A stretch of DNA of 64,000 nucleotides from an uncultured Solirubrobacteraceae bacterium (lineage in GTDB: Bacteria; Actinomycetota; Thermoleophilia; Solirubrobacterales; Solirubrobacteraceae), in contig CAWETE010000001.1 of assembly GCA_963811895.1 (NCBI GenBank), positions 76,160 through 140,159 of the forward strand, written 5' to 3'. Position 1 is the first letter of the stretch; each line of letters starts with the position of its first letter. The notes beneath the pieces were generated by a model. The model did no database searches. It saw only the letters and a program-made list of their open reading frames with translations, and was not told the origin of the DNA. A program made the translations under genes and the position numbers. Shown in pieces: positions 1 to 64,000 of the stretch.

Positions 1-591
1 GGCGGCGCGTCGATCATGAGCCCGGGCGTCGGCACCTGCTCGAACGGCTTCGCGGTCCAGCGCGGAGGCCAGCGCTTCATGACGACGGCGAGCCACTGCT
101 TCGGCGTCGGCCAGCCGGTCTTCACGCCGACCAGCAAGTTCGTGGGTACGGTCGTCCAGCGCGGGCAGCTGGGCTCGCCCTTCCCGTGGGACAACCGCGA
201 CACGGAGCTGATCGGCGGCTCGTCGTACGCCGGGCGCGTCTACGACGGCGGGATCTTCAGCACCACCTCGAAGGGCGTCGTCAGCGCCGCCGACCCGGTC
301 CCCGGCTTCACCGGGTACTGCACCAGCGGTCAGACGTCCGGCGAGCAGTGCGGCATCACGGTCCAGAGCACCGAGGCGATCGCGTGCACGGCGACCGGGT
401 GCAAGTGGCCGGTGATCTCATACACGGGCGGCCCTTCGCGGCCCGGCGACTCGGGCGCGCCGATGTACCTGCCGAGCGGCGCGTCGGCGTTCGCCCGCGG
501 CACGGTGATCGCGGGTGACGGCGTGACGAGCTACGCCGAGAAGTGGAGCCGCATGTCGGCCGGCTTCGGCATCGCGATCGTCACCGGCTGA
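1..591 (+). CDS. S1-family trypsin-like serine protease (streptogrisin / alpha-lytic-protease-like), C-terminal part; 5' end lies outside the window
   Basis: ORF 16..591 is open to the window edge. Motifs: TASHC (catalytic His), GDSGAP (catalytic Ser), paired Cys typical of S1E proteases. Stop TGA 589-591. Confidence 0.8.
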   Translation, partial: GGASIMSPGVGTCSNGFAVQRGGQRFMTTASHCFGVGQPVFTPTSKFVGTVVQRGQLGSPFPWDNRDTELIGGSSYAGRVYDGGIFSTTSKGVVSAADPVPGFTGYCTSGQTSGEQCGITVQSTEAIACTATGCKWPVISYTGGPSRPGDSGAPMYLPSGASAFARGTVIAGDGVTSYAEKWSRMSAGFGIAIVTG

Positions 592-598
592 GCGGTCT

Positions 599-632
599 GC
601 GCGGAGGGGGCGGCTCAGCGCCCCCTCCGCGC
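599..632. terminator. GC-rich hairpin, bidirectional terminator between the convergent protease and MFS genes
   Basis: gcggagggggcg (601-612) pairs with cgccccctccgc (619-630) around a 6-nt loop. Lies directly after the protease stop and before the 3' end of the minus-strand MFS gene. Confidence 0.5.
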
Positions 633-704
633 GTCCGAGGTCGAGGATGTAGTTGGCGATGACTGCGTCAGAGACGAGCCGGAGCCTGCGGGAATCGGCA
701 TGGG

Positions 705-2168
705 TCATGCGGCTTGCTCCTCCAAGGTGAGTCGGGCGGGGGCGCGCTGCGGATCGCGCGGCCGCAGCAGGGCCACGGCGAGGACGATGCCGGCGAGGAT
801 CGCGACGGCACCGGCGACGAAGGCGACGTGGTAGCCGCCGAGCAAGGAGCTCGTGAGCCCGTTGCCGTCGGACAGCAGTCCCTGCGTGTGGTTGGCGGCG
901 ACGGTGCTGAGGACGGCGAGTCCCAGCGCGCCGCTGATCTGCTGGGAGACGTTCGTGATCCCCGAGCCGAGCCCGGCGTCGGCGGCCGGGACGTCGGCCA
1001 TGGCCAGCGTCAGCAGCGGCATGAACGCGTTCCCGATGCCGAGGCCGATCGCGAAGTTGGCGACGAAGATCGTGGGGAAGTAGGCGGTGTCCGGCCCGAC
1101 CGTGGCGAACAGCAGCAGGCCGGCGGCGGCGATCGCCATGCCGGTCGTCAGCACGGGGAGCGGCCCGAAGCGGGTGACGAGCCGCGCCGTGACGCCCTGG
1201 GAGAGCACCGCGACGGTGAGCGTCCACGGCAGGAACGCCGCGCCCGTCTCGAGGGCGCTGAAGTGGCGGACCTGCTCGAGGTAGAGCGTGGCGAGGAAGA
1301 ACGTCGAGTACATCCCCGTCACGAGGAACCCGCGGATGAGGCTCGCGTTGATCAGCCCGCGCACGCGCAGGATGCGCAGCGGCATGATCGGGTTCTCGAT
1401 GCGCGCCTCGAGCGCGATGAACGCGGCCATGAGCACCGCGGCGACCGCGCCCATCCCGAGCACGTGCGCCGACGTCCAGCCGTGGGTGGTGGCCGAGACG
1501 ATCGCGTAGATGGCGCTCATGAGCGACCCGGTGACGAGCAGCGAGCCGAGCCAGTCGACGCCGTGCTGGAGCCCGAGCCCGCGATCGGCGCGGATGAGCG
1601 CGCGGCCGAGCGCGAAGGTGGCGATGCCGATGGGGAGGTTGACGAAGAAGACCCAGTGCCAGCTCAGGGCCTGCGTGAGCAGGCCGCCGGCGAGGAGGCC
1701 CAGCGAGCCGCCCGCGACCGAGACGAACACGTACGCGCCCATGGCGCGGGCGCGCTCGGCCGCGCCGGGGAACTCGGTGACGATGATCGCCAGGATCACG
1801 GACGCCTGGGCGGCGGCGCCGACGCCCTGGAGCAGCCGGGCGCCGATCAGCTCCGCCTGGGTCGAGGCGACGCCGCAGAGCAGCGACGCGACCGTGAAGA
1901 CGACGAGGCCGGAGAGGAAGACGCGCCGCCGGCCGAGCAGGTCACCGAGACGGCCGGCCAGGAGCAGCAGGCTGCCGAAGGTGACCAGGAACCCGTTGAC
2001 GACCCAGGTCAGATTCGCCTGGCTGAAGCCGAGGTCGTGCTGGATGGCGGGGAGCGCGACGTTCACGATCGTGACGTCGAGGACGATCATGAGCTGCGCG
2101 AAGCAGACGATGATCAGCGTTGCCCATCGACGGCGATCGTCAGAGGAGGTAATATAAGCGGAGGCCAC
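705..2168 (-). CDS. MFS transporter, DHA2 (EmrB/QacA-like) drug:H+ antiporter family, 14-TMS type
   Basis: 487 aa, hydrophobic throughout. N-terminal MFS signatures (LIIVCFAQLMIVLDVTIVNVALP, GRLGDLLGRRR). GTG start at 2168 preceded by tggag. Divergent to a TetR gene with a 30-bp spacer. Confidence 0.85.
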   Translation of the reverse strand: MASAYITSSDDRRRWATLIIVCFAQLMIVLDVTIVNVALPAIQHDLGFSQANLTWVVNGFLVTFGSLLLLAGRLGDLLGRRRVFLSGLVVFTVASLLCGVASTQAELIGARLLQGVGAAAQASVILAIIVTEFPGAAERARAMGAYVFVSVAGGSLGLLAGGLLTQALSWHWVFFVNLPIGIATFALGRALIRADRGLGLQHGVDWLGSLLVTGSLMSAIYAIVSATTHGWTSAHVLGMGAVAAVLMAAFIALEARIENPIMPLRILRVRGLINASLIRGFLVTGMYSTFFLATLYLEQVRHFSALETGAAFLPWTLTVAVLSQGVTARLVTRFGPLPVLTTGMAIAAAGLLLFATVGPDTAYFPTIFVANFAIGLGIGNAFMPLLTLAMADVPAADAGLGSGITNVSQQISGALGLAVLSTVAANHTQGLLSDGNGLTSSLLGGYHVAFVAGAVAILAGIVLAVALLRPRDPQRAPARLTLEEQAA

Positions 2169-2180
2169 CTCCAGAACTAT

Positions 2181-2197
2181 ACGGAGGCACCCTCCGT
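2181..2197. promoter_or_regulatory. 17-bp perfect palindrome ACGGAGG-CAC-CCTCCGT in the TetR/MFS intergenic spacer; candidate TetR operator
   Basis: 7-bp inverted arms with a 3-nt centre. The spacer is only 30 bp (2169-2198). The palindrome overlaps the putative RBS (ggagg) of the TetR gene. Confidence 0.45.
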
Positions 2198-2198
2198 T

Positions 2199-2786
2199 TT
2201 GTCAAGCGATCTTTCTACCGAAGCCCTCATCGCGCGCCCCAAGCGCGCGGATGCGCGCCGCAACTACGAGAAGGTGCTGGCCGCCGCGCGCGAGGCGTTC
2301 GCGGAGGGCGGCGAGTCGACCTCGCTCGAGGCGATCGCGCGCCGCGCGGGGGTCGGGATCGGCACGCTGTATCGCCACTTCCCGAATCGCCAGGCGCTGC
2401 TCGAGGCCCTCTACGTCGACGAGGTCGAGGAGCTCTGCCGCTCGGCCGCCGAGCTCGACGACGCCGACCCGTGGGAGGCGCTGAGCGGCTGGTTCGAGCG
2501 CTTCATCGGCTACATCGCCACCAAGCAGGCGCTCGCGGGCGAGCTGATGAACTACCTCGACCGCGATGCGCAGCTCTTCAAGGCCAGCCGCGCTTCGCTG
2601 TTCGAGGCCGGCGAGCCGCTGCTCGAGCGCGCCCAGAAGGCGGGCGTCGTGCGCCCGGACGTCGGCTTCGCCGACGTGCTCCAGATGGTCATGGGGATCG
2701 CCAAGATCCCCGCGGCCGACCCGGCGCAGAACCTGCACATGCTCCGGATCGCGCTCGACGGCCTGCGCTACCGCGCCGGGTCGTAG
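2199..2786 (+). CDS. TetR/AcrR-family transcriptional regulator, likely repressor of the divergent MFS pump
   Basis: TTG start at 2199 with ggagg 12 nt upstream. N-terminal HTH (RNYEKVLAAAREAFAEGGESTSLEAIARRAGVGIGTLYRHFPNRQAL) and a typical TetR C-terminal ligand domain. ~195 aa. Confidence 0.85.
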   Translation: MSSDLSTEALIARPKRADARRNYEKVLAAAREAFAEGGESTSLEAIARRAGVGIGTLYRHFPNRQALLEALYVDEVEELCRSAAELDDADPWEALSGWFERFIGYIATKQALAGELMNYLDRDAQLFKASRASLFEAGEPLLERAQKAGVVRPDVGFADVLQMVMGIAKIPAADPAQNLHMLRIALDGLRYRAGS

Positions 2787-2791
2787 CAGCG

Positions 2792-2819
2792 CGAGGGGCG
2801 GCCTTTCGGCCGCCCCTCG
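2792..2819. terminator. Hairpin terminator (12-bp GC stem, loop tttc) between convergent TetR and M28 genes
   Basis: cgaggggcggcc tttc ggccgcccctcg, 6 nt after the TetR stop. Confidence 0.55.
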
Positions 2820-2845
2820 GAGGTACGTCGGTGGTGTGCTTCGGG

Positions 2846-4495
2846 CTAGCGGACGACCCGGTCGCCGAGGTACGCGCCGAGCGCGGCCTTGCGGGCCTTG
2901 CTCAGCCGCTTGGCCTTACGGGCCTTCTTCGCGGACTTCTTCGCCGTGGTGGCGCCGCCGGCGAGCGTCTCGCGGAGGTTGCGATCCTCGGCCAGCGTCG
3001 CCAGCACGTGCGCGCCGCCGTCGGCCAACTGCTCCCAACCCTTGAGGTCGAGGTTGTCGATGTCGTCACCGGCCTGGTGGTAGTTCGGGTCGAACGCCAT
3101 ACCGGCCGTCCCGCCCCACTTGAGGGCCTGCGCCGGGGACTTCGCGACCTCCGCGCCGGAGAACAGGCCGCCCGCGGCGATCCCGTTGTCCTGGAACGGC
3201 TTGTAGTCGCTACGCCCGTCGAATGCGCTCGGGTCCGGGGAGATGCCCACGGAGCTGAAGTACTTCAGGAACACGGACTCGATGTACGCGGCGCCCGGGT
3301 TCACGGCCGGCGCCGTGGCCGGCGGGGGCGTGTCCGAGAAGTTGCCGTCGTAGACGAACTTCCCGTGGTTGGGCGAGGCCAGCATGTCGAAGTTGAGGTT
3401 GGCCGCGATCTTCGCGAACTCCTCATCCGAGATCGCCGCGACGTAGCGGGTCGCGCCCACCAGGCCGGACTCCTCGGCGCCCCACCACGCGAACCGCACG
3501 CGGTTCTCGGTGCGGATCCGCTCCTTGGCCATCCGGATCGCGAGCTCGAGGTTGAACGCCGAGCCGGAGCCGTTGTCGTTGATGCCCGGGCCCTCGACCA
3601 CGGAGTCGAGGTGCGAGCCGACGATCGTCACGTTGTCCGGGTCGCCCGAGCGGGTGTCGGCCAGGATGTTGGTCGACTTGCGCTGGTCGCTCTTGGCCTC
3701 GACGACGATCTGGCCCGTCGTGGGATCGGCCTCGCCGTTGAGCCGGTCGCCCTCGGCGTAGGAGATGCCGACGGCCGGGATCTCGACGTCGGGCGGCGTG
3801 GGCTGGCCATCCTGCGCCGTCTCGCCCAGCGTTCCGGCGACCACGCCCTCGTTGCCGGGCGTGCCCGAGTTGAAGATGATCGCGCCGACCGCGCCGGCGG
3901 CCTGTGCGTTGGTCACCTTCTGCGCGAACGGGCAACTGCCGCGCTGCATCAGGGCGATGTTGCCGGCCGGGAAGGCGGCGAAGTCGGCGGCCTCGCAGCC
4001 GGACGTCGACACGCGCTGCGCCGGGGTCGGGCTGAGATTGAGGTCGACCGCCGTGATCGTCGCCACGCCGGTGTCGCCGCTGGCCGAGTAGTTCATGGTG
4101 AGGAACTCGGTCTCGTGCGTGTAGTTCTTCGCGGTCGGCGAGACCTCGCGGAGCACGGGATCCGCCGTCTCCTCGAAGGTGACGAAGTCGAAGACCTGCG
4201 TCGTCGGGCGGTAGCCCGCGTCACGCAGCTTGGTGAGGACGTACTGCACGGACGCGCCGTAGCCCTGGAAGCCCGAGGCGCGGTTGCCGCCGTTCTCGTC
4301 GGCGATCATCTGGAACGCCTCGGCGTGCTTGAGCATGCGCCGCGAGGTGATCTCCTTGCGCAGCTCCTTCGAGGTCTTCGCGGCCTCGCTGGAGCCGTGA
4401 TGATGGTGGTGCTTCGACGGGTGCGCGGTCGCGGCGACCGGCGCACCGAGTGCGAAGATCGCGCCGGCCAGCGCGGCGCGCATGCGTACTGACAT
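2846..4495 (-). CDS. Secreted M28-family aminopeptidase with a PA (protease-associated) domain, S. griseus aminopeptidase-like
   Basis: 549 aa. Signal peptide MSVRMRAALAGAIFALGAPVAATA. Zn-ligand context (GSHLDSV, NDNGSGSA, WWGAEESGLVGA) typical of M28. Lys-rich C-terminal tail. ATG at 4495. Confidence 0.85.
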   Translation of the reverse strand: MSVRMRAALAGAIFALGAPVAATAHPSKHHHHHGSSEAAKTSKELRKEITSRRMLKHAEAFQMIADENGGNRASGFQGYGASVQYVLTKLRDAGYRPTTQVFDFVTFEETADPVLREVSPTAKNYTHETEFLTMNYSASGDTGVATITAVDLNLSPTPAQRVSTSGCEAADFAAFPAGNIALMQRGSCPFAQKVTNAQAAGAVGAIIFNSGTPGNEGVVAGTLGETAQDGQPTPPDVEIPAVGISYAEGDRLNGEADPTTGQIVVEAKSDQRKSTNILADTRSGDPDNVTIVGSHLDSVVEGPGINDNGSGSAFNLELAIRMAKERIRTENRVRFAWWGAEESGLVGATRYVAAISDEEFAKIAANLNFDMLASPNHGKFVYDGNFSDTPPPATAPAVNPGAAYIESVFLKYFSSVGISPDPSAFDGRSDYKPFQDNGIAAGGLFSGAEVAKSPAQALKWGGTAGMAFDPNYHQAGDDIDNLDLKGWEQLADGGAHVLATLAEDRNLRETLAGGATTAKKSAKKARKAKRLSKARKAALGAYLGDRVVR

Positions 4496-4517
4496 GTGAG
4501 GTCTTCCCCTCCCCAGG

Positions 4518-6450
4518 GTGGACGTTGTGCACGGCCCCTGCGCCCGGCGCGAACTCGTCAGCGCCGGTCTTGAGCCGATGCGGTTGGCGCGGATCGTAGC
4601 GGGCGCCCGGAGCGTCGCGCCGCAGTCAGAAGCTTGTCAGTGCATCAGGCACGCCCTCGCGACGGCTGAAGCGATGGCGCTGACGCCCGGGTTCTGGGAG
4701 GCTGGACGCGGCATCGCCATGCCGCCATCGCAGCCCATTCGCAGCGTCGCGATCGGCCGCAGCGTCATCACGGTCGGAGTGCCCGGCGGAACGCTGATCA
4801 CGGCCGGCACGCGGCTGTCCGCGGACGCCGAGACCGCGGATCCGCTCGAGCTCGCGGCGGCGCTGGCCGAGGAGGAGCCGCGCGAGACGATCGGCGAGCT
4901 CACGGAGCGCTCCGTAATGACCGCCTCCGAGGCCACGGACCGCGTGGAGCAGGCCGCGGAGCTGCTGCGGGACGCGCTCGCGGGTGAGCTCGTGGACCTC
5001 GCCCGCGCAGGCCAGGTCCTCGACGTCCTGCAGCGACTGGACGAGGACGGGCGCTACGAGGAATGGCTCCACTACGCGCGCTCGGTCCACGGCGTGCTCG
5101 TGCTCCTCAAGCGCTGGATGGAGCTCCTGAGGCTGCTGCGGACGCTCCTGCGCAGCGGCGCCGAGGTCCACGAGGCCGGCCGCGCGTGGGTCCAGCACGA
5201 GCTCGGCACCCTGCAGCTCGCCGCCGGCGACTCCAAGGAGGCGGCGAGGCTGCTGGAGCAGGCGCGGAGCACCAGGCAGCGCCTCCAGGACGGCGACGGG
5301 CTCGCCGCGACCGAGCAGAGCCTCGGCGTCCTCTGCCGCCAGCAGGCGCAGACCGGGTTCCTCGAGCGCAACCGCGGCCGGCTCGCCGTCGTGGCGGCCC
5401 TCGCCTTGCTGCTGCTCGCCGCGGGCGGGGTGGCCGGCGCGGTCTTCAACCCGTTCGGGTCGGATCCCGAGCCGCTCACCGTGGCGGTCCAGGGAGCCGG
5501 CGTGGTCACGGCCGCGGCGGCCGCCATCAGCTGCCCGGACCGCTGCGACGCCGAGCTCGACCACGGCTCCCAGGTGACGCTCACGGCCTCCGCCCGCCGC
5601 GGCTCGACCTTCGAGGGCTGGAGCGGAGACTGCGGCGGCGCGCAGCGCTGCCGCCTGAGCATGGACGGCCCGCGCACCGCCACGGCGCGCTTCGTCCGCA
5701 CGGCCGAGGCGCGGGCGGTCACCGTGCGCAAGGACGGCGACGGCGGCGGCCGCGTGACGAGCCCGTCCGGGATCGACTGCGGCGGCGCCTGCCGCACCAG
5801 CGTCGAGCGCGGGACCCAGGTGCGGCTGGACGCCATCGCCGACGAGGGCTCGACCTTCGAGGGCTGGACCGGCGCCGGCTGCGGGCAGGCCTCGCCGTGC
5901 CGGTTCACCGCGCAGGACGCGGTCACGGTCACGGCGCTGTTCACCGCGGAGCCCATCCCGGCCGGCGAGTTCCCGCTCACGGTGAGACGGAGCGGAGACG
6001 GCACCGTGACCAGCGAGCCGCCCGGCATCGACTGCGGAGACGACTGCGACGATTCGTTCGACGCGGACAGCGTGGTCGAGCTGTTCCAGGTGGCGGGCGA
6101 GGGTTGGGACTTCGCCGGCTGGGCCGGGGCCGGCTGCTCGGGCACGGACACCTGCCGCGTGCCGATGACGAAGGCGCGGGCGGTGAAGGCCGGCTTCGTT
6201 CCCGAGCAGCCCGTCCGGTTCACCCTGACCACGTCGACGACAGGCGCCGGCGAGCTCAGCCCGCCCTGCACCTCGGGCTGCGACTTCGACGCAGGCACCG
6301 CAGGTCCCGCTCACGGCCACGCCGGCCGGCGAGAACAACAGCGTGGCCTGGACGGGCTGCACGCCGGCGGTGCCCGGCGCCACCAGCTGCGAGGTCACGA
6401 TGTCCGAGAACCGCCAGGTCTCGGCGCGCTTCTTCTTCGCCGAGCCCTGA
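4518..6450 (+). CDS. Membrane-anchored protein with about six tandem divergent InlB B-repeat-like (Listeria-Bacteroides type) Cys-containing repeats; last repeat reached only after a +/-1 frame change near 6297
   Basis: Repeats of consensus G(D)G.VTS.P.GIDCG..C........V.L.A.A..GS.F.GW.G.GC.G...C between ~5460 and 6450. One predicted TM helix (AVVAALALLLLAAGGVAGAVF). Frame of ORF 4518..6476 loses the repeat pattern at ~6297. The shifted frame reads ...VPLTATPAGENNSVAWTGCTPAVPGATSCEVTMSENRQVSARFFFAEP* ending at 6450. Start position is uncertain (GTG 4518 or ATG 4674). Confidence 0.6.
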
Positions 6451-6498
6451 AACTCCTCAAATCCACTCAGCTTTGACCGAGTTTGTACGCTCTCTGCC

Positions 6499-6780
6499 AT
6501 GACGTACGTGATCGTGGGGAGCTGCGTGAAGGACGACTCGTGCATCGAGGTCTGTCCCGTCGACTGCATCCACCCCAAGCCCGGCGACCCCGACTTCGAG
6601 ACGGCCGAGCAGCTCTACATCGACCCTGCGCTGTGCATCGACTGCGACGCCTGCGTCGAGGCCTGCCCGGTCGACGCGATCTACGCCGAGGCCGAGACGC
6701 CGGAGCGGTTCGCGTACGCGAAGGACCTCAACGAGGAGTTCTTCGCCGAGCGCAGCACGATCGAGCGGACGGCCGCGTGA
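6499..6780 (+). CDS. Ferredoxin (2x[Fe-S], FdxA-like 7Fe type)
   Basis: 93 aa starting MTYVIVGSCV... with CIDCDACVEACP (CxxCxxCxxxCP) plus a second Cys cluster C9/C15/C19/C23. Its stop overlaps the next gene's GTG start (GTGA). Confidence 0.85.
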   Translation: MTYVIVGSCVKDDSCIEVCPVDCIHPKPGDPDFETAEQLYIDPALCIDCDACVEACPVDAIYAEAETPERFAYAKDLNEEFFAERSTIERTAA

Positions 6781-8111
6781 GGCCGCGGATCGCGATCGTC
6801 GGCGCAGGGCCCGCGGGCGCGTTCGCGGCCGCGGCGGTGCTGCGACAGGTCGGGAACGCGGAGATCGACCTGTTCGAGCGGCTGCCGACGCCGTGGGGGC
6901 TGCTGCGCGGGGGCGTGGCGCCCGACCACCAGGAGATCAAGCGCCTGCAGGACACCTTCGACCGCCAGACGCTCAGGCGCGGCTGCCGCTTCCTCGGCAA
7001 CGTCGAGGTCGGCCGGGACGTCACGCACGAGGAGCTGGCCCGCCACTACACGGCCGTGGTCTACGCGACCGGCGCGCAGACCGACAAGTCGCTCGGGATC
7101 CCGGGCGAGGATCTGCCCGGCAGCTGGGCGGCCACCGAGTTCGTCGCCTGGTACAACGGCCACCCCGACTTCCGCGACCTCGAGTTCGACCTCACGCACG
7201 AGCGCGCGGTGGTCATCGGCAACGGCAACGTGGCCGCCGACGTCACCCGCCTGCTCACGCGAAGCCCGGACGAGCTCGCCCGCACCGACGTCGCCGACCA
7301 CGCGCTCGAAGCGCTGCGACGCAGCGCGATCCGCGAGGTCGTCGTGCTCGGCCGGCGCGGCCCGGCCCAGGCGGCGTTCACCAGCGCCGAGCTGCGCGAG
7401 CTGGGTCACATGGAGGGTGTCGACCTGCGGGTGGATCCGGCGGAGGTCGAGCTCGATCCCCTCTCGGCCGAGTGGCTGGCGGACCAGGGCACCTTCACGG
7501 CCCGCAAGAACGTGCAGCTGCTGCGCGAGTTCGCCGAACGGCCGCCCCGGATCGACGCTCCGAGGCGCATCGCGTTGCGCTTCCTCGTGTCGCCCGTCGA
7601 GATCACGCCCGAGGCGGTCGTGGTGCGCCGCAACGAGATCGTCAAGGACGACCGCGGCCTGCTGCGCGCACGCGTCACCGACGCGCCCGCCGAGACCATC
7701 GAGGCCGGTCTCGTGCTGCGCTCGGTCGGCTACCAGGCCGTGCCGCTGCCCGGCGTCCCGTTCGACGAGCGCGCCTTCGTGCTGCCCAACGAGAGCGGCC
7801 GGGTGCTCGACGCGCCCGGCGTCTACACCGTCGGCTGGATCAAGCGCGGGCCGACCGGCATCCTCGGCACCAACAAGCGAGACGCCGAGGAGACGATCGC
7901 CTGCCTCGCGGAGGACCTGCGCGGCGGCGTCCTGCGCGAGCCGGAGGCGAGCGAGCCGATCGACGGCCTGCTCGCGGAGCGGAAGGTCGGTGTGGTCACC
8001 GTGGAGGGCTGGCGCGCGATCGACGGGCGCGAGCTGGAGGCGGGCCGCGGCGCGAACCGCCCCAGGGTCAAGCTGGCTTCGCGCGACGAGCTGCTGGCCG
8101 CGGCGGGCTAG
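6777..8111 (+). CDS. fprA: NADPH:ferredoxin (adrenodoxin-type) reductase FprA
   Basis: GTG at 6777 overlaps the ferredoxin stop. Begins MRPRIAIVGAGPAGAFAAAAVL (FAD Rossmann fold). A second NADP-binding GxGxxA motif (AVVIGNGNVAADV) follows. ~444 aa, adrenodoxin-reductase-like architecture. Confidence 0.8.
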   Translation: MRPRIAIVGAGPAGAFAAAAVLRQVGNAEIDLFERLPTPWGLLRGGVAPDHQEIKRLQDTFDRQTLRRGCRFLGNVEVGRDVTHEELARHYTAVVYATGAQTDKSLGIPGEDLPGSWAATEFVAWYNGHPDFRDLEFDLTHERAVVIGNGNVAADVTRLLTRSPDELARTDVADHALEALRRSAIREVVVLGRRGPAQAAFTSAELRELGHMEGVDLRVDPAEVELDPLSAEWLADQGTFTARKNVQLLREFAERPPRIDAPRRIALRFLVSPVEITPEAVVVRRNEIVKDDRGLLRARVTDAPAETIEAGLVLRSVGYQAVPLPGVPFDERAFVLPNESGRVLDAPGVYTVGWIKRGPTGILGTNKRDAEETIACLAEDLRGGVLREPEASEPIDGLLAERKVGVVTVEGWRAIDGRELEAGRGANRPRVKLASRDELLAAAG

Positions 8112-8894
8112 CGGCCCCAGCGGCCGCGATGGCGGCCGTCGCCGCGCTCGCCGTCCCAGTCGCCGCGATCGCGGTCGCCGCGGCCGTCGAAGTCGTCCTG
8201 GTCGGCGGCGGCGGGAGCCGGCGTCGGGGCGGGAGTCGCGGCGGGAGTCGGGGTCGGCTGCGGGACAGCGCTGCGCCGACGCTGGCTCACCTGACGCCAC
8301 GAGTGACGGCTGTTGTCCGAGTCGGACCGGCGCCAGCTGCGGCGGTCGTCGTCATCGTCGTCCTGCCACGAGGGCGAGGACGTCTCGGTCGTCACCTCGG
8401 TGGTCTGCCGGCTCGAGGTCGTCTCCGTCTGCGTGGTGGTGACGGTCGTCGCCTCGCCGGCGGTGGTCGAGACGGGCACGGCGGTGGCCACCGGCGCGGG
8501 GGTCGCGGTCGGCGTGACGACGGGGGCGGGGGTGGCCTGGACCGGCGTGGTGGCGGCGTGCCGGCGGCCGCGCGCGGCGCGGCGCGGGCTGAGCGGGGCG
8601 GGACCGGCGTCGGCGCGGCGCTGCGGAGCGGCGACCGGCCGGGCGGGGGGCGGGCACGCGGGCGCGCGCCGGGCGCGCGTCCTCGCTGCGGTCAGAGGGG
8701 GAGGCGAGCGTCACGGCGCCGTGGGTCACGCTCGCGACCTGGTCGCGCGGCGACCAGACGCCGGTGATCAGGCCGCTGGACAGCCAGCCGAGGACGAGGA
8801 TGGCGACGGCGAGCGTCGCGGCGGTGATGATGGCGGCGGAGAGGTCTCGGGGCAGCGTGAAGCGGCCGCGATCGAGAGACGGAGTCGAACGCAT
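8108..8894 (-). CDS. Hypothetical membrane-anchored protein with Pro/Thr/Ala-rich and acidic low-complexity tail; reading frame ambiguous, likely frameshifted
   Basis: ORF 8352..8894 encodes an N-terminal TM helix (AAIITAATLAVAILVLGWLSSGLITGV) but turns Arg-rich downstream. The overlapping ORF 8108..8491 encodes a PT/TT-rich linker and a DDDDDD/RD-rich tail. The two frames overlap at a G-run (8641-8654), a plausible indel site. Confidence 0.3.
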
Positions 8895-8943
8895 CTACCT
8901 AGAGATTCGGCGGCGGCGCCCGAGACTTGAGCTGTGAGGTCCG

Positions 8944-10932
8944 TCACAGTCGGCGCGCGGCCACCACGGCCGCGACCTGGTCCTCCCCGGACCGGGCGAC
9001 CAGCCGCACCGTGTAACGCCCGCGAGGCAGGCCTCGCAGAGCGAACCGGAACGACCTCCGGCTCGCGGCGAACCGCTTGACGACCTCACGCCCGCGCATG
9101 ACGGTGAGCGAGACCCTGGCGGGCGCGGCGAGGCGGTACGAGCCTGCCAGCGTCCGGCCGAACACCGGCCCCCGGAGGCCGAAGCCGCGCACCAGGCCGC
9201 AGCTCGCGCGCCGCCGATGCGGCGGCAGGACGCGGTAGCGCCCGTCCGTGCCGCGGCCGAGCACGACCACCCGGCGGTCGCCGGCCATCGAGAACCGCAC
9301 CACGTAGACGCCCGGGCGCGAGGCCCGCCACGTGAACGGCCCGCTGCGTCGCGCCACACGCCGCCCGTCGGACGCGCGCACGACGTCGACGCGCACCGGC
9401 CGCTCGACACGGCGCTCGAAGGACACCTCGACGCGCCGCCCGCGCGGCCGCGCCGACACCGAGGCGAACCCGTCGCGCTCCACGCACCCGCCGGCCCCGC
9501 GCGAGACCGGGAACGGCCACACGCCAGGATCCATGCGCAGCGCGTAGAAGCCGCTCGTGCCGTCCGAGTACCAGATCTCGCCGCGCTCGGGCGCGAACGC
9601 GGGCTGGGACATCGCGTAGTTCGCGCGCTCGTCGATGATCGGCGTGCCGGTCACCGTGATCGTCGACGGCGGCGCGACGTGGTAGGCGATCTCGCGCGGG
9701 TGCTCCGGATCGCGGATGTCGAACACCCGTAGCCCGGACAGGATCATCGAGCAGGCGAGGATGCCGGGCTCGGCCCGCTGCGGCACGTTGCAGTAGTGGC
9801 CGGCATAGCCCTGGACCGGGCTCTGGGCGCCCGGGTCGCCGGCGATCGCGGCGCGGTTCTCGGGCTGATGGACCGCGAGCCGGATGTTGGAGACCACGAA
9901 CGGGCGGCGCTCGTCGGAGATGTCGATGATCCGCGCCGCTCCCACGCGCGGCCCGTTCCCCGCCACGCCGCCCGACTCGCCCGACGAGTACTCGTCGATC
10001 TCCACCAGGTACGGCTTGCCGCCGATCGTCACCGGGATGGCGATCTGCGGGATCGTCATGTTCGACCACGTCAGCCGGCTGATCTCGCGCACCTGCGGAT
10101 TCGACTTGCGCGCCTGGACCTCCGAGAGGTCGATGATCACCAGCCCGTCGCCCGTCGCCAGGTACCCGCGGTTGCCGTCATCGGAGACCGACATGCCGTG
10201 GGTGTTGAACTGGCCCTGCCAGATCGGGCGCGGCAGGCGCGGGTCGCTCAGGTCGACCGCCGTCGTCTGGTCGGTGCTGATCGAGGTCGGGTAGAAGGTC
10301 TTGCCGTCCAGCGCCATCCCGCTCTCGTGCCCGAACACGCTCGCCGGAGCGCTGGCCATGAGCTCCGGGTGCCGGCAGTCGCGGCTGATGTCGTAGACGT
10401 CGACGACGCCGGGCGCGAAGGCCGGGTTGCCCATCACCGCCGCCAGCAGCCCGCGCTCGACGCTGATGTTCAGCGACTCGTGCGGCGTCTGCATGGCCGG
10501 CGTGATCAGCGTCGTCGTGTGGACCGGCTTCGCCGGATCGGTCATGTCGAGCACCGCGACGCCGGTCGGCTCCCCGCTGAGGCTCAACGCGTTGGTCGGG
10601 AACAGCAGCGTCGTGTCGTAGTACGCGCACTCGCGCCCGTCGCGGTCGACGTAGCGGTGCACGCGGAACCCGCCCGTCTCGCCGGCCTGCCCGATCACGC
10701 TCAGGTTGCAGCGGTAGCCCTCGGCGCCCGCGGGGACCCTGCCCTGCATGGGCCCCTCGGGCACGCTGCCCGGCAGGCAGTCGGCGCGCGGCGTGGCGAC
10801 GATCGGAGGCTCAGCCCGCTGCTGGGCGGCGACCGAGACCGGCTTCCAATCCGGCACGCGCGGTCCGCCGTCGTGCGCGAGCGCGGGCGCCGGCAGCGCG
10901 AGCGCCGCCAGCGCGACGATCAGGGCGCGCAC
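8944..10932 (-). CDS. Secreted hypothetical protein, beta-propeller-like (LVIVD-repeat-like) with C-terminal beta-sandwich domain
   Basis: GTG start at 10932 gives signal peptide VRALIVALAALALPAPALA. Globular, Cys-containing body, ~660 aa. The long ORF 8944..11100 only adds an Arg-rich N-terminus. Confidence 0.6.
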   Translation of the reverse strand: MRALIVALAALALPAPALAHDGGPRVPDWKPVSVAAQQRAEPPIVATPRADCLPGSVPEGPMQGRVPAGAEGYRCNLSVIGQAGETGGFRVHRYVDRDGRECAYYDTTLLFPTNALSLSGEPTGVAVLDMTDPAKPVHTTTLITPAMQTPHESLNISVERGLLAAVMGNPAFAPGVVDVYDISRDCRHPELMASAPASVFGHESGMALDGKTFYPTSISTDQTTAVDLSDPRLPRPIWQGQFNTHGMSVSDDGNRGYLATGDGLVIIDLSEVQARKSNPQVREISRLTWSNMTIPQIAIPVTIGGKPYLVEIDEYSSGESGGVAGNGPRVGAARIIDISDERRPFVVSNIRLAVHQPENRAAIAGDPGAQSPVQGYAGHYCNVPQRAEPGILACSMILSGLRVFDIRDPEHPREIAYHVAPPSTITVTGTPIIDERANYAMSQPAFAPERGEIWYSDGTSGFYALRMDPGVWPFPVSRGAGGCVERDGFASVSARPRGRRVEVSFERRVERPVRVDVVRASDGRRVARRSGPFTWRASRPGVYVVRFSMAGDRRVVVLGRGTDGRYRVLPPHRRRASCGLVRGFGLRGPVFGRTLAGSYRLAAPARVSLTVMRGREVVKRFAASRRSFRFALRGLPRGRYTVRLVARSGEDQVAAVVAARRL

Positions 10933-11405
10933 GCGTCGCCGTAGCCGGTCGGCATGAAGATGATCAGCCCGTCGCAGTCGCCGCGCTCTCCCGGGATCCC
11001 GGTGTCCGAGTAGCGGATCTCGTTCGCGATCACGGCGACCTGCGTGATGTTCCGGAAGCGCTTGGTCTTGAAGTCGACGTCCCGCTTGTTCTCGTGGCAC
11101 AGGCCGCGAGTTCTGCGGCGGATGTCCCGGGTGACGTCGTTGTACGAGACCTCGATCTCGAGCACCGCCGCGAACCCGTCGCCGGGGCAGATGTCGTTGA
11201 TGTACCCCTTCACGCGGAGGCGGCCGTTGTCGAGGAACCTCACCTTCCCCTTGGCCTTCGCCCTTCCCTCGGTCTGCGTCGTGCCCGAGAACAGGTCGAA
11301 GGGGACCGGCTCTCTGAGGTCTGCCTGCGCGGAGGCGACGCCGATCGATCCGGTGAGCAGGAGGGCGAGGCCGATGACGGCTGCACGGGTCCGGCGAGAG
11401 ATCAT
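10920..11405 (-). CDS. Small secreted hypothetical protein (161 aa)
   Basis: ATG at 11405. Signal peptide MISRRTRAAVIGLALLLTGSIGVASA. 4 Cys. Overlaps the downstream gene start by 13 nt, so it is probably co-transcribed. Confidence 0.55.
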   Translation of the reverse strand: MISRRTRAAVIGLALLLTGSIGVASAQADLREPVPFDLFSGTTQTEGRAKAKGKVRFLDNGRLRVKGYINDICPGDGFAAVLEIEVSYNDVTRDIRRRTRGLCHENKRDVDFKTKRFRNITQVAVIANEIRYSDTGIPGERGDCDGLIIFMPTGYGDACAP

Positions 11406-11440
11406 GGGTGCCGATTGCCCTGATTCCGGGCCCTCGACAC

Positions 11441-12370
11441 CTACGCGTGCGCGATGACGATCTTCCCCAGGAACTCGCCCGACGCGTAGCGCTCGAACGC
11501 CGCCCGAGCGTCCGCGAGCGCGTAGGTGCCGTCGATGACCGGCACGACGGTGCCGTCCTCGAGCAGCGGGGTGAGGCGCTCGAGCGCCTCGCGGCCCGGC
11601 CGGTGGATCACGACGCCGATCCGCTTGCGGCGCGGTACGAGCCCGACGAGCGCGGTCCAGCCGATCCGCGGCAGCGTCCCGCCGATGACTCCGTAGACGC
11701 CTCCCGGCCGCAACGCGCGTCTGCACCGGGTCGAGGCGTGCAGGTCGACGATCCGGTCGTAGCGGCCGGCGATCCGCTCCTCGCGGTAGTCGATCACCTC
11801 GTCGGCGCCGAGCGAGCGCAGCATCTCGAACTTCGACGCGCTGTCGACGCCGGTCACGACGCCCCCGGACGCCTTGGCCATCTGCACGCCCAGCGACCCG
11901 AGGCCGCCGCCGGCGCCGTTGATGAGCACCGTGTCGCCGGGCCGCACCTCGCCGCGATAGGTCAGTCCCTGCAGGGCGAGAACGCCGGCCTGCGGCACCG
12001 CGGCCGCCTGCTCGAAGGTCAGCCCGGCGGGCATCGCCGCGAGCGCGCGCTCGGGCACGCAGACGTACTCGCCGAGCCCGCCCCACCCGTGGCCCGACAC
12101 GTCGCCGTACACGTCGTCGCCGGGCCGCAGCCGCGTCACCGCCGCGCCCACCGCCTCCACGCGCCCCGCGACGTCGGCGCCCATCACGGGATGGCGCGGC
12201 CGCCGGCCCACCGTCATCCGGCCCCTGAGCAGGTCCCAGTCCCACGAGTTGATCGACGTCGCGTGCACCTTGACGAGCACGTCATCGTCGCCCTGGAGGC
12301 GCGGTTCCGGCACCTGCTCGAGCCGGAGCTCCGCGGGTGAGCCGTAGCGGTGGTAGACGACAGCCTTCAC
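11441..12370 (-). CDS. Zinc-binding alcohol dehydrogenase / NADPH:quinone reductase family (MDR superfamily) oxidoreductase
   Basis: GTG at 12370 (VKAVVYHRYG...). GroES-like N-domain and Rossmann motif LINGAGGGLGSLGVQMAKASG. 309 aa. Confidence 0.8.
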   Translation of the reverse strand: MKAVVYHRYGSPAELRLEQVPEPRLQGDDDVLVKVHATSINSWDWDLLRGRMTVGRRPRHPVMGADVAGRVEAVGAAVTRLRPGDDVYGDVSGHGWGGLGEYVCVPERALAAMPAGLTFEQAAAVPQAGVLALQGLTYRGEVRPGDTVLINGAGGGLGSLGVQMAKASGGVVTGVDSASKFEMLRSLGADEVIDYREERIAGRYDRIVDLHASTRCRRALRPGGVYGVIGGTLPRIGWTALVGLVPRRKRIGVVIHRPGREALERLTPLLEDGTVVPVIDGTYALADARAAFERYASGEFLGKIVIAHA

Positions 12371-12418
12371 ACCGCGTGTTATCGCAAGTTCGCGGCCCGA
12401 GTGCCGTTTTGGCTCGCC

Positions 12419-14540
12419 ATGAGGACACTGGTCGCAGCGCTCACCGCGCTCCTGATCGCGCCCGCGAGCGCGAGTGCCGCGTTGAAGATCGACGTCGTCT
12501 CGAACCGGGCGGACCTGATCTCCGCGGGCGACGCGCTCGTCGCCATCGACGGGCCCGATCCGGCAGCCATCCGGGTGACCGAGGACGGCCGCGACGTCAC
12601 CGGCGCGTTCGCCGTTCGGCCCGACGGCCGCTTCGAGGGTCTGGTCACCGGCCTCGACGTCGGCGCCAACGAGCTCGTCGCCACCGACGGCGCCGACACC
12701 GCGCGCATCACGATCGCCAACCACCCCAACGGCGGCCCCGTCTTCTCCGGCCCGCAGATCCAGCCGTGGGTCTGCACCAACGGCTCGCCGGACCCCCAGT
12801 GCAACCAGCCCGCGACCTACCGCTACGAGTACAAGTCCTCGCTCGACGGGCAGCTGCACGAGTACGACCCCGACCAGCCGCCGAGCGACGTCGCGGAGAC
12901 CACGACCCAGACCGGCGAGACCGTCCCCTTCGTCATCCGCGTCGAGACGGGCTACCAGGACCGCGACCAGTACCAGATCGCCACGCTCTTCCAGCCCGGC
13001 GAGCCGTGGGAGCCGTGGGCGCCGCAGCCGCAGTTCAACCACAAGCTGCTGATCACCCACGGCGCGAGCTGCGGCATCGACCGCCAGTCCGGCTCCGCGC
13101 CCTCCGTCACCGGCGACACCGTGCTCGGCGACAGCCCGACGACGGCGCTCGGCCTCGGCTTCGCCGTGATGAGCACGGCGCTCAACAACGCCGGCCACAA
13201 CTGCAACCTCGTCACCCAGGCCGAGTCGATGGTGATGGCCAAGGAGCGGCTGATCGAGCAGTACGGCGAGATCCGCTACACGATCGGCACCGGCTGCTCG
13301 GGCGGCTCGCTGACCCAGCAGCAGGTGGCCAACGCCTACCCCGGCCTCTACCAGGGCATCCTGCCGGCCTGCTCGTTCCCCGACGCGTGGTCGACCGGCC
13401 AGCAGCTCGCGGCCTACAACCTGATCCGCCGCTACGTCGAGGACCCGTCGAAGTGGGCGCCCGGCGTGGTCTGGGACCCGCTCTCGATCGCCGCCGTCGA
13501 GGGCCACCCCAACCACGTCAACTCGATCGTCTTCGACAGCGTCTACTGGACCGACCTCGGCGTGCCGGACGACGGCTGCGCCGGCGTGCCCGACGACCAG
13601 GTCTACGACGCCGAGACCAATCCCGGCGGCGTGCGCTGCACCCTCGCCGACCTGATGATCAACGTCTTCGGTCCGCGCCCGCCGCAGGACTTCGCCGGCA
13701 TCCCGCTCGACAACGTGGGCGTCCAGTGGGGATTGTCGGCGCTGCAGACAGGGCCGGATCACGACCGCCCAGTTCGTCGACCTCAACGAGAAGAGCGGCG
13801 GGCTCGACGTCGACGCCCAGTGGCAGCCGCAGCGCACCGAGGCCGACAGCACCACGATGCGGCGCGCGTACCGCTCCGGGGCGATCAACTCGGCCAACCA
13901 CCTCGACCAGGTCGCGATCATCGACCTCCGCGGCCCCGACCCCGGAGCCTTCCACGACGCGTACCGCTCGTGGGCGACGCGCGCCCGGCTCGAGCGCGAG
14001 CACGGCCACTTCGACAACCAGGTCATCTGGGTGGGCCAGGTGCCGCTCATCGGCGACCCGCGCTGGACGACCGAGGCGATGCTCACGATGGACCGCTGGC
14101 TCGCGGCCGTCGAGCAGGACGACAGCGCACGACCGCTGCCCGAGAAGATCGTCGCCAACCGCCCCGCGGACCTCCGCGACCGCTGCTCCCAGATCCCCGC
14201 CGTCGAGCAGATCGGCGCCGTCTGCGAGCACGAGCAGGTGCAGACCCGCTACGGCACGCCCGCGACCGTCGCCGGCGAGAGCATCGCCACCGACACCAAC
14301 AAGTGCGCGCTCAAGCCGCTGCGCCGCGCCGACTACTACCCGATCGTCTTCACGCCCGACCAGTGGGCGCGCCTGCAGCGCGCGTTCCCGATCGGCGTCT
14401 GCGACTGGAGCCGCCCCGGCCCCGAGCAGCAGGGCGCGATCCCGTGGCAGACCTACCAGGAGGCCGACGGCAGCGTGATCCACGGCGGGCGCGCCCTCGA
14501 GCCGGCGCCCCTCGGATCAGGCTGGACGAGCTTCGACTGA
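12419..14540 (+). CDS. Secreted alpha/beta-hydrolase, tannase/feruloyl-esterase-like (GCSGGS nucleophile motif); interrupted by a 1-nt frame change near 13750
   Basis: ATG at 12419 with signal peptide MRTLVAALTALLIAPASASA. Frame 1 is coherent to ...VGVQWGLSALQTG (~13750) and then turns Arg-rich. The continuation GRITTAQFVDLNEKSGGLDVDAQW...MRRAYRSGAINSANHLDQV... sits in the frame of ORF 13857..14540. Confidence 0.55.
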
Positions 14541-15011
14541 CTCGATCGCCTCGAAGGCGCCGAACCCGCCGGCGAAGTACACGAGCGGCTCACCGTCGCG
14601 GCGGATCCGGACGTCGCGGACGCGGCCGACGACGATCGAGTGGTCACCGCCGGGGTGCTCGGCCTCGAGGTCGCACTCGATGACGGCGAGCGCGTCGCGC
14701 AGGGGCTCGGCGAAGCGGTCGGCCCCGGGCTCTGCCGCGCGGCGGGCGAACTCGCCGTGGCCGGCCGCGAGCACGTGCACCTCGAAGCGCTTCGCCGTCC
14801 GCATCCGCCGCCACGTCAGCGAGTCGCGCGCCGCGCAGAACGAGACGAGCGGCGGATCGAGCGACACGGCGGCGAACGAGCTGACGATCAGCCCGAGCGG
14901 CGTGCCGCCGACCTCGGTGGTGACGAACGCGACGCCGGTCGCGAAGCGGCCGAACGCGTCGCGCAGGGCGCGGTCCTCGGAGCAGTGCAGCAGGGCGGGG
15001 GCGGCGGACAT
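14517..15011 (-). CDS. Flavin reductase (NAD(P)H:FMN/FAD oxidoreductase, HpaC/flavin-reductase-like domain)
   Basis: 164 aa. AFGRFATGVAFVTTEVGGTPLGLIVSSFAAVSLDPPLVSFCAAR is the typical flavin_reduct motif. ATG shares 1 nt with the stop of the upstream ACAD gene (TGATG). Confidence 0.8.
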   Translation of the reverse strand: MSAAPALLHCSEDRALRDAFGRFATGVAFVTTEVGGTPLGLIVSSFAAVSLDPPLVSFCAARDSLTWRRMRTAKRFEVHVLAAGHGEFARRAAEPGADRFAEPLRDALAVIECDLEAEHPGGDHSIVVGRVRDVRIRRDGEPLVYFAGGFGAFEAIESVEARPA

Positions 15012-16186
15012 CAGTGCAGCGCGTGCTCGCGGCCCAGCGCGACGTCGCCGAGCAGCTCGTAGGCGCGGTTGGCGCCGAGCGGCTGCATGAAGCTCCCGGC
15101 CCGGACGTCGCGGTACGCGCGCGCCAGCGGGTGGCCGTTGAGGTAGCCGGCGCCGCCCGACAGCGCGAGCGCGCGGTCGACGATCCGCGCGGCGGCCTCG
15201 TTGACGAACGCCTTCGCCGCCTGCGCCTCCGCGAACAGCTCCACCAGCGGCGCGTCCGACTCGTCGACCAGCGCGGCGGCCCGCGCCAGCGTCGCCCGGC
15301 AGGCGCCGAGCTCGATCGCGTTCTCGGCCACCAGCGTGCGCGCCCGGGCATCCGGCTCGCGGACCGCCGCGTTCGAGGTCGCCACCGCGGCCTCGGCGAT
15401 GCCGAGCGAGGCGGACGCGTGGAACAGGCCGGCGACCAGGTTGCGGTCCATGTACGCGCCGGCGTCGCCGGCCAGGAAGCCGCCGCGCAGCGCCGACAGC
15501 GGCACCTCGACGTCGGAGAAGGTCACCGAGTTGCTGCCCGAGGCCCGCATGCCGAGCGCGTCCCAGTCGTCGTGGATCCGCACGCCGTCGGTGGCGGGGT
15601 CGATCGCCGCGTAGCCGTAGCGCTCGACGCCGTCGTCGCCGACGAAGGTGACCGCGGTCTGGAGCACGGTCGCGGCCGGCGACATCGTGCAGAAGATCTT
15701 GCGCCCGTCGATCCGCCAGCCCGACTCCGTGCGCGTCGCCGTGGTCGAGGGCCGCGTCAGGTCCTGGCCCGGCTCGCTGACCGCGGTGGCCATGATCACG
15801 CCGTCGCGGGCGATCGCCTGCATCGAGGAGCCGAAGGCGCGCGCCCGCCGCTCGTCGCCGGCGGCGACCGCGGCCAGCCAGCGCCGGACCATGTTCAGCA
15901 GGACGGCGAAGTGCATGTTGACGCCGATCGCCACCGACGCGTCACCCCGCGCCAGGCGGCTCGACGCGACGACGACGTCGTGCACCGAGGTGACGCCGAG
16001 GCCGCCGAGCTCGGCCGGGATCGGGGCCGTGAAGTAGCCCGCCTCCTTGAGCGCGGCGATGCTCGCGTGCGGGAACGACGCCGCCCGGTCGTGCTCGGGG
16101 GCGCGGCGCGCCAGCTCCTGGGCGAGCCTCTCGGCGAGCTCCACGAGGCGGGCGCCGGCGTCGGTATGGGCGGTCAGATCGAGCAT
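15011..16186 (-). CDS. Acyl-CoA-dehydrogenase-fold protein, probably the oxygenase component of a two-component flavin-dependent monooxygenase
   Basis: ATG at 16186 (MLDLTAHTDAGARL...). ACAD N/M/C domains. Immediately followed by a flavin reductase and preceded by OsmC, with 1-4-nt junctions. Confidence 0.7.
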   Translation of the reverse strand: MLDLTAHTDAGARLVELAERLAQELARRAPEHDRAASFPHASIAALKEAGYFTAPIPAELGGLGVTSVHDVVVASSRLARGDASVAIGVNMHFAVLLNMVRRWLAAVAAGDERRARAFGSSMQAIARDGVIMATAVSEPGQDLTRPSTTATRTESGWRIDGRKIFCTMSPAATVLQTAVTFVGDDGVERYGYAAIDPATDGVRIHDDWDALGMRASGSNSVTFSDVEVPLSALRGGFLAGDAGAYMDRNLVAGLFHASASLGIAEAAVATSNAAVREPDARARTLVAENAIELGACRATLARAAALVDESDAPLVELFAEAQAAKAFVNEAAARIVDRALALSGGAGYLNGHPLARAYRDVRAGSFMQPLGANRAYELLGDVALGREHALH

Positions 16187-16190
16187 GGGC

Positions 16191-16760
16191 CTAGTCCGCG
16201 ATGACCCCCACCTCGACCGGGACACCGTTGGTGACCATGTCGAAGACGACGGAGCGCGCCTGGGCGCGCTCGACAAGCTCGCGCAGCTTCTCCGGCGGCG
16301 CCTCGCCGGAGACCTTGAAGCTCACGCGGATGTTGCTGAAGCCGTTGCGCACCTCGTCGGACAGGCCGAGCGCGCCGCGCACGTCCATGTCGCCCTCGAG
16401 GGTCGACTCGACGGCGGTCAGGCGCACCTTGCGCGCAGCGGCGACGTAGACCAGCGAGGTGGTCAGGCACGCGGCCAGCGCGTGCAGCAGGGCCTCGGCC
16501 GGATTCGGGCCGGTGTCGCTGCCGAGCAGGATCGCCGGCTCGCCGGCGTCGATCGTGAACTCGTGCGTGCGCGTCGAGTCCTCCTGGCCGGCGCCGTAGA
16601 ACGCCTTGATCGTCGAGCGGTTGTGCGCGCCGTCGACCCACCGGTTCTGGGCGCGGAACTGGAACACGCCGAGCGAGGGGTCGGCCTTGATCGCGTCGAG
16701 CGTGCCGTACATCTGCTCGCTGTCGACGCCGTTGCGGATGCGATCGAGGATCTGTGTCAT
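16191..16760 (-). CDS. OsmC/Ohr-family peroxiredoxin-like protein
   Basis: ATG at 16760 (MTQILDRIRNGV...). Conserved Cys in ALAACLTTSLVYVAAARKV. 4-nt gap to the ACAD gene. Confidence 0.75.
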   Translation of the reverse strand: MTQILDRIRNGVDSEQMYGTLDAIKADPSLGVFQFRAQNRWVDGAHNRSTIKAFYGAGQEDSTRTHEFTIDAGEPAILLGSDTGPNPAEALLHALAACLTTSLVYVAAARKVRLTAVESTLEGDMDVRGALGLSDEVRNGFSNIRVSFKVSGEAPPEKLRELVERAQARSVVFDMVTNGVPVEVGVIAD

Positions 16761-16922
16761 GCGATCGAATGTCCCGCAGGGCCGGCGAGCGCGCAACGTG
16801 AGTCTTTTCCTGCCCTTACCCGAGGGCTAGCAATTCCTCGGGTCGGTGGGTGAAAACCCTCGCGTTGCGCTCGCGAGGGAGGCCGGGCAGCATCGCCGCT
16901 CCTCCCCACGAAAGGACCCCCC

Positions 16923-18746
16923 ATGTACGCAACCGGAAGGTCGCGCGCGCTCGCTGCGGGCGTGCTCGCCACGGCCGCGCTCGGCTTCACGGTCGCCCAG
17001 GCGACCGCCGCGACCACGGCCCAGGTGCAGAACGGCACGCTGTTCATCAGCGGCACGAACGGCGCCGACGACATCACGCTCCAGCTCCAGCCCGGCAACC
17101 CGAACGTCCTCGAGGTCGACATCGACGGCGACGGCGCCGGCGACCTCAGCTTCGACCGCGGCACGTTCACGGCGATCGACGTCCAGGCCCGCGGCGGCGA
17201 CGATCGCTTCACCAACCGCGGCCAGTTCTTCGACGAGGTCACGACCGTCGACGGCGGCAGCGGCCACGACACCCTGGCCGGCAACCTCGGCGACCAGACC
17301 CTGATCGGCGGCAGCGGCAACGACTCCGTCTCCGGCGGCGACGGCGACGACACCGTTCGGCTCGGCACCGGCAACGACCGCTTCACCTGGAACCCCGGCG
17401 ACGACAACGACGTCGTCGAGGGCGAGGTGGGCGCGGACGTCCTGGACTTCAACGGCAGCGCCGCCGCCGAGACGATCGACGTGTCCGCCAACGGCCCGCG
17501 CGTGCGTCTCCTCCGCAACATCGCGAACGTGGTCACGGACCTCGGCGGCGTCGAGCGCGTCGAGATCGACGCCCTCGCCGGCAGCGACACGCTGGTGGCG
17601 GGCGACACCGCCGGCACCGAGCTCCAGGCCTTCGCGGTCAACCTGAACGGCTTCAACGGCGCCGGCGACACCGTGCCCGACTCCGTCATCGTCGGCGGCA
17701 CGCCGAAGGACGACAGCGTCGAGCTCGGCAACACGGGCGCAGCCCAGACCGTGTCGGGCGCGACCACCGCGGTGGAGGTGACCGGCGGCGAGGCCCACGA
17801 CGAGATCAACGTCGGGACCGGCGAAGGCGCCGACACCGTCACCATGAACGTCGCGGTGACCGGCACGGCGCTGTTCGACGTCGACGGCGGCGACGGCGTC
17901 GACACCCTGAGCTACACGGGCACCGCGGGCGCGGACCAGATCGGTGTCACCGCCAACGGCACCAAGCTGCGGACCGGCGGCCCGGCCTCGGCGCAGCTCG
18001 ACACGATCGTCGAGAACGTCCGCGTCCAGGCGCTCGGCGGCGACGACACGCTGACCTCCACCGGCAACACGCTCTCGAGCCTGCTGACCTTCGACGGCGG
18101 CGCCGGCGCCGACAACGTCCGCGGCGGGAACGGCCCCGACGTGCTGCTCGGCGGCAGCGGCAACGATCTCGTCGACGGCAACCAGGGCACCGACACGGCA
18201 GAGCTCGGCACCGGCAACGACCGCTTCCAGTGGGACCCGGGCGACGGCAACGACGTCGTCGACGGTCAGAGCGGCACCGACGCGGTCGACTTCAACGGCT
18301 CGGCCATCGGCGAGGTGCTCGAGCTGTCGGCGAACGGCGCGCGCAGCCGCTTCACCCGCAACATCGCCGGCATCGTCATGGACGCCGACGTGGAGGCGTT
18401 CGCCCTCCGCACGTTCGGCGGCGCCGACACGATCACCGTCGGCGACCTCGCCGGCACCGCGGTCCAGACCGTCGACGCCGACCTGAGCGCCACCGTGGGC
18501 GGCGGCGACGCGGCGGCAGACACCGTTATCGCCAACGGCAGCGATGGCGCCGACGCGGCGCGGATCTCGCGCTCGGGCGCTCAGGCCCGGGTCACCGGGC
18601 TGGCCGCGACGACGCGCGTCACGGGGAGCGAGGCGGCGCTCGACACGCTGCGCGTGCACACGCTCGGCGGCGACGACGAGGTCACCATCGCGTCGAACCT
18701 CAACGACCTGATCGGCCTGGCGTTCGACCTAGGAGCCGACGACTAA
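16923..18746 (+). CDS. Secreted calcium-binding RTX/hemolysin-type repeat protein (two homologous halves)
   Basis: Signal peptide MYATGRSRALAAGVLATAALGFTVAQATA. Many GG.G.D and GGSGNDS.SGGDGDDT nonapeptide-like motifs. Residues ~20-300 and ~300-600 are clearly homologous (...GTGNDRFTWNPGDDNDVVEGEVGADVLDFNGSAAAE... vs ...GTGNDRFQWDPGDGNDVVDGQSGTDAVDFNGSAIGE...). RBS gaaagga. Confidence 0.8.
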   Translation: MYATGRSRALAAGVLATAALGFTVAQATAATTAQVQNGTLFISGTNGADDITLQLQPGNPNVLEVDIDGDGAGDLSFDRGTFTAIDVQARGGDDRFTNRGQFFDEVTTVDGGSGHDTLAGNLGDQTLIGGSGNDSVSGGDGDDTVRLGTGNDRFTWNPGDDNDVVEGEVGADVLDFNGSAAAETIDVSANGPRVRLLRNIANVVTDLGGVERVEIDALAGSDTLVAGDTAGTELQAFAVNLNGFNGAGDTVPDSVIVGGTPKDDSVELGNTGAAQTVSGATTAVEVTGGEAHDEINVGTGEGADTVTMNVAVTGTALFDVDGGDGVDTLSYTGTAGADQIGVTANGTKLRTGGPASAQLDTIVENVRVQALGGDDTLTSTGNTLSSLLTFDGGAGADNVRGGNGPDVLLGGSGNDLVDGNQGTDTAELGTGNDRFQWDPGDGNDVVDGQSGTDAVDFNGSAIGEVLELSANGARSRFTRNIAGIVMDADVEAFALRTFGGADTITVGDLAGTAVQTVDADLSATVGGGDAAADTVIANGSDGADAARISRSGAQARVTGLAATTRVTGSEAALDTLRVHTLGGDDEVTIASNLNDLIGLAFDLGADD

Positions 18747-18779
18747 GCCTCGATCCACGGGTCATCGCTGGATCGAGGC
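18747..18779. terminator. Hairpin (11-bp stem gcctcgatcca/tggatcgaggc, 11-nt loop) after the RTX gene stop, overlapping the last codons of the convergent gene
   Basis: Perfect inverted repeat immediately 3' of TAA 18744-18746. The right arm lies inside the CDS 18762..19778. Confidence 0.4.
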
Positions 18780-19778
18780 TTGCCGCGCGCCGGCGACGAG
18801 CGACTCGAGCTTCCCGTACGCCGCGTCGCGTGAGAGGTACTTCATGCCGCAGTCCGGGGCGGCGATCAGCCGCTCCGGACCGGCGTGCGGGAACGCGCGG
18901 CGGATGCGCTCGGCCACCGTCTCGGCGGTCTCGACCTCGTCGGTCGAGAGATCGAGCACGCCGAGGATGATCGTCTTCTCGGGCAGCGAGTCGAGCACCT
19001 CGAGGTCGAGCCCCGACTGGCCGGTCTCGATGCTGATCTGGTCGCACTCGGTGGCGGCCAGCTCGGGCAGGAACGAGTAGCCGCTCGGCCGCTCGTGGAT
19101 GATCGCGGCGTAGCCGAAGCAGATGTGGACCGCGGTCGTGCCCTCGAAGCCGTCGGTGGCGCGCTTGAGGGCGGCGAGCCCGTACTCGCGCGCCGGCTCG
19201 GGCCGGGCCTGCATGTACGGCTCGTCGACCTGGACGACGTCCGCGCCGGCCGCGAACAGGTCGGCGATCTCCTCGCGCACGGCGTCGGCGTAGGCCATGC
19301 CCAGCGCGGCCGGGTCGCCGTAGTGGTCGTCCTGCGCCTGCTGGGACATCGTGAACGGCCCCGGCACGGTCATCTTCACCGGGCGGCTCGTGTGCGCGCG
19401 CAGGAACTCGAGGTCGCGCACCTGCACGGGGTGGCGGCGCGAGACCGGGCCGACCACGCGCGGCACCGGGTTGGGATGCCCGCTGCGGTCGAGCGCCGTG
19501 CCCGGGTTGTCGATGTCGACGCCGTCCAGCGCCGTGGCGAAGCGGTTCGAGTAGCTCTCTCGCCGCATCTCGCCGTCGGTGAGGATGTCGAGCCCGGCGC
19601 GCTCCTGGTCGGCGATCGCCAGCCGCGTCGCGTCGTCGTGCGCCTCTTCGAGATACGCCGGATCGATCCGCCACAGCTCACGCGCGCGCACGCGCGGCGG
19701 GAACCGGTCGCGCAGGCGCTCGCGGTCGATCAGCCAGTTGGGCTGGGCGTAGGAGCCGACGAGGCTTGTGCGGATCAC
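18762..19778 (-). CDS. Cobalamin-independent methionine synthase (MetE) C-terminal-domain family protein, short ~338-aa form
   Basis: GTG at 19778 (VIRTSLVGSYAQPNWLIDRE...). MetE catalytic-domain motifs (HICFGY, DEPYM, C-terminal CGMKYL Zn ligands). Confidence 0.75.
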   Translation of the reverse strand: MIRTSLVGSYAQPNWLIDRERLRDRFPPRVRARELWRIDPAYLEEAHDDATRLAIADQERAGLDILTDGEMRRESYSNRFATALDGVDIDNPGTALDRSGHPNPVPRVVGPVSRRHPVQVRDLEFLRAHTSRPVKMTVPGPFTMSQQAQDDHYGDPAALGMAYADAVREEIADLFAAGADVVQVDEPYMQARPEPAREYGLAALKRATDGFEGTTAVHICFGYAAIIHERPSGYSFLPELAATECDQISIETGQSGLDLEVLDSLPEKTIILGVLDLSTDEVETAETVAERIRRAFPHAGPERLIAAPDCGMKYLSRDAAYGKLESLVAGARQASIQR

Positions 19779-19801
19779 AGCCTCGCCGGCTCCCACGGGA
19801 C

Positions 19802-22800
19802 CTAGCTGAACGGGCCGGCCCGGCGACCCCGCGGCGGCGGCGAGATCGGCGAGTTGGCCTTGATGTGGTCGATCAGCACGTCGAGCAGCAGGTCGCCGGT
19901 CTGCAGCACGTTCGTGCCACCCGAGAGCGCCGTGTAGCCGTCGCCACCGCCGAACATGAAGTCGTTGGTGACGAGGCGGACGGTGCTGCCCGGGCCGAGC
20001 GGCGCGGTCGTCGGCCGCGGGCCCGGCGGCGCGAGCCACACGTTGTCGATCGCCGGCACGGTGCCGTTGCAGTGGAACTCGACCCACAGGCCCGAGTACT
20101 GCGGCGTGCGGCCGGTGCCACCGGAGGAGTCACCGCACGGCGGGCGGAAGCCGTTCGCCAGCGCGGCCACGAGCTGCTCGTAGGTGACCGTCTCGATCAC
20201 GGTCGCGTTGCCGAACGGCAGCACCGCGAACGCCTCGCCCCAGGTGATCTCACCCACGGCCTCGCCGCCCGCGACTCGCGTGCGGATGAAGTCCTCACGC
20301 AGGCCGCCGGAGTTCGTGATCGCGGCCTGCACGCCGTCGTCGGCGTACTTCGCCCGCATCGCGTCGGCCACCACGTTGCCCATGTCCGACTCACGCAGGC
20401 GCGCCGGGTTGTCGCGCAGGATGTCCACGCTCGAGCTGCCGATGACGACGTTGCGCAGCGGCGCGGTGTCGGCGTTGGCCTTGTCGACGATCGCCTTGAC
20501 ATCGGCGCGAGGCGTCACGCCGAGGTTCTTGGCCGTGCGTGTCGCGCCGCCGATCCAGGCCACGTCGTCGCCGCGGACCATCAGCTGCGCCACCGAGTAG
20601 CTGATCCCGGCGTTGAAGCCCTCGACGATCGGGATCCGCCCGACGACCGTGTTCGCCGCCCGGTGGGTGTGGCCGGCGATCACGAGGTCGACCGTGGTGT
20701 TCTGGAGCTTGTCGACGATTCCGATGATCGGGCCGCTCCACGGCGCGGACGCGTTGCCGTCGACGCGGTTGGCGCCGGCGACCGCCCCCTCGTGGATGAC
20801 CACGACCTGGATCTTCACGCCCCAGCGACGGAGCCTGCGCGAGGCGCGCTCGATCCGCTCGGCCTCGTCGAGGAACGCCAGGCCCGCCGTGTTGCCGGGC
20901 TTGACCAGCTCCGGCGTGTTGCGAACGACCGAGCCGATGACCCCGACTCGCATGCCGTTGACGCGGAACACCTTCGTGGTCCGCATCCAGTCGGGCGCGC
21001 GGCCGGTGGCCGTCTCGACGACGTTGGTGGCCAGGAACGGGAAGTTCGCCCGGTCCTGGTGGAGCAGGATCCGCTCGATCCCGAAGTCGAACTCGTGGTT
21101 GCCGAAGCTCGTGGCGTCGAGCCCCCACGCGTTCTCCACGTCGATCGTCGGGATGTCCTGCAGCAGCGCCGAGCTCGGAGGCGAGGCGCCGACGTTGTCG
21201 CCCGCGGCCAGCAGCAGCGTCCTGCCGGGCAGGGCGTCGGCCTCCTCGTCGAACATCGTCGCGAGCTGCCCGGCGCCGCCCATGCTGTTGGCGATGCCGT
21301 TGTCACCGGCCTGCGTCGACGGGTCGAGCTGACCGTGGAAGTCGTTCAGCCCGACGATCGAGATCGGCCGGTACTGGTTGCCGTCCTCGAGCAGGTCGCG
21401 CCGCACGACGCCCTGGCTGCGCTCCGGCACCGGGACGTCGAGCAGGAACGCCGCGGTCGGCGCCAGGTCGATGCTGCGGACGTCGTGGACGACGCCGCGG
21501 TCGATCGCCTTGCCGCCGGCCAGGAACGTGGCCCGCATGTTGGTGTTGGTGTCGAGGTCCTGCACGTCCGGCACGTAGCCGTGCTGGCCGAAGAACGCCG
21601 AGCGCGCGAACAGCGTGCCGGGCGTCGCCGCGTCGTACTGGTACGGCGGGTTGGCGAAGACGACCAGGTCGCCCGTCCGGGTCGGGTGCGACATGTCGGC
21701 GGTGCTGTCGTCGCCGTTCGGGATGTAGCGCGCCTCGGCCTTCGTGTAGATCCGGTCGATCACGTCCCAGCCCTCGGGCTGGCCGTCGCCGGTCCAGTCG
21801 TTGGGGTCCTCGAGCGCCTCGAACGCGGCCTTGATCCGGGCCACCTCCGTGGCCACGTTGGCGGCCGGGATCTGCTGGTAGCCGGCGGCGTTGTCCCGAC
21901 CGACCACGTTGAGGTAGATCTGCAGCGCGCCGCCGGCGTAGCAGGCCTTCGCCTTGCCGATCGTCTCACCGCTCGCCACGCTCTGCGGGCGGCAGTTGGA
22001 GGTCTGCGGCCGCGCGAGCAGGCCGAGGTCGACGAGCACCTTGCTGGCGTCGATGGCCAGGAACTGCGGCGCGAAGCCGTGGTCGGAGGAGACGAACGTC
22101 GTCAGGTCCTTGTCCTTCAGGCGGTCCTGCGCCAGGCGCATCGTCGCGTCGGAGCCCTGGTACGCGCGGCGGATGAACGCCTCGCGCTGCTTGACGCGGC
22201 CGTCCGGCGTGCCGTTGGACTGGACGTCGTCGTAAGCGGGGTTCTTGGCCCCGTTCGGCAGCCGCTTGGTGACGAGCCCGAGGAACTGGTGCTGGACCTC
22301 GTCGGTCACCGGGTAGCCGACCATCGCCAGGTCCGGCTTGTACCTGTCGAGGATGTACCTGATCAGCGGGTGGTGGCCGGTCTCCCAGTACAGGCCCTGC
22401 TCGATGTAGGTCTCCTCGCTCACGATGCCGGCCTCGAGGACGGCGAAGTCGCCGGCCTGCGAGGACGGGAAGCGCTCGGCGACGAAGTCCTCGAAGTCGC
22501 CGGTGAAGCCCGGCTCGCCCGGCCACGTCGGCCAGGTCGCGTTCGAGCGCGTCACCGACGTGTGGAAGAGCCGGACCTGCGAGAGGTCGGAGGCCAGCCG
22601 CTCGACCTTGACCAGGAAGGCGCCGGTCTTGCCATTGAACGCGTTGGTGGTCTGGAGCTTGACCTTGACGTCGGCCCACTCGCCTTCCTTGAGGTCGCCG
22701 ACCTTGTCGTTGCCGTTCTTGGTCGGCGAGAACAGGACGCGGTCGTAGCGGACGCGGCCGTCGCTCTTGCTGTCGTAGATGTAGGCGTTGAGGCCGTACT

Positions 22801-23605
22801 TGTCGACCCAGCTCGGATTCACGCCGTCCAGCACGCGCAGGCGCATCTGCTTGGCGACGCCGTTGCGCGAGGGCGGCACGTTGGTCCAGCCGGTCGCGTC
22901 GGTCGGGGCGGCATCCGCGAACGGGGGCCGGCCGGCAAACCCGGCCGGATGGTCGAACTGGAGGCCGAACGACGCCGTGAACGCCGCGTCGTCGAGCGGG
23001 GAGATGTAGTTCGTCGCCACGCCGCGGCCCGAGAAGAAGTTGCGGAAGTCGACCGTCGGGCCGTCGATGGCCCCGCCGCGGCCGCCGGCCCACTCGATCT
23101 GGGCGACCTTCTTGCCGCCGCGCTCGGCCGACTGCGCGAGCGTCTCGGCCTGCAGCACGCCGGCGTCGAACGCCGCGGTGCGGCCGGGATGGGTCGCGGT
23201 CTGGCCGAACGGGTCGCCGTTCTTGTGGAAGGTGTTGTTGGTCGAGCCGTGGACGCCCGGCCACGCGCCGGTGGCGAGCGTGAACCAGCCGGCGCCCGTA
23301 TTCGGCGGCGCCTGCGTCAACAGGCCGTGGTCGGAGGCCCGCGCGCCGTGCTTGAGCAGCTCGCGGAAGCCGGGTGTCACGCCCTGGTCGGCGTACTTCT
23401 CGACCGACTGCTGCATCAGGCCGTCGGAGGCGAAGAACAGGAACTTGTCCTTGCCTCTGTCGTCTGAATGACCCCAACCGTGCGGCTGGGCGGTCTCCGC
23501 GCTGACCCACGGGACGAGGCCGATGGCCATCACCGCCGCCGCCAGTAGCCCGATCAAGCGCATCCGGCGCCCGCCGATGGTCGCTGCCAACACGTCCTTG
23601 CTCAT
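19802..23605 (-). CDS. Secreted 1267-aa fusion: N-terminal alkaline-phosphatase/phosphodiesterase-superfamily domain plus C-terminal bifunctional metallophosphatase/5'-nucleotidase (UshA-like)
   Basis: ATG at 23605 with ggagggg RBS. Signal peptide ...[26 protein letters not shown]-terminal half has [17 protein letters not shown] and the 5'-nucleotidase C-domain. Confidence 0.75.
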
Positions 23606-23748
23606 TCGCTAGCCCCTCCGTTCGCGGCCGGTGGGACGCCACCCCGTTCGTCTGCCGGCCATGCTCTCTCCGAAACGCATGAGGGCGCTCTCGCGCCCCG
23701 TTATGGCGACGCTACCACGGTTGAATCGGCGAATGTGAACGCCGTGGT

Positions 23749-25146
23749 TTAAGGCGTCGGCGTCGGGGTCGGCTCGGGCGTCGGCTCGGGAGTGGGCTCC
23801 GGAGTCGGCTCCGGGGTGGGCTCGGGCGTCGGGGTGGGCGCGGGCGTCGGCTCGGGCGTGGGCTCCGGCGGTGGCGGCGGGCGACGGCGCCGGCGCCGAA
23901 CGTCGTCGGTGGCGGCCTCCGGCGGCGCGGCCGCCGCGGGTGGCGCCTGCCGGCGGCGGACGACCGCTCGCCGCCGGATGTGACGGCGCACGCGCCGCGG
24001 CGACACGCCATGCCGCCGGGCCACGCGCTGGATGCGGCGCGCCCGGCGCCGGCCCGCCAGCGCGCGCTCGCCGGTGCGCACGGGCGGCAGCTCGGCCGCC
24101 GGCGCCGTGGTGTCCTCGGGCGGCGGGGCGGCGTCGCGGCGCCGTTCATGCCGGCCGGCGGCGCGCTGCTCGACGGGCTCGGGAGTCGGGTCGGCGGCCA
24201 CCAGCCGGACGGGCGCCGCCGCGGGGCGCACCACCGGCGCCGGGGCCGTCTTCGCAGGTTCGCGCTGGGTCACCGCGTCGACGGTCGCCACGCCGCCCGT
24301 CACGCCCGTGCCGGCGACGGCGGCCACGATCGCCGCCTTCGCGGCCAGCCCGGCGGCGCCGCCGCCCGCGACGGCGGCGCCCGCCGCGACGGCGGCGCCG
24401 CCGCCGGAGCCGCCGAGCACGGCGGCCTTCAGCCCCACGCTCGGCGCCACCGGCAGGATGAGCGCCAGCCGCGTGCGCTGACCCGCGACGGCCAGGCGGA
24501 ACTCGGTGCACGGCTCGCAGTGGCGGAGATGGCGCCGCAGCGGCGCGCGCCGCAGCGCGCCCGCGCGGCCGACCGCGAGCTGGCCGCGGATGTCCTCGCA
24601 CGGGGTCTCGCGGGCCTCGCGCTCGGCGATCAGCGCCGAGCGGGCCTGGAAGACGAGCGCCTTGACCTTCTCCGGCGCGCAGCCGATGACCCCCGCGATC
24701 TCGCGGTGGCTGAGGTCGCCCATCTCGAAGAGGACGAGCGCGCCGCGCTGGTCCTCGGGCAGTCCCGCGAGGTCGGCGACCAGCTCGCGCAGGTCGGCGC
24801 GGCGCACGACCTCGTCGGCGAGCCCGTCGAGCGCCGGCTCGAGCTCGTCGACGGGCACGGCGGCGTCGCGGCGCGCGGCCAGCAGCGTGCGGCAGCGGTT
24901 GCGGGCGATGGCGAACAGCCATGGCCGCAGGGTGTCGGGCACGCGGCCGGCGAGGAGGGCGCGGTGGGCGCGCAGGAAGGTCTGCTGGAGGGCGTCCTCA
25001 CCGTCCTCGCGGTTGCCGACCATGTGGCGGCAGAACGCGAGCAGCGGCGCGTGGTGACGGTCGTAGAGCGCCGCGAAGGCGCTCTCATCGCCGCGAGCCA
25101 CGAGTGTCGCCAGACGCTCGTCGTCGAGTTTCCCAAAGAACTTCAA
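23749..25146 (-). CDS. ECF (sigma-70 family) sigma factor fused to a zinc-finger (zf-HC2, HxxxCxxC) anti-sigma-like domain, Gly/Ala-rich TM segment and a Pro-rich tail ending in (PEPT)n repeats
   Basis: Sigma region 2 (LVARGDESAFAALYDRHHAPLLAFCRHMVGNREDGEDALQQTFLRAH) and region 4 (LPEDQRGALVLFEMGDLSHREIAGVIGCAPEKVKALVFQARSAL). Then ETPCEDIRG...LRRHLRHCEPC, then a 40-aa G/A hydrophobic stretch, then PEPTPEPTPAPTPTPEPTPEPTPEPTPEPTPEPTPTPTP*. Start is uncertain: TTG 25146 is used here, TTG 25191 and ATG 25224 are alternatives. Confidence 0.65.
   Translation of the reverse strand: MKFFGKLDDERLATLVARGDESAFAALYDRHHAPLLAFCRHMVGNREDGEDALQQTFLRAHRALLAGRVPDTLRPWLFAIARNRCRTLLAARRDAAVPVDELEPALDGLADEVVRRADLRELVADLAGLPEDQRGALVLFEMGDLSHREIAGVIGCAPEKVKALVFQARSALIAEREARETPCEDIRGQLAVGRAGALRRAPLRRHLRHCEPCTEFRLAVAGQRTRLALILPVAPSVGLKAAVLGGSGGGAAVAAGAAVAGGGAAGLAAKAAIVAAVAGTGVTGGVATVDAVTQREPAKTAPAPVVRPAAAPVRLVAADPTPEPVEQRAAGRHERRRDAAPPPEDTTAPAAELPPVRTGERALAGRRRARRIQRVARRHGVSPRRVRRHIRRRAVVRRRQAPPAAAAPPEAATDDVRRRRRRPPPPPEPTPEPTPAPTPTPEPTPEPTPEPTPEPTPEPTPTPTP
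23752..23880. repeat. Tandem 12-nt DNA repeats (ggctcgggcgtc-like) encoding the (PEPT)n tail of the sigma/anti-sigma fusion
   Basis: About 10 consecutive near-identical 12-mers on the plus strand, which is antisense to the CDS. Confidence 0.7.
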
Positions 25147-25222
25147 CGCACTGGTGACGCCTGCTCGCGGCCGCGTATTCCATGTGACCAACCTCCGCGG
25201 CCGGCGGCGGGTCTCCCATCGC

Positions 25223-26203
25223 ATGACTGCACGCATCGCACGCACCCTCGCCGTCGCCGCGCTCGCGGTGGCCGCGCTCCTCACCATCCCGCGCGCCGCG
25301 CCCGCCCAGGCCTGCGACACGCAGGGCCCGGCCGGGACCGGCTACGCGGCCGGCGTCAACTGCCGGACCGCCGAGCTCGACGGCGTCGACCGCCACTATC
25401 TCGTCTACGTCCCGCGCGACCGGCCCGCGCGCCCGCCCGTGGTGTTCATGTTCCACGGCTCCTCCGGCACCGGCCAGCAGTTCCTGAACATCTCCGGCTG
25501 GCGCGAGCAGGCCGATCGCGAGGGGCTGATCGCCGTCTTCCCGACCGGGCTGCGCTATCGCGTGCTCGATTCCGGCCGGCGCGTCACGAAGTGGAACGAC
25601 TACAGCCTGGCCGGGGAGGTCGACCTGAGCGAGCTGCCGCCCGGCTACCCGGAGGGCTCGCCGATGCCCGCGAACGACGTCGGCTTCGTCGACCTGATGA
25701 TGCAGGACCTCGGGGCCGGGCTGCCGATCGACCGCCGGCGCGTGTACATGAGCGGCTTCTCGAACGGCGCCACCTTCGCCGCCCGCGTGGCCGCCGACCG
25801 CTCGGAGCACGTGGCGGCGGCCGCGTACTCCGGCGGCGGCCTGACCGAGGTGCGACCGAGGTCCGTCCCGACCTACGTGACCGTCGGGACGGAGGACGCG
25901 AAGATCCTCGATGGCACGGGCCTGACGGAGCTGCCGCTCGACCCGGTGGACATCCTGACCTCGCCGGTCGTCCGCCCGTTCATCGACCTCCACCTGCAGA
26001 CGCTCGGGCTCGACCCCGATCTGTTCGGCGCCGTCGCCGAGCCGCGCACGACGAACCTGCGCTGGCCCGCCGTCAATCCCGTGCTGCGCTTCGGGATGCT
26101 CGGCGGGCTGGGCCACAAGTGGCCGGACGAGTTGGTGCCCGAGTTCTGGCAGTTCTTCCGCGATCACTCGGGCGGGACGGGCCCGAGCATGACGCGGAGG
26201 TAG
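25223..26203 (+). CDS. Secreted esterase of the PHB-depolymerase / LpqC-like alpha/beta-hydrolase family
   Basis: ATG at 25223. Signal peptide MTARIARTLAVAALAVAALLTIPRAAPAQA. Motifs HGSSGTG, VYMSGFSNGATFAARVAAD (GxSxG). Divergent to the sigma fusion gene. Confidence 0.7.
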   Translation: MTARIARTLAVAALAVAALLTIPRAAPAQACDTQGPAGTGYAAGVNCRTAELDGVDRHYLVYVPRDRPARPPVVFMFHGSSGTGQQFLNISGWREQADREGLIAVFPTGLRYRVLDSGRRVTKWNDYSLAGEVDLSELPPGYPEGSPMPANDVGFVDLMMQDLGAGLPIDRRRVYMSGFSNGATFAARVAADRSEHVAAAAYSGGGLTEVRPRSVPTYVTVGTEDAKILDGTGLTELPLDPVDILTSPVVRPFIDLHLQTLGLDPDLFGAVAEPRTTNLRWPAVNPVLRFGMLGGLGHKWPDELVPEFWQFFRDHSGGTGPSMTRR

Positions 26204-26649
26204 GGCCGCAGGCCGAGGCGCTCGTAGAAGCGGACCGCGCCGTCGTTGCCCTCGAGCACGTACAGCATCACCTCCGTCGCGCCGAGCTCGCGCATCACGG
26301 CGTAGGCCGCGTCCATCAGGGCGCGGCCTACGCCCTGCCCGCGCTCGCCCTCCGTCACCGAGAGCGTCTCGAGCTCGGCCACCCGTTCGCCGGTGGCGAG
26401 CGTGACCTGGCCGCCGATCAGCGACACCATCGCGTAGCCGATCACGCGCCGGTCCTCCTCGGCGAGCAGCAGGTGGCCGCGGCCGGACGCGAGCAGCGAC
26501 TCGTAGTGCGGGCGGCGGCGCTCCCACGCCTCCTCGTCCGAGCGGAACGGCAGCACCTGAGCGCCGCCGGCGCGGTGGTGCTCGTGCATCGCCTTGAAGA
26601 GCGGGCCGACCTCGTCGAGCCGCGAGGCGTCGCCGCGGACGATCTGCAT
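26164..26649 (-). CDS. GNAT-family N-acetyltransferase
   Basis: 161 aa. Acetyl-CoA binding motif RGQGVGRALMDAA. Confidence 0.75.
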   Translation of the reverse strand: MQIVRGDASRLDEVGPLFKAMHEHHRAGGAQVLPFRSDEEAWERRRPHYESLLASGRGHLLLAEEDRRVIGYAMVSLIGGQVTLATGERVAELETLSVTEGERGQGVGRALMDAAYAVMRELGATEVMLYVLEGNDGAVRFYERLGLRPYLRVMLGPVPPE

Positions 26650-26675
26650 GGCGCGCGCGATTGTAAGTTCGTGCC

Positions 26676-27101
26676 ATGGCCTACCGCGTGCTCCCCGCTG
26701 CCGACGCCTTCTGGCGGCCGTCGAACCAGCTGAAGGTCCTCAACACCGACCTCGCCAAGCAGCTCGAGGCGACCGAGCTCGGCGCCCGGCTGTGGCGCCT
26801 GGCGCCGGGCCAGGCCTCCACCCGCCACAAGCACTTCACGCAGACCGAGCTCTACGTCGTGCTCGAGGGGACCGGCCGGATCCGGGTGGACGGCGACCTG
26901 CTCACCCTCGAGCCGCTGTCGGCGCTGCTGGTGGAGCCCGACACCGTGCGCCAGGTCTTCAACGACACCGAAGCCGACGCGCTGTGGCTGGTGGTCGGCA
27001 CGCCGCCAGAGCTGGCCAACACGCTCGAGATGACCGAGGAGCAGCTCGCCCACATGTACCCCGACGGCCCGAAGGCGCTCCCTCCGGAGCTCGGCGGGTA
27101 G
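26676..27101 (+). CDS. Cupin-domain protein
   Basis: 141 aa. TRHKHFTQTELYVVLEGTGRIRVDG... cupin 2 barrel motifs. Confidence 0.65.
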   Translation: MAYRVLPAADAFWRPSNQLKVLNTDLAKQLEATELGARLWRLAPGQASTRHKHFTQTELYVVLEGTGRIRVDGDLLTLEPLSALLVEPDTVRQVFNDTEADALWLVVGTPPELANTLEMTEEQLAHMYPDGPKALPPELGG

Positions 27102-27111
27102 GACCGCGAGC

Positions 27112-28293
27112 ATGCCCCGGACCCGGACGCTGGTCATCGTGCTCGCCGGCGGCGCCGGCGGCCGCCTCGAGCTGCTCACGCGCGAGCGCGCCAAGCCGGC
27201 GGTGCCGTACGCCGGCACGCACCGGCTGATCGACTTCCCGCTCAGCAACTGCCACAACGCCGGGCTGTCGGACGTCTGGATCTCGCAGCAGTTCAACCCG
27301 ATCTCGCTGTCCGACCATCTGGCCAACGGCCGCCCGTGGGACCTCGACCGGACGATCGGCGGCCTGCTGATCCTGCAGCCGCGGCTCGACCACGGCGATC
27401 GCGGCGGCTTTCAGAAGGGCACCGCCGACGCGCTGTGGCGCAACGCGCCGCTGATCCGCGAGCACGGGCCGGAGGCGCTGGTGGTCGTGAGCGCCGACGC
27501 CATCTACGCGCACGACTACGGGTCGCTGGTCGAGGAGCACATGGCCGGCGACGCGGCGGTCACGATCGTCACCACCGAGGTCGACCCCGACGACGCCGAC
27601 CGTTACGGCGTCGTCTCGGTGCGCGACGGCAAGGTGGTCGACTACGCCTACAAGCCGGACGAGCCGGCCGGGAACCTGGTGGCCAACGAGGTCTTCGTGT
27701 TCCGGCCGGAGCCGCTGCTGGACACGCTCGAGCAGCTCGCGGACGAGGCGGGCGAGGACGAGCTCGAGGACCTCGGCCACGGGCTCCTGCCGCGGCTCGT
27801 CTCGGAGGGCGGTGCGCGTGAGGCGCGCTTCGAGGGCTACTGGCGCGACGTGGGGACGGTCGACGCGTACTGGGAGAGCCACATGGACCTCCTGGGCGAG
27901 GAGCCGCCGATCGACCTCGACGACCCGGACTGGCCGATCCTGACCCACGAGGCGCTGCTGCGCGCCTCCGCCCGCGTGTTCGACGGCGCGGCGATCGAGA
28001 ACTCGCTGGTGGGGCCGGCCGCGCGGGTGGCGGGCTCGGTGTCGCGGTCGGTGGTGGGGCGGGGCGCGGTCGTGGAGGAGGGCGCGGTCGTGCGCGAGTC
28101 GGTGCTGCTGCCCGGTGCGGTGGTGCGGTCGGGCGCGCGCGTGGTGCGCGCGGTGATCGACGACGGCGTCGACATCGGGCGCGACGTAGCCGTGGGGGAG
28201 GACGGCGGCGAGATCGCGCTCGTCGGGCTGCGGGCTTCCGTCAGCGCCGCCGTCCCGGCCGGCGGGCGCTTCCCCGAGGTCGAGGACGACTGA
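27112..28293 (+). CDS. Glucose-1-phosphate adenylyltransferase (GlgC) family nucleotidyltransferase with C-terminal left-handed beta-helix
   Basis: VIVLAGGAGGRLELLTRERAKPAVPYAGTHRLIDFPLSNCHNAGL matches the GlgC N-terminus. C-terminal hexapeptide-like repeats. 11-nt gap after the cupin gene. Confidence 0.7.
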   Translation: MPRTRTLVIVLAGGAGGRLELLTRERAKPAVPYAGTHRLIDFPLSNCHNAGLSDVWISQQFNPISLSDHLANGRPWDLDRTIGGLLILQPRLDHGDRGGFQKGTADALWRNAPLIREHGPEALVVVSADAIYAHDYGSLVEEHMAGDAAVTIVTTEVDPDDADRYGVVSVRDGKVVDYAYKPDEPAGNLVANEVFVFRPEPLLDTLEQLADEAGEDELEDLGHGLLPRLVSEGGAREARFEGYWRDVGTVDAYWESHMDLLGEEPPIDLDDPDWPILTHEALLRASARVFDGAAIENSLVGPAARVAGSVSRSVVGRGAVVEEGAVVRESVLLPGAVVRSGARVVRAVIDDGVDIGRDVAVGEDGGEIALVGLRASVSAAVPAGGRFPEVEDD

Positions 28294-28450
28294 CGAACGT
28301 CAACCCCGGCTGGGTAGGGGAGCGGCGGGGTCGGCCGCACCGGCTTTCTTCATCGAATCCTGTCCCGGGGTCACTATCCGACCCCTATCCAGGATTCGAC
28401 GCCGCGGACGGCTCACCAGCTCCCCTACCCAGCCGCAGTTGACGTTCGTC
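28292..28450. repeat. 159-bp MITE-like element / giant hairpin with 32-bp near-perfect terminal inverted repeats and nested internal palindromes, bridging the stop codons of two convergent genes
   Basis: Left arm gacgaacgtcaaccccggctgggtaggggagc (28292-28323). Right arm gctcccctacccagccgcagttgacgttcgtc (28419-28450). 2 mismatches. Internal palindromes tcgaatcctg/caggattcga and ggggtc/gacccc. Arm ends coincide with TGA 28291-28293 and the TGA complement at 28449-28451. Confidence 0.6.
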
Positions 28451-29918
28451 AACGCATGGCTTCAAGCGGCGTGACCGGCTCCGCCGCCGCGCCGTGCTTG
28501 CGCCGCGCCACCCCGCTCGCCACCGCCGCATGGGCCACGGCATCGGCCACCGACTCGGCCACGCGGCGGTTGAAGACGCTCGGGATGACGTAGTCGGCGT
28601 GCAGCTCGTCCGGCGGGATGACCTTGGCGATCGCCTGGGCCGCGGCGAGCTTCATCTCCTCGTTGATCGTCCTCGCGCGCACGTCCAGCGCGCCGCGGAA
28701 GACGCCCGGGAAGGCGAGCACGTTGTTGATCTGGTTCGGGTAGTCCGAGCGGCCGGTGGCCATCACCGCCACCGCCTCGCCGACGTCCTCGGGCTGGACC
28801 TCGGGCACCGGGTTGGCCATCGCGAAGACGATCGCGCCGCCGGCCATGGTGCGCACGGCCTCCACGCTGAACGCTCCCGGGCCGGCCAGCCCCAGGGCCA
28901 CGTCGGCGCCGGCCAGCACGTCGTTCGCCGCCCCGCGGACGCCGTGCTTGTTCGTGCGCTCGGCCAACGACACCAGCTCGCCGTCCAGTCCGGGCTTCCC
29001 CGCGTACAGCGCGCCTTCGCGGTTGCAGACGATCACGTCGCCGAACCCCTGGGCGAGCATGATCTCGGTGCACGCCACGCCGGCGGCGCCCGCGCCCACC
29101 ACCACCGCGGTCACGTCGTCCGGCCGCTTGCCGACGAGCTTCAGCGCGTTGAGCAGCCCGGCCAGCACCACGATCGCCGTCCCGTGCTGGTCGTCGTGGA
29201 AGACCGGGATGTCGAGCTCCTCGCGCAGCCGCCGCTCGATCTCGAAGCAGCGCGGAGCCGAGATGTCCTCGAGGTTGATGCCGCCGAAGGTCGGAGCCAC
29301 GGCCTTGACGAAGGCCACGATCTCGTCGACGTCCTTGGTGTCGAGGCACAGCGGGAAGGCGTCGACGCCCGCGAACTCCTTGAACAGCATCGCCTTGCCC
29401 TCCATCACGGGCATCGCCGCCTCGGGCCCGATGTCGCCGAGCCCGAGCACCGCGGTGCCGTCGGAGACGACGGCGACGGTGTTGCCCTTGATGGTCAGCG
29501 CCCACGCCTTCGCGCGGTCGTCGTGGACCGCCATGCACACGCGGCCGACGCCCGGCGTGTAGGCCATCGAGAGGTCGTCGCGCGTCTTGAGCGGCAGCTT
29601 GCCGACCACCTCGATCTTGCCGCCCTTGTGCATGAGGAAGGTGCGATCGGAGACGCTGTCCACCTGCACGCCCTCGAGATCGCGTACCGCCCGCACGACG
29701 GCCTCGGCGTGGTCGCCGTCGGCGCACGCGACCGTCACGTCCCGCACGACCTGGCTGGACTCGACGCGCACGAGGTCGATCGCGCCCAGCATCGCGTCCG
29801 TGTCGGCGATCGTGTGGGCCACGCCCGCGAACGTGGCGCCGTGCTGCGGCATGCGGAGCCGCATGGTGAAGCTGTAGGACGCCGAAGGCTGGAGGCGACG
29901 CGGAGTCTCGTCGGACAT
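28449..29918 (-). CDS. NAD(P)-dependent malic enzyme (malate dehydrogenase, decarboxylating) with N-terminal ACT-like domain
   Basis: 489 aa. Malic_M NAD-binding domain ([16 protein letters not shown]) and malic N-domain (YTPGVGRVC). Confidence 0.8.
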
Positions 29919-29931
29919 GCGCCCGATTGTC

Positions 29932-31278
29932 TCAGGCAGGCGCGAAACGGACGTGCCGGCGGGCCGGTTCCGCCTCCACCAGCCGCACGATCAGCTCCTT
30001 GCCCGGCTCCAGCTCCCCCTCGCAGCGGGCGCGGACCGCCGGCTCGGCGAGCTGGATCTCGTGGTCGTCGATCACCGTCGCCGGGAACCGCTCGCCGACG
30101 TGCGGCGCGAGCACGAGCGCCTCGACGAGGTCGACGCACGCGCGCTCGAGGGCGCCGGCGGCGCGCCCACCGGCCGCCATCTCGGCCGGCACCGCGTCGA
30201 GCCCGGGGAGCTCCTCGCCGAGGCAGGCGGCGGTCGCGTAGCGGTCGGCCAGCCGCCGCAGCGGCGCGGTGACGTGCGCGTACGGCGCGCCCACTCCCGC
30301 GTGTCCGGCGCCGTCAGGCGGCGTCCCGTCGAAAGCGGCGTAGCCCGCTCCGCGCAGCAGCGTGGCCGCCTCCTCGAGCAGCGCGGCGTGGCGCGGCTGC
30401 AGCGGGTCGAGCGAGCGGATGAGCTCGCCCACCGGCTCGCGCCATTCGACGCCGAGCGCCTCGGCCACCCGCCGCAGCCGGGCGACCTGGTTCGCATCGG
30501 CCGGCGGCAGCGTGCGCAGCAGCCCGACGCCCCTCTCGATCATCAGCCCGGCCGCCGCCATGCCGGTCATCAGCGAGATCTGTGCGTTCGCCTCCTCGAT
30601 CGGCAACGGGCCGCGGTAGGCCAGCGCGTAGGCGCCGTCGCGCATCACGATCTCCTGGTCGGGGATCGGCAGGTTGATCGCGCCGCGCGCCCGCTCGCGC
30701 TGCTGCAGGAGCGCGCCGATCTCGGCGAGCAGGCGGATGCGCTCGTCGGCCGGAGGCGCCGAGGCGTAGGCGAACCGCTCACGGCTGCGGACGAGGGCGC
30801 GCTCGACGCCGAGCAACTGCCACGCGCCGTCCGGCTCGAGCGCGAACGACCAGACGACGGCCGGTCGATCCACGCCGGGCAGCAGGCTGGCCGCGCCCTC
30901 TGACAGCACGCGCGGATGCAGCGGCTCGTTGCCGTCGGGCAGGTAGCGCGTGACGACCCGCCGGTGGGCTTCCGCGTCGAGTGCCCCGCCGGGTTTCACG
31001 AAGGCGGCCACGTCGGCGATCGCATAGTCGACCCGGTAGCCGTCGCCGGAGCGCGACAGGCCCATCGCCTGGTCGAGGTCCATCGAGCCCGGCGGGTCGA
31101 TCGTGAACAGCTCGAGCTCGCGGCGGTCCTCCCGCGCCGGCAGCGGCGCCCGGGCCGCGTCCTCGGCCTCGCGCAGCGCCTCGGGCGGGAAGTCGCCCGG
31201 CACGTCGAGCTCCTCGCGGATGGCGGCGAGCCCGGCAGCGAGATCGGCGGGCACTTCAGGTGCGGTGAGGCGGCGCAT
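29932..31278 (-). CDS. RNB-domain exoribonuclease (RNase II/R family)
   Basis: ATG at 31278 ([13 protein letters not shown]...). RNB catalytic-domain motifs ([15 protein letters not shown], [22 protein letters not shown] equivalents). ~448 aa. Confidence 0.75.
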
Positions 31279-32704
31279 GGCCCTAGCATCGCCGCCGATG
31301 CTCGTCGCCGAACATGAGCTCGAGGTCCCGCTCGACCACGCCGACCCCGCCGGCGCCAAGATCACCGTCTTCGCGCGCGAGGTCGCCGACCCCGACGGCG
31401 CGGACCGGCCGTTCCTCGTCTACTTCGAGGGCGGGCCCGGCTACGAGGCGCCGCGGCCCACCCGCACGCCCGCCGAGCCCGGCTGGCTCGGCCGCGCGCT
31501 GAAGGAGTTCCGCGTCCTGCTGCTCGACCAGCGCGGCACCGGCCGCTCGGCGCCGGTCGCGGTGGCCGACGCCGACCGGCTGCGCCACTTCCGCGCCGAC
31601 TCGATCGTCCGCGACGCGGAGGCCTTCCGCGAGGCGCTCGGGGTCGAGCGCTGGAGCGTCCTCGGCCAGAGCTTCGGCGGCTTCTGCGTGACGACCTACC
31701 TCAGCCTGGCGCCCGAAGGGCTGCGCGAGGCGTTCATCACCGGCGGCCTGCCGCCCGTCGGGCGTCACGTCGACGACGTCTACACGGCCACATACGCGCG
31801 CGTGCGTGAGCGCACCCGCCGGTACTTCGCGCGCTACCCGCAGGATCGGCTCCCGCAGCGGGACGACCTCGTGCTTCCGAGCGGCGACCGCCTCAGCGCC
31901 CGGCGGCTCGCCCAGCTCGGCCTCGGGCTCGGCATGAGCGCCGGCGCCGAGCGTCTCCACCACCTGCTCGAGCTGCCGCCCGACTCCCCCGCCTTCCTGC
32001 ACGACGTCGAGGCCGCCACGCCGCTCGCCCGCAACCCGATCTTCGCCGTCCTCCACGAGGCCTGCTACGCCGACCGGGCACGCCTGCCCGCCTCCCCCTC
32101 GAATTCCCTTGTTCATACCCCCCTGATCACGCGCGACAACGTGCCCGCCAAGGTCAACGCGGTCTGCTACTTCCGCGTGATCGACGCCTCGCGGTCCGTC
32201 GTCGACGTCGAGAAGTACCTGCGCGCCACGTCGCAGATCGCTCAGACGACGCTCCGCTCGGTGCTCGGCAAGGCCGACCTCGACATGCTGCTGGGCGAGC
32301 GCGAGCAGCTCAACGAGGCGCTCCAGCACATCATCGACGAGCACACCGACCCGTGGGGGATCAAGGTCACGACCGTCGAGATCAAGGACGTCGAGATCCC
32401 GGTGGCGATGCAGCACGCGATGGCGCTCGGCGCGCAGGCGGAGCGCGAGCGGCGCGCGAAGATCATCCACGCGGAGGGCGAGTACCAGGCCTCGCAGCGG
32501 CTGCGCGACGCCGCCGACGTGATCTCCGGCAACCCCGCCGCGCTCCAGCTGCGCTACATGCAGACGCTGACGGAGATCGGGGCGACGCAGAACTCGACGG
32601 TCGTCTTCCCGCTGCCGCTCGACATGGTCAAGCCGTTCATCGAAGCGGCGGCCGACAAGTCGGTGGCGCAGAAGGAGAACGGACGTGAGATCGTCGTCCG
32701 ATGA
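31277..32704 (+). CDS. Chimeric ORF: N-terminal ~270 aa of an S33 prolyl aminopeptidase (proline iminopeptidase) fused in frame to the C-terminal ~200 aa of an SPFH/band-7 (stomatin/QmcA-like) protein
   Basis: PIP part: [10 protein letters not shown]...[12 protein letters not shown]...[11 protein letters not shown]...[10 protein letters not shown] (Ser nucleophile), but no C-terminal Asp/His region. From ~32104 the sequence ...[39 protein letters not shown]...[17 protein letters not shown]...[20 protein letters not shown] is the distal half of an SPFH domain with no N-terminal TM or first half. Junction at ccctcGAATTCccttgttcat. Start is ATG 31277 or 31298. Confidence 0.6.
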
Positions 32705-34514
32705 TCCTTCGTAGCGTCGTTCTCACCGTCGTCGCCGGGCTGCTCATCACTGCGCCGGCCGCCGCTTCGCAGAAGGTCCGCAGCTACCGCGTCAGCGAGG
32801 TGCGCGACCTCCTTGACCGCACCAAGGTGACCGTGGCGGGCGCCGCGATCGTGGAGGTCGACCACGCCGAGGTGGTGGCGACCGCCAACCGGCGCGCCGT
32901 GCGCCGCCTGCGCCGCGCGGGCTTCACGGTCGAGCGGATGTCCTCGGTGCGCAAGAAGCTGCGCCGGGCCGGCGGCCGCGCCGCCGCGTTCCCGCCGGCC
33001 GACTCCAGCTACCACGACTACGCCGAGATGGCGGCCGAGGTGAACGCCGTGGCGGCCGCGAACCCGAGCATCGTCTCCCGCGCTTCAGCCTCGGCAAGTC
33101 GTTCCAGGGCCGGGAGATCTTCGCCGTCAAGGTCTCCGACAACGTCGCCACCGACGAGAACGAGCCCGAGGTGCTGTTCACCGCCAACCAGCACGCGCGC
33201 GAGCACCTGACCGTCGAGATGGCGCTGTACATCCTGCAGCCAGCTCACCGCCGAGTACGGACCGACGCGCGGATCACCAACTTCGTCAACAGCCGCGAGA
33301 TCTGGATCGTCTCGATGGTCAACCCGGACGGCGTCGAGTACGACATCGCCACCGGCGGCTACCGGATGTGGCGCAAGAACCGCCAGCCCAACGCCGGGTC
33401 GACGCGGTCGGCACCGACCTCAACCGCAACTGGTCGTTCCAGTGGGGCTGCTGCGGCGGCTCGTCCGGCACGCTTCAGCTCGGAGACGTACCGCGGCCCG
33501 TCGGCCTTCTCGGCGCCCGAGACGCAGCGTGGTGCGCAACTTCGTCAACTCGCGCGTGGTCGGCGGCGTCCAGCAGATCAAGGCGCACATCGACTTGCAC
33601 ACCTACTCCGAGCTGATCCTGTGGCCGTACGGCTACACGACCGCCAACACGACCTCGACGCTCAACGCCAACGACCGCAACGCGCACGCCACGCTCGGCC
33701 AGAACATGGCCGCCACGAACGGCTACACGCCCGAGCAGGCGTCCGACCTCTACATCGCCGACGGCACGATCAACGACTGGATGTGGGGGACGTACAAGAT
33801 CTTCAGCTACACGTTCGAGATGTTCCCGACCGGCTCGAACCCCGGCTTCTATCCGCCCGACGAGCAGATCGGCCCGCAGACCTCGCGCAACCGCGCCGCG
33901 GTCCTGCTGTTCCTCGACGCCTCCGACTGCGTCTACAAGGTGATCGGACTGGGAATGCGGCGGTCCGGCGGCCGAGAGCGTCTACTTCGACAACTTCGAG
34001 GCGGCCAACGGCTGGACGGCGCCCGCGGCCGGTGACACCGCGACCGCCGGCCAGTGGGTGCGCGGCAACCCCGCCGGGACGAACAGCGGTGGCGTCAAGC
34101 AGCTCGACGCCACGGTGAGCGGGAGCAACGACCTCGTGACCGGCGCGTCCGCCGGCGCCGGCGGCGGGTGACTTCGACGTCGACGGCGGCGTGACCACCA
34201 TCACGTCGGGGCCGATCGCGCTCAACCAGTTCGGCAGCTACACGCTGACGTTCTCGCAGTACCTCGCGCACGGCTCGAACTCGAGCAGCGCCGACTACCT
34301 GCGGGTGGGCGTGCAGGTGGGCACCACGACGACGTGGGTCTGGACCCGCACCGGCGCGGCCGCCAACCTGAACGGCGCCTGGAGCACCGCCTCGGCGTCG
34401 CTCAACCAGTTCGCCGGCCAGCCGACCGTCCGGCTCGTCGTGCAGGCCGCCGACGCGTCGACCGCCAGCCTCGTCGAGGCCGGGGTCGACGACGTCAGGA
34501 TCACGGGGAGCTAG
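32701..34514 (+). pseudogene. M14-family zinc carboxypeptidase (carboxypeptidase T-like, secreted) disrupted by at least eight 1-nt indels
   Basis: ATG 32701 (overlaps the previous stop, ATGA). Signal peptide [23 protein letters not shown]. Homologous segments are scattered over all three + frames: ...[20 protein letters not shown]..., ...[24 protein letters not shown]..., ...[27 protein letters not shown]..., ...[20 protein letters not shown]..., ...[19 protein letters not shown]..., ...[22 protein letters not shown]..., and the C-terminal domain ...FDVDGGVTTITSGPIALNQFGS...VDDVRITGS*. Example: gtctcccgcGcttcagcc where removing one g restores VSRFSLGKS. Confidence 0.7.
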
Positions 34515-35342
34515 CTAGCGGTTCGTAACCACCATCGCCGCCATCGCCTGCATCCCGCGCAGGTTGGGATGCAGCGGGGCGGCGGCGTTGCCCGGGATGT
34601 AGGGCTCCACCCAGCGGGTGCCCGACCCGGCGCACGCGTCGCGGCCCGCGCTGGCGCCGTAGACGTCGACGATCGTCGCGGCATTGGCGGCCGCCTGGGT
34701 CGCGAGCATGGCGTTGAGCTGCACCTGCTTCTCCCTCAGCCACCTCACGTCAGCGGGCGTGACGGGCATCCGCGGCCAGCAGCCGTTGCCGCTGTGGGGG
34801 AAGATCGCCGAGTAGTTGAGGACCAGCACCTTCGCGAGCGGCGAGCGGGCGTGGATGCCCTGGAGCACGGCGGCCACCTTCGGCGCGGTGGCGGCGATCC
34901 GCGCGCTGATCTGGTCGCCCCCGCGCGTGTAGCGGTCGCGGCACGGCGAGCCGAACGGCAGCGCGGAGACGCAGTCCAGGGCGAGGTCGGAGAAGCCGAT
35001 GTCGTTGCCGCCGATGCTCAGCGTCACCAGTCGCGTGTCGGCCGACAGCGAGTTGAACTGCGGCGGATTCGGGCCGGGCGAGACGTTCTGCGGCGCCGTC
35101 ATGTGGTCGGTCCGCGCGCCGCTGCAGGTCGCGTCGCCGTACTCGGCGAAGGCCAGCGTGCGCTGGGCGATGCGGCCGTAGTTGTTGCTCGACTTCAGGC
35201 AGCCGAGCGGCGCGAGCGGGTTCGGGATCAGCGGTCCCGCCGCGTACGAGTCACCGAGCGCCGTGTACCGAGGCGCCGCCTCCGCCGTTCCCGCGAAGAC
35301 CGCGGCCACCGCCATCACTGCCAGCACGACACGCACGCGCAT
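34515..35342 (-). CDS. Secreted SGNH/GDSL-family hydrolase (lipase/esterase)
   Basis: ATG at 35342 with ggggaggga RBS. Signal peptide MRVRVVLAVMAVAAVFAGTAEA. GDSY block (YTALGDSYAAG). ~275 aa. Confidence 0.8.
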   Translation of the reverse strand: MRVRVVLAVMAVAAVFAGTAEAAPRYTALGDSYAAGPLIPNPLAPLGCLKSSNNYGRIAQRTLAFAEYGDATCSGARTDHMTAPQNVSPGPNPPQFNSLSADTRLVTLSIGGNDIGFSDLALDCVSALPFGSPCRDRYTRGGDQISARIAATAPKVAAVLQGIHARSPLAKVLVLNYSAIFPHSGNGCWPRMPVTPADVRWLREKQVQLNAMLATQAAANAATIVDVYGASAGRDACAGSGTRWVEPYIPGNAAAPLHPNLRGMQAMAAMVVTNR

Positions 35343-35414
35343 GCTCCCTCCCCCTACGAAGTGACGTTTGGCGCGAGCGTATAGCGCGCAGGGCGCGACG
35401 GGAAGGACCGTGAC

Positions 35415-35720
35415 ATGGCCAAGACGATCGACAAGAAGCTGTTCAAGCACCTGAGGTCCGCCGGCGTCCGTAAGCGCGTGGCACGCGACCTGTCCAGCGC
35501 GCTCTCCAAGGCCGACGGCACGCGCGCGTCGAAGGCGGCCACCGGGGCGATCGGCGATCTGCGCAAGCTCGTCGACGAGCTCGAGGACCGCGCCCGCGGG
35601 GGCCCGCAGAAGCGCCGGGCGGCGGCGAAGAAAGCCGCGGCCACGCGCAAGCGCAGGGCGACGGCCCGCAGCACGGCCGCCAAGAGGGCCGCGCGAACGC
35701 GCTCCCGCACGAAGCGCTGA
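35415..35720 (+). CDS. Small (101-aa) Lys/Arg/Ala-rich basic protein, histone-H1-tail-like; possible nucleoid-associated protein
   Basis: RBS gggaaggac 6 nt before ATG. C-terminal half is KRRAAAKKAAATRKRRATARSTAAKRAARTRSRTKR. Confidence 0.55.
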   Translation: MAKTIDKKLFKHLRSAGVRKRVARDLSSALSKADGTRASKAATGAIGDLRKLVDELEDRARGGPQKRRAAAKKAAATRKRRATARSTAAKRAARTRSRTKR

Positions 35721-35739
35721 CAACTAAGATCGGTCGGCC

Positions 35740-36486
35740 TTGGCCGACACCGTCATCTTCATCCCGGCGTGGAACGAGGCGGCGTCGCTCCCGGCACTGC
35801 TCGAGGAGGCGCGGCGCGACCTGCCCGACGCCGACCTGCTGGTGATCGACGACGGATCGACCGACGACACCGCGGCGGTCTCGCGCGCCGGAGGCGCCCA
35901 GGTCGTCAGCTTCCCCGAGAACCACGGCCTGCGGCACGGCATCGCCGAGGGCTACCGGCAGGCGGCCACGCGCGGCTACGCGTACTGCGGCCGGCTCGAT
36001 GCCGACGGCCAGCACCCGCCGGCCGAGCTGCGGCGGATGCTCGCGATGGTCCGCAACGACGAGTGCGACGTGGCCGTCGGGTCGCGCTTCCTGCCGGGGT
36101 CCGGCGACTACGCGCCGACGCCCGAGCGCGTCTTCGGCACGTCGCTGCTGCGGCTGCTGATGCGGCTGCGGCTGGGCCAGCCGATCTCCGACGGCACGAG
36201 CGGCATGTACGCGGTCAACGAGCGCGCGCTCGGCCTGCTCAGCGATCCCTACGTGTGCGAGGCGCCGGAGGTCGAGGCGCTGATGCGGATCACCGACGCC
36301 AAGCTGCGCCTGGTCGAGGTGCCCGTGCACATGCGCCAGCGCGAGCACGGCGAGTCGTCGTTCCGCGGCCGCCGCGCGGTCGAGCTGGTGGTGACGATCG
36401 GGCTCACCCTGTTCGCGGGTGAGCTCATGCGCCGCCGTCACCAGCGGCGCCAGCAGAAGTCGGGCCTCCGGCGCCTGCGGCCCTGA
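35740..36486 (+). CDS. Family-2 glycosyltransferase (Dpm1/polyprenol-phosphate mannosyl/glucosyltransferase-like)
   Basis: TTG start at 35740. VIFIPAWNEAASLPALLEE...LLVIDDGSTDDTAAV...GRLDADGQHPP, the GT2 DxD context. 248 aa. Confidence 0.7.
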   Translation: MADTVIFIPAWNEAASLPALLEEARRDLPDADLLVIDDGSTDDTAAVSRAGGAQVVSFPENHGLRHGIAEGYRQAATRGYAYCGRLDADGQHPPAELRRMLAMVRNDECDVAVGSRFLPGSGDYAPTPERVFGTSLLRLLMRLRLGQPISDGTSGMYAVNERALGLLSDPYVCEAPEVEALMRITDAKLRLVEVPVHMRQREHGESSFRGRRAVELVVTIGLTLFAGELMRRRHQRRQQKSGLRRLRP

Positions 36487-36907
36487 TCGCCCACGAGCCG
36501 ATCGCCAGCGCCGCGATGCCCGCCGCCGCCCGCGCGCGGCCGATCTGGCGCGGCGGCCGCAGCGGCCACAGCAGCGGCGTCGGCGCCGCGTCGTCGCTCG
36601 CGTCGCGCAGCAGGTGCGACGTGAGGCCCGCGAACCCCGCCCAGCCGTGCACCGGCCCGCCGGCCGCCGTCCCCAGTGCGGCGGCCGCGAGCGTCGCGAG
36701 CAGCGTGTGGCTGCGCGGCCGCGTGCGCAGGCCGAGCATCGCGCTCGGCCGCGCCGAGCGCGCGGCGACCGCGTGGTCGACGTCGATCAGCGTGCCTGCC
36801 ACGACCGCGGTCACCATCGGCCGGCGCCCGAGCGGCGCCACGACCGCGGCGGCCAGCAGCGCGTGGGCGAACGGGTCGGCGCCCGCGACGAGGTGGCGCC
36901 GGTTCAC
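36425..36907 (-). CDS. Membrane-bound metal-dependent hydrolase, YdjM/DUF457 family
   Basis: GTG at 36907 overlaps the ROK gene stop (GTGA). Motifs GTLIDVDH, RSHTLLATLA and GLTSHLLRDASDDAAPTPLLWPL mirror E. coli YdjM PDIDH / FTHSLL / SHILADMLTPAGVPLLWP. Confidence 0.6.
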   Translation of the reverse strand: MNRRHLVAGADPFAHALLAAAVVAPLGRRPMVTAVVAGTLIDVDHAVAARSARPSAMLGLRTRPRSHTLLATLAAAALGTAAGGPVHGWAGFAGLTSHLLRDASDDAAPTPLLWPLRPPRQIGRARAAAGIAALAIGSWAIRAAGAGGPTSAGAAGDGGA

Positions 36908-37876
36908 GCGGGCGCGGGCGCGCCGCTGACCAGGAGCGAGGCGCCGATCGCCCCGCCGAGGTCGCCGAGCGCCGCCAGCTCGACGGCCGGCGGGTGGTCG
37001 TCGGCGAACAGGTGCGGCATCATCGCCTCGCGGATCCGCTCCACATAGGGCTCGCCGAGCCGCAGGCCGAGGCCGCCGCCGATGATGATCGCCTCGACGT
37101 CGAGCACGTTCTGGCACGAGGCCACGCCGGCGCCGAGCGCGCGCACGGCGCGTTCGAGCAGGCTGCGGGCCAGCGGGTCGCCCTTGTCGAGCGCGCGCGC
37201 CCACACGCCGCTGGACAGCCGCGTGCGCCCGCGCTCCTCCATGATCTTGAAGAGGAGGGTCTTCTCGCCGCGGTTGGCGCGCCGGCGCGCGCGGGCCTCC
37301 ATCGAGGCGCGCCCGGCGTAGGCCTCCATGCAGCCGCGGCGGCCGCAGCCGCACAGGGCGCCGCCGATGCGGACCACCACGTGGCCGATCTCGCCGGCCA
37401 CGTCGCGGCCGATCCACGGCTTGCCGTCGAGCACGATCCCGCCGCCCACGCCGGTGCCCCAGAACACGCCGAGCAGCGAGCTGTAGGGGCGGCCGGAGCC
37501 GAGTGCGAACTCCGCGTCGGTCGCCACCTGGACGTCATTGCCGAGCCGCACCGCAGCGCCGCAGGACTTCTCGAGCGACTTGCGCATGTTGAACGAGCCG
37601 CCCCAGCCGGGCAGGTTCATGGCCGCCGACACCGTGCCGGCCGTCGTCGTCCACGTTGCCCGGCGAGCCGATGCCGATGCCCTCGAGCGACGAGGTCTCG
37701 AGGCCCGCCTCGGCGGCGGCCTCCTGCAGCGCGCCGGCGATCTCGGCCGCTACGCCGGCCGGACTGCCGGTCGTCGGCGTGGGCCGACGTGACTGGCCGG
37801 CGACTTCGCCGCGCTCGTCGACGACGACCGTCTGGATCTTGGTGCCTCCGAGATCGACTCCCCCGGTGTATCCCAT
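36904..37876 (-). CDS. ROK-family sugar kinase (glucokinase-like); one frame change near 37635
   Basis: ATG 37876 (MGYTGGVDLGGTKIQTVVVDERGEV...GIGIGSPGNVDDDG). Then the frame of ORF 36904..37632 continues ...TVSAAMNLPGWGG...GHVVVRIGGALCGCGRRGCMEAYAG (ROK Zn motif). Confidence 0.65.
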
Positions 37877-37997
37877 GCCGTAGGTGTACCCGACAGGAAC
37901 GTGTCCTGCGTGACAGGTTCCATTCGAAGGGGAATCTCGGTGACGGTCATGGCGAGCATCCTGTTCCCAAGGACGCCCGCCATGACCGCCGTATTCC

Positions 37998-39329
37998 CTA
38001 GCGCTTGAGCTTGAGCGACAGGGTCGTGCTCTTCGAGCCCAGCGAGACCTTGACGCGGAGCTTGACGCTGCGGGCGTTGTCGAGCGCGTTGCGGGCGCCG
38101 CGCGTGAAGCGCAGCTTGACCGTCGCCTTGCCGGCCTTGACACGCTTGCTGCCCGAGGCGACCTTGAGGCCGCGGTCGGTGGCCGTGGCCTTCACGCGGC
38201 CGGCGGACGGCGCCGTGACCTTGACCGCGAAGCCCTTGCGCAGCGCCGTCGCCAGCTTGGTCTTGACGGCCTTCGCCTTCAGGCCGCCGCCGGAGGGGCC
38301 GCGGCCGGCGGGCACGGCGGCGGGGCCCCAGTCGGGCTGCGAGCCGCCGGGGATGACGAGCGGAGCGTTCGGCGTCGCGCCGTCGAGCGTGCAGCCGCCG
38401 GCGAAGCTCGGCACGGTGACGACCTTGATGCCGTCGTCCTCGGCCCACGCGAGCCGCCCGCCGTCGGGGGCGAAGGTGGGGGTCGAGTAGTGCCCGTTGG
38501 GGCCGCTGTAGCGGTAGCAGATGCTCGGGCGGGTGGAGACCGGCGCCTCGCTGTCCTTGAAGGTGGTCGGGAACTGGGGGACCGAGTACACGGTGAGCGT
38601 GCTGTCGTTCTCACCCGTGGCGAACGCCATCTTCGCGCGGTCGCGCGTGATGTCGCCGCCGCTCGTGTGCGGGTTGCCCTCGACCATGTCGCTGAACCAG
38701 TTGTGGACGAGGTTGCCGGAGTCGCCGTCGCTCAGCGTGTCGAGGATCACGTCGGCATTCGGCATGTGCGTGGGGTCGCTGAGCATCGTCGTGTCCTCGT
38801 CGACCCACACCGGGTTGCGCCAGCCGGTGTGCTTGCCGAGAGCGGGGTCGTCCCAGCCGGTCTGGCGGTCGGCCCACGAGTAGCCGGTGCCGCCCTCGTT
38901 GATCCCGACGAAGCAGGTCGGCGGGAAGCAGGTCGGGCTCTGGCTCTGGGTCATGTAGTGGAACGTGTAGGCGACCTTCGTGCCGTCCGGCGAGATGGCC
39001 GGGTCGAAGGGGCCGTAGAAGGTCTTGGCGGGAGCCGGCCGCGTGTCGCTGACCGGGGTGTCGAAGTCGGCCAGCACGTTGCCCTGGCGGTCGAGCCGGT
39101 GCAGGCGCACGCCGGTGAGGGCGATCATCGTGCCGTCGTCGGCCTGCGAGACGTCGGCGTAGCGGCCGCTGGTGGTCACGCGGTACTGGCGCGAGCCGTC
39201 GCCGGTCGACAGCCAGACGTCGCCGCCCTTGATGTAGGCGATCGAGTCGGCCATGGCGGCCGGCGCGGCGATCACCAGCACGAGCAGCGCGCCGCACACC
39301 GCGAGGAGTCGGGAGAGGGGGGAGGACAT
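37998..39329 (-). CDS. Secreted hypothetical protein, probable beta-propeller (PD40/TolB-like) with Lys-rich C-terminal tail
   Basis: ATG 39329 with gggggagg RBS. Signal peptide MSSPLSRLLAVCGALLVLVIAAPAAMA. 443 aa. C-terminus KAKAVKTKLATALRKGFAVKV...LKLKR. Confidence 0.65.
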   Translation of the reverse strand: MSSPLSRLLAVCGALLVLVIAAPAAMADSIAYIKGGDVWLSTGDGSRQYRVTTSGRYADVSQADDGTMIALTGVRLHRLDRQGNVLADFDTPVSDTRPAPAKTFYGPFDPAISPDGTKVAYTFHYMTQSQSPTCFPPTCFVGINEGGTGYSWADRQTGWDDPALGKHTGWRNPVWVDEDTTMLSDPTHMPNADVILDTLSDGDSGNLVHNWFSDMVEGNPHTSGGDITRDRAKMAFATGENDSTLTVYSVPQFPTTFKDSEAPVSTRPSICYRYSGPNGHYSTPTFAPDGGRLAWAEDDGIKVVTVPSFAGGCTLDGATPNAPLVIPGGSQPDWGPAAVPAGRGPSGGGLKAKAVKTKLATALRKGFAVKVTAPSAGRVKATATDRGLKVASGSKRVKAGKATVKLRFTRGARNALDNARSVKLRVKVSLGSKSTTLSLKLKR

Positions 39330-39882
39330 GGCGACGATCGTGGACCGCGCAACCAGCGCCGGCATCGGGGGAACCCCTAATGATCCGGGTATAGGCGCGA
39401 GATGTCGCGCTTCACGGAACGCATCACGCGTCACCTCGGGCGGCCGGTCGAGGCCGCGTGCGCCGTCCGGCCGCCCTTCACCACGCTGGCGATCGCGCTC
39501 AGGGCCGGGGCGGGCGCGGAATCGGCTCGCTCCTTGGGCGGTCCGCTGCTGGCCGCCTGCCGGTGGCCGATCGCCGCCTACGTGATCCTCTGGTTCGAGA
39601 CGCGGGGCAGCGGCACGAGCCTGAACATGGCGCTCGTGCTCTTCGACGAAGAGGTCGAGCTGGTGCAGCTTCGCGTGATCGGAAACCCGCTGGTGAGGAC
39701 GCTGAGCTCGATCCCCTACGCCGACATCGCGGGCGTCGAACGTGGATGAAGGGTTCCTCGAGCTCAAGGTCACGATCCGCACGTCGCGCGACACGCTCAA
39801 GGTGGCGGGCGGCAAGCGCGGCATCGGCGCGGCGCCTCCGGTGATCGATGAGCTGCGGCGTAGGATCGCGATATGAAGGTCG
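39033..39882. repeat. Copy 1 of an ~850-bp tandem direct duplication (5' end of the beta-propeller gene, the divergent promoter region, a small plus-strand gene and the first 11 nt of the glyoxalase gene)
   Basis: 39033-39470 is ~99% identical to 39889-40345 (about 5 differences). The small-gene bodies are only ~75% identical. Both copies end ...ctgcggcgtaggatcgcgatATGAAGGTCGT. Confidence 0.8.
39402..39876 (+). pseudogene. Small hypothetical membrane protein, paralogue copy 1 (frameshifted near 39730)
   Basis: MSRFTERITRHLGRPVEAACAVRPPFTT... is homologous to 40261..40734. After ...PYADIAGVE the frame must shift +1 to continue ...VDEGFLELKVTIRTSRDTLKVAGGKRGIGAAPPVIDELRRRIAI*. In-frame stop at 39749. 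Confidence 0.55.
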
Positions 39883-39888
39883 TTGGTG

Positions 39889-40188
39889 GGAGCGCGGCCG
39901 GGTGTCGCTGACCGGGGTGTCGAAGTCGGCCAGCACGTTGCCCTGGCGGTCGAGCCGGTGCAGGCGCACGCCGGTGAGGGCGATCATCGTGCCGTCGTCG
40001 GCCTGCGAGACGTCGGCGTAGCGGCCGCTGGTGGTCACGCGGTACTGGCGCGAGCCGTCGCCGGTCGACAGCCAGACGTCGCCGCCCTTGATGTAGGCGA
40101 TCGAGTCGGCCATGGCGGCCGGCGCGGCGATCACCAGCACCAGCAGCGCGCCGCACACCGCGAGGAGTCGGGAGAGGGGGGAGGACAT
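39889..40188 (-). pseudogene. Duplicated 5' fragment (start codon, signal peptide, first ~100 codons and promoter) of the beta-propeller gene 37998..39329
   Basis: ATG 40188 with the same gggggagg RBS. Encodes MSSPLSRLLAVCGALLVLVIAAPAAMADSIAYIKGG...DTPVSDTRP, identical to the parent. Then it runs into unrelated sequence. Confidence 0.7.
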
Positions 40189-40260
40189 GCCGACGATCGT
40201 GGACCCCGCAACCAACGCCGGCATCGGGGGAACCCCTAATGATCCGGGTATAGGCGCGAG

Positions 40261-40734
40261 ATGTCGCGCTTCACGGAACGCATCACGCGTCACCTCGGGC
40301 GGCCGGTCGTGGCCGCGTGCGCCGTTCGGCCGCCCTTCACCACGCCCGCGATCGCGATCGGGGCCGGTGCGGGCGCCGCGATCGGGTCGATCGTGTGGGG
40401 CGGGCCGTTCATGGCCGCCGCCGGTGTCGTCGTCGCCTACCTGATCCTCGGGCTGGCCACGCGGGGCAGCGGCAGGACGCTGGGCATGGCGCTCGTGGTC
40501 GAGGACGACCACGTCGACCTGCTCCAGATGAGCGCGTTCGGCAACCGGCCGGTGGGGACGCTGCGGTCGATCCCGTATGCCGACATCGCCGGCGTCGATA
40601 CGCGCGACTGGCTGCTCGAGGTCCGGATCGCCATCCGGACGAACCAGGACGTGCTCGAGCTGGCGGGCGGCAAGTTCGGCGTCGGCGCGGCGCCACCGGT
40701 GATCGAGGTGCTGCGGCGTAGGATCGCGATATGA
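40261..40734 (+). CDS. Small hypothetical membrane protein (157 aa), paralogue copy 2; possibly a bacterial PH-like (bPH/DUF304-type) fold
   Basis: MSRFTERITRHLGRPVVAACAVRPPFTTPAIAIGAGAGAAIGSIVWGGPFMAAAGVVVAYLILGLATRG...IEVLRRRIAI*. Two hydrophobic segments, then a soluble C-domain. The fold guess is unverified. Its stop overlaps the glyoxalase ATG (ATGA). Confidence 0.5.
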   Translation: MSRFTERITRHLGRPVVAACAVRPPFTTPAIAIGAGAGAAIGSIVWGGPFMAAAGVVVAYLILGLATRGSGRTLGMALVVEDDHVDLLQMSAFGNRPVGTLRSIPYADIAGVDTRDWLLEVRIAIRTNQDVLELAGGKFGVGAAPPVIEVLRRRIAI

Positions 40735-41132
40735 AGGTCGTCCACACCTGCGTACGCGTCCGCGACATCGACGCGTCGGTCCGCTTCTACGAGGCGCTGG
40801 GCTTCGAGCGCCGGGGCAAGCTCCAGTTCGAGACCGCCTACAACGTCTACATGGGCCTGCCGGGCGACGGCGACACGCTCGAGCTGACCGTCAACCACGG
40901 CCGCGAGGAGCCGTACGACATCGGCGAGGGCTACAACCACATGGCCATGACGGTCGGCGACATCCACGCGGTCGTCTCCAGGCTCGCCGACCACGGCATC
41001 GAGCCCGAGAAGGCGCCCTACCACCCGGGCGGCCGCAACGAGCTCGGCCCGATCTGCTTCGTCACCGACCCGGACGGCTACCGGATCGAGCTGATCGCCG
41101 GCGAGGAGTTCCCCACCCCGCAGGACGACTAG
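40731..41132 (+). CDS. VOC-family protein / glyoxalase I-like (lactoylglutathione lyase family)
   Basis: 133 aa. MKVVHTCVRVRDIDASVRFYEALGFE...GYNHMAMTVGDIHAVV...GYRIELI. Confidence 0.75.
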   Translation: MKVVHTCVRVRDIDASVRFYEALGFERRGKLQFETAYNVYMGLPGDGDTLELTVNHGREEPYDIGEGYNHMAMTVGDIHAVVSRLADHGIEPEKAPYHPGGRNELGPICFVTDPDGYRIELIAGEEFPTPQDD

Positions 41133-42469
41133 CCGGCCGCGAGGTGGCGCAGCCCGTTGATGCCGGGCGCGAAGTAGTACTCGCCGCCGCGCATCGTGAC
41201 CACGCGCGACAGCGGGCCGCAGAAGAACGGCGGGCGGCCGGGGACGGTCATCTTGTTGATGCTCTCGTTGTCCATCGGGCCGATGATCGGGTCCTGGTCG
41301 TCGCCGAGCCGGAACGGGTTGCCGGTGTTCGCCCACTGGGCCTGGACGAACTCGAACTGGCGGGCGAGGCTGACCTGGACGGTCATGAAGATCACGCCGC
41401 GGTCGGCGCCGTCGTCCTCGGCTCCCTCGGGCAGCATCTCGCCGTAGGTGATGCCGCGGCGGATCAGGCGGTGGCGGTTCACCAGCTTGCCCTCGAACGG
41501 CATGCTCAGCCGCGGGTTCATGCGGCGGATGTGCGACCCGACCGGGCATCGCAGGCCCTCCGGGTCGCGCCCGTAGTCGAACGCGTTGTTGCGCGTCTTG
41601 TCGGCCACCACCGCCGGGTCCTCGGCGTGCGGTGAGGAGTCCAGCGGCGTGCCGTCGCGCCAGCGGCCGACGAGCTTGGCGGCCAGCAGCTCCTCGCCCC
41701 CCGGATAGAGCGCCGCGGCCTGCTCGAGCTGGCGGCGGAAGGCGGCGACGTCCTGGCGCAGCTTGCGGTAGACGACGTAGGAGCCGTTGCGGCTGAGCTC
41801 GTCGGGCCGCGGGGCGGCGGGCAGCGTGCCCTGCTCGTCGGGGTAGCCGAGGATGAACTCGCCGGCCGCGATCGGCCGCCACTCGCCGTTCTTGGCGGGG
41901 GCGCCGGCGCCGGGATGGTCGTCGAAGCGGCTGCCCTCGATCGCCGGCTGGGAGAACCCGTCGGCGTAGCCGAAGTGCTCGCGGCCGGTGGGCAGCACGC
42001 CGCCGACCTGCGTCACGACCACGCTGGCGCCGCCGCGGCGCTCCACCAGCTCGCGGATCGCCCGGTCACGCTCGGCCAGCGCCGCCGCGTCCTTGGCGCT
42101 GATCATCACCAGCACGTGCGCGTCGCGCCTGCGAAAGCAGGCCTCCCAGTGCTCGGGTGCGCTCTCGCCGACGTCGCCGAGCAGCTCCGCGCGCGAGGCC
42201 ATGCCGTCGCGGAACTCGGCCGGGAAGCCGGCCAGCGAGTCGTCGCCGACCCCGAGCGCCCGCAGCCCTTCGCAGCTGAACGCGAGGTTGATGCCCGAGT
42301 CGGGCTTGACGTCCCAGCGCTCGGCGGTGATGACATCCGCGATCGAGTCGCTCAGGAAGGCGCGCGCCTTCACCGCGTCCTCGACGCGCAGGAACAGGTA
42401 GCCGGCGGCCGGCAGGCGGTAGCCGCGGACCAGGAAGCCCTGGATGTTGGGGAAGTCGAGCGCGGTCAG
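41129..42469 (-). CDS. Dye-decolorizing (DyP-type) peroxidase, long C/D-class-like form; no canonical start codon, putative CTG start overlapping the upstream stop
   Basis: DyP motifs: N-terminal (L)TALDFPNIQGFLVRGY, GYADGFSQP (GxxDG), proximal-His region GSHIRRMNPR. No ATG/GTG/TTG in frame between 42470 and 42679. CTG 42469-42467 forms CTGA with the TGA of the upstream gene. Confidence 0.6.
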   Translation of the reverse strand: MTALDFPNIQGFLVRGYRLPAAGYLFLRVEDAVKARAFLSDSIADVITAERWDVKPDSGINLAFSCEGLRALGVGDDSLAGFPAEFRDGMASRAELLGDVGESAPEHWEACFRRRDAHVLVMISAKDAAALAERDRAIRELVERRGGASVVVTQVGGVLPTGREHFGYADGFSQPAIEGSRFDDHPGAGAPAKNGEWRPIAAGEFILGYPDEQGTLPAAPRPDELSRNGSYVVYRKLRQDVAAFRRQLEQAAALYPGGEELLAAKLVGRWRDGTPLDSSPHAEDPAVVADKTRNNAFDYGRDPEGLRCPVGSHIRRMNPRLSMPFEGKLVNRHRLIRRGITYGEMLPEGAEDDGADRGVIFMTVQVSLARQFEFVQAQWANTGNPFRLGDDQDPIIGPMDNESINKMTVPGRPPFFCGPLSRVVTMRGGEYYFAPGINGLRHLAAG

Positions 42470-42999
42470 AACGCCTCCAGGAAGCGCGCCTTCAGCGCCT
42501 CCGGCTCGAGCCCCTGCGCCTCGAGGGCGAAGGCGATCGCGCGCGCCCGCATGTCGAGGTTCGCGCGCACCTGCTCCAGCGTCTGGCCGCCGTAGGCGGC
42601 GAAGAACAGCGCCGCCTCGAGCTGGTGCGCCTTGAGCCAGGGCGCGAAGCCGGGGCCGCGGCCGGGATAGCCGCGGCAATGGCCCCAGACGGCGTCGGCG
42701 TCCTCGCCGAGCCCCGTCTGCAGCTGCTCGAGGTAGGCGTCGAGCTCGCCGTCGAAGTTGCTGGTGAACAGCAGGCGGGCCGCGGCGAGCGAGTCGCGGC
42801 GGCGCTGCCCGTGGCCCTGGTACTTGACCTGGTCGATCACCACCCAGCGGCCGAGGTGCGTCCCGGGCACGCGCGCGAGCGGGCTGGCCTCGCCCTCGGG
42901 CAGCGCGTCGAGGTGAGCCGTCAGCTCGGCCGCGTGACCGTCGAGGATCGGCGTGATCACGGTCAGCGCGTACGCCTGGCCTGAGACGTTGCGGCTCAT
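42466..42999 (-). CDS. Uncharacterised conserved protein (177 aa), paralogue B of a tandem pair upstream of the DyP peroxidase
   Basis: ATG 42999 overlaps the paralogue-A stop (ATGA). Shares with A: TV(L/I)(S/T)P, H(F/Y)ARWVV(V/I), L(M/L)F(E/T)SNF(N/D)G, D(Q/A)Y(I/L), W(G)...GYPG. No family recognised by eye. Confidence 0.55.
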   Translation of the reverse strand: MSRNVSGQAYALTVITPILDGHAAELTAHLDALPEGEASPLARVPGTHLGRWVVIDQVKYQGHGQRRRDSLAAARLLFTSNFDGELDAYLEQLQTGLGEDADAVWGHCRGYPGRGPGFAPWLKAHQLEAALFFAAYGGQTLEQVRANLDMRARAIAFALEAQGLEPEALKARFLEAF

Positions 43000-43547
43000 A
43001 GGTCGTGCTGGATCGACGTCAGCATGTCCTCGTAGGCGGCCTTGAACGCGGCCGGATCGAGCGACGGCGCGCGGGCGCGCAGGTCGTCGAAGGCCTCGAC
43101 CACCTTGGCGGCCGAGATGATCTCGGTCGTCGTCGAGCCGGGATAGGCGTTGTAGTAGTGGTTGGCGACGTACTCGTTGGCGCGGATGTAGTCCTTGAAC
43201 GGCTCGACCGGGATCGGGCCGGGGAAGCCGTAGGACGTGCCCCAGATGCCCTTCATGCGCGAGGGCACGACCTCCGAGAAGGCGTCGATGTACTGGTCCC
43301 AGCTCCCGTTGAAGTTGCTCTCGAACATCAGGTACGGGTGGTGCAGCTTCTCGCCGCCCTCGCCGTCCGGGAACCGCTTGACCACCACCCAGCGGGCGTA
43401 GTGGATGAACGAGAGCATGTGCAGCTTCTTGAGCGTGGCCGTCACGTTCCGGCCGACCCAGAACACGATCGGAAGCAGCAGCCGGCCGGCCGGCTTGTAT
43501 GGGGAGAGGACGGTGATCGCCGTCGCCCTGCCCTCGACGTTGGCCAT
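42996..43547 (-). CDS. Uncharacterised conserved protein (183 aa), paralogue A of the tandem pair upstream of the DyP peroxidase
   Basis: MANVEGRATAITVLSPYKPAGRLLLPIVFWVGRNVTATLKKLHMLSFIHYARWVVVKRFPDG...YLMFESNFNGSWDQYIDAF...IWGTSYGFPG... Confidence 0.55.
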   Translation of the reverse strand: MANVEGRATAITVLSPYKPAGRLLLPIVFWVGRNVTATLKKLHMLSFIHYARWVVVKRFPDGEGGEKLHHPYLMFESNFNGSWDQYIDAFSEVVPSRMKGIWGTSYGFPGPIPVEPFKDYIRANEYVANHYYNAYPGSTTTEIISAAKVVEAFDDLRARAPSLDPAAFKAAYEDMLTSIQHDL

Positions 43548-43625
43548 CGAACCGACCCTATCCCGGTGTCCGACTTTCGTCCAGGTGCCTTGTCCAGCGC
43601 TCTACTTTTCCTACGTTTGGGAGCC

Positions 43626-45122
43626 ATGCGATTCATTCAGGCGGGACTTCTCACGCTGCTCGCTGCCGCGATCTCCGCGGCGCCGGCGAGCGCGGCGACT
43701 CCAGGCTCGGCCGGTCTCGGCGACCGGCTCTTCCCCACGCTCGGAAACGGCGGCTACGACGCCAAGCACTACGACCTCGGCCTCTACTACGGCAGCACCG
43801 CCCCCGAGCAGTCGGTGCGCGGCGCGGTCCAGATGCGCGCGACCGCGACGCAGTCGCTCTCTCGCTTCAACCTCGACTACGCCGGCGACGACGTGCAGGG
43901 CGTCTGGGTCGACGGCCGCAAGGCCGCCTTCCGGCATGACGAGCGCGAGCTGATCATCACGCCCGCGCGTTCGATCCGCTCCGGCAGCAGCTTCACGACC
44001 CAGGTGTCGTTCACCGGCCACACCTACACGCCCGAGGAGGGCGACCCGGGCCCGATCGGCTGGTTCGCGACGCGCGACGGCTCGGCGACCTCGGGCCAGA
44101 TCAACCGCGCGCAGGACATCTACCCGGTCAACGACCATCCGTCGGACAAGGCGACCTACTCGTACACGATCGCCGCCCCGAAGGCGACGACCGTCGCGGT
44201 CAGCGGCCGCCGCACCGGCAAGCGCGCCGTCGGCGACACCTACGTGTGGTCGTTCGAGATGGACGAGCCGATGGCCTCGCAGGTCATCCAGGTCGCGACC
44301 GGCGACCTCGTCGAGGTCGAGCGCGGCCGCGTGGGCAGCACCCGCCTGCGCGACGTCGTCGCTCGCAGTTACGTGGGCATCACGAACCCGACGCTGTCCA
44401 AGGGCCCGGCCCAGTTCCGCTGGATGCTCGGCCACGCCGGCGCGTACCCGTTCGACGAGTACGGCGTGCTCGCCGTCGACCAGTTCATGCAGTACGCGCT
44501 GGAGACGCAGACGCTGACGCTGCACCCGGCCGAGCTGTTCGACCCCGCGGTCTACCCGCAGGAGTTCGCGGAGTCGATCGCCGTCCACGAGCTCGCCCAC
44601 CAGTGGTTCGGCGACTCGGTGGCGATCGAGGAGTACAGCGACCTGTGGCTCGCCGAGGGCCCGGCCACCTGGTACGAGCACGAGTTCAACGCCGACTTCT
44701 ACGGCGAGGACTTCGAGGCGTTCATGCGCGAGCAGTACTCGTTCTCGCAGGAGTACCGCGACACGTACGGCCCGGTCGCCCGTCCCAAGAACGGCAGCGA
44801 CGAGGTGATCTTCTCCGACCAGATCTACGGTGGCGGCGCGCTCGCGTTGTTCGCGCTGCACGAGAAGATCGGCGACCGCACCTGGCGTGCCCTCATGAAG
44901 GAGTGGGTGCAGCGCTACGAGGGCCAGTCGGTCTCCACCGACGACTTCATCGCCTTCGTGGACCGCAACGTCCGCGGTGACCTGACGCGCTTCCTGCGCG
45001 ACTGGCTGTACGGCACGAAGACCCCGCCGATGCCCGGTCACCCGGAGTGGGAGGCCGAGGCTCCGGTCGCGACGGCGTCGGCCGCGCGCATGTCGTCGGC
45101 CGTGCGCAACTTCGAGCGTTAG
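43626..45122 (+). CDS. Secreted M1-family zinc metallopeptidase (aminopeptidase N-like catalytic domain)
   Basis: ATG 43626. Signal peptide MRFIQAGLLTLLAAAISAAPASAA. HEXXH-(18)-E: VHELAHQWFGDSV...LWLAEGPATW. GAMEN-like region. 498 aa. Confidence 0.8.
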   Translation: MRFIQAGLLTLLAAAISAAPASAATPGSAGLGDRLFPTLGNGGYDAKHYDLGLYYGSTAPEQSVRGAVQMRATATQSLSRFNLDYAGDDVQGVWVDGRKAAFRHDERELIITPARSIRSGSSFTTQVSFTGHTYTPEEGDPGPIGWFATRDGSATSGQINRAQDIYPVNDHPSDKATYSYTIAAPKATTVAVSGRRTGKRAVGDTYVWSFEMDEPMASQVIQVATGDLVEVERGRVGSTRLRDVVARSYVGITNPTLSKGPAQFRWMLGHAGAYPFDEYGVLAVDQFMQYALETQTLTLHPAELFDPAVYPQEFAESIAVHELAHQWFGDSVAIEEYSDLWLAEGPATWYEHEFNADFYGEDFEAFMREQYSFSQEYRDTYGPVARPKNGSDEVIFSDQIYGGGALALFALHEKIGDRTWRALMKEWVQRYEGQSVSTDDFIAFVDRNVRGDLTRFLRDWLYGTKTPPMPGHPEWEAEAPVATASAARMSSAVRNFER

Positions 45123-45130
45123 AAGTGATT

Positions 45131-45158
45131 GGAGGGCCGCCCTCGCGGGCGGCCCTCC
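45131..45158. terminator. Bidirectional hairpin terminator between convergent M1 peptidase and Dabb genes
   Basis: ggagggccgccc tcgc gggcggccctcc, a perfect 12-bp stem. Confidence 0.6.
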
Positions 45159-45163
45159 GTGCT

Positions 45164-45472
45164 TCACAGCGTCTCGTAGTCGATCTCGAGGAAGTCCTTC
45201 ACCTCGGCCTGCCACCGGTCGTTCACGAACGCCACGTGGTCGGGATGCTCGTTGTACGTCTGGTAGGCGTCCGGCCCCGCGAACTCCATCGAGCAGCCGA
45301 AGCGGAAGTCGTTCTTGGGGCTGACTTCGCGCAGCAGCTCGTACGTCTCGACGCCGGGGATGGCTCCCAGCGCGGCCTGCGCCGCCAGGAAGTCGCGCTC
45401 CTGCTCGGAGCCCGGCTCGTGGACGAGGGTGAAGGACACGGTGTGCCGGATTCGGCCGGGGGTCAGGGTCAT
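45164..45472 (-). CDS. Dabb-family (stress-responsive dimeric alpha+beta barrel) protein
   Basis: ATG 45472. 102 aa: MTLTPGRIRHTVSFTLVHEPGSEQERDFLAAQAALGAIPGVETYELLREV... Confidence 0.7.
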   Translation of the reverse strand: MTLTPGRIRHTVSFTLVHEPGSEQERDFLAAQAALGAIPGVETYELLREVSPKNDFRFGCSMEFAGPDAYQTYNEHPDHVAFVNDRWQAEVKDFLEIDYETL

Positions 45473-45482
45473 CGGCGGGAGG

Positions 45483-47283
45483 CTAGACCGTCCCCGTGAT
45501 CGACCACTGGCCGATGCGGCCGCCGACCGGGATGTCCGGACCGGTCGGGCCCTGGCCCCAGAAGAAGTCACCGATGTTGGTGACGCCGCCGGGGGCGATG
45601 TTGCCCATCGACCGGTACACGACGCCGCTCGGCTCCTTGTCGATCGCCATCTGCGCCCAGGCGTTGCGGACCGTGAGGGCCGGCAGCGTCCACCAGAGGA
45701 TCTGGCGCGGGAACAGGTAGCTCGCGAACGTGCCGCCCGTGCCGCCGCCGACGCAGTAGGCGTTGGTGTGGAAGCCGTTCAGCATGTGCAGGCCGTCCAT
45801 CGTGCCGCCCCAGCGGCCGAAGTAGTTGTGCGTGCCGTTGGTGTCGCGCAGCACCTGGCAGGACTCGAGCTGCATCCACTCCAGGTCGCGGTCGCCCCAG
45901 CGGGCGTCGCCGGGCGTGATCTCGGTGTCGTCGATCGAGCTCTTGAACGTGAAGCCGCCGGACCAGCCGTGGCCGGTGTACCACTGGGCGTCGACGTTGT
46001 CGACGTAGAGGTGGTCCCAGCCGCCGAGGGCCTGGCTCTTGAAGTCCTTCTCGAGTGCGGCGAAGCCACGCCAGTCGAAGGCGGTCGGGACGCGAGTGCG
46101 CGGCCATCACGTTCTTGAAGCCGATGGCGGAGTCCTGCGCGCACTGCCACTCGTCGACGGTCTGCTCGATGCCGACGTCGGTCGGGCCCACGGCCAGCTT
46201 GCCGAAGCCGCCGCCGCCCGGAGTGGTCTCGGCGCTCGCCGTGCCGTCGCCGTCGAGGGTGACGGAGGCGGTTGCGCTCAGGCCGTTGCGGTCGGTGACC
46301 TCGAGCGTCACGGTCTCAGCATCGGTCGTCTTGCCGCGCGGGCGCCGCTCGAAGGCGATCTGCTCGCCCTCGTTGTCGGTCAGCGCGGTGCTCGACGAGG
46401 ACCACTTGTAGACGGAGCCGTCGCCGGCGGCCTCGCCGAGGATCTTCTCGCCGCTGCGGCTGACCTCGATCTTGGCCTTCGGGCCGATGCCCTCGATCGC
46501 CGGGACCTGCAGGTGCGCCTGCTGGCCGCGCTCGCTCGACGGGTTGCAGGTGTAGCTGGGGTAGATCGTCTCGACGGCGCCGAGCGCGGGCAGCAGGTAG
46601 CCGAGCGTCGGCTCGCCCTGCTGGACGCCCTTGTCGTAGAGCTGCTCACAGGCCTTGCGGGCCTCGTCGGAGGGGATGATCGGCTCCTCGCCGGCCTTCT
46701 CGAGCTTGCGCAGCGTGCTGGAGAGCTGGGTGACGGTGCCGTCAGGAGCGAAGGTGATGCGCAGCTTCGCGCCCTGGCCGGTGGCCGGCAGCCCGCCGAG
46801 CGTGAGGTCGTGCGACACCGTGGTGTCGAGCGCGTACTCGTTCGTCGGCTTGCCCGCGCGGTCGGAGAGCGTGAGCTTGGCGTGCGAGACCTTCGGGTTG
46901 AGCTCGAGATCCAGCTTGCCGAGCAGCTCGGTGAGCCAGGACGCCCGCTCGAGCGCATCCTCAGCACCGATCGGCTTCAGCCTGGCGAGCGCCCGGGTGT
47001 CGAGCGACTCCGAGTCGGTCCGCCGGCCGGCCTCGTCCTTGCCGGTGGCGACCTGCCGCGTCGGGACCTTGGCGAACTCCTCGCTGACGTAGCCGAAGGC
47101 GCCGTTCTCCTGCAGGGCGTTGGGGATGCGGTACGCCTCGGCGAGCTTCGCGCCCTCGTCGGCGGTCATGCCCTCCTGCGTGACTTTGTAGACCGGGGCG
47201 GTCTCGGCGGCCGATGCCGGCTGCGCCAGGACGAGTGCGACGCCTGTGCCCGCGAGGGCGGCGGCGACGGTGGTGCGCTTCAT
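45483..47283 (-). CDS. Secreted hypothetical protein (~600 aa) with a conserved Cys/Trp/Gly-rich C-terminal domain; one frame change near 46090
   Basis: ATG 47283. Signal peptide MKRTTVAAALAGTGVALVLAQPASAA. ORF 45568..47283 is coherent to ...DEWQCAQDSAIGFKNVMAAHS, then the sequence continues in the frame of ORF 45483..45875: ...RVPTAFDWRGFAALEKDFKSQALGGWDHLYVDNVDAQWYTGHGW...YCVGGGTGGTF...GQWSITGTV*. Confidence 0.55.
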
Positions 47284-47376
47284 CCTGTCTCCTGGATGTA
47301 GGGGGGTGGGGGCGCACCACCCTGGACAGGGGCCCTTGGCCGAAGCTTGGGCCGACTTTGGACGAACTTTGGCGGG

Positions 47377-47922
47377 TCAGGCGGCGAGCGCCTGGCGCGC
47401 GCGGAACAGCCGGCTCATGATCGTCCCGGTCGGCACGTCCATCGTCGCGGCGGCCTCCTTGTAGGAGAGCCCGAGCAGGTCGACGGCGACCAGCGCGTCG
47501 CGCTGATGCTCCGGCAGCTCGGCGATCTTGGCGTACAGCTGGCGGGCCTCGAACGCGCGCTCGGGGTCGGCGGCGCGGCTGGACTCGTAGCGCTCCATGT
47601 CCTCCGGCGCGGTGGCCGTGGCGGGGCGGCGGGCCAGCGTGCGGCGGTTCGAGATGAAGGTGTTGCGCAGCACGCGCAGCAGGTAGCCGAGGTCGTCGCC
47701 GTTGGTGACGAGGCGCGGCTTGGAGAGCACGCGGACGCAGACGTCCTGGACGAGATCCTCGGCGTCGGCGGGCGAGCCGGTCATGCCGAGGGCGGCGCGG
47801 TACAGGCGATCCAGATGGTCGCCGAGGCGGTTGGCGTCGAGGACGTGGGGAGCTGCGGCGGGGGCCGGCTTCAGTCGGGCGGAGACGCCGTAACGGGGGG
47901 CGGCAAGTGCGAGCGTCGTCAT
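47377..47922 (-). CDS. ECF-subfamily RNA polymerase sigma factor
   Basis: Region 2 (DAEDLVQDVCVRVLSKPRLVTNGDDLGYLLRVLRNTFISNRR) and region 4 (LPEHQRDALVAVDLLGLSYKEAAATMDVPTGTIMSRLFRARQAL). ATG 47922, or an internal start slightly downstream. Confidence 0.8.
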   Translation of the reverse strand: MTTLALAAPRYGVSARLKPAPAAAPHVLDANRLGDHLDRLYRAALGMTGSPADAEDLVQDVCVRVLSKPRLVTNGDDLGYLLRVLRNTFISNRRTLARRPATATAPEDMERYESSRAADPERAFEARQLYAKIAELPEHQRDALVAVDLLGLSYKEAAATMDVPTGTIMSRLFRARQALAA

Positions 47923-47992
47923 GCCGAGCAAGCTCCCAGCGGCCTCCCCCCGCAACCACGGGGGGACCCCCTGAACCAACCCCCTCAACCCC

Positions 47993-48089
47993 AAGGGGGG
48001 TCTGACCCCCCTTGCTCTGTCGCGCGGCACGCGAACGGCTCTACAGCGCGGTTTCGGCCTCGGCGATTAAGGGGGGTCTGACCCCCCTT
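47993..48089. repeat. Two identical 21-nt G6/C6 perfect hairpins (aaggggggtctgaccccccctt-type; 47993-48013 and 48069-48089) 76 nt apart, plus G/C-run-rich spacer, between the LAL regulator 3' end and the ECF sigma start
   Basis: Each is a 9-10-bp perfect stem with a 1-3-nt loop. A third, imperfect G6-a-C5 motif sits at ~47960-47975. The region contains no ORF. Confidence 0.6.
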
Positions 48090-48095
48090 GGGGTG

Positions 48096-51007
48096 CTAGT
48101 GGGCCGCTCGGGTGCGGCCGACGGCCTGGGCGACCTCGGCGCGGGAGGTGACGCCGAGCTTGGCGAAGATGCGCGTGAGGTGGCCCTCGACGGTCTTCTC
48201 GGAGAGGAAGAGCTCGGCGCCGATCTCGCGGTTGGTGCGGCCCTCGGCGACCAGCTCGGCGATCTCGCGCTCGCGGCCGGAGAGGGCGTCGAGGCCTTCG
48301 CCGCTGGCGCGGCGCTGGCGGGCGGAGACGCGCTCGCCGAGCCGGCGCAGCTCGCGCGCGGCCTCGTCGCGGTAGCGGGCGGCGCCGAGCTGGGACAGCT
48401 CGGACTCGGCGCGGGTGAGCTCGGCCACGCCCTCGTCGCGCCGCCCGGCCGCGGCCAGCGCCATGCCGGCGAGCGTCCGGCAGCGCGCGGCGGCCAGCGG
48501 GACGTCGACCGACTCGGCGCGCTCGGCGCCTTCGAGCGCCAGCGTCGCGGCGGCCTCCGCGTCACCGGCCTCGAGCACGACCGCGGCGCGCGCGTGCAGC
48601 ACCCACGCCTCGGCCAGCGGCAGCCCGAGCCCGCCGACGATCTGCTCGCCGCGCTCCGCCCACCGCACGGCCGCGTCGCGGTCGCCGCGAGCGAGCTCGG
48701 CACGCGCCAGCGCCGCGTACATCCACGCGCGCCGGCCCGGCTCGATCGAGGGGAGGTCCGGCAGGCCGACGGCGCGCACGGCGGCCAGGCAGCGGTCGAC
48801 CTCGCCGAGGTCGGCCCACAGCACGCCCAGGTGCGCGTGCGTGCCGCGCGTGAGCACGCTGTCGTCGAGCCCTTCGAGCAGGGCCACCGCCTCGTCGCCC
48901 GCGGCGCGCGCCCGGTCGACGTCGCCGAGATCGGCCACCGTCCACGCGTTGGCGACCAGCGCGAACACGACCAGCTGCCGGTTGCCGGCCAGCCGCGCGG
49001 CCTCGACCGCGCCGTCGGCGGTCTCCGCCGCCTCGGCGAGGAACCCGCGCGTCTGCAGCGCATGCGCGAGCCCGATCATCATCGGGACCACGAACTGGCC
49101 CTGGCCGATCGCGCGCGAGACGTTGATACCGCGCCGCAGGTGGCGGATCGCGTCGTCGTAGTGCTCGCAGAAGAACTCCGCGAAGCCGAAGTAGTACGGC
49201 GCGTCGAGCCGCAGCATGAGCTGGTCGTCGGGCAGCGCGTCGAGGAGCGCCGCGCACTGCACGCGGGCGGCCTCCGCGGCCTCAGGGTCGCCCCGGTTGT
49301 ACTCGGCGAAGCACAGCAGCGCCGTGGCCAGCGCCTCGAGCCCGCGGTCGCCGAGCCGCCGCGCCGTCTCGGCCGCGCGCGTCGCCCACTGACGCATCGC
49401 CTCGAAGTCGCTGTCGTAGAGCGCGTCGGCGGCCAGCTCGGCGTGCAGGGCGGCGGCCGCCGCGCCGTCCTGGTCGTCGAGCGCCTGCAGCGCGTCGAGC
49501 AGCCGCGCATGAGCCGCGTCGTGGCGGCCGAGCAGGTTCTCGCACGCCGCGCACGCGGCGATCAGGCGCACGCGCAGGTCGGGCAGCTCCACCAGCGCCA
49601 GCGCCTCGACGAGCGCCTCCAGCGCGCGCTCGAGCCGCCCGGTGGCGGCCAGCGCGCCCGCCAGCGGGACGAGCAGCCCGAGCCGGCGCACCGGGTCGAC
49701 CGCCGCCGGCTCGGGCGGAGGCGGCACAGGGCCGGCCGAGTCGCCGCCCAGCAGGCGCAGCGCCGCCTCGAACCAGCGGGCGGCTATCGCCGGCGCGCGG
49801 GCGGCGGCCTGGTGGCCGGCCTGCTCGAGCACCGCGGCGGCCGCCTCGTCGCCGATCTTCGCCGAGCGCTCGACGTGGTGCGCGCGCGCCGCCAGCGCAC
49901 CCGGCCGGTCGGTCAGCGCGGCCGCGGCGCGGGCGTGCGCCTCCAGCCTCCACGCCTCGCCGGCGCCGTCGTACACCGCGCGGCGCACGAGCGGGTGGCG
50001 GAAGCGATAGCGGCGCGCAACGTCGGTCGGCCCGGCGATGTGTGCGGCCAGCAGCTGGTCGAGCGCGGCCAGCGTCTCGCGCTCGTCCATGCCGGCGGCG
50101 GCGCCCGCGAGGTCGAGGTCGAACGGCTCGCCCGCCACCGCGGCGCCCCAGCCGAGCCGCCGGGCCGGCTCCGGCAGGCCGGCGATCTCCTGGCCGAGCG
50201 CGGCCGCCACGGCCGGCGGCACGCCCACGTGCTCGCCTCCGTGCCGGGCTCGGCGGCGGCCGGCGCGGGCGCCCGCGCCAGCTCCTCGAGGTAGAACGGG
50301 TTGCCGCCGCTCTGGCGGTAGATCGCCGGCAGCGCCGGGGCGCCGAGCAGCACGCCGGCCTCGGCCTCGGTGAGCGGTCCGAGCCCGATCTCGCTCACGA
50401 GCCCGTCGCGGGCGGCCTGGTCGAGCGCGGCCAGCAGGCTGTTGGGCACCTGCCCGGCGCGGAAGGCGAGCGCGATCAGCACGGGCGCCGGCGGCGGGCG
50501 CCGCAGGAGGTGGGCGATCAGCTCGAGCGAAGCATCGTCGGCCCAGTGCACGTCATCGAGCATCAGCACGACGGGATGGCCCATCGCCAGCCGCTGCAGC
50601 AGCGCGCGGACCGCGCGGTAGGCGTGGAAGCGCTCGTCCTGCAGGCCGCCCGCGCTCGCCCCCGAGCCGGCCGACGGCAGCACGCGCGCGAGCTCGGCCA
50701 CGCGCTCGCCGATCAGCGCCTCCAGCTTGCGCTCGCCGAGCGTGCCCACGTGGTCGTCGAGCGCGTCGATCCAGATCCCGAACGGCACTTCGAGCTCCAG
50801 CTCCGCGCCACGGCCCACGAACACGGCGTGCCGGCGCTCGGCGGCGCGCTCGGCGAGCTGGCCGAGCAGCCGCGTCTTGCCGATCCCGGGCTCGCCGCTG
50901 ATCACCAGGAAGCGGGCGCGCGCACCGCGCAGGCCGTCCAACGTGGCATCGATCGCCGCCAGCTCCTGGCGGCGCCCGACGAACTGCTTCTGCTGCGCCA
51001 GCGTCAC
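48096..51007 (-). CDS. LuxR-family large ATP-binding (LAL / STAND-type) transcriptional regulator: N-terminal AAA/P-loop NTPase, central TPR-like helical repeats, C-terminal LuxR HTH; one frame change near 50240
   Basis: GTG 51007. Walker [12 protein letters not shown] and Walker [13 protein letters not shown] in ORF 49913..51007. After ...[12 protein letters not shown] the frame switches to ORF 48096..50228 (...[23 protein letters not shown]...). C-terminal [42 protein letters not shown]. Confidence 0.7.
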
Positions 51008-51039
51008 CTGACCACCGACCCTAATCGACCCTCGCCGCC

Positions 51040-51717
51040 GTGAACAGGCGTGCCAGCCGCACCATCCGTAGGCTGCGCGGCGTGCATGATCTGAGCCCGG
51101 AAGAGGTGCGCGTCCTGGGCTGCCTGCTCGAGAAGCAGCGCACGACGCCGGACACCTATCCCCTGACGCTGAACGCCCTGCGTGCGGCGTGCAACCAGAG
51201 CACGAACCGCGAGCCGGTCCTCGCCTACGACGAGGAGACGATCCGCGACGCGCTCGACCGCCTCGGCCGCCGCCGCTTCACGCGGCTGACGAGCTACCAC
51301 GGCAGCCGCGCCGCCAAGTTCCGCCACCTGCTCGACGAGGCGCTGCAGATCGGCCCGGAGGAGCAGGCGGTGCTGGCCGTGATGATGCTGCGCGGCCCGC
51401 AGACCCCGGGCGAGCTGCTGCAGCGCACCGAGCGCCTGCACCGCTTCCCCGACATGGAGGCCCTGCACGCGGTGATCGACCGCCTGACGGAGCGCGAGCT
51501 GGTCGCGCGCTACGACCGCCGCCCCGGCCAGCGCGAGGACCGCTACGGCCACCTGCTCGGCGACGAGGCCGAGGAGGAGCCCTCGACCGCCCCGCCGCCG
51601 CCACGCCCCGTGCCGGTCGCCGCCCCCCGCGAGGACGACCGGCTGGACCGGCTCGAGCGCGAGCTGGCGGAGCTGCGCGCCGAGGTCGCCGCCCTGCGCG
51701 AGGAGCTCGGCGCGTGA
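51040..51717 (+). CDS. DUF480 / YceH-family protein (winged-helix, UPF0502)
   Basis: LSPEEVRVLGCLLEKQRTTPDTYPLTLNALRAACNQSTNREPV is the hallmark YceH N-terminus. Acidic/Pro-rich linker and coiled-coil C-terminus. Its stop overlaps the next ATG (TGATG). Confidence 0.75.
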   Translation: MNRRASRTIRRLRGVHDLSPEEVRVLGCLLEKQRTTPDTYPLTLNALRAACNQSTNREPVLAYDEETIRDALDRLGRRRFTRLTSYHGSRAAKFRHLLDEALQIGPEEQAVLAVMMLRGPQTPGELLQRTERLHRFPDMEALHAVIDRLTERELVARYDRRPGQREDRYGHLLGDEAEEEPSTAPPPPRPVPVAAPREDDRLDRLERELAELRAEVAALREELGA

Positions 51718-52730
51718 TGCGCTCGCGCACGGTCGAGACCGATCGCCTGCGCACGCATCTGGTCGAGACCGGGCCCGAGGACGGCATCCCCGTCGTGCTG
51801 CTGCACGGCAACCTCTCGACCGGCCGCTTCTTCGCGCACCTGGAGCCGCCCGCCGGCTACCGCCTGATCGCGCCCGACATGCGCGGCTTCGGCGACAGCG
51901 AGCGCAAGCCGATCGACGCCACGCGCGGCCTGCGCGACTGGGCCGACGACACCCGCGCGCTGGTCCGCGCGCTCGGCATCGAGCGGCCGATCCACATCGC
52001 CGGCTGGTCGACGGGCGGCGCCGCGGCCGCGCACTACGCGATGGAGCACCCGGTGACCTCGCTCACGCTGATCGACCCCGTCTCGCCGTACGGCTTCGGC
52101 GGCACGCGCCTCGACGGCACGCCCTGCCACGCCGACTACGCGGGCTCGGGCGGCGGCGTCGCCAGCCCCGACTTCGTCCAGCGCCTGGCCGCGGGCGACC
52201 GCAGCTCGGAGGCGACCACCTCGCCGCGCAGCGTCATGACCAGCTCGTACTGGTCGCCCACCCATCAGGAGCCGCGCGAGGAGGAGCTGCTGGACGAGCT
52301 GCTCAAGTCGGCGATCGGCGACGACTTCTACCCCGGCGACCTGACCGAGTCCGGGAACTGGCCCGGCGTCGCCCCGGGCACGCGCGGGATCATCAACGCG
52401 ATCTCGCCGAAGTACTGCGACTGGTCAGGGCTCGCTGACCTGGACTCGAAGCCTCCGATCCTGTGGACTTACGGGAGCGAGGACGTGGTGATCTCCGACA
52501 GCTCCGCATGGGACGTCGGCATGCTCGGCCAGGCCGGCCACGTTCCCGGCTGGCCGGGAGAGGACGCCCACCCGCCGCAGCCGATGGTGTCGCAGACGGC
52601 GGCGCTGCTCGAGCGCTGCGGCGACGTCCGCGTCGAGCGCTTCGAGGGCTCGGGCCACTTCCCGCCGATCGACGCGGCCGAGCGCTGGAGCCAGGTCTTC
52701 TTCGGCTTCCTCGAGGACGCCGAGCGGTGA
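51717..52730 (+). CDS. Alpha/beta-hydrolase-fold protein
   Basis: VVLLHGNLSTGRFF...HIAGWSTGGAAAAHYAMEHP (GxSxG)...GSGHFPPIDAAERW. 337 aa. Its stop overlaps the next GTG (GTGA). Confidence 0.7.
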   Translation: MRSRTVETDRLRTHLVETGPEDGIPVVLLHGNLSTGRFFAHLEPPAGYRLIAPDMRGFGDSERKPIDATRGLRDWADDTRALVRALGIERPIHIAGWSTGGAAAAHYAMEHPVTSLTLIDPVSPYGFGGTRLDGTPCHADYAGSGGGVASPDFVQRLAAGDRSSEATTSPRSVMTSSYWSPTHQEPREEELLDELLKSAIGDDFYPGDLTESGNWPGVAPGTRGIINAISPKYCDWSGLADLDSKPPILWTYGSEDVVISDSSAWDVGMLGQAGHVPGWPGEDAHPPQPMVSQTAALLERCGDVRVERFEGSGHFPPIDAAERWSQVFFGFLEDAER

Positions 52731-54066
52731 CCGTCGCGTTCCAACAGCGCAAGCGCTGGCGGAACCACACGGGCAACCAGTCGATCGAGCCGCTGCGGAT
52801 CTACCGGCCCGCGACGCTCGAGGACGTGCAGGAGATCGTGCGCAGCGCCGAGCGCGACGGCGCCACCGTGCGCGCCGTCGGCTCCGGGCACTCGTGGTCG
52901 GACGTCGCGCTCACCACCGGCTACCTGGTGCGGCCCGAGCGGCTGAACCGGCCGCTCGAGATCGACGGCAACCTCGTGCGCGTGGAGGCCGGCATGCGCA
53001 TCCGCGAGCTCAACCGGCATCTCGACGACAACGGGCTCGCGTTGTCGAACATGGGCGGCTACGACGCCCAGACCGTGGCGGGCGTCATGTCCACCGCCAC
53101 CCACGGCTCCGGGATCTCCTTCGGCCCGATCGCCGACGCCGTCCGCTCGCTCGAGCTCGTGGCGAGCGGCGGGCGGGTCATCCGCATCGAGCGGGGCGAC
53201 GCCATGTTCGACGCGGCGGTCGTCTCCATGGGCTGCATGGGGGTGATCTACGCGGCCACCCTCGAGGTCGAGCCCGCGTACTGGCTGACCGAGGTGCGCG
53301 AGCTGTCGACCTGGGCGCAGCAGCGCGAGCGGATCCCCGAGGCGCTCCGGGTCAACCGCCACTACGAGGTGTACCTGAACCTCTACGGCGAGCACCGCTG
53401 CATCGCCTGCCGGCGCAACCGCACCACCGATCACCGCCGCAAGCGCGCGACCGACCGCCTGCGCCGCCACTGGTGGCTCGAGCTCGCCAGCCGCTCGAAG
53501 GTCATCCCCTTCCTCGGCAACCTGGTGCTCGACGCGCTGCCGGACACGGCGCCCGCCCGCACCGACCAGCTGCTCGGCTTCCTCGCCGACAACGAGTACA
53601 CGGGCCCTCGTACAAGGTGCTGAACATCGGCGCCGCCAACCTGCTGCCCGCCTACTCGTCGGAGCTGGCCGTGCCGCTCGACAACTTCGCCGAGGCGATC
53701 GACCGCCTGTTCGAGGTCGCCGCCCGCCACCGCGAGCTCGGCCGCGTCTACCACACCGGCCTCGTCGCCCTGCGCTTCGTGAAGGCCTCGCCCGCCTACC
53801 TGTCGATGATGCACGGGCGCGACACGATGATGATCGAGCTCATCCAGGCGACCGACACCGAGGGCGGCTTCGAGCTGCTCGGCGCCTACGAGGAGGCGCT
53901 GTACGACCTCGGCGGCCGCCCGCACTGGGGCCAGGTGAACACGCTCGCCGGCCCGCTGGACCGCATGTACCCGGAGTTCGACCGCTGGCTCGCCGTCCAC
54001 GACGAGCTCAACGCGACCGGCGTGTTCGACAGCCCGTTCTCGAAGCGCGTGGGCATCAGCAGGTAA
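52727..54066 (+). CDS. FAD-linked oxidase of the D-arabinono-1,4-lactone / L-gulonolactone oxidase (ALO) family; one frame change near 53605
   Basis: N-terminal FAD_binding_4 (RAVGSGHSWSDVA, STATHGSG). ORF 52463..53623 ends ...YTGPRTRC*. The shifted frame continues ...GPSYKVLNIGAANLLPAYSSELAVPLDNFAEAIDRLFE...GRPHWGQVNTLAG... (ALO C-domain) to 54066. A missing c in ggcccc is the likely cause. Confidence 0.65.
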
Positions 54067-54103
54067 GCGCCGGCCAAGCTTTCGCCAACCGGCGCGCGGG
54101 ACA

Positions 54104-55426
54104 GTGCCACTCATGCTCCCGCGGATGCTCGGAGCGGACACCGAGGTTGCGTGCGTCGACGGCCGGATGCTGCGATACGCGAACCTCGACTATGCCGCCA
54201 GCACACCTGTCATGGCCGATGTCTGGGCCGCCGTCGAGGCCTTCGTGCCCTGGTACAGCAGCGTGCACCGCGGCAGCGGCGTCAAGTCGCAGGTCGCGAC
54301 CGCCGAGTTCGAGGGCTCGCGCGACGTGGTCGCCGCCTTCGTGGGGGCCCGCGCGGACGACACCGTCGTCTTCGTGCGCAACACCACCGAGGCGATCAAC
54401 GTGCTCGCCGCCTCGCTGCCGGACGGCACGCGCGTGCTCTCCAGCACCGCCGAGCACCACGCCAACATGCTCCCCTGGCGGCGCCACGACGTCCGCCTGC
54501 TCCCCTTCACGCGCTCGCCCGACGAGCTGCTCGAGGCGACCGAGCGCGCGCTGCGCGCCGAGCGGATCGACCTCGTCGCCGTCACCGGCGCCTCCAACGT
54601 CACCGGCGAGGTGTGGCCGGTCGCCGAGCTCGCCCGGCTCGCGCACGAGCACGGCGCCGAGCTGTTCGTCGACGCCGCCCAGCTCGCCCCGCACCGCGCG
54701 ATCGACATGGCGCGCGCCGGGATCGACCACCTGGCGCTCTCCGGCCACAAGCTCTACGCCCCGTTCGGCTCGGGCGCGCTGGTCGGCCGCCTGCGCGAGG
54801 GGACGCCGCTGCTCTCCGGCGGCGGCGCCATCAAGCTCGTCACCGTCGACGACGTCACCTGGGCGCCCGCCCCGGACCGCTTCGAGGCCGGCTCGCCCAA
54901 CGTGGTCGGCGTGATCGCGCTGGCCGCCGCCTGCCGCAGCCTGATGGCGCTCGGCATGGACACGGTCGCCGCCCACGAGCGCTCGCTCGCCGTGCGGATG
55001 TGGACGGCGCTGGAGCGCGTCCCCGGCCTCGAGATGCTGACCCAGTGGGCGCCGGGCAGCGTCGACCGCGTCGGCGTCGCCACCTTCAACCTGGCCCGCT
55101 ACCGCGATCCGCTGCTGGCCGCCATCCTCAGCGCCGAGCACGCGATCGGCGTCCGCCACGGCTGCTTCTGCGCCCACCCGCTGATGACGCACCTGCTCGG
55201 CGTGCCGGACGGCGAGGCGGAGCGGTTCCACGCCGAGCTGCGCGCCGGCCGCTCGCCGCAGCTGCCGGGCGCGGTGCGCGCCAGCATCGGGATCGGGACC
55301 ACCGCGGAGGACATCGACCGGCTCGTCGGCGCCCTGCGCGAGATCGCCCGCTACGGCCCGCGCTCGCGCTACGTCCACGTGCCCGAGCACGACGAATACC
55401 GCGCCGAGCTGGCCGCGGCCGCTTGA
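54104..55426 (+). CDS. Class-V aminotransferase-fold PLP enzyme (cysteine desulfurase / SufS-CsdA-like)
   Basis: 440 aa. ...VTGASNVTGEVWPVAELARLAHEHGAELFVDAAQLAPHRAIDMARAGIDHLALSGHKLYAPFGSGAL (PLP-Lys in SGHK). Confidence 0.75.
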   Translation: MPLMLPRMLGADTEVACVDGRMLRYANLDYAASTPVMADVWAAVEAFVPWYSSVHRGSGVKSQVATAEFEGSRDVVAAFVGARADDTVVFVRNTTEAINVLAASLPDGTRVLSSTAEHHANMLPWRRHDVRLLPFTRSPDELLEATERALRAERIDLVAVTGASNVTGEVWPVAELARLAHEHGAELFVDAAQLAPHRAIDMARAGIDHLALSGHKLYAPFGSGALVGRLREGTPLLSGGGAIKLVTVDDVTWAPAPDRFEAGSPNVVGVIALAAACRSLMALGMDTVAAHERSLAVRMWTALERVPGLEMLTQWAPGSVDRVGVATFNLARYRDPLLAAILSAEHAIGVRHGCFCAHPLMTHLLGVPDGEAERFHAELRAGRSPQLPGAVRASIGIGTTAEDIDRLVGALREIARYGPRSRYVHVPEHDEYRAELAAAA

Positions 55427-55439
55427 GAATTCCTGCACG

Positions 55440-64000: not shown

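Follow-up and report, generated by a model that had tools for sequence, protein, structure and literature searches.

Which substrates DyP peroxidases (DyPs) use in nature, and what roles they play, is acknowledged to be an open question, above all for the intracellular enzymes of class V/C-type (PMC8197335, PMC10820274). In EfeUOB iron uptake, among encapsulin cargoes and in the Sco/ECuC/DtpA copper operon, the role of the DyP is set by its operon partners (PMC8197335, PMC9719856), and the DyPs concerned are class I or class P enzymes with Tat signals or cargo peptides. The class V/C-type enzyme DrDyP (DR_A0145) from Deinococcus radiodurans exists in a six-coordinate low-spin state, shows no activity towards H2O2 at pH 7.5 and has no known physiological substrate (PMC10820274). 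The Deinococcus member of the y4iL-like catalase family is devoid of catalase activity (PMC6300522), and DyP subclass V4 consists of P450-'transmembrane regions'-DyP fusions (PMC9719856). With regard to gene organisation, no overlap of stop and start codons is commoner in prokaryotes than NTGA (PMC12548453), and the products of such termination-reinitiation pairs are often subunits of one complex (PMC12548453, PMC6728339, PMC10666635).

We analysed a minus-strand cassette in a 64,000-nucleotide stretch of DNA (the window) from an uncultured Solirubrobacteraceae bacterium. The cassette runs from gene A (183 aa, 42996..43547) through gene B (177 aa, 42466..42999), both opening with ATG, to a DyP gene of 446 codons when read from CTG 42469 (41129..42469). 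The window sequence bears out the initial annotation in the chaining of the three genes by 4-nt overlaps and in every coordinate: the stop of A overlaps the start of B as ATGA (42996..42999; GTGA or TTGA in relatives), and the stop of B overlaps the inferred DyP start as CTGA (42466..42469), at a position conserved in relatives. Four-nucleotide overlaps are ordinary; the CTG at that position is the unusual part. The description of A and B as paralogues was also upheld (29% identity, E 2e-17). Neighbouring genes encode a glyoxalase, an M1 peptidase, a Dabb protein, a DUF6345-like protein and an ECF sigma factor. A promoter and terminator scan inside the cassette found none on the coding strand, and an Rfam search around it, at E up to 0.1, returned neither a riboswitch nor any other known RNA. 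Taken as a whole, A, B and the DyP gene are on balance best explained as one transcription and translation unit.

Family models, motifs, the length of 446 aa and the nearest relatives all place the haem peroxidase in class V (the former C and D types). It scored 47.7 bits against PF21105 DyP_N (cut-off 27.5) and 115.5 bits against TIGR01413 (cut-off 100.5), with Dyp_perox_C just below its cut-off (19.7 bits, cut-off 20). Three catalytic motifs are intact on the minus strand and align with the matching DrDyP segments, namely the GXXDG motif as GYADG (41957-41971, DyP residues 167-171), the proximal-His motif GSHIRRMNPR (41510-41539, residues 311-320) and the distal-Arg motif LIRRGITYG (41441-41467, residues 335-343); we take their catalytic residues to be those assigned in the established DyP literature. 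DrDyP is the closest solved relative (8RE2/8RE3, E 6e-83), aligned end to end from residue 4. All PDB matches at E 1e-33 or better are class V (DrDyP, an ancestral D-type DyP, B. adusta DyP, A. auricula-judae DyP, AnaPX and DyP2), the sole other match being a weak, partial one to EfeB (E 1e-4). The conserved core begins right at the CTG (L-T-A-LDFPNIQGFLVRGY, residues 4-17 of the CTG-started protein). The N-terminus is the first strand itself, without a signal peptide, and orthologues are annotated at 445 aa with a start within the overlap. The class and the absence of a signal peptide set this enzyme apart from the EfeUOB, encapsulin and DtpA peroxidases, and the locus has no EfeU, EfeO or encapsulin neighbour, in agreement with the earlier view that A and B are not such partners. 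What it may share with those systems is a DyP whose role is set by its operon partners.

Genes A and B had been described as unassignable to any known family, and for sequence families this holds. Profile searches gave no Pfam-A match for B at E up to 1, only a chance-level match for A (DUF5106, E 0.05), no NCBIfam match for A or B, and no sequence match in the PDB for either, singly or as profiles; neither protein matched the Pfam families ABM (PF03992), SchA_CurD or Dabb. The reading of A and B as divergent half-DyPs of the DyP/chlorite dismutase/EfeB (CDE) superfamily was rejected at an hhalign probability of 0.2%. Both belong to an unnamed family, here called the AB family, of 3,407 clusters at 50% identity. 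Gene B has 767 homologues, and among the 120 matches listed all but three are 176-181 aa long. In the best 150 family representatives, 83 are 260-520 aa long, and all 82 of these that are complete consist of two domains in tandem. An A-like domain followed by a B-like one is the most frequent arrangement (74 of 103). Gene A is the counterpart of the N-terminal half of this tandem form and gene B of the C-terminal half (38% identity to the C-domain of the fused protein P0244). B is also the copy kept in single-gene versions, which align to the B-like half.

Where the earlier description no longer holds is in fold. An AF2 model of P0244 (pLDDT 91.4, pTM 0.91) comprises two paired ferredoxin-like alpha+beta domains (beta-alpha-beta-beta-alpha-beta), as in DABB/ABM-like proteins, and gene A has the corresponding architecture of a ferredoxin-like alpha+beta domain followed by a helical tail. 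The model is nearest to tandem ABM/SchA-like polyketide-cluster proteins (WhiE-ORFI, 9LMN; the AbxO decarboxylase, 9LTX; the putative monooxygenases 3F44/3MCS), at a low TM-score of only 0.37 and without a sequence-level relationship. The AB domains differ from these proteins in that each has extra helices, and in having a haem peroxidase as genomic partner in place of a polyketide synthase. Across the 3,407 clusters the strongly conserved polar motifs are HxxRW, SNFxGxxDxY and GxPG. On the minus strand, gene A carries HYARW (43389-43403) and FESNFNG (43305-43325), and gene B carries HLGRW (42844-42858), FTSNFDG (42748-42768) and WGHCRGYPG (42661-42687). Among the DyP-linked members only an Arg, a Tyr and a Pro never vary, the His being frequent but not universal. 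The structural matches fall in a fold class with very diverse chemistry, and haem-binding proteins are found in the same fold class; both observations count against the role in substrate binding considered below. Judged by the predicted structure, A and B belong to the dimeric alpha+beta-barrel (ABM-like) superfamily. There is good support for the two as halves of a pseudo-dimeric ABM/DABB-type barrel, in which the heterodimer would be equivalent to the tandem single-chain proteins that predominate in the family; subunits of heteromeric complexes are often the products of overlapping gene pairs (PMC10666635).

A neighbourhood search showed that homologues of A and B co-occur with DyP genes in Actinomycetota and beyond. 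The order A-B-DyP was kept in every sufficiently long locus retrieved with A or B as query, and it also held in 12 of the 15 plasmid loci inspected starting from DyP. Three distant class V DyPs (31-33% identity) had no AB neighbour. Conserved synteny was seen in Actinomycetota, Pseudomonadota, Planctomycetota, Acidobacteriota, Deinococcota and Cyanobacteriota, and in one MAG labelled Dormiibacterota; the AB family lies next to DrDyP-like class V DyPs, or is joined to them in one protein, in at least seven phyla. Natural fusions include A-B-DyP proteins (P0241, P0242, P0277 and P0342), AB-DyP fusions in Rhizobium and Sinorhizobium, and P450-A-B-DyP proteins. A Pararhizobium protein of 1,423 aa has the architecture of subclass V4, with an N-terminal P450 and a C-terminal DyP, and sequence comparison indicates that its middle is probably made up of two AB-family domains (E 7e-13 and 3e-32) and is not an unassigned or membrane segment. 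The proposal of a two-paralogue module obligately coupled to DyP needs to be narrowed. Synteny and fusions sustain the coupling, but many bacteria have one B-like gene and a catalase-like gene instead of the A/B pair, and the coupling concerns one DyP subclade, at about 35% identity or more to the window DyP, and not all DyPs.

Catalase-like or P450 partners often lie beside AB-DyP. Proteins of the y4iL-like catalase family also occur beside the AB module or fused to it, either in the order DyP-AB-catalase or without a fused DyP domain, and tblastn on plasmids connected the catalase-like fusion domain with genes annotated 'catalase family protein', NGR234 y4iL among them. In catalase-related allene oxide synthase-lipoxygenase fusions, a small catalase-like haem protein unable to dismutate H2O2 is joined to the non-haem oxygenase that supplies its hydroperoxide substrate. 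The AB fusions may be analogous to these, with the difference that no lipoxygenase domain is present and that the oxygenase activity of AB is hypothetical. Other neighbours of AB-DyP include TetR regulators, P450 with ferredoxin and reductase, SnoaL-like ester cyclases, SRPBCC proteins, efflux pumps, alpha/beta hydrolases, glyoxalase/VOC and Dabb proteins. In D. radiodurans, as in the window, the DyP gene is directly preceded by an AB-family gene (E 1e-26), with the catalase-like DR_A0146 next. Deinococcus differs in having one B-like gene plus the catalase-like gene where the window has two paralogues, and in lacking a CTGA overlap. The two Deinococcus papers deal with the DyP and with the catalase-like gene beside it, and term searches of them found no mention of the upstream AB gene (PMC6300522, PMC10820274). 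Nor was an AB partner described in the literature searched on y4iL, on operons of catalase-related proteins and DyPs, or on DyP genome neighbourhoods.

The DyP frame is open from TTG 42679 (42677..42679) to the stop at 41129, giving an ORF of 516 aa, and we confirmed that no in-frame ATG, GTG or TTG lies between that TTG and the first downstream GTG, at codon 32. Among the junctions of the window, 59 distinct loci and 2 further loci, we counted ATGA in 22, GTGA in 18, TTGA in three and a start-less CTGA in three (the window, L004 and L043); four more CTGA contigs came from other searches. CTGA is common to five independent assemblies of the same lineage, with nucleotide identities to the window of 97.9% (L075), 94.3% (L004), 92.0% (L066), 90.0% (L070) and 86.6% (L074), and it recurs in the separate lineage of L043, whose sister L044 has GTGA. 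A base error turning ATG into CTG, which the initial annotation had raised, is therefore excluded. Values of dN/dS for the DyP were 0.16-0.33 within the CTG lineage and 0.23-0.26 against the TTG lineage, a pattern indicating that the gene is maintained by purifying selection despite its CTG.

The comparative data point to the overlap codon, and we infer that the junction CTG is the start of the DyP gene, used by coupled re-initiation. The NTGA on one strand has the geometry of a termination-reinitiation pair, with the difference that N is C, unlike the usual starts. Ribosomes ending B at the UGA would re-initiate on the overlapping CUG, aided by a candidate Shine-Dalgarno-like GGAGG core 4 nt upstream (42474..42478, minus strand), and DyP output would thereby be tied to translation of B. 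The core is embedded in the gene B codons for Leu-Glu-Ala. It is GGAGG in the window and all five same-lineage CTGA relatives and GGAGC in four TTGA relatives; L043, the independent CTG case, has GGAGA, which weakens the idea that GGAGG compensates for the poor start. The last codon of B differs by a synonymous TTT>TTC change that creates CTGA. The CTG could have arisen in this way, with codon pressure in B outweighing start-codon quality in DyP, since TTC is preferred 99:1 over TTT in this genome of 73% G+C (GC3 93.5%).

Other ways of making the DyP, or none at all if the gene were decaying, were weighed together and are very unlikely. CTG is a permitted start in NCBI table 11 that is very rarely used, and CUG is a weak initiator in tested bacteria (E. 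coli reporter work), which counts against a CTG start; CTG at an NTGA overlap is not discussed (0 occurrences) in the translational-coupling papers cited here. The frame is open as far as TTG 42679, which would suit a 516-aa product. This TTG is gone from three of the five CTGA relatives (L066, L070 and L074), and its use would add 70 non-conserved residues encoded out of frame over the conserved C-terminus of B. In two of the five, the upstream frame contains no canonical start at all. Starting at GTG codon 32, the kind of internal start that one gene caller chose on the related contig L075, would delete the conserved first beta-strand, which aligns with DrDyP residues 7 onward; moreover, the first downstream canonical codon ranges from codon 12 to codon 89 among intact relatives, and in L066 the frame lacks a canonical start all the way from -183 to +89 codons. 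B-DyP fusions of the kind that a -1 frameshift would produce do occur naturally elsewhere. At GCG-TTC-TGA, however, there is no X-XXY-YYZ slippery site, nor in relatives with GCA-TGA or GCG-TGA; the predicted folding of the junction RNA does not surpass that of shuffled sequence (z +1.1), with no stable downstream structure, and the junction varies among relatives without the conservation expected for programmed -1 frameshifting. Pseudogenisation was rejected on the dN/dS of 0.16-0.33. CTG initiation or a recoding event had been offered as alternatives; the junction comparison supports the former and nothing found supports the latter.

Synteny and fusions suggest that A, B and DyP may form a complex. 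Most likely, A and B act as a heterodimer that would bind or oxygenate a substrate for the DyP, and we lean towards the reading in which a coupled unit with a CTG start provides the peroxidase with a heterodimeric A/B barrel as its substrate subunit. The AB barrel would work in a stoichiometric complex with a DrDyP-like class V peroxidase, as a subunit binding a hydrophobic or aromatic small molecule; it may oxygenate the bound molecule, cofactor-free, to a quinone or organic hydroperoxide and would then hand it on to the haem enzyme. This sequence of binding, oxygenation and handover has moderate to low support. A small-molecule role is suggested because the neighbours include TetR, P450, SnoaL-like, SRPBCC, efflux, VOC and Dabb proteins, and substrate handover would explain the poor H2O2 peroxidase activity of such DyPs alone.

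It is unlikely that A and B are instead a haem chaperone, store or delivery module maturing the neighbouring haem enzymes. A stoichiometric covalent fusion to the client is unusual for chaperones, the top structural neighbours are polyketide-tailoring ABM proteins and not haem proteins, and the His is not invariant. Furthermore, DrDyP expressed alone carries haem and was studied spectroscopically (PMC10820274). Also rather improbable is a non-catalytic regulatory or scaffolding subunit, for instance one gating the DyP distal pocket or switching its low-spin state. The six-coordinate low-spin state in which DrDyP is locked is inactive, and the authors of that study ask which event triggers activation (PMC10820274); an obligate subunit would also be in keeping with the tight translational coupling and the fusions. 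The conserved HxxRW, SNFxGxxDxY and GxPG motifs, on the other hand, suggest a binding or active site over a mere scaffold, and AB also pairs with catalase-like proteins. The substrate-binding heterodimer remains our preferred reading.

As a smaller point, the CTG junction is a lineage-fixed natural case in which codon bias appears to have degraded the start codon of an overlapping gene, and standard gene callers will mis-annotate the DyP at 516 or 414 aa. With the AB family, the alpha+beta-barrel superfamily gains a large group of proteins that had no name, and the middle part of the published P450-DyP fusions, so far unassigned, can be re-interpreted as AB domains. Conserved, often fused and absent from the domain databases searched, the family offers a lead to the natural role of DyPs, for which D. 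radiodurans is tractable and a DyP structure already exists. It is conceivable, if doubtful, that AB is the missing partner defining the chemistry of DrDyP-like DyPs, as an ABM-like heterodimer or tandem single chain that binds an aromatic or lipid-like metabolite, oxygenates it with O2 and passes on the product, a hydroperoxide or quinone. The recipient would be the DyP, together with any catalase-like or P450 haem protein at the locus. If so, the DyP of the AB system would be no H2O2 peroxidase at all, and these genes would represent a multi-haem oxidative system that has gone unrecognised although it is widespread among soil bacteria and on plasmids.

Genes A (43547..42996, 183 aa) and B (42999..42466, 177 aa) both start with ATG on the minus strand and are followed by the DyP frame, which ends at 41129. 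The stop codon of A and the start codon of B share ATGA at 42999-42996, and the TGA stop of B (42468-42466) overlaps CTG 42469-42467, which opens the conserved DyP core L-T-A-LDFPNIQGFLVRGY. The mechanical ORF of 516 aa begins at TTG 42679, and the frame contains no ATG, GTG or TTG from that codon to a GTG at codon 32 after the CTG. These overlaps, and the absence of a canonical start between TTG 42679 and the CTG, had been described in the initial annotation and were confirmed. A and B are paralogous, at 29% identity (E 2e-17). The DyP has a DyP_N domain, passes the TIGR01413 cut-off, lacks a signal peptide, and has an intact active site, with GYADG (GXXDG), proximal-His GSHIRRMNPR and distal-Arg LIRRGITYG motifs.

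We then compared the B/DyP junction across relatives. Three contigs retrieved via protein B (L001-L003) hold the same A-B-DyP triad, with DyP called at 445 aa from a start within the 4-nt overlap, which reads TTGA in L001 and L003 and ATGA in L002. A one-genome-per-species scan of 60 loci, with one duplicate contig left out and the window counted in, gave ATGA in 22, GTGA in 18 and TTGA in 3. CTGA with no alternative start was seen in 3 (the window, L004 and L043), and a longer overlap with a canonical start in 3 (L045, L050, L054). Eight had other spacings, chiefly gaps between the genes followed by an ordinary ATG or GTG start (proteobacteria and Isosphaeraceae); 5 were frameshifted or unclear assemblies, and in 1 the contig was too short to include the DyP end. 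Four more CTGA contigs came from a pattern scan of metagenome DNA and one contig look-up. The CTGA contigs of the window's lineage are 97.9 (L075), 94.3 (L004), 92.0 (L066), 90.0 (L070) and 86.6% (L074) identical to the window. In L043 the sequence around the CTGA is different, and GTGA is found in L044, the sister of L043. CTGA in these five relatives and separately in L043 rules out the base-calling error that had been raised as a concern, and indicates that the codon has become fixed in one sublineage and has at least two separate origins.

Alternative starts could be dismissed. TTG at -210 nt (42679) is present only in the window, L075 and L004 among the CTGA contigs compared, and in L066 and L070 a canonical in-frame start is lacking everywhere upstream of the junction; the next canonical codon downstream in L066 is codon 89. 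Initiation at the codon-32 GTG would remove the first beta-strand, which is kept in all orthologues and aligns with the D. radiodurans enzyme DrDyP from residue 7. Values of dN/dS (0.16-0.33 inside the CTG lineage versus 0.23-0.26 in comparisons with the TTG lineage) indicate that DyP stays under purifying selection within the CTG lineage. The initial annotation had left open either reinitiation at the CTG or recoding. Recoding found no support: the B stop (GCG-TTC-TGA) has no slippery heptamer, the junction sequence differs between relatives, and the predicted fold of the 111-nt junction RNA is slightly less stable than those of shuffled controls (z +1.1). The comparison favours reinitiation, and the most economical reading would be that ribosomes terminating on B initiate DyP at the overlapping codon; CTG 42469 is thus the likely start. 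Such NTGA overlaps are the commonest coupled arrangement in prokaryotes (PMC12548453), and overlapping pairs often encode subunits of one complex (PMC10666635).

Comparison with the neighbouring lineages suggests an origin for the CTG. B terminates in Glu-Arg-Phe (TTT-TGA) in the TTGA sisters and in Glu-Ala-Phe (TTC-TGA) in the window lineage. Nine window genes use TTT once and TTC 99 times (GC3 93.5%), which makes TTT in the sisters the unusual state, presumably kept by the need for a TTG start. Regaining the preferred Phe codon in the window lineage would have cost DyP its canonical start. A GGAGG motif (42478-42474) lies four bases 5' of the CTG in the window and in each of the five CTGA contigs of the same lineage, with GGAGC instead in the four TTGA relatives. 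That it compensates for the CTG start is a weak idea, since L043, the independent CTG case, has GGAGA. Though minor, the CTG junction is a genuine peculiarity whose evolutionary origin is readily explained.

Several features surround the cassette. The DyP gene and a convergent glyoxalase/VOC gene (plus strand, 40731-41132) overlap by their stops in a palindromic CTAG (41129-41132), with no intergenic terminator. Beyond it lies a tandem direct duplication (39036-39883 and 39895-40741, period 859 bp; 99% over 300 nt, 79-82% in other segments), covering the 5' part of a gene for a PD40/Tricorn_N-like secreted protein up to the glyoxalase gene start; L075 and L004 have one copy of the unit, aligning to both window copies. 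Upstream of A, a conserved Solirubrobacterales block (45164-51007, minus) is arranged alike in L001-L003 and L075, and may regulate the cassette in a lineage-specific way. Its genes encode an AAA_16/MalT-TPR/LuxR regulator, divided in the window between 49913-51007 and 48096-50228; an ECF sigma factor (47377-48030); a DUF6345-like protein of 571 aa (45568-47283); and a Dabb alpha+beta-barrel protein (45164-45571). The window and L003 also have an M1 peptidase gene inserted on the opposite strand. L075 (ENA contig_31331) matches the window in two segments totalling ~13.3 kb with 30 gap openings, and its gene calls are fragmented (DUF6345 270 + 130 aa, B 134 aa, DyP 414 aa from an internal start), an example of how the cassette is mis-annotated.

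Searches with A and B gave no meaningful match in Pfam-A and none at all in NCBIfam, and a PDB sequence search with A, B and the family profiles found no match. The initial failure to assign the paralogues to a known family held at the sequence level, but their fold class could be recognised. In structure comparison tandem ABM/SchA-like proteins ranked first, followed by single-domain ABM, TcmI, SnoaB and HmoB proteins; Foldseek concurred on an ABM-like fold, with TM-scores of only ~0.37. A and B are not split halves of a DyP, as hhalign gave a probability of 0.2% and the best Foldseek DyP match had E 0.02 and TM 0.22. A and B are best read as each supplying one half of a pseudo-dimeric ABM-like barrel, and as an unnamed family in an established fold class. 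As tandem fusions dominate and the single-chain model is confident, an A/B heterodimer is very likely.

The family is large: word-indexed searching retrieved 767 B homologues and 1,066 A homologues, and a profile search of 1.84 billion cluster representatives gave 3,407 clusters at E <=1e-3 and 364 at E <=1e-30. Among the best 150 of the 3,407, 83 are 260-520 aa long, the 82 complete ones having two family domains in tandem; 46 are <260 aa and nearly all single-domain; four are A-B-DyP triple fusions of 860-964 aa (P0241, P0242, P0277, P0342); and ~16 carry an extra domain of ~300-450 aa at one or other end. This domain gave weak Pfam Catalase matches and by tblastn is homologous to 'catalase family protein' genes, such as y4iL of the Sinorhizobium NGR234 plasmid (E 5e-52). 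An A-like domain followed by a B-like one is the commonest order (74 of 103 two-domain proteins); in the tandem representative P0244, identity is 41% between the N-domain and A and 38% between the C-domain and B. Residues conserved family-wide (A numbering) are His49, Arg52, Trp53, Phe75, Asn78, Gly81, Tyr86, Trp102, Gly107, Pro109, Phe117 and Tyr135; across fourteen diverse DyP-linked members only an Arg, a Tyr and a Pro are invariant, the start Met aside. The Cys of a W-x-H-C-x-G-x-P-G motif (residues 105-113 of B, window 42661-42687) occurs in at least 90% of B-like domains of the two-domain and paralogue-pair forms (alignment A3), and is missing from the A-like domain and from single-gene forms beside catalase-like genes. 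It could be a ligand or redox residue.

In the genome scan based on A and B, every long-enough locus had the order A, B, DyP. These loci are found in Solirubrobacterales, Thermoleophilaceae, Frankia, Kineosporiaceae, Acidimicrobiales, Ideonella, Undibacterium, Methylumidiphilus, Isosphaeraceae and one MAG labelled Dormiibacterota. To guard against ascertainment bias, we also took the window DyP as query. Tblastn against plasmid records returned 79, and an AB-family ORF adjoins DyP in 12 of the 15 loci inspected: A-B-DyP in Granulicella; AB-AB-DyP-SRPBCC in Bradyrhizobium; TetR, ferredoxin, FAD reductase, P450, catalase-like, AB, DyP in Methylorubrum; TetR, catalase-like, AB, DyP in Brucella; TetR, 3-hydroxyacyl-CoA dehydrogenase, AB, DyP, catalase-like in Deinococcus; AB-DyP-catalase-like in Rhodococcus; catalase, ester cyclase, AB, DyP, efflux in Terrarubrum; DyP-AB-catalase-like in Rhizobium rosettiformans; and an AB neighbour in Nostoc, Gloeothece and two Streptomyces plasmids. 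Match lists for B-like and DyP queries placed the two side by side, by coordinates alone, in many more records. The genes fuse as AB-DyP in Rhizobium ruizarguesonis and Sinorhizobium medicae, and as P450, A-like, B-like and DyP in a 1,423-aa protein annotated 'cytochrome P450' on Pararhizobium qamdonense plasmid p2 (L078, 2670-6941). 'Hypothetical' genes of 294-346 aa flanking AB-DyP on Streptomyces and Nostoc plasmids (L081 3950-4963 and 6377-7261; L082 6359-7399) match neither the AB nor the catalase-like profile, and may be further unrecognised components.

AB neighbours are missing from three loci (Streptomyces NBC_00826, Ralstonia and Nonomuraea), which hold the most distant DyPs examined (31-33% identity). 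The link is therefore a trait of one DyP subclade and not of all DyPs. The proposed conserved coupling stands within that subclade, where a functional linkage is highly likely. Its two-paralogue makeup needs revision: A-B-DyP is the form in loci found with A and B, but elsewhere one B-like gene occurs with a catalase-like one. At minimum, the conserved unit holds one B-like protein and DyP, to which an A-like paralogue, as in the window, or a catalase-like protein may be added as the second component.

The nearest solved structure to the window DyP is DrDyP of D. radiodurans (DR_A0145; 8RE2/8RE3, E 6e-83), placed by its authors in class C/V. Their report describes a six-coordinate low-spin haem, inactivity with H2O2 at physiological pH, and a physiological substrate unknown to its authors (PMC10820274). 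Its gene adjoins catalase-like DR_A0146, which lacks catalase activity according to a Deinococcus review (PMC6300522). Like the window DyP, DrDyP has an AB-family gene directly upstream (E 1e-26), and term searches of both articles returned no mention of it. In the chromosome II / plasmid 3 record (L080, 4151-7384) this gene is a 243-aa 'hypothetical' preceding DrDyP and DR_A0146, with a divergent TetR gene and a 3-hydroxyacyl-CoA dehydrogenase gene upstream.

The A/B barrel would join DyP stoichiometrically. Its ABM-like structural neighbours act on aromatic polyketide intermediates, which they bind and convert, in some cases as oxygenases that need no cofactor. By analogy, the barrel would bind a hydrophobic or aromatic small molecule, and either hand it to the haem enzyme or oxygenate it beforehand. 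The recurring DyP neighbours (TetR, P450 systems, SnoaL-like, SRPBCC, efflux pumps and alpha/beta hydrolases), and in the window the Dabb and glyoxalase/VOC proteins, suit the oxidation or detoxification of small molecules better than the scavenging of H2O2. The small-molecule role is a tentative proposal. That the barrel serves as a haem chaperone is unlikely, and a purely regulatory subunit about as unlikely; the partnership with DyP, whichever role applies, is conserved with high confidence.

Among the partners of DyPs, reviews name EfeUOB, encapsulin and the Sco/ECuC/DtpA operon, and they regard the physiological roles of DyPs as unclear (PMC8197335, PMC9719856). The literature searched gave no description of the AB family or its DyP link. 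A 2022 phylogeny paper describes subclass V4 as P450 and DyP domains with 'some transmembrane regions' between them (PMC9719856); the Pararhizobium fusion matches this subclass, and there the two AB domains fill the stretch between P450 and DyP. The interpretation in the initial annotation is largely borne out. An ABM-like family, large and unannotated, is a conserved, often fused partner of DrDyP-like class V peroxidases, a finding that outweighs the CTG junction in value, and the D. radiodurans locus offers a ready experimental system for it.
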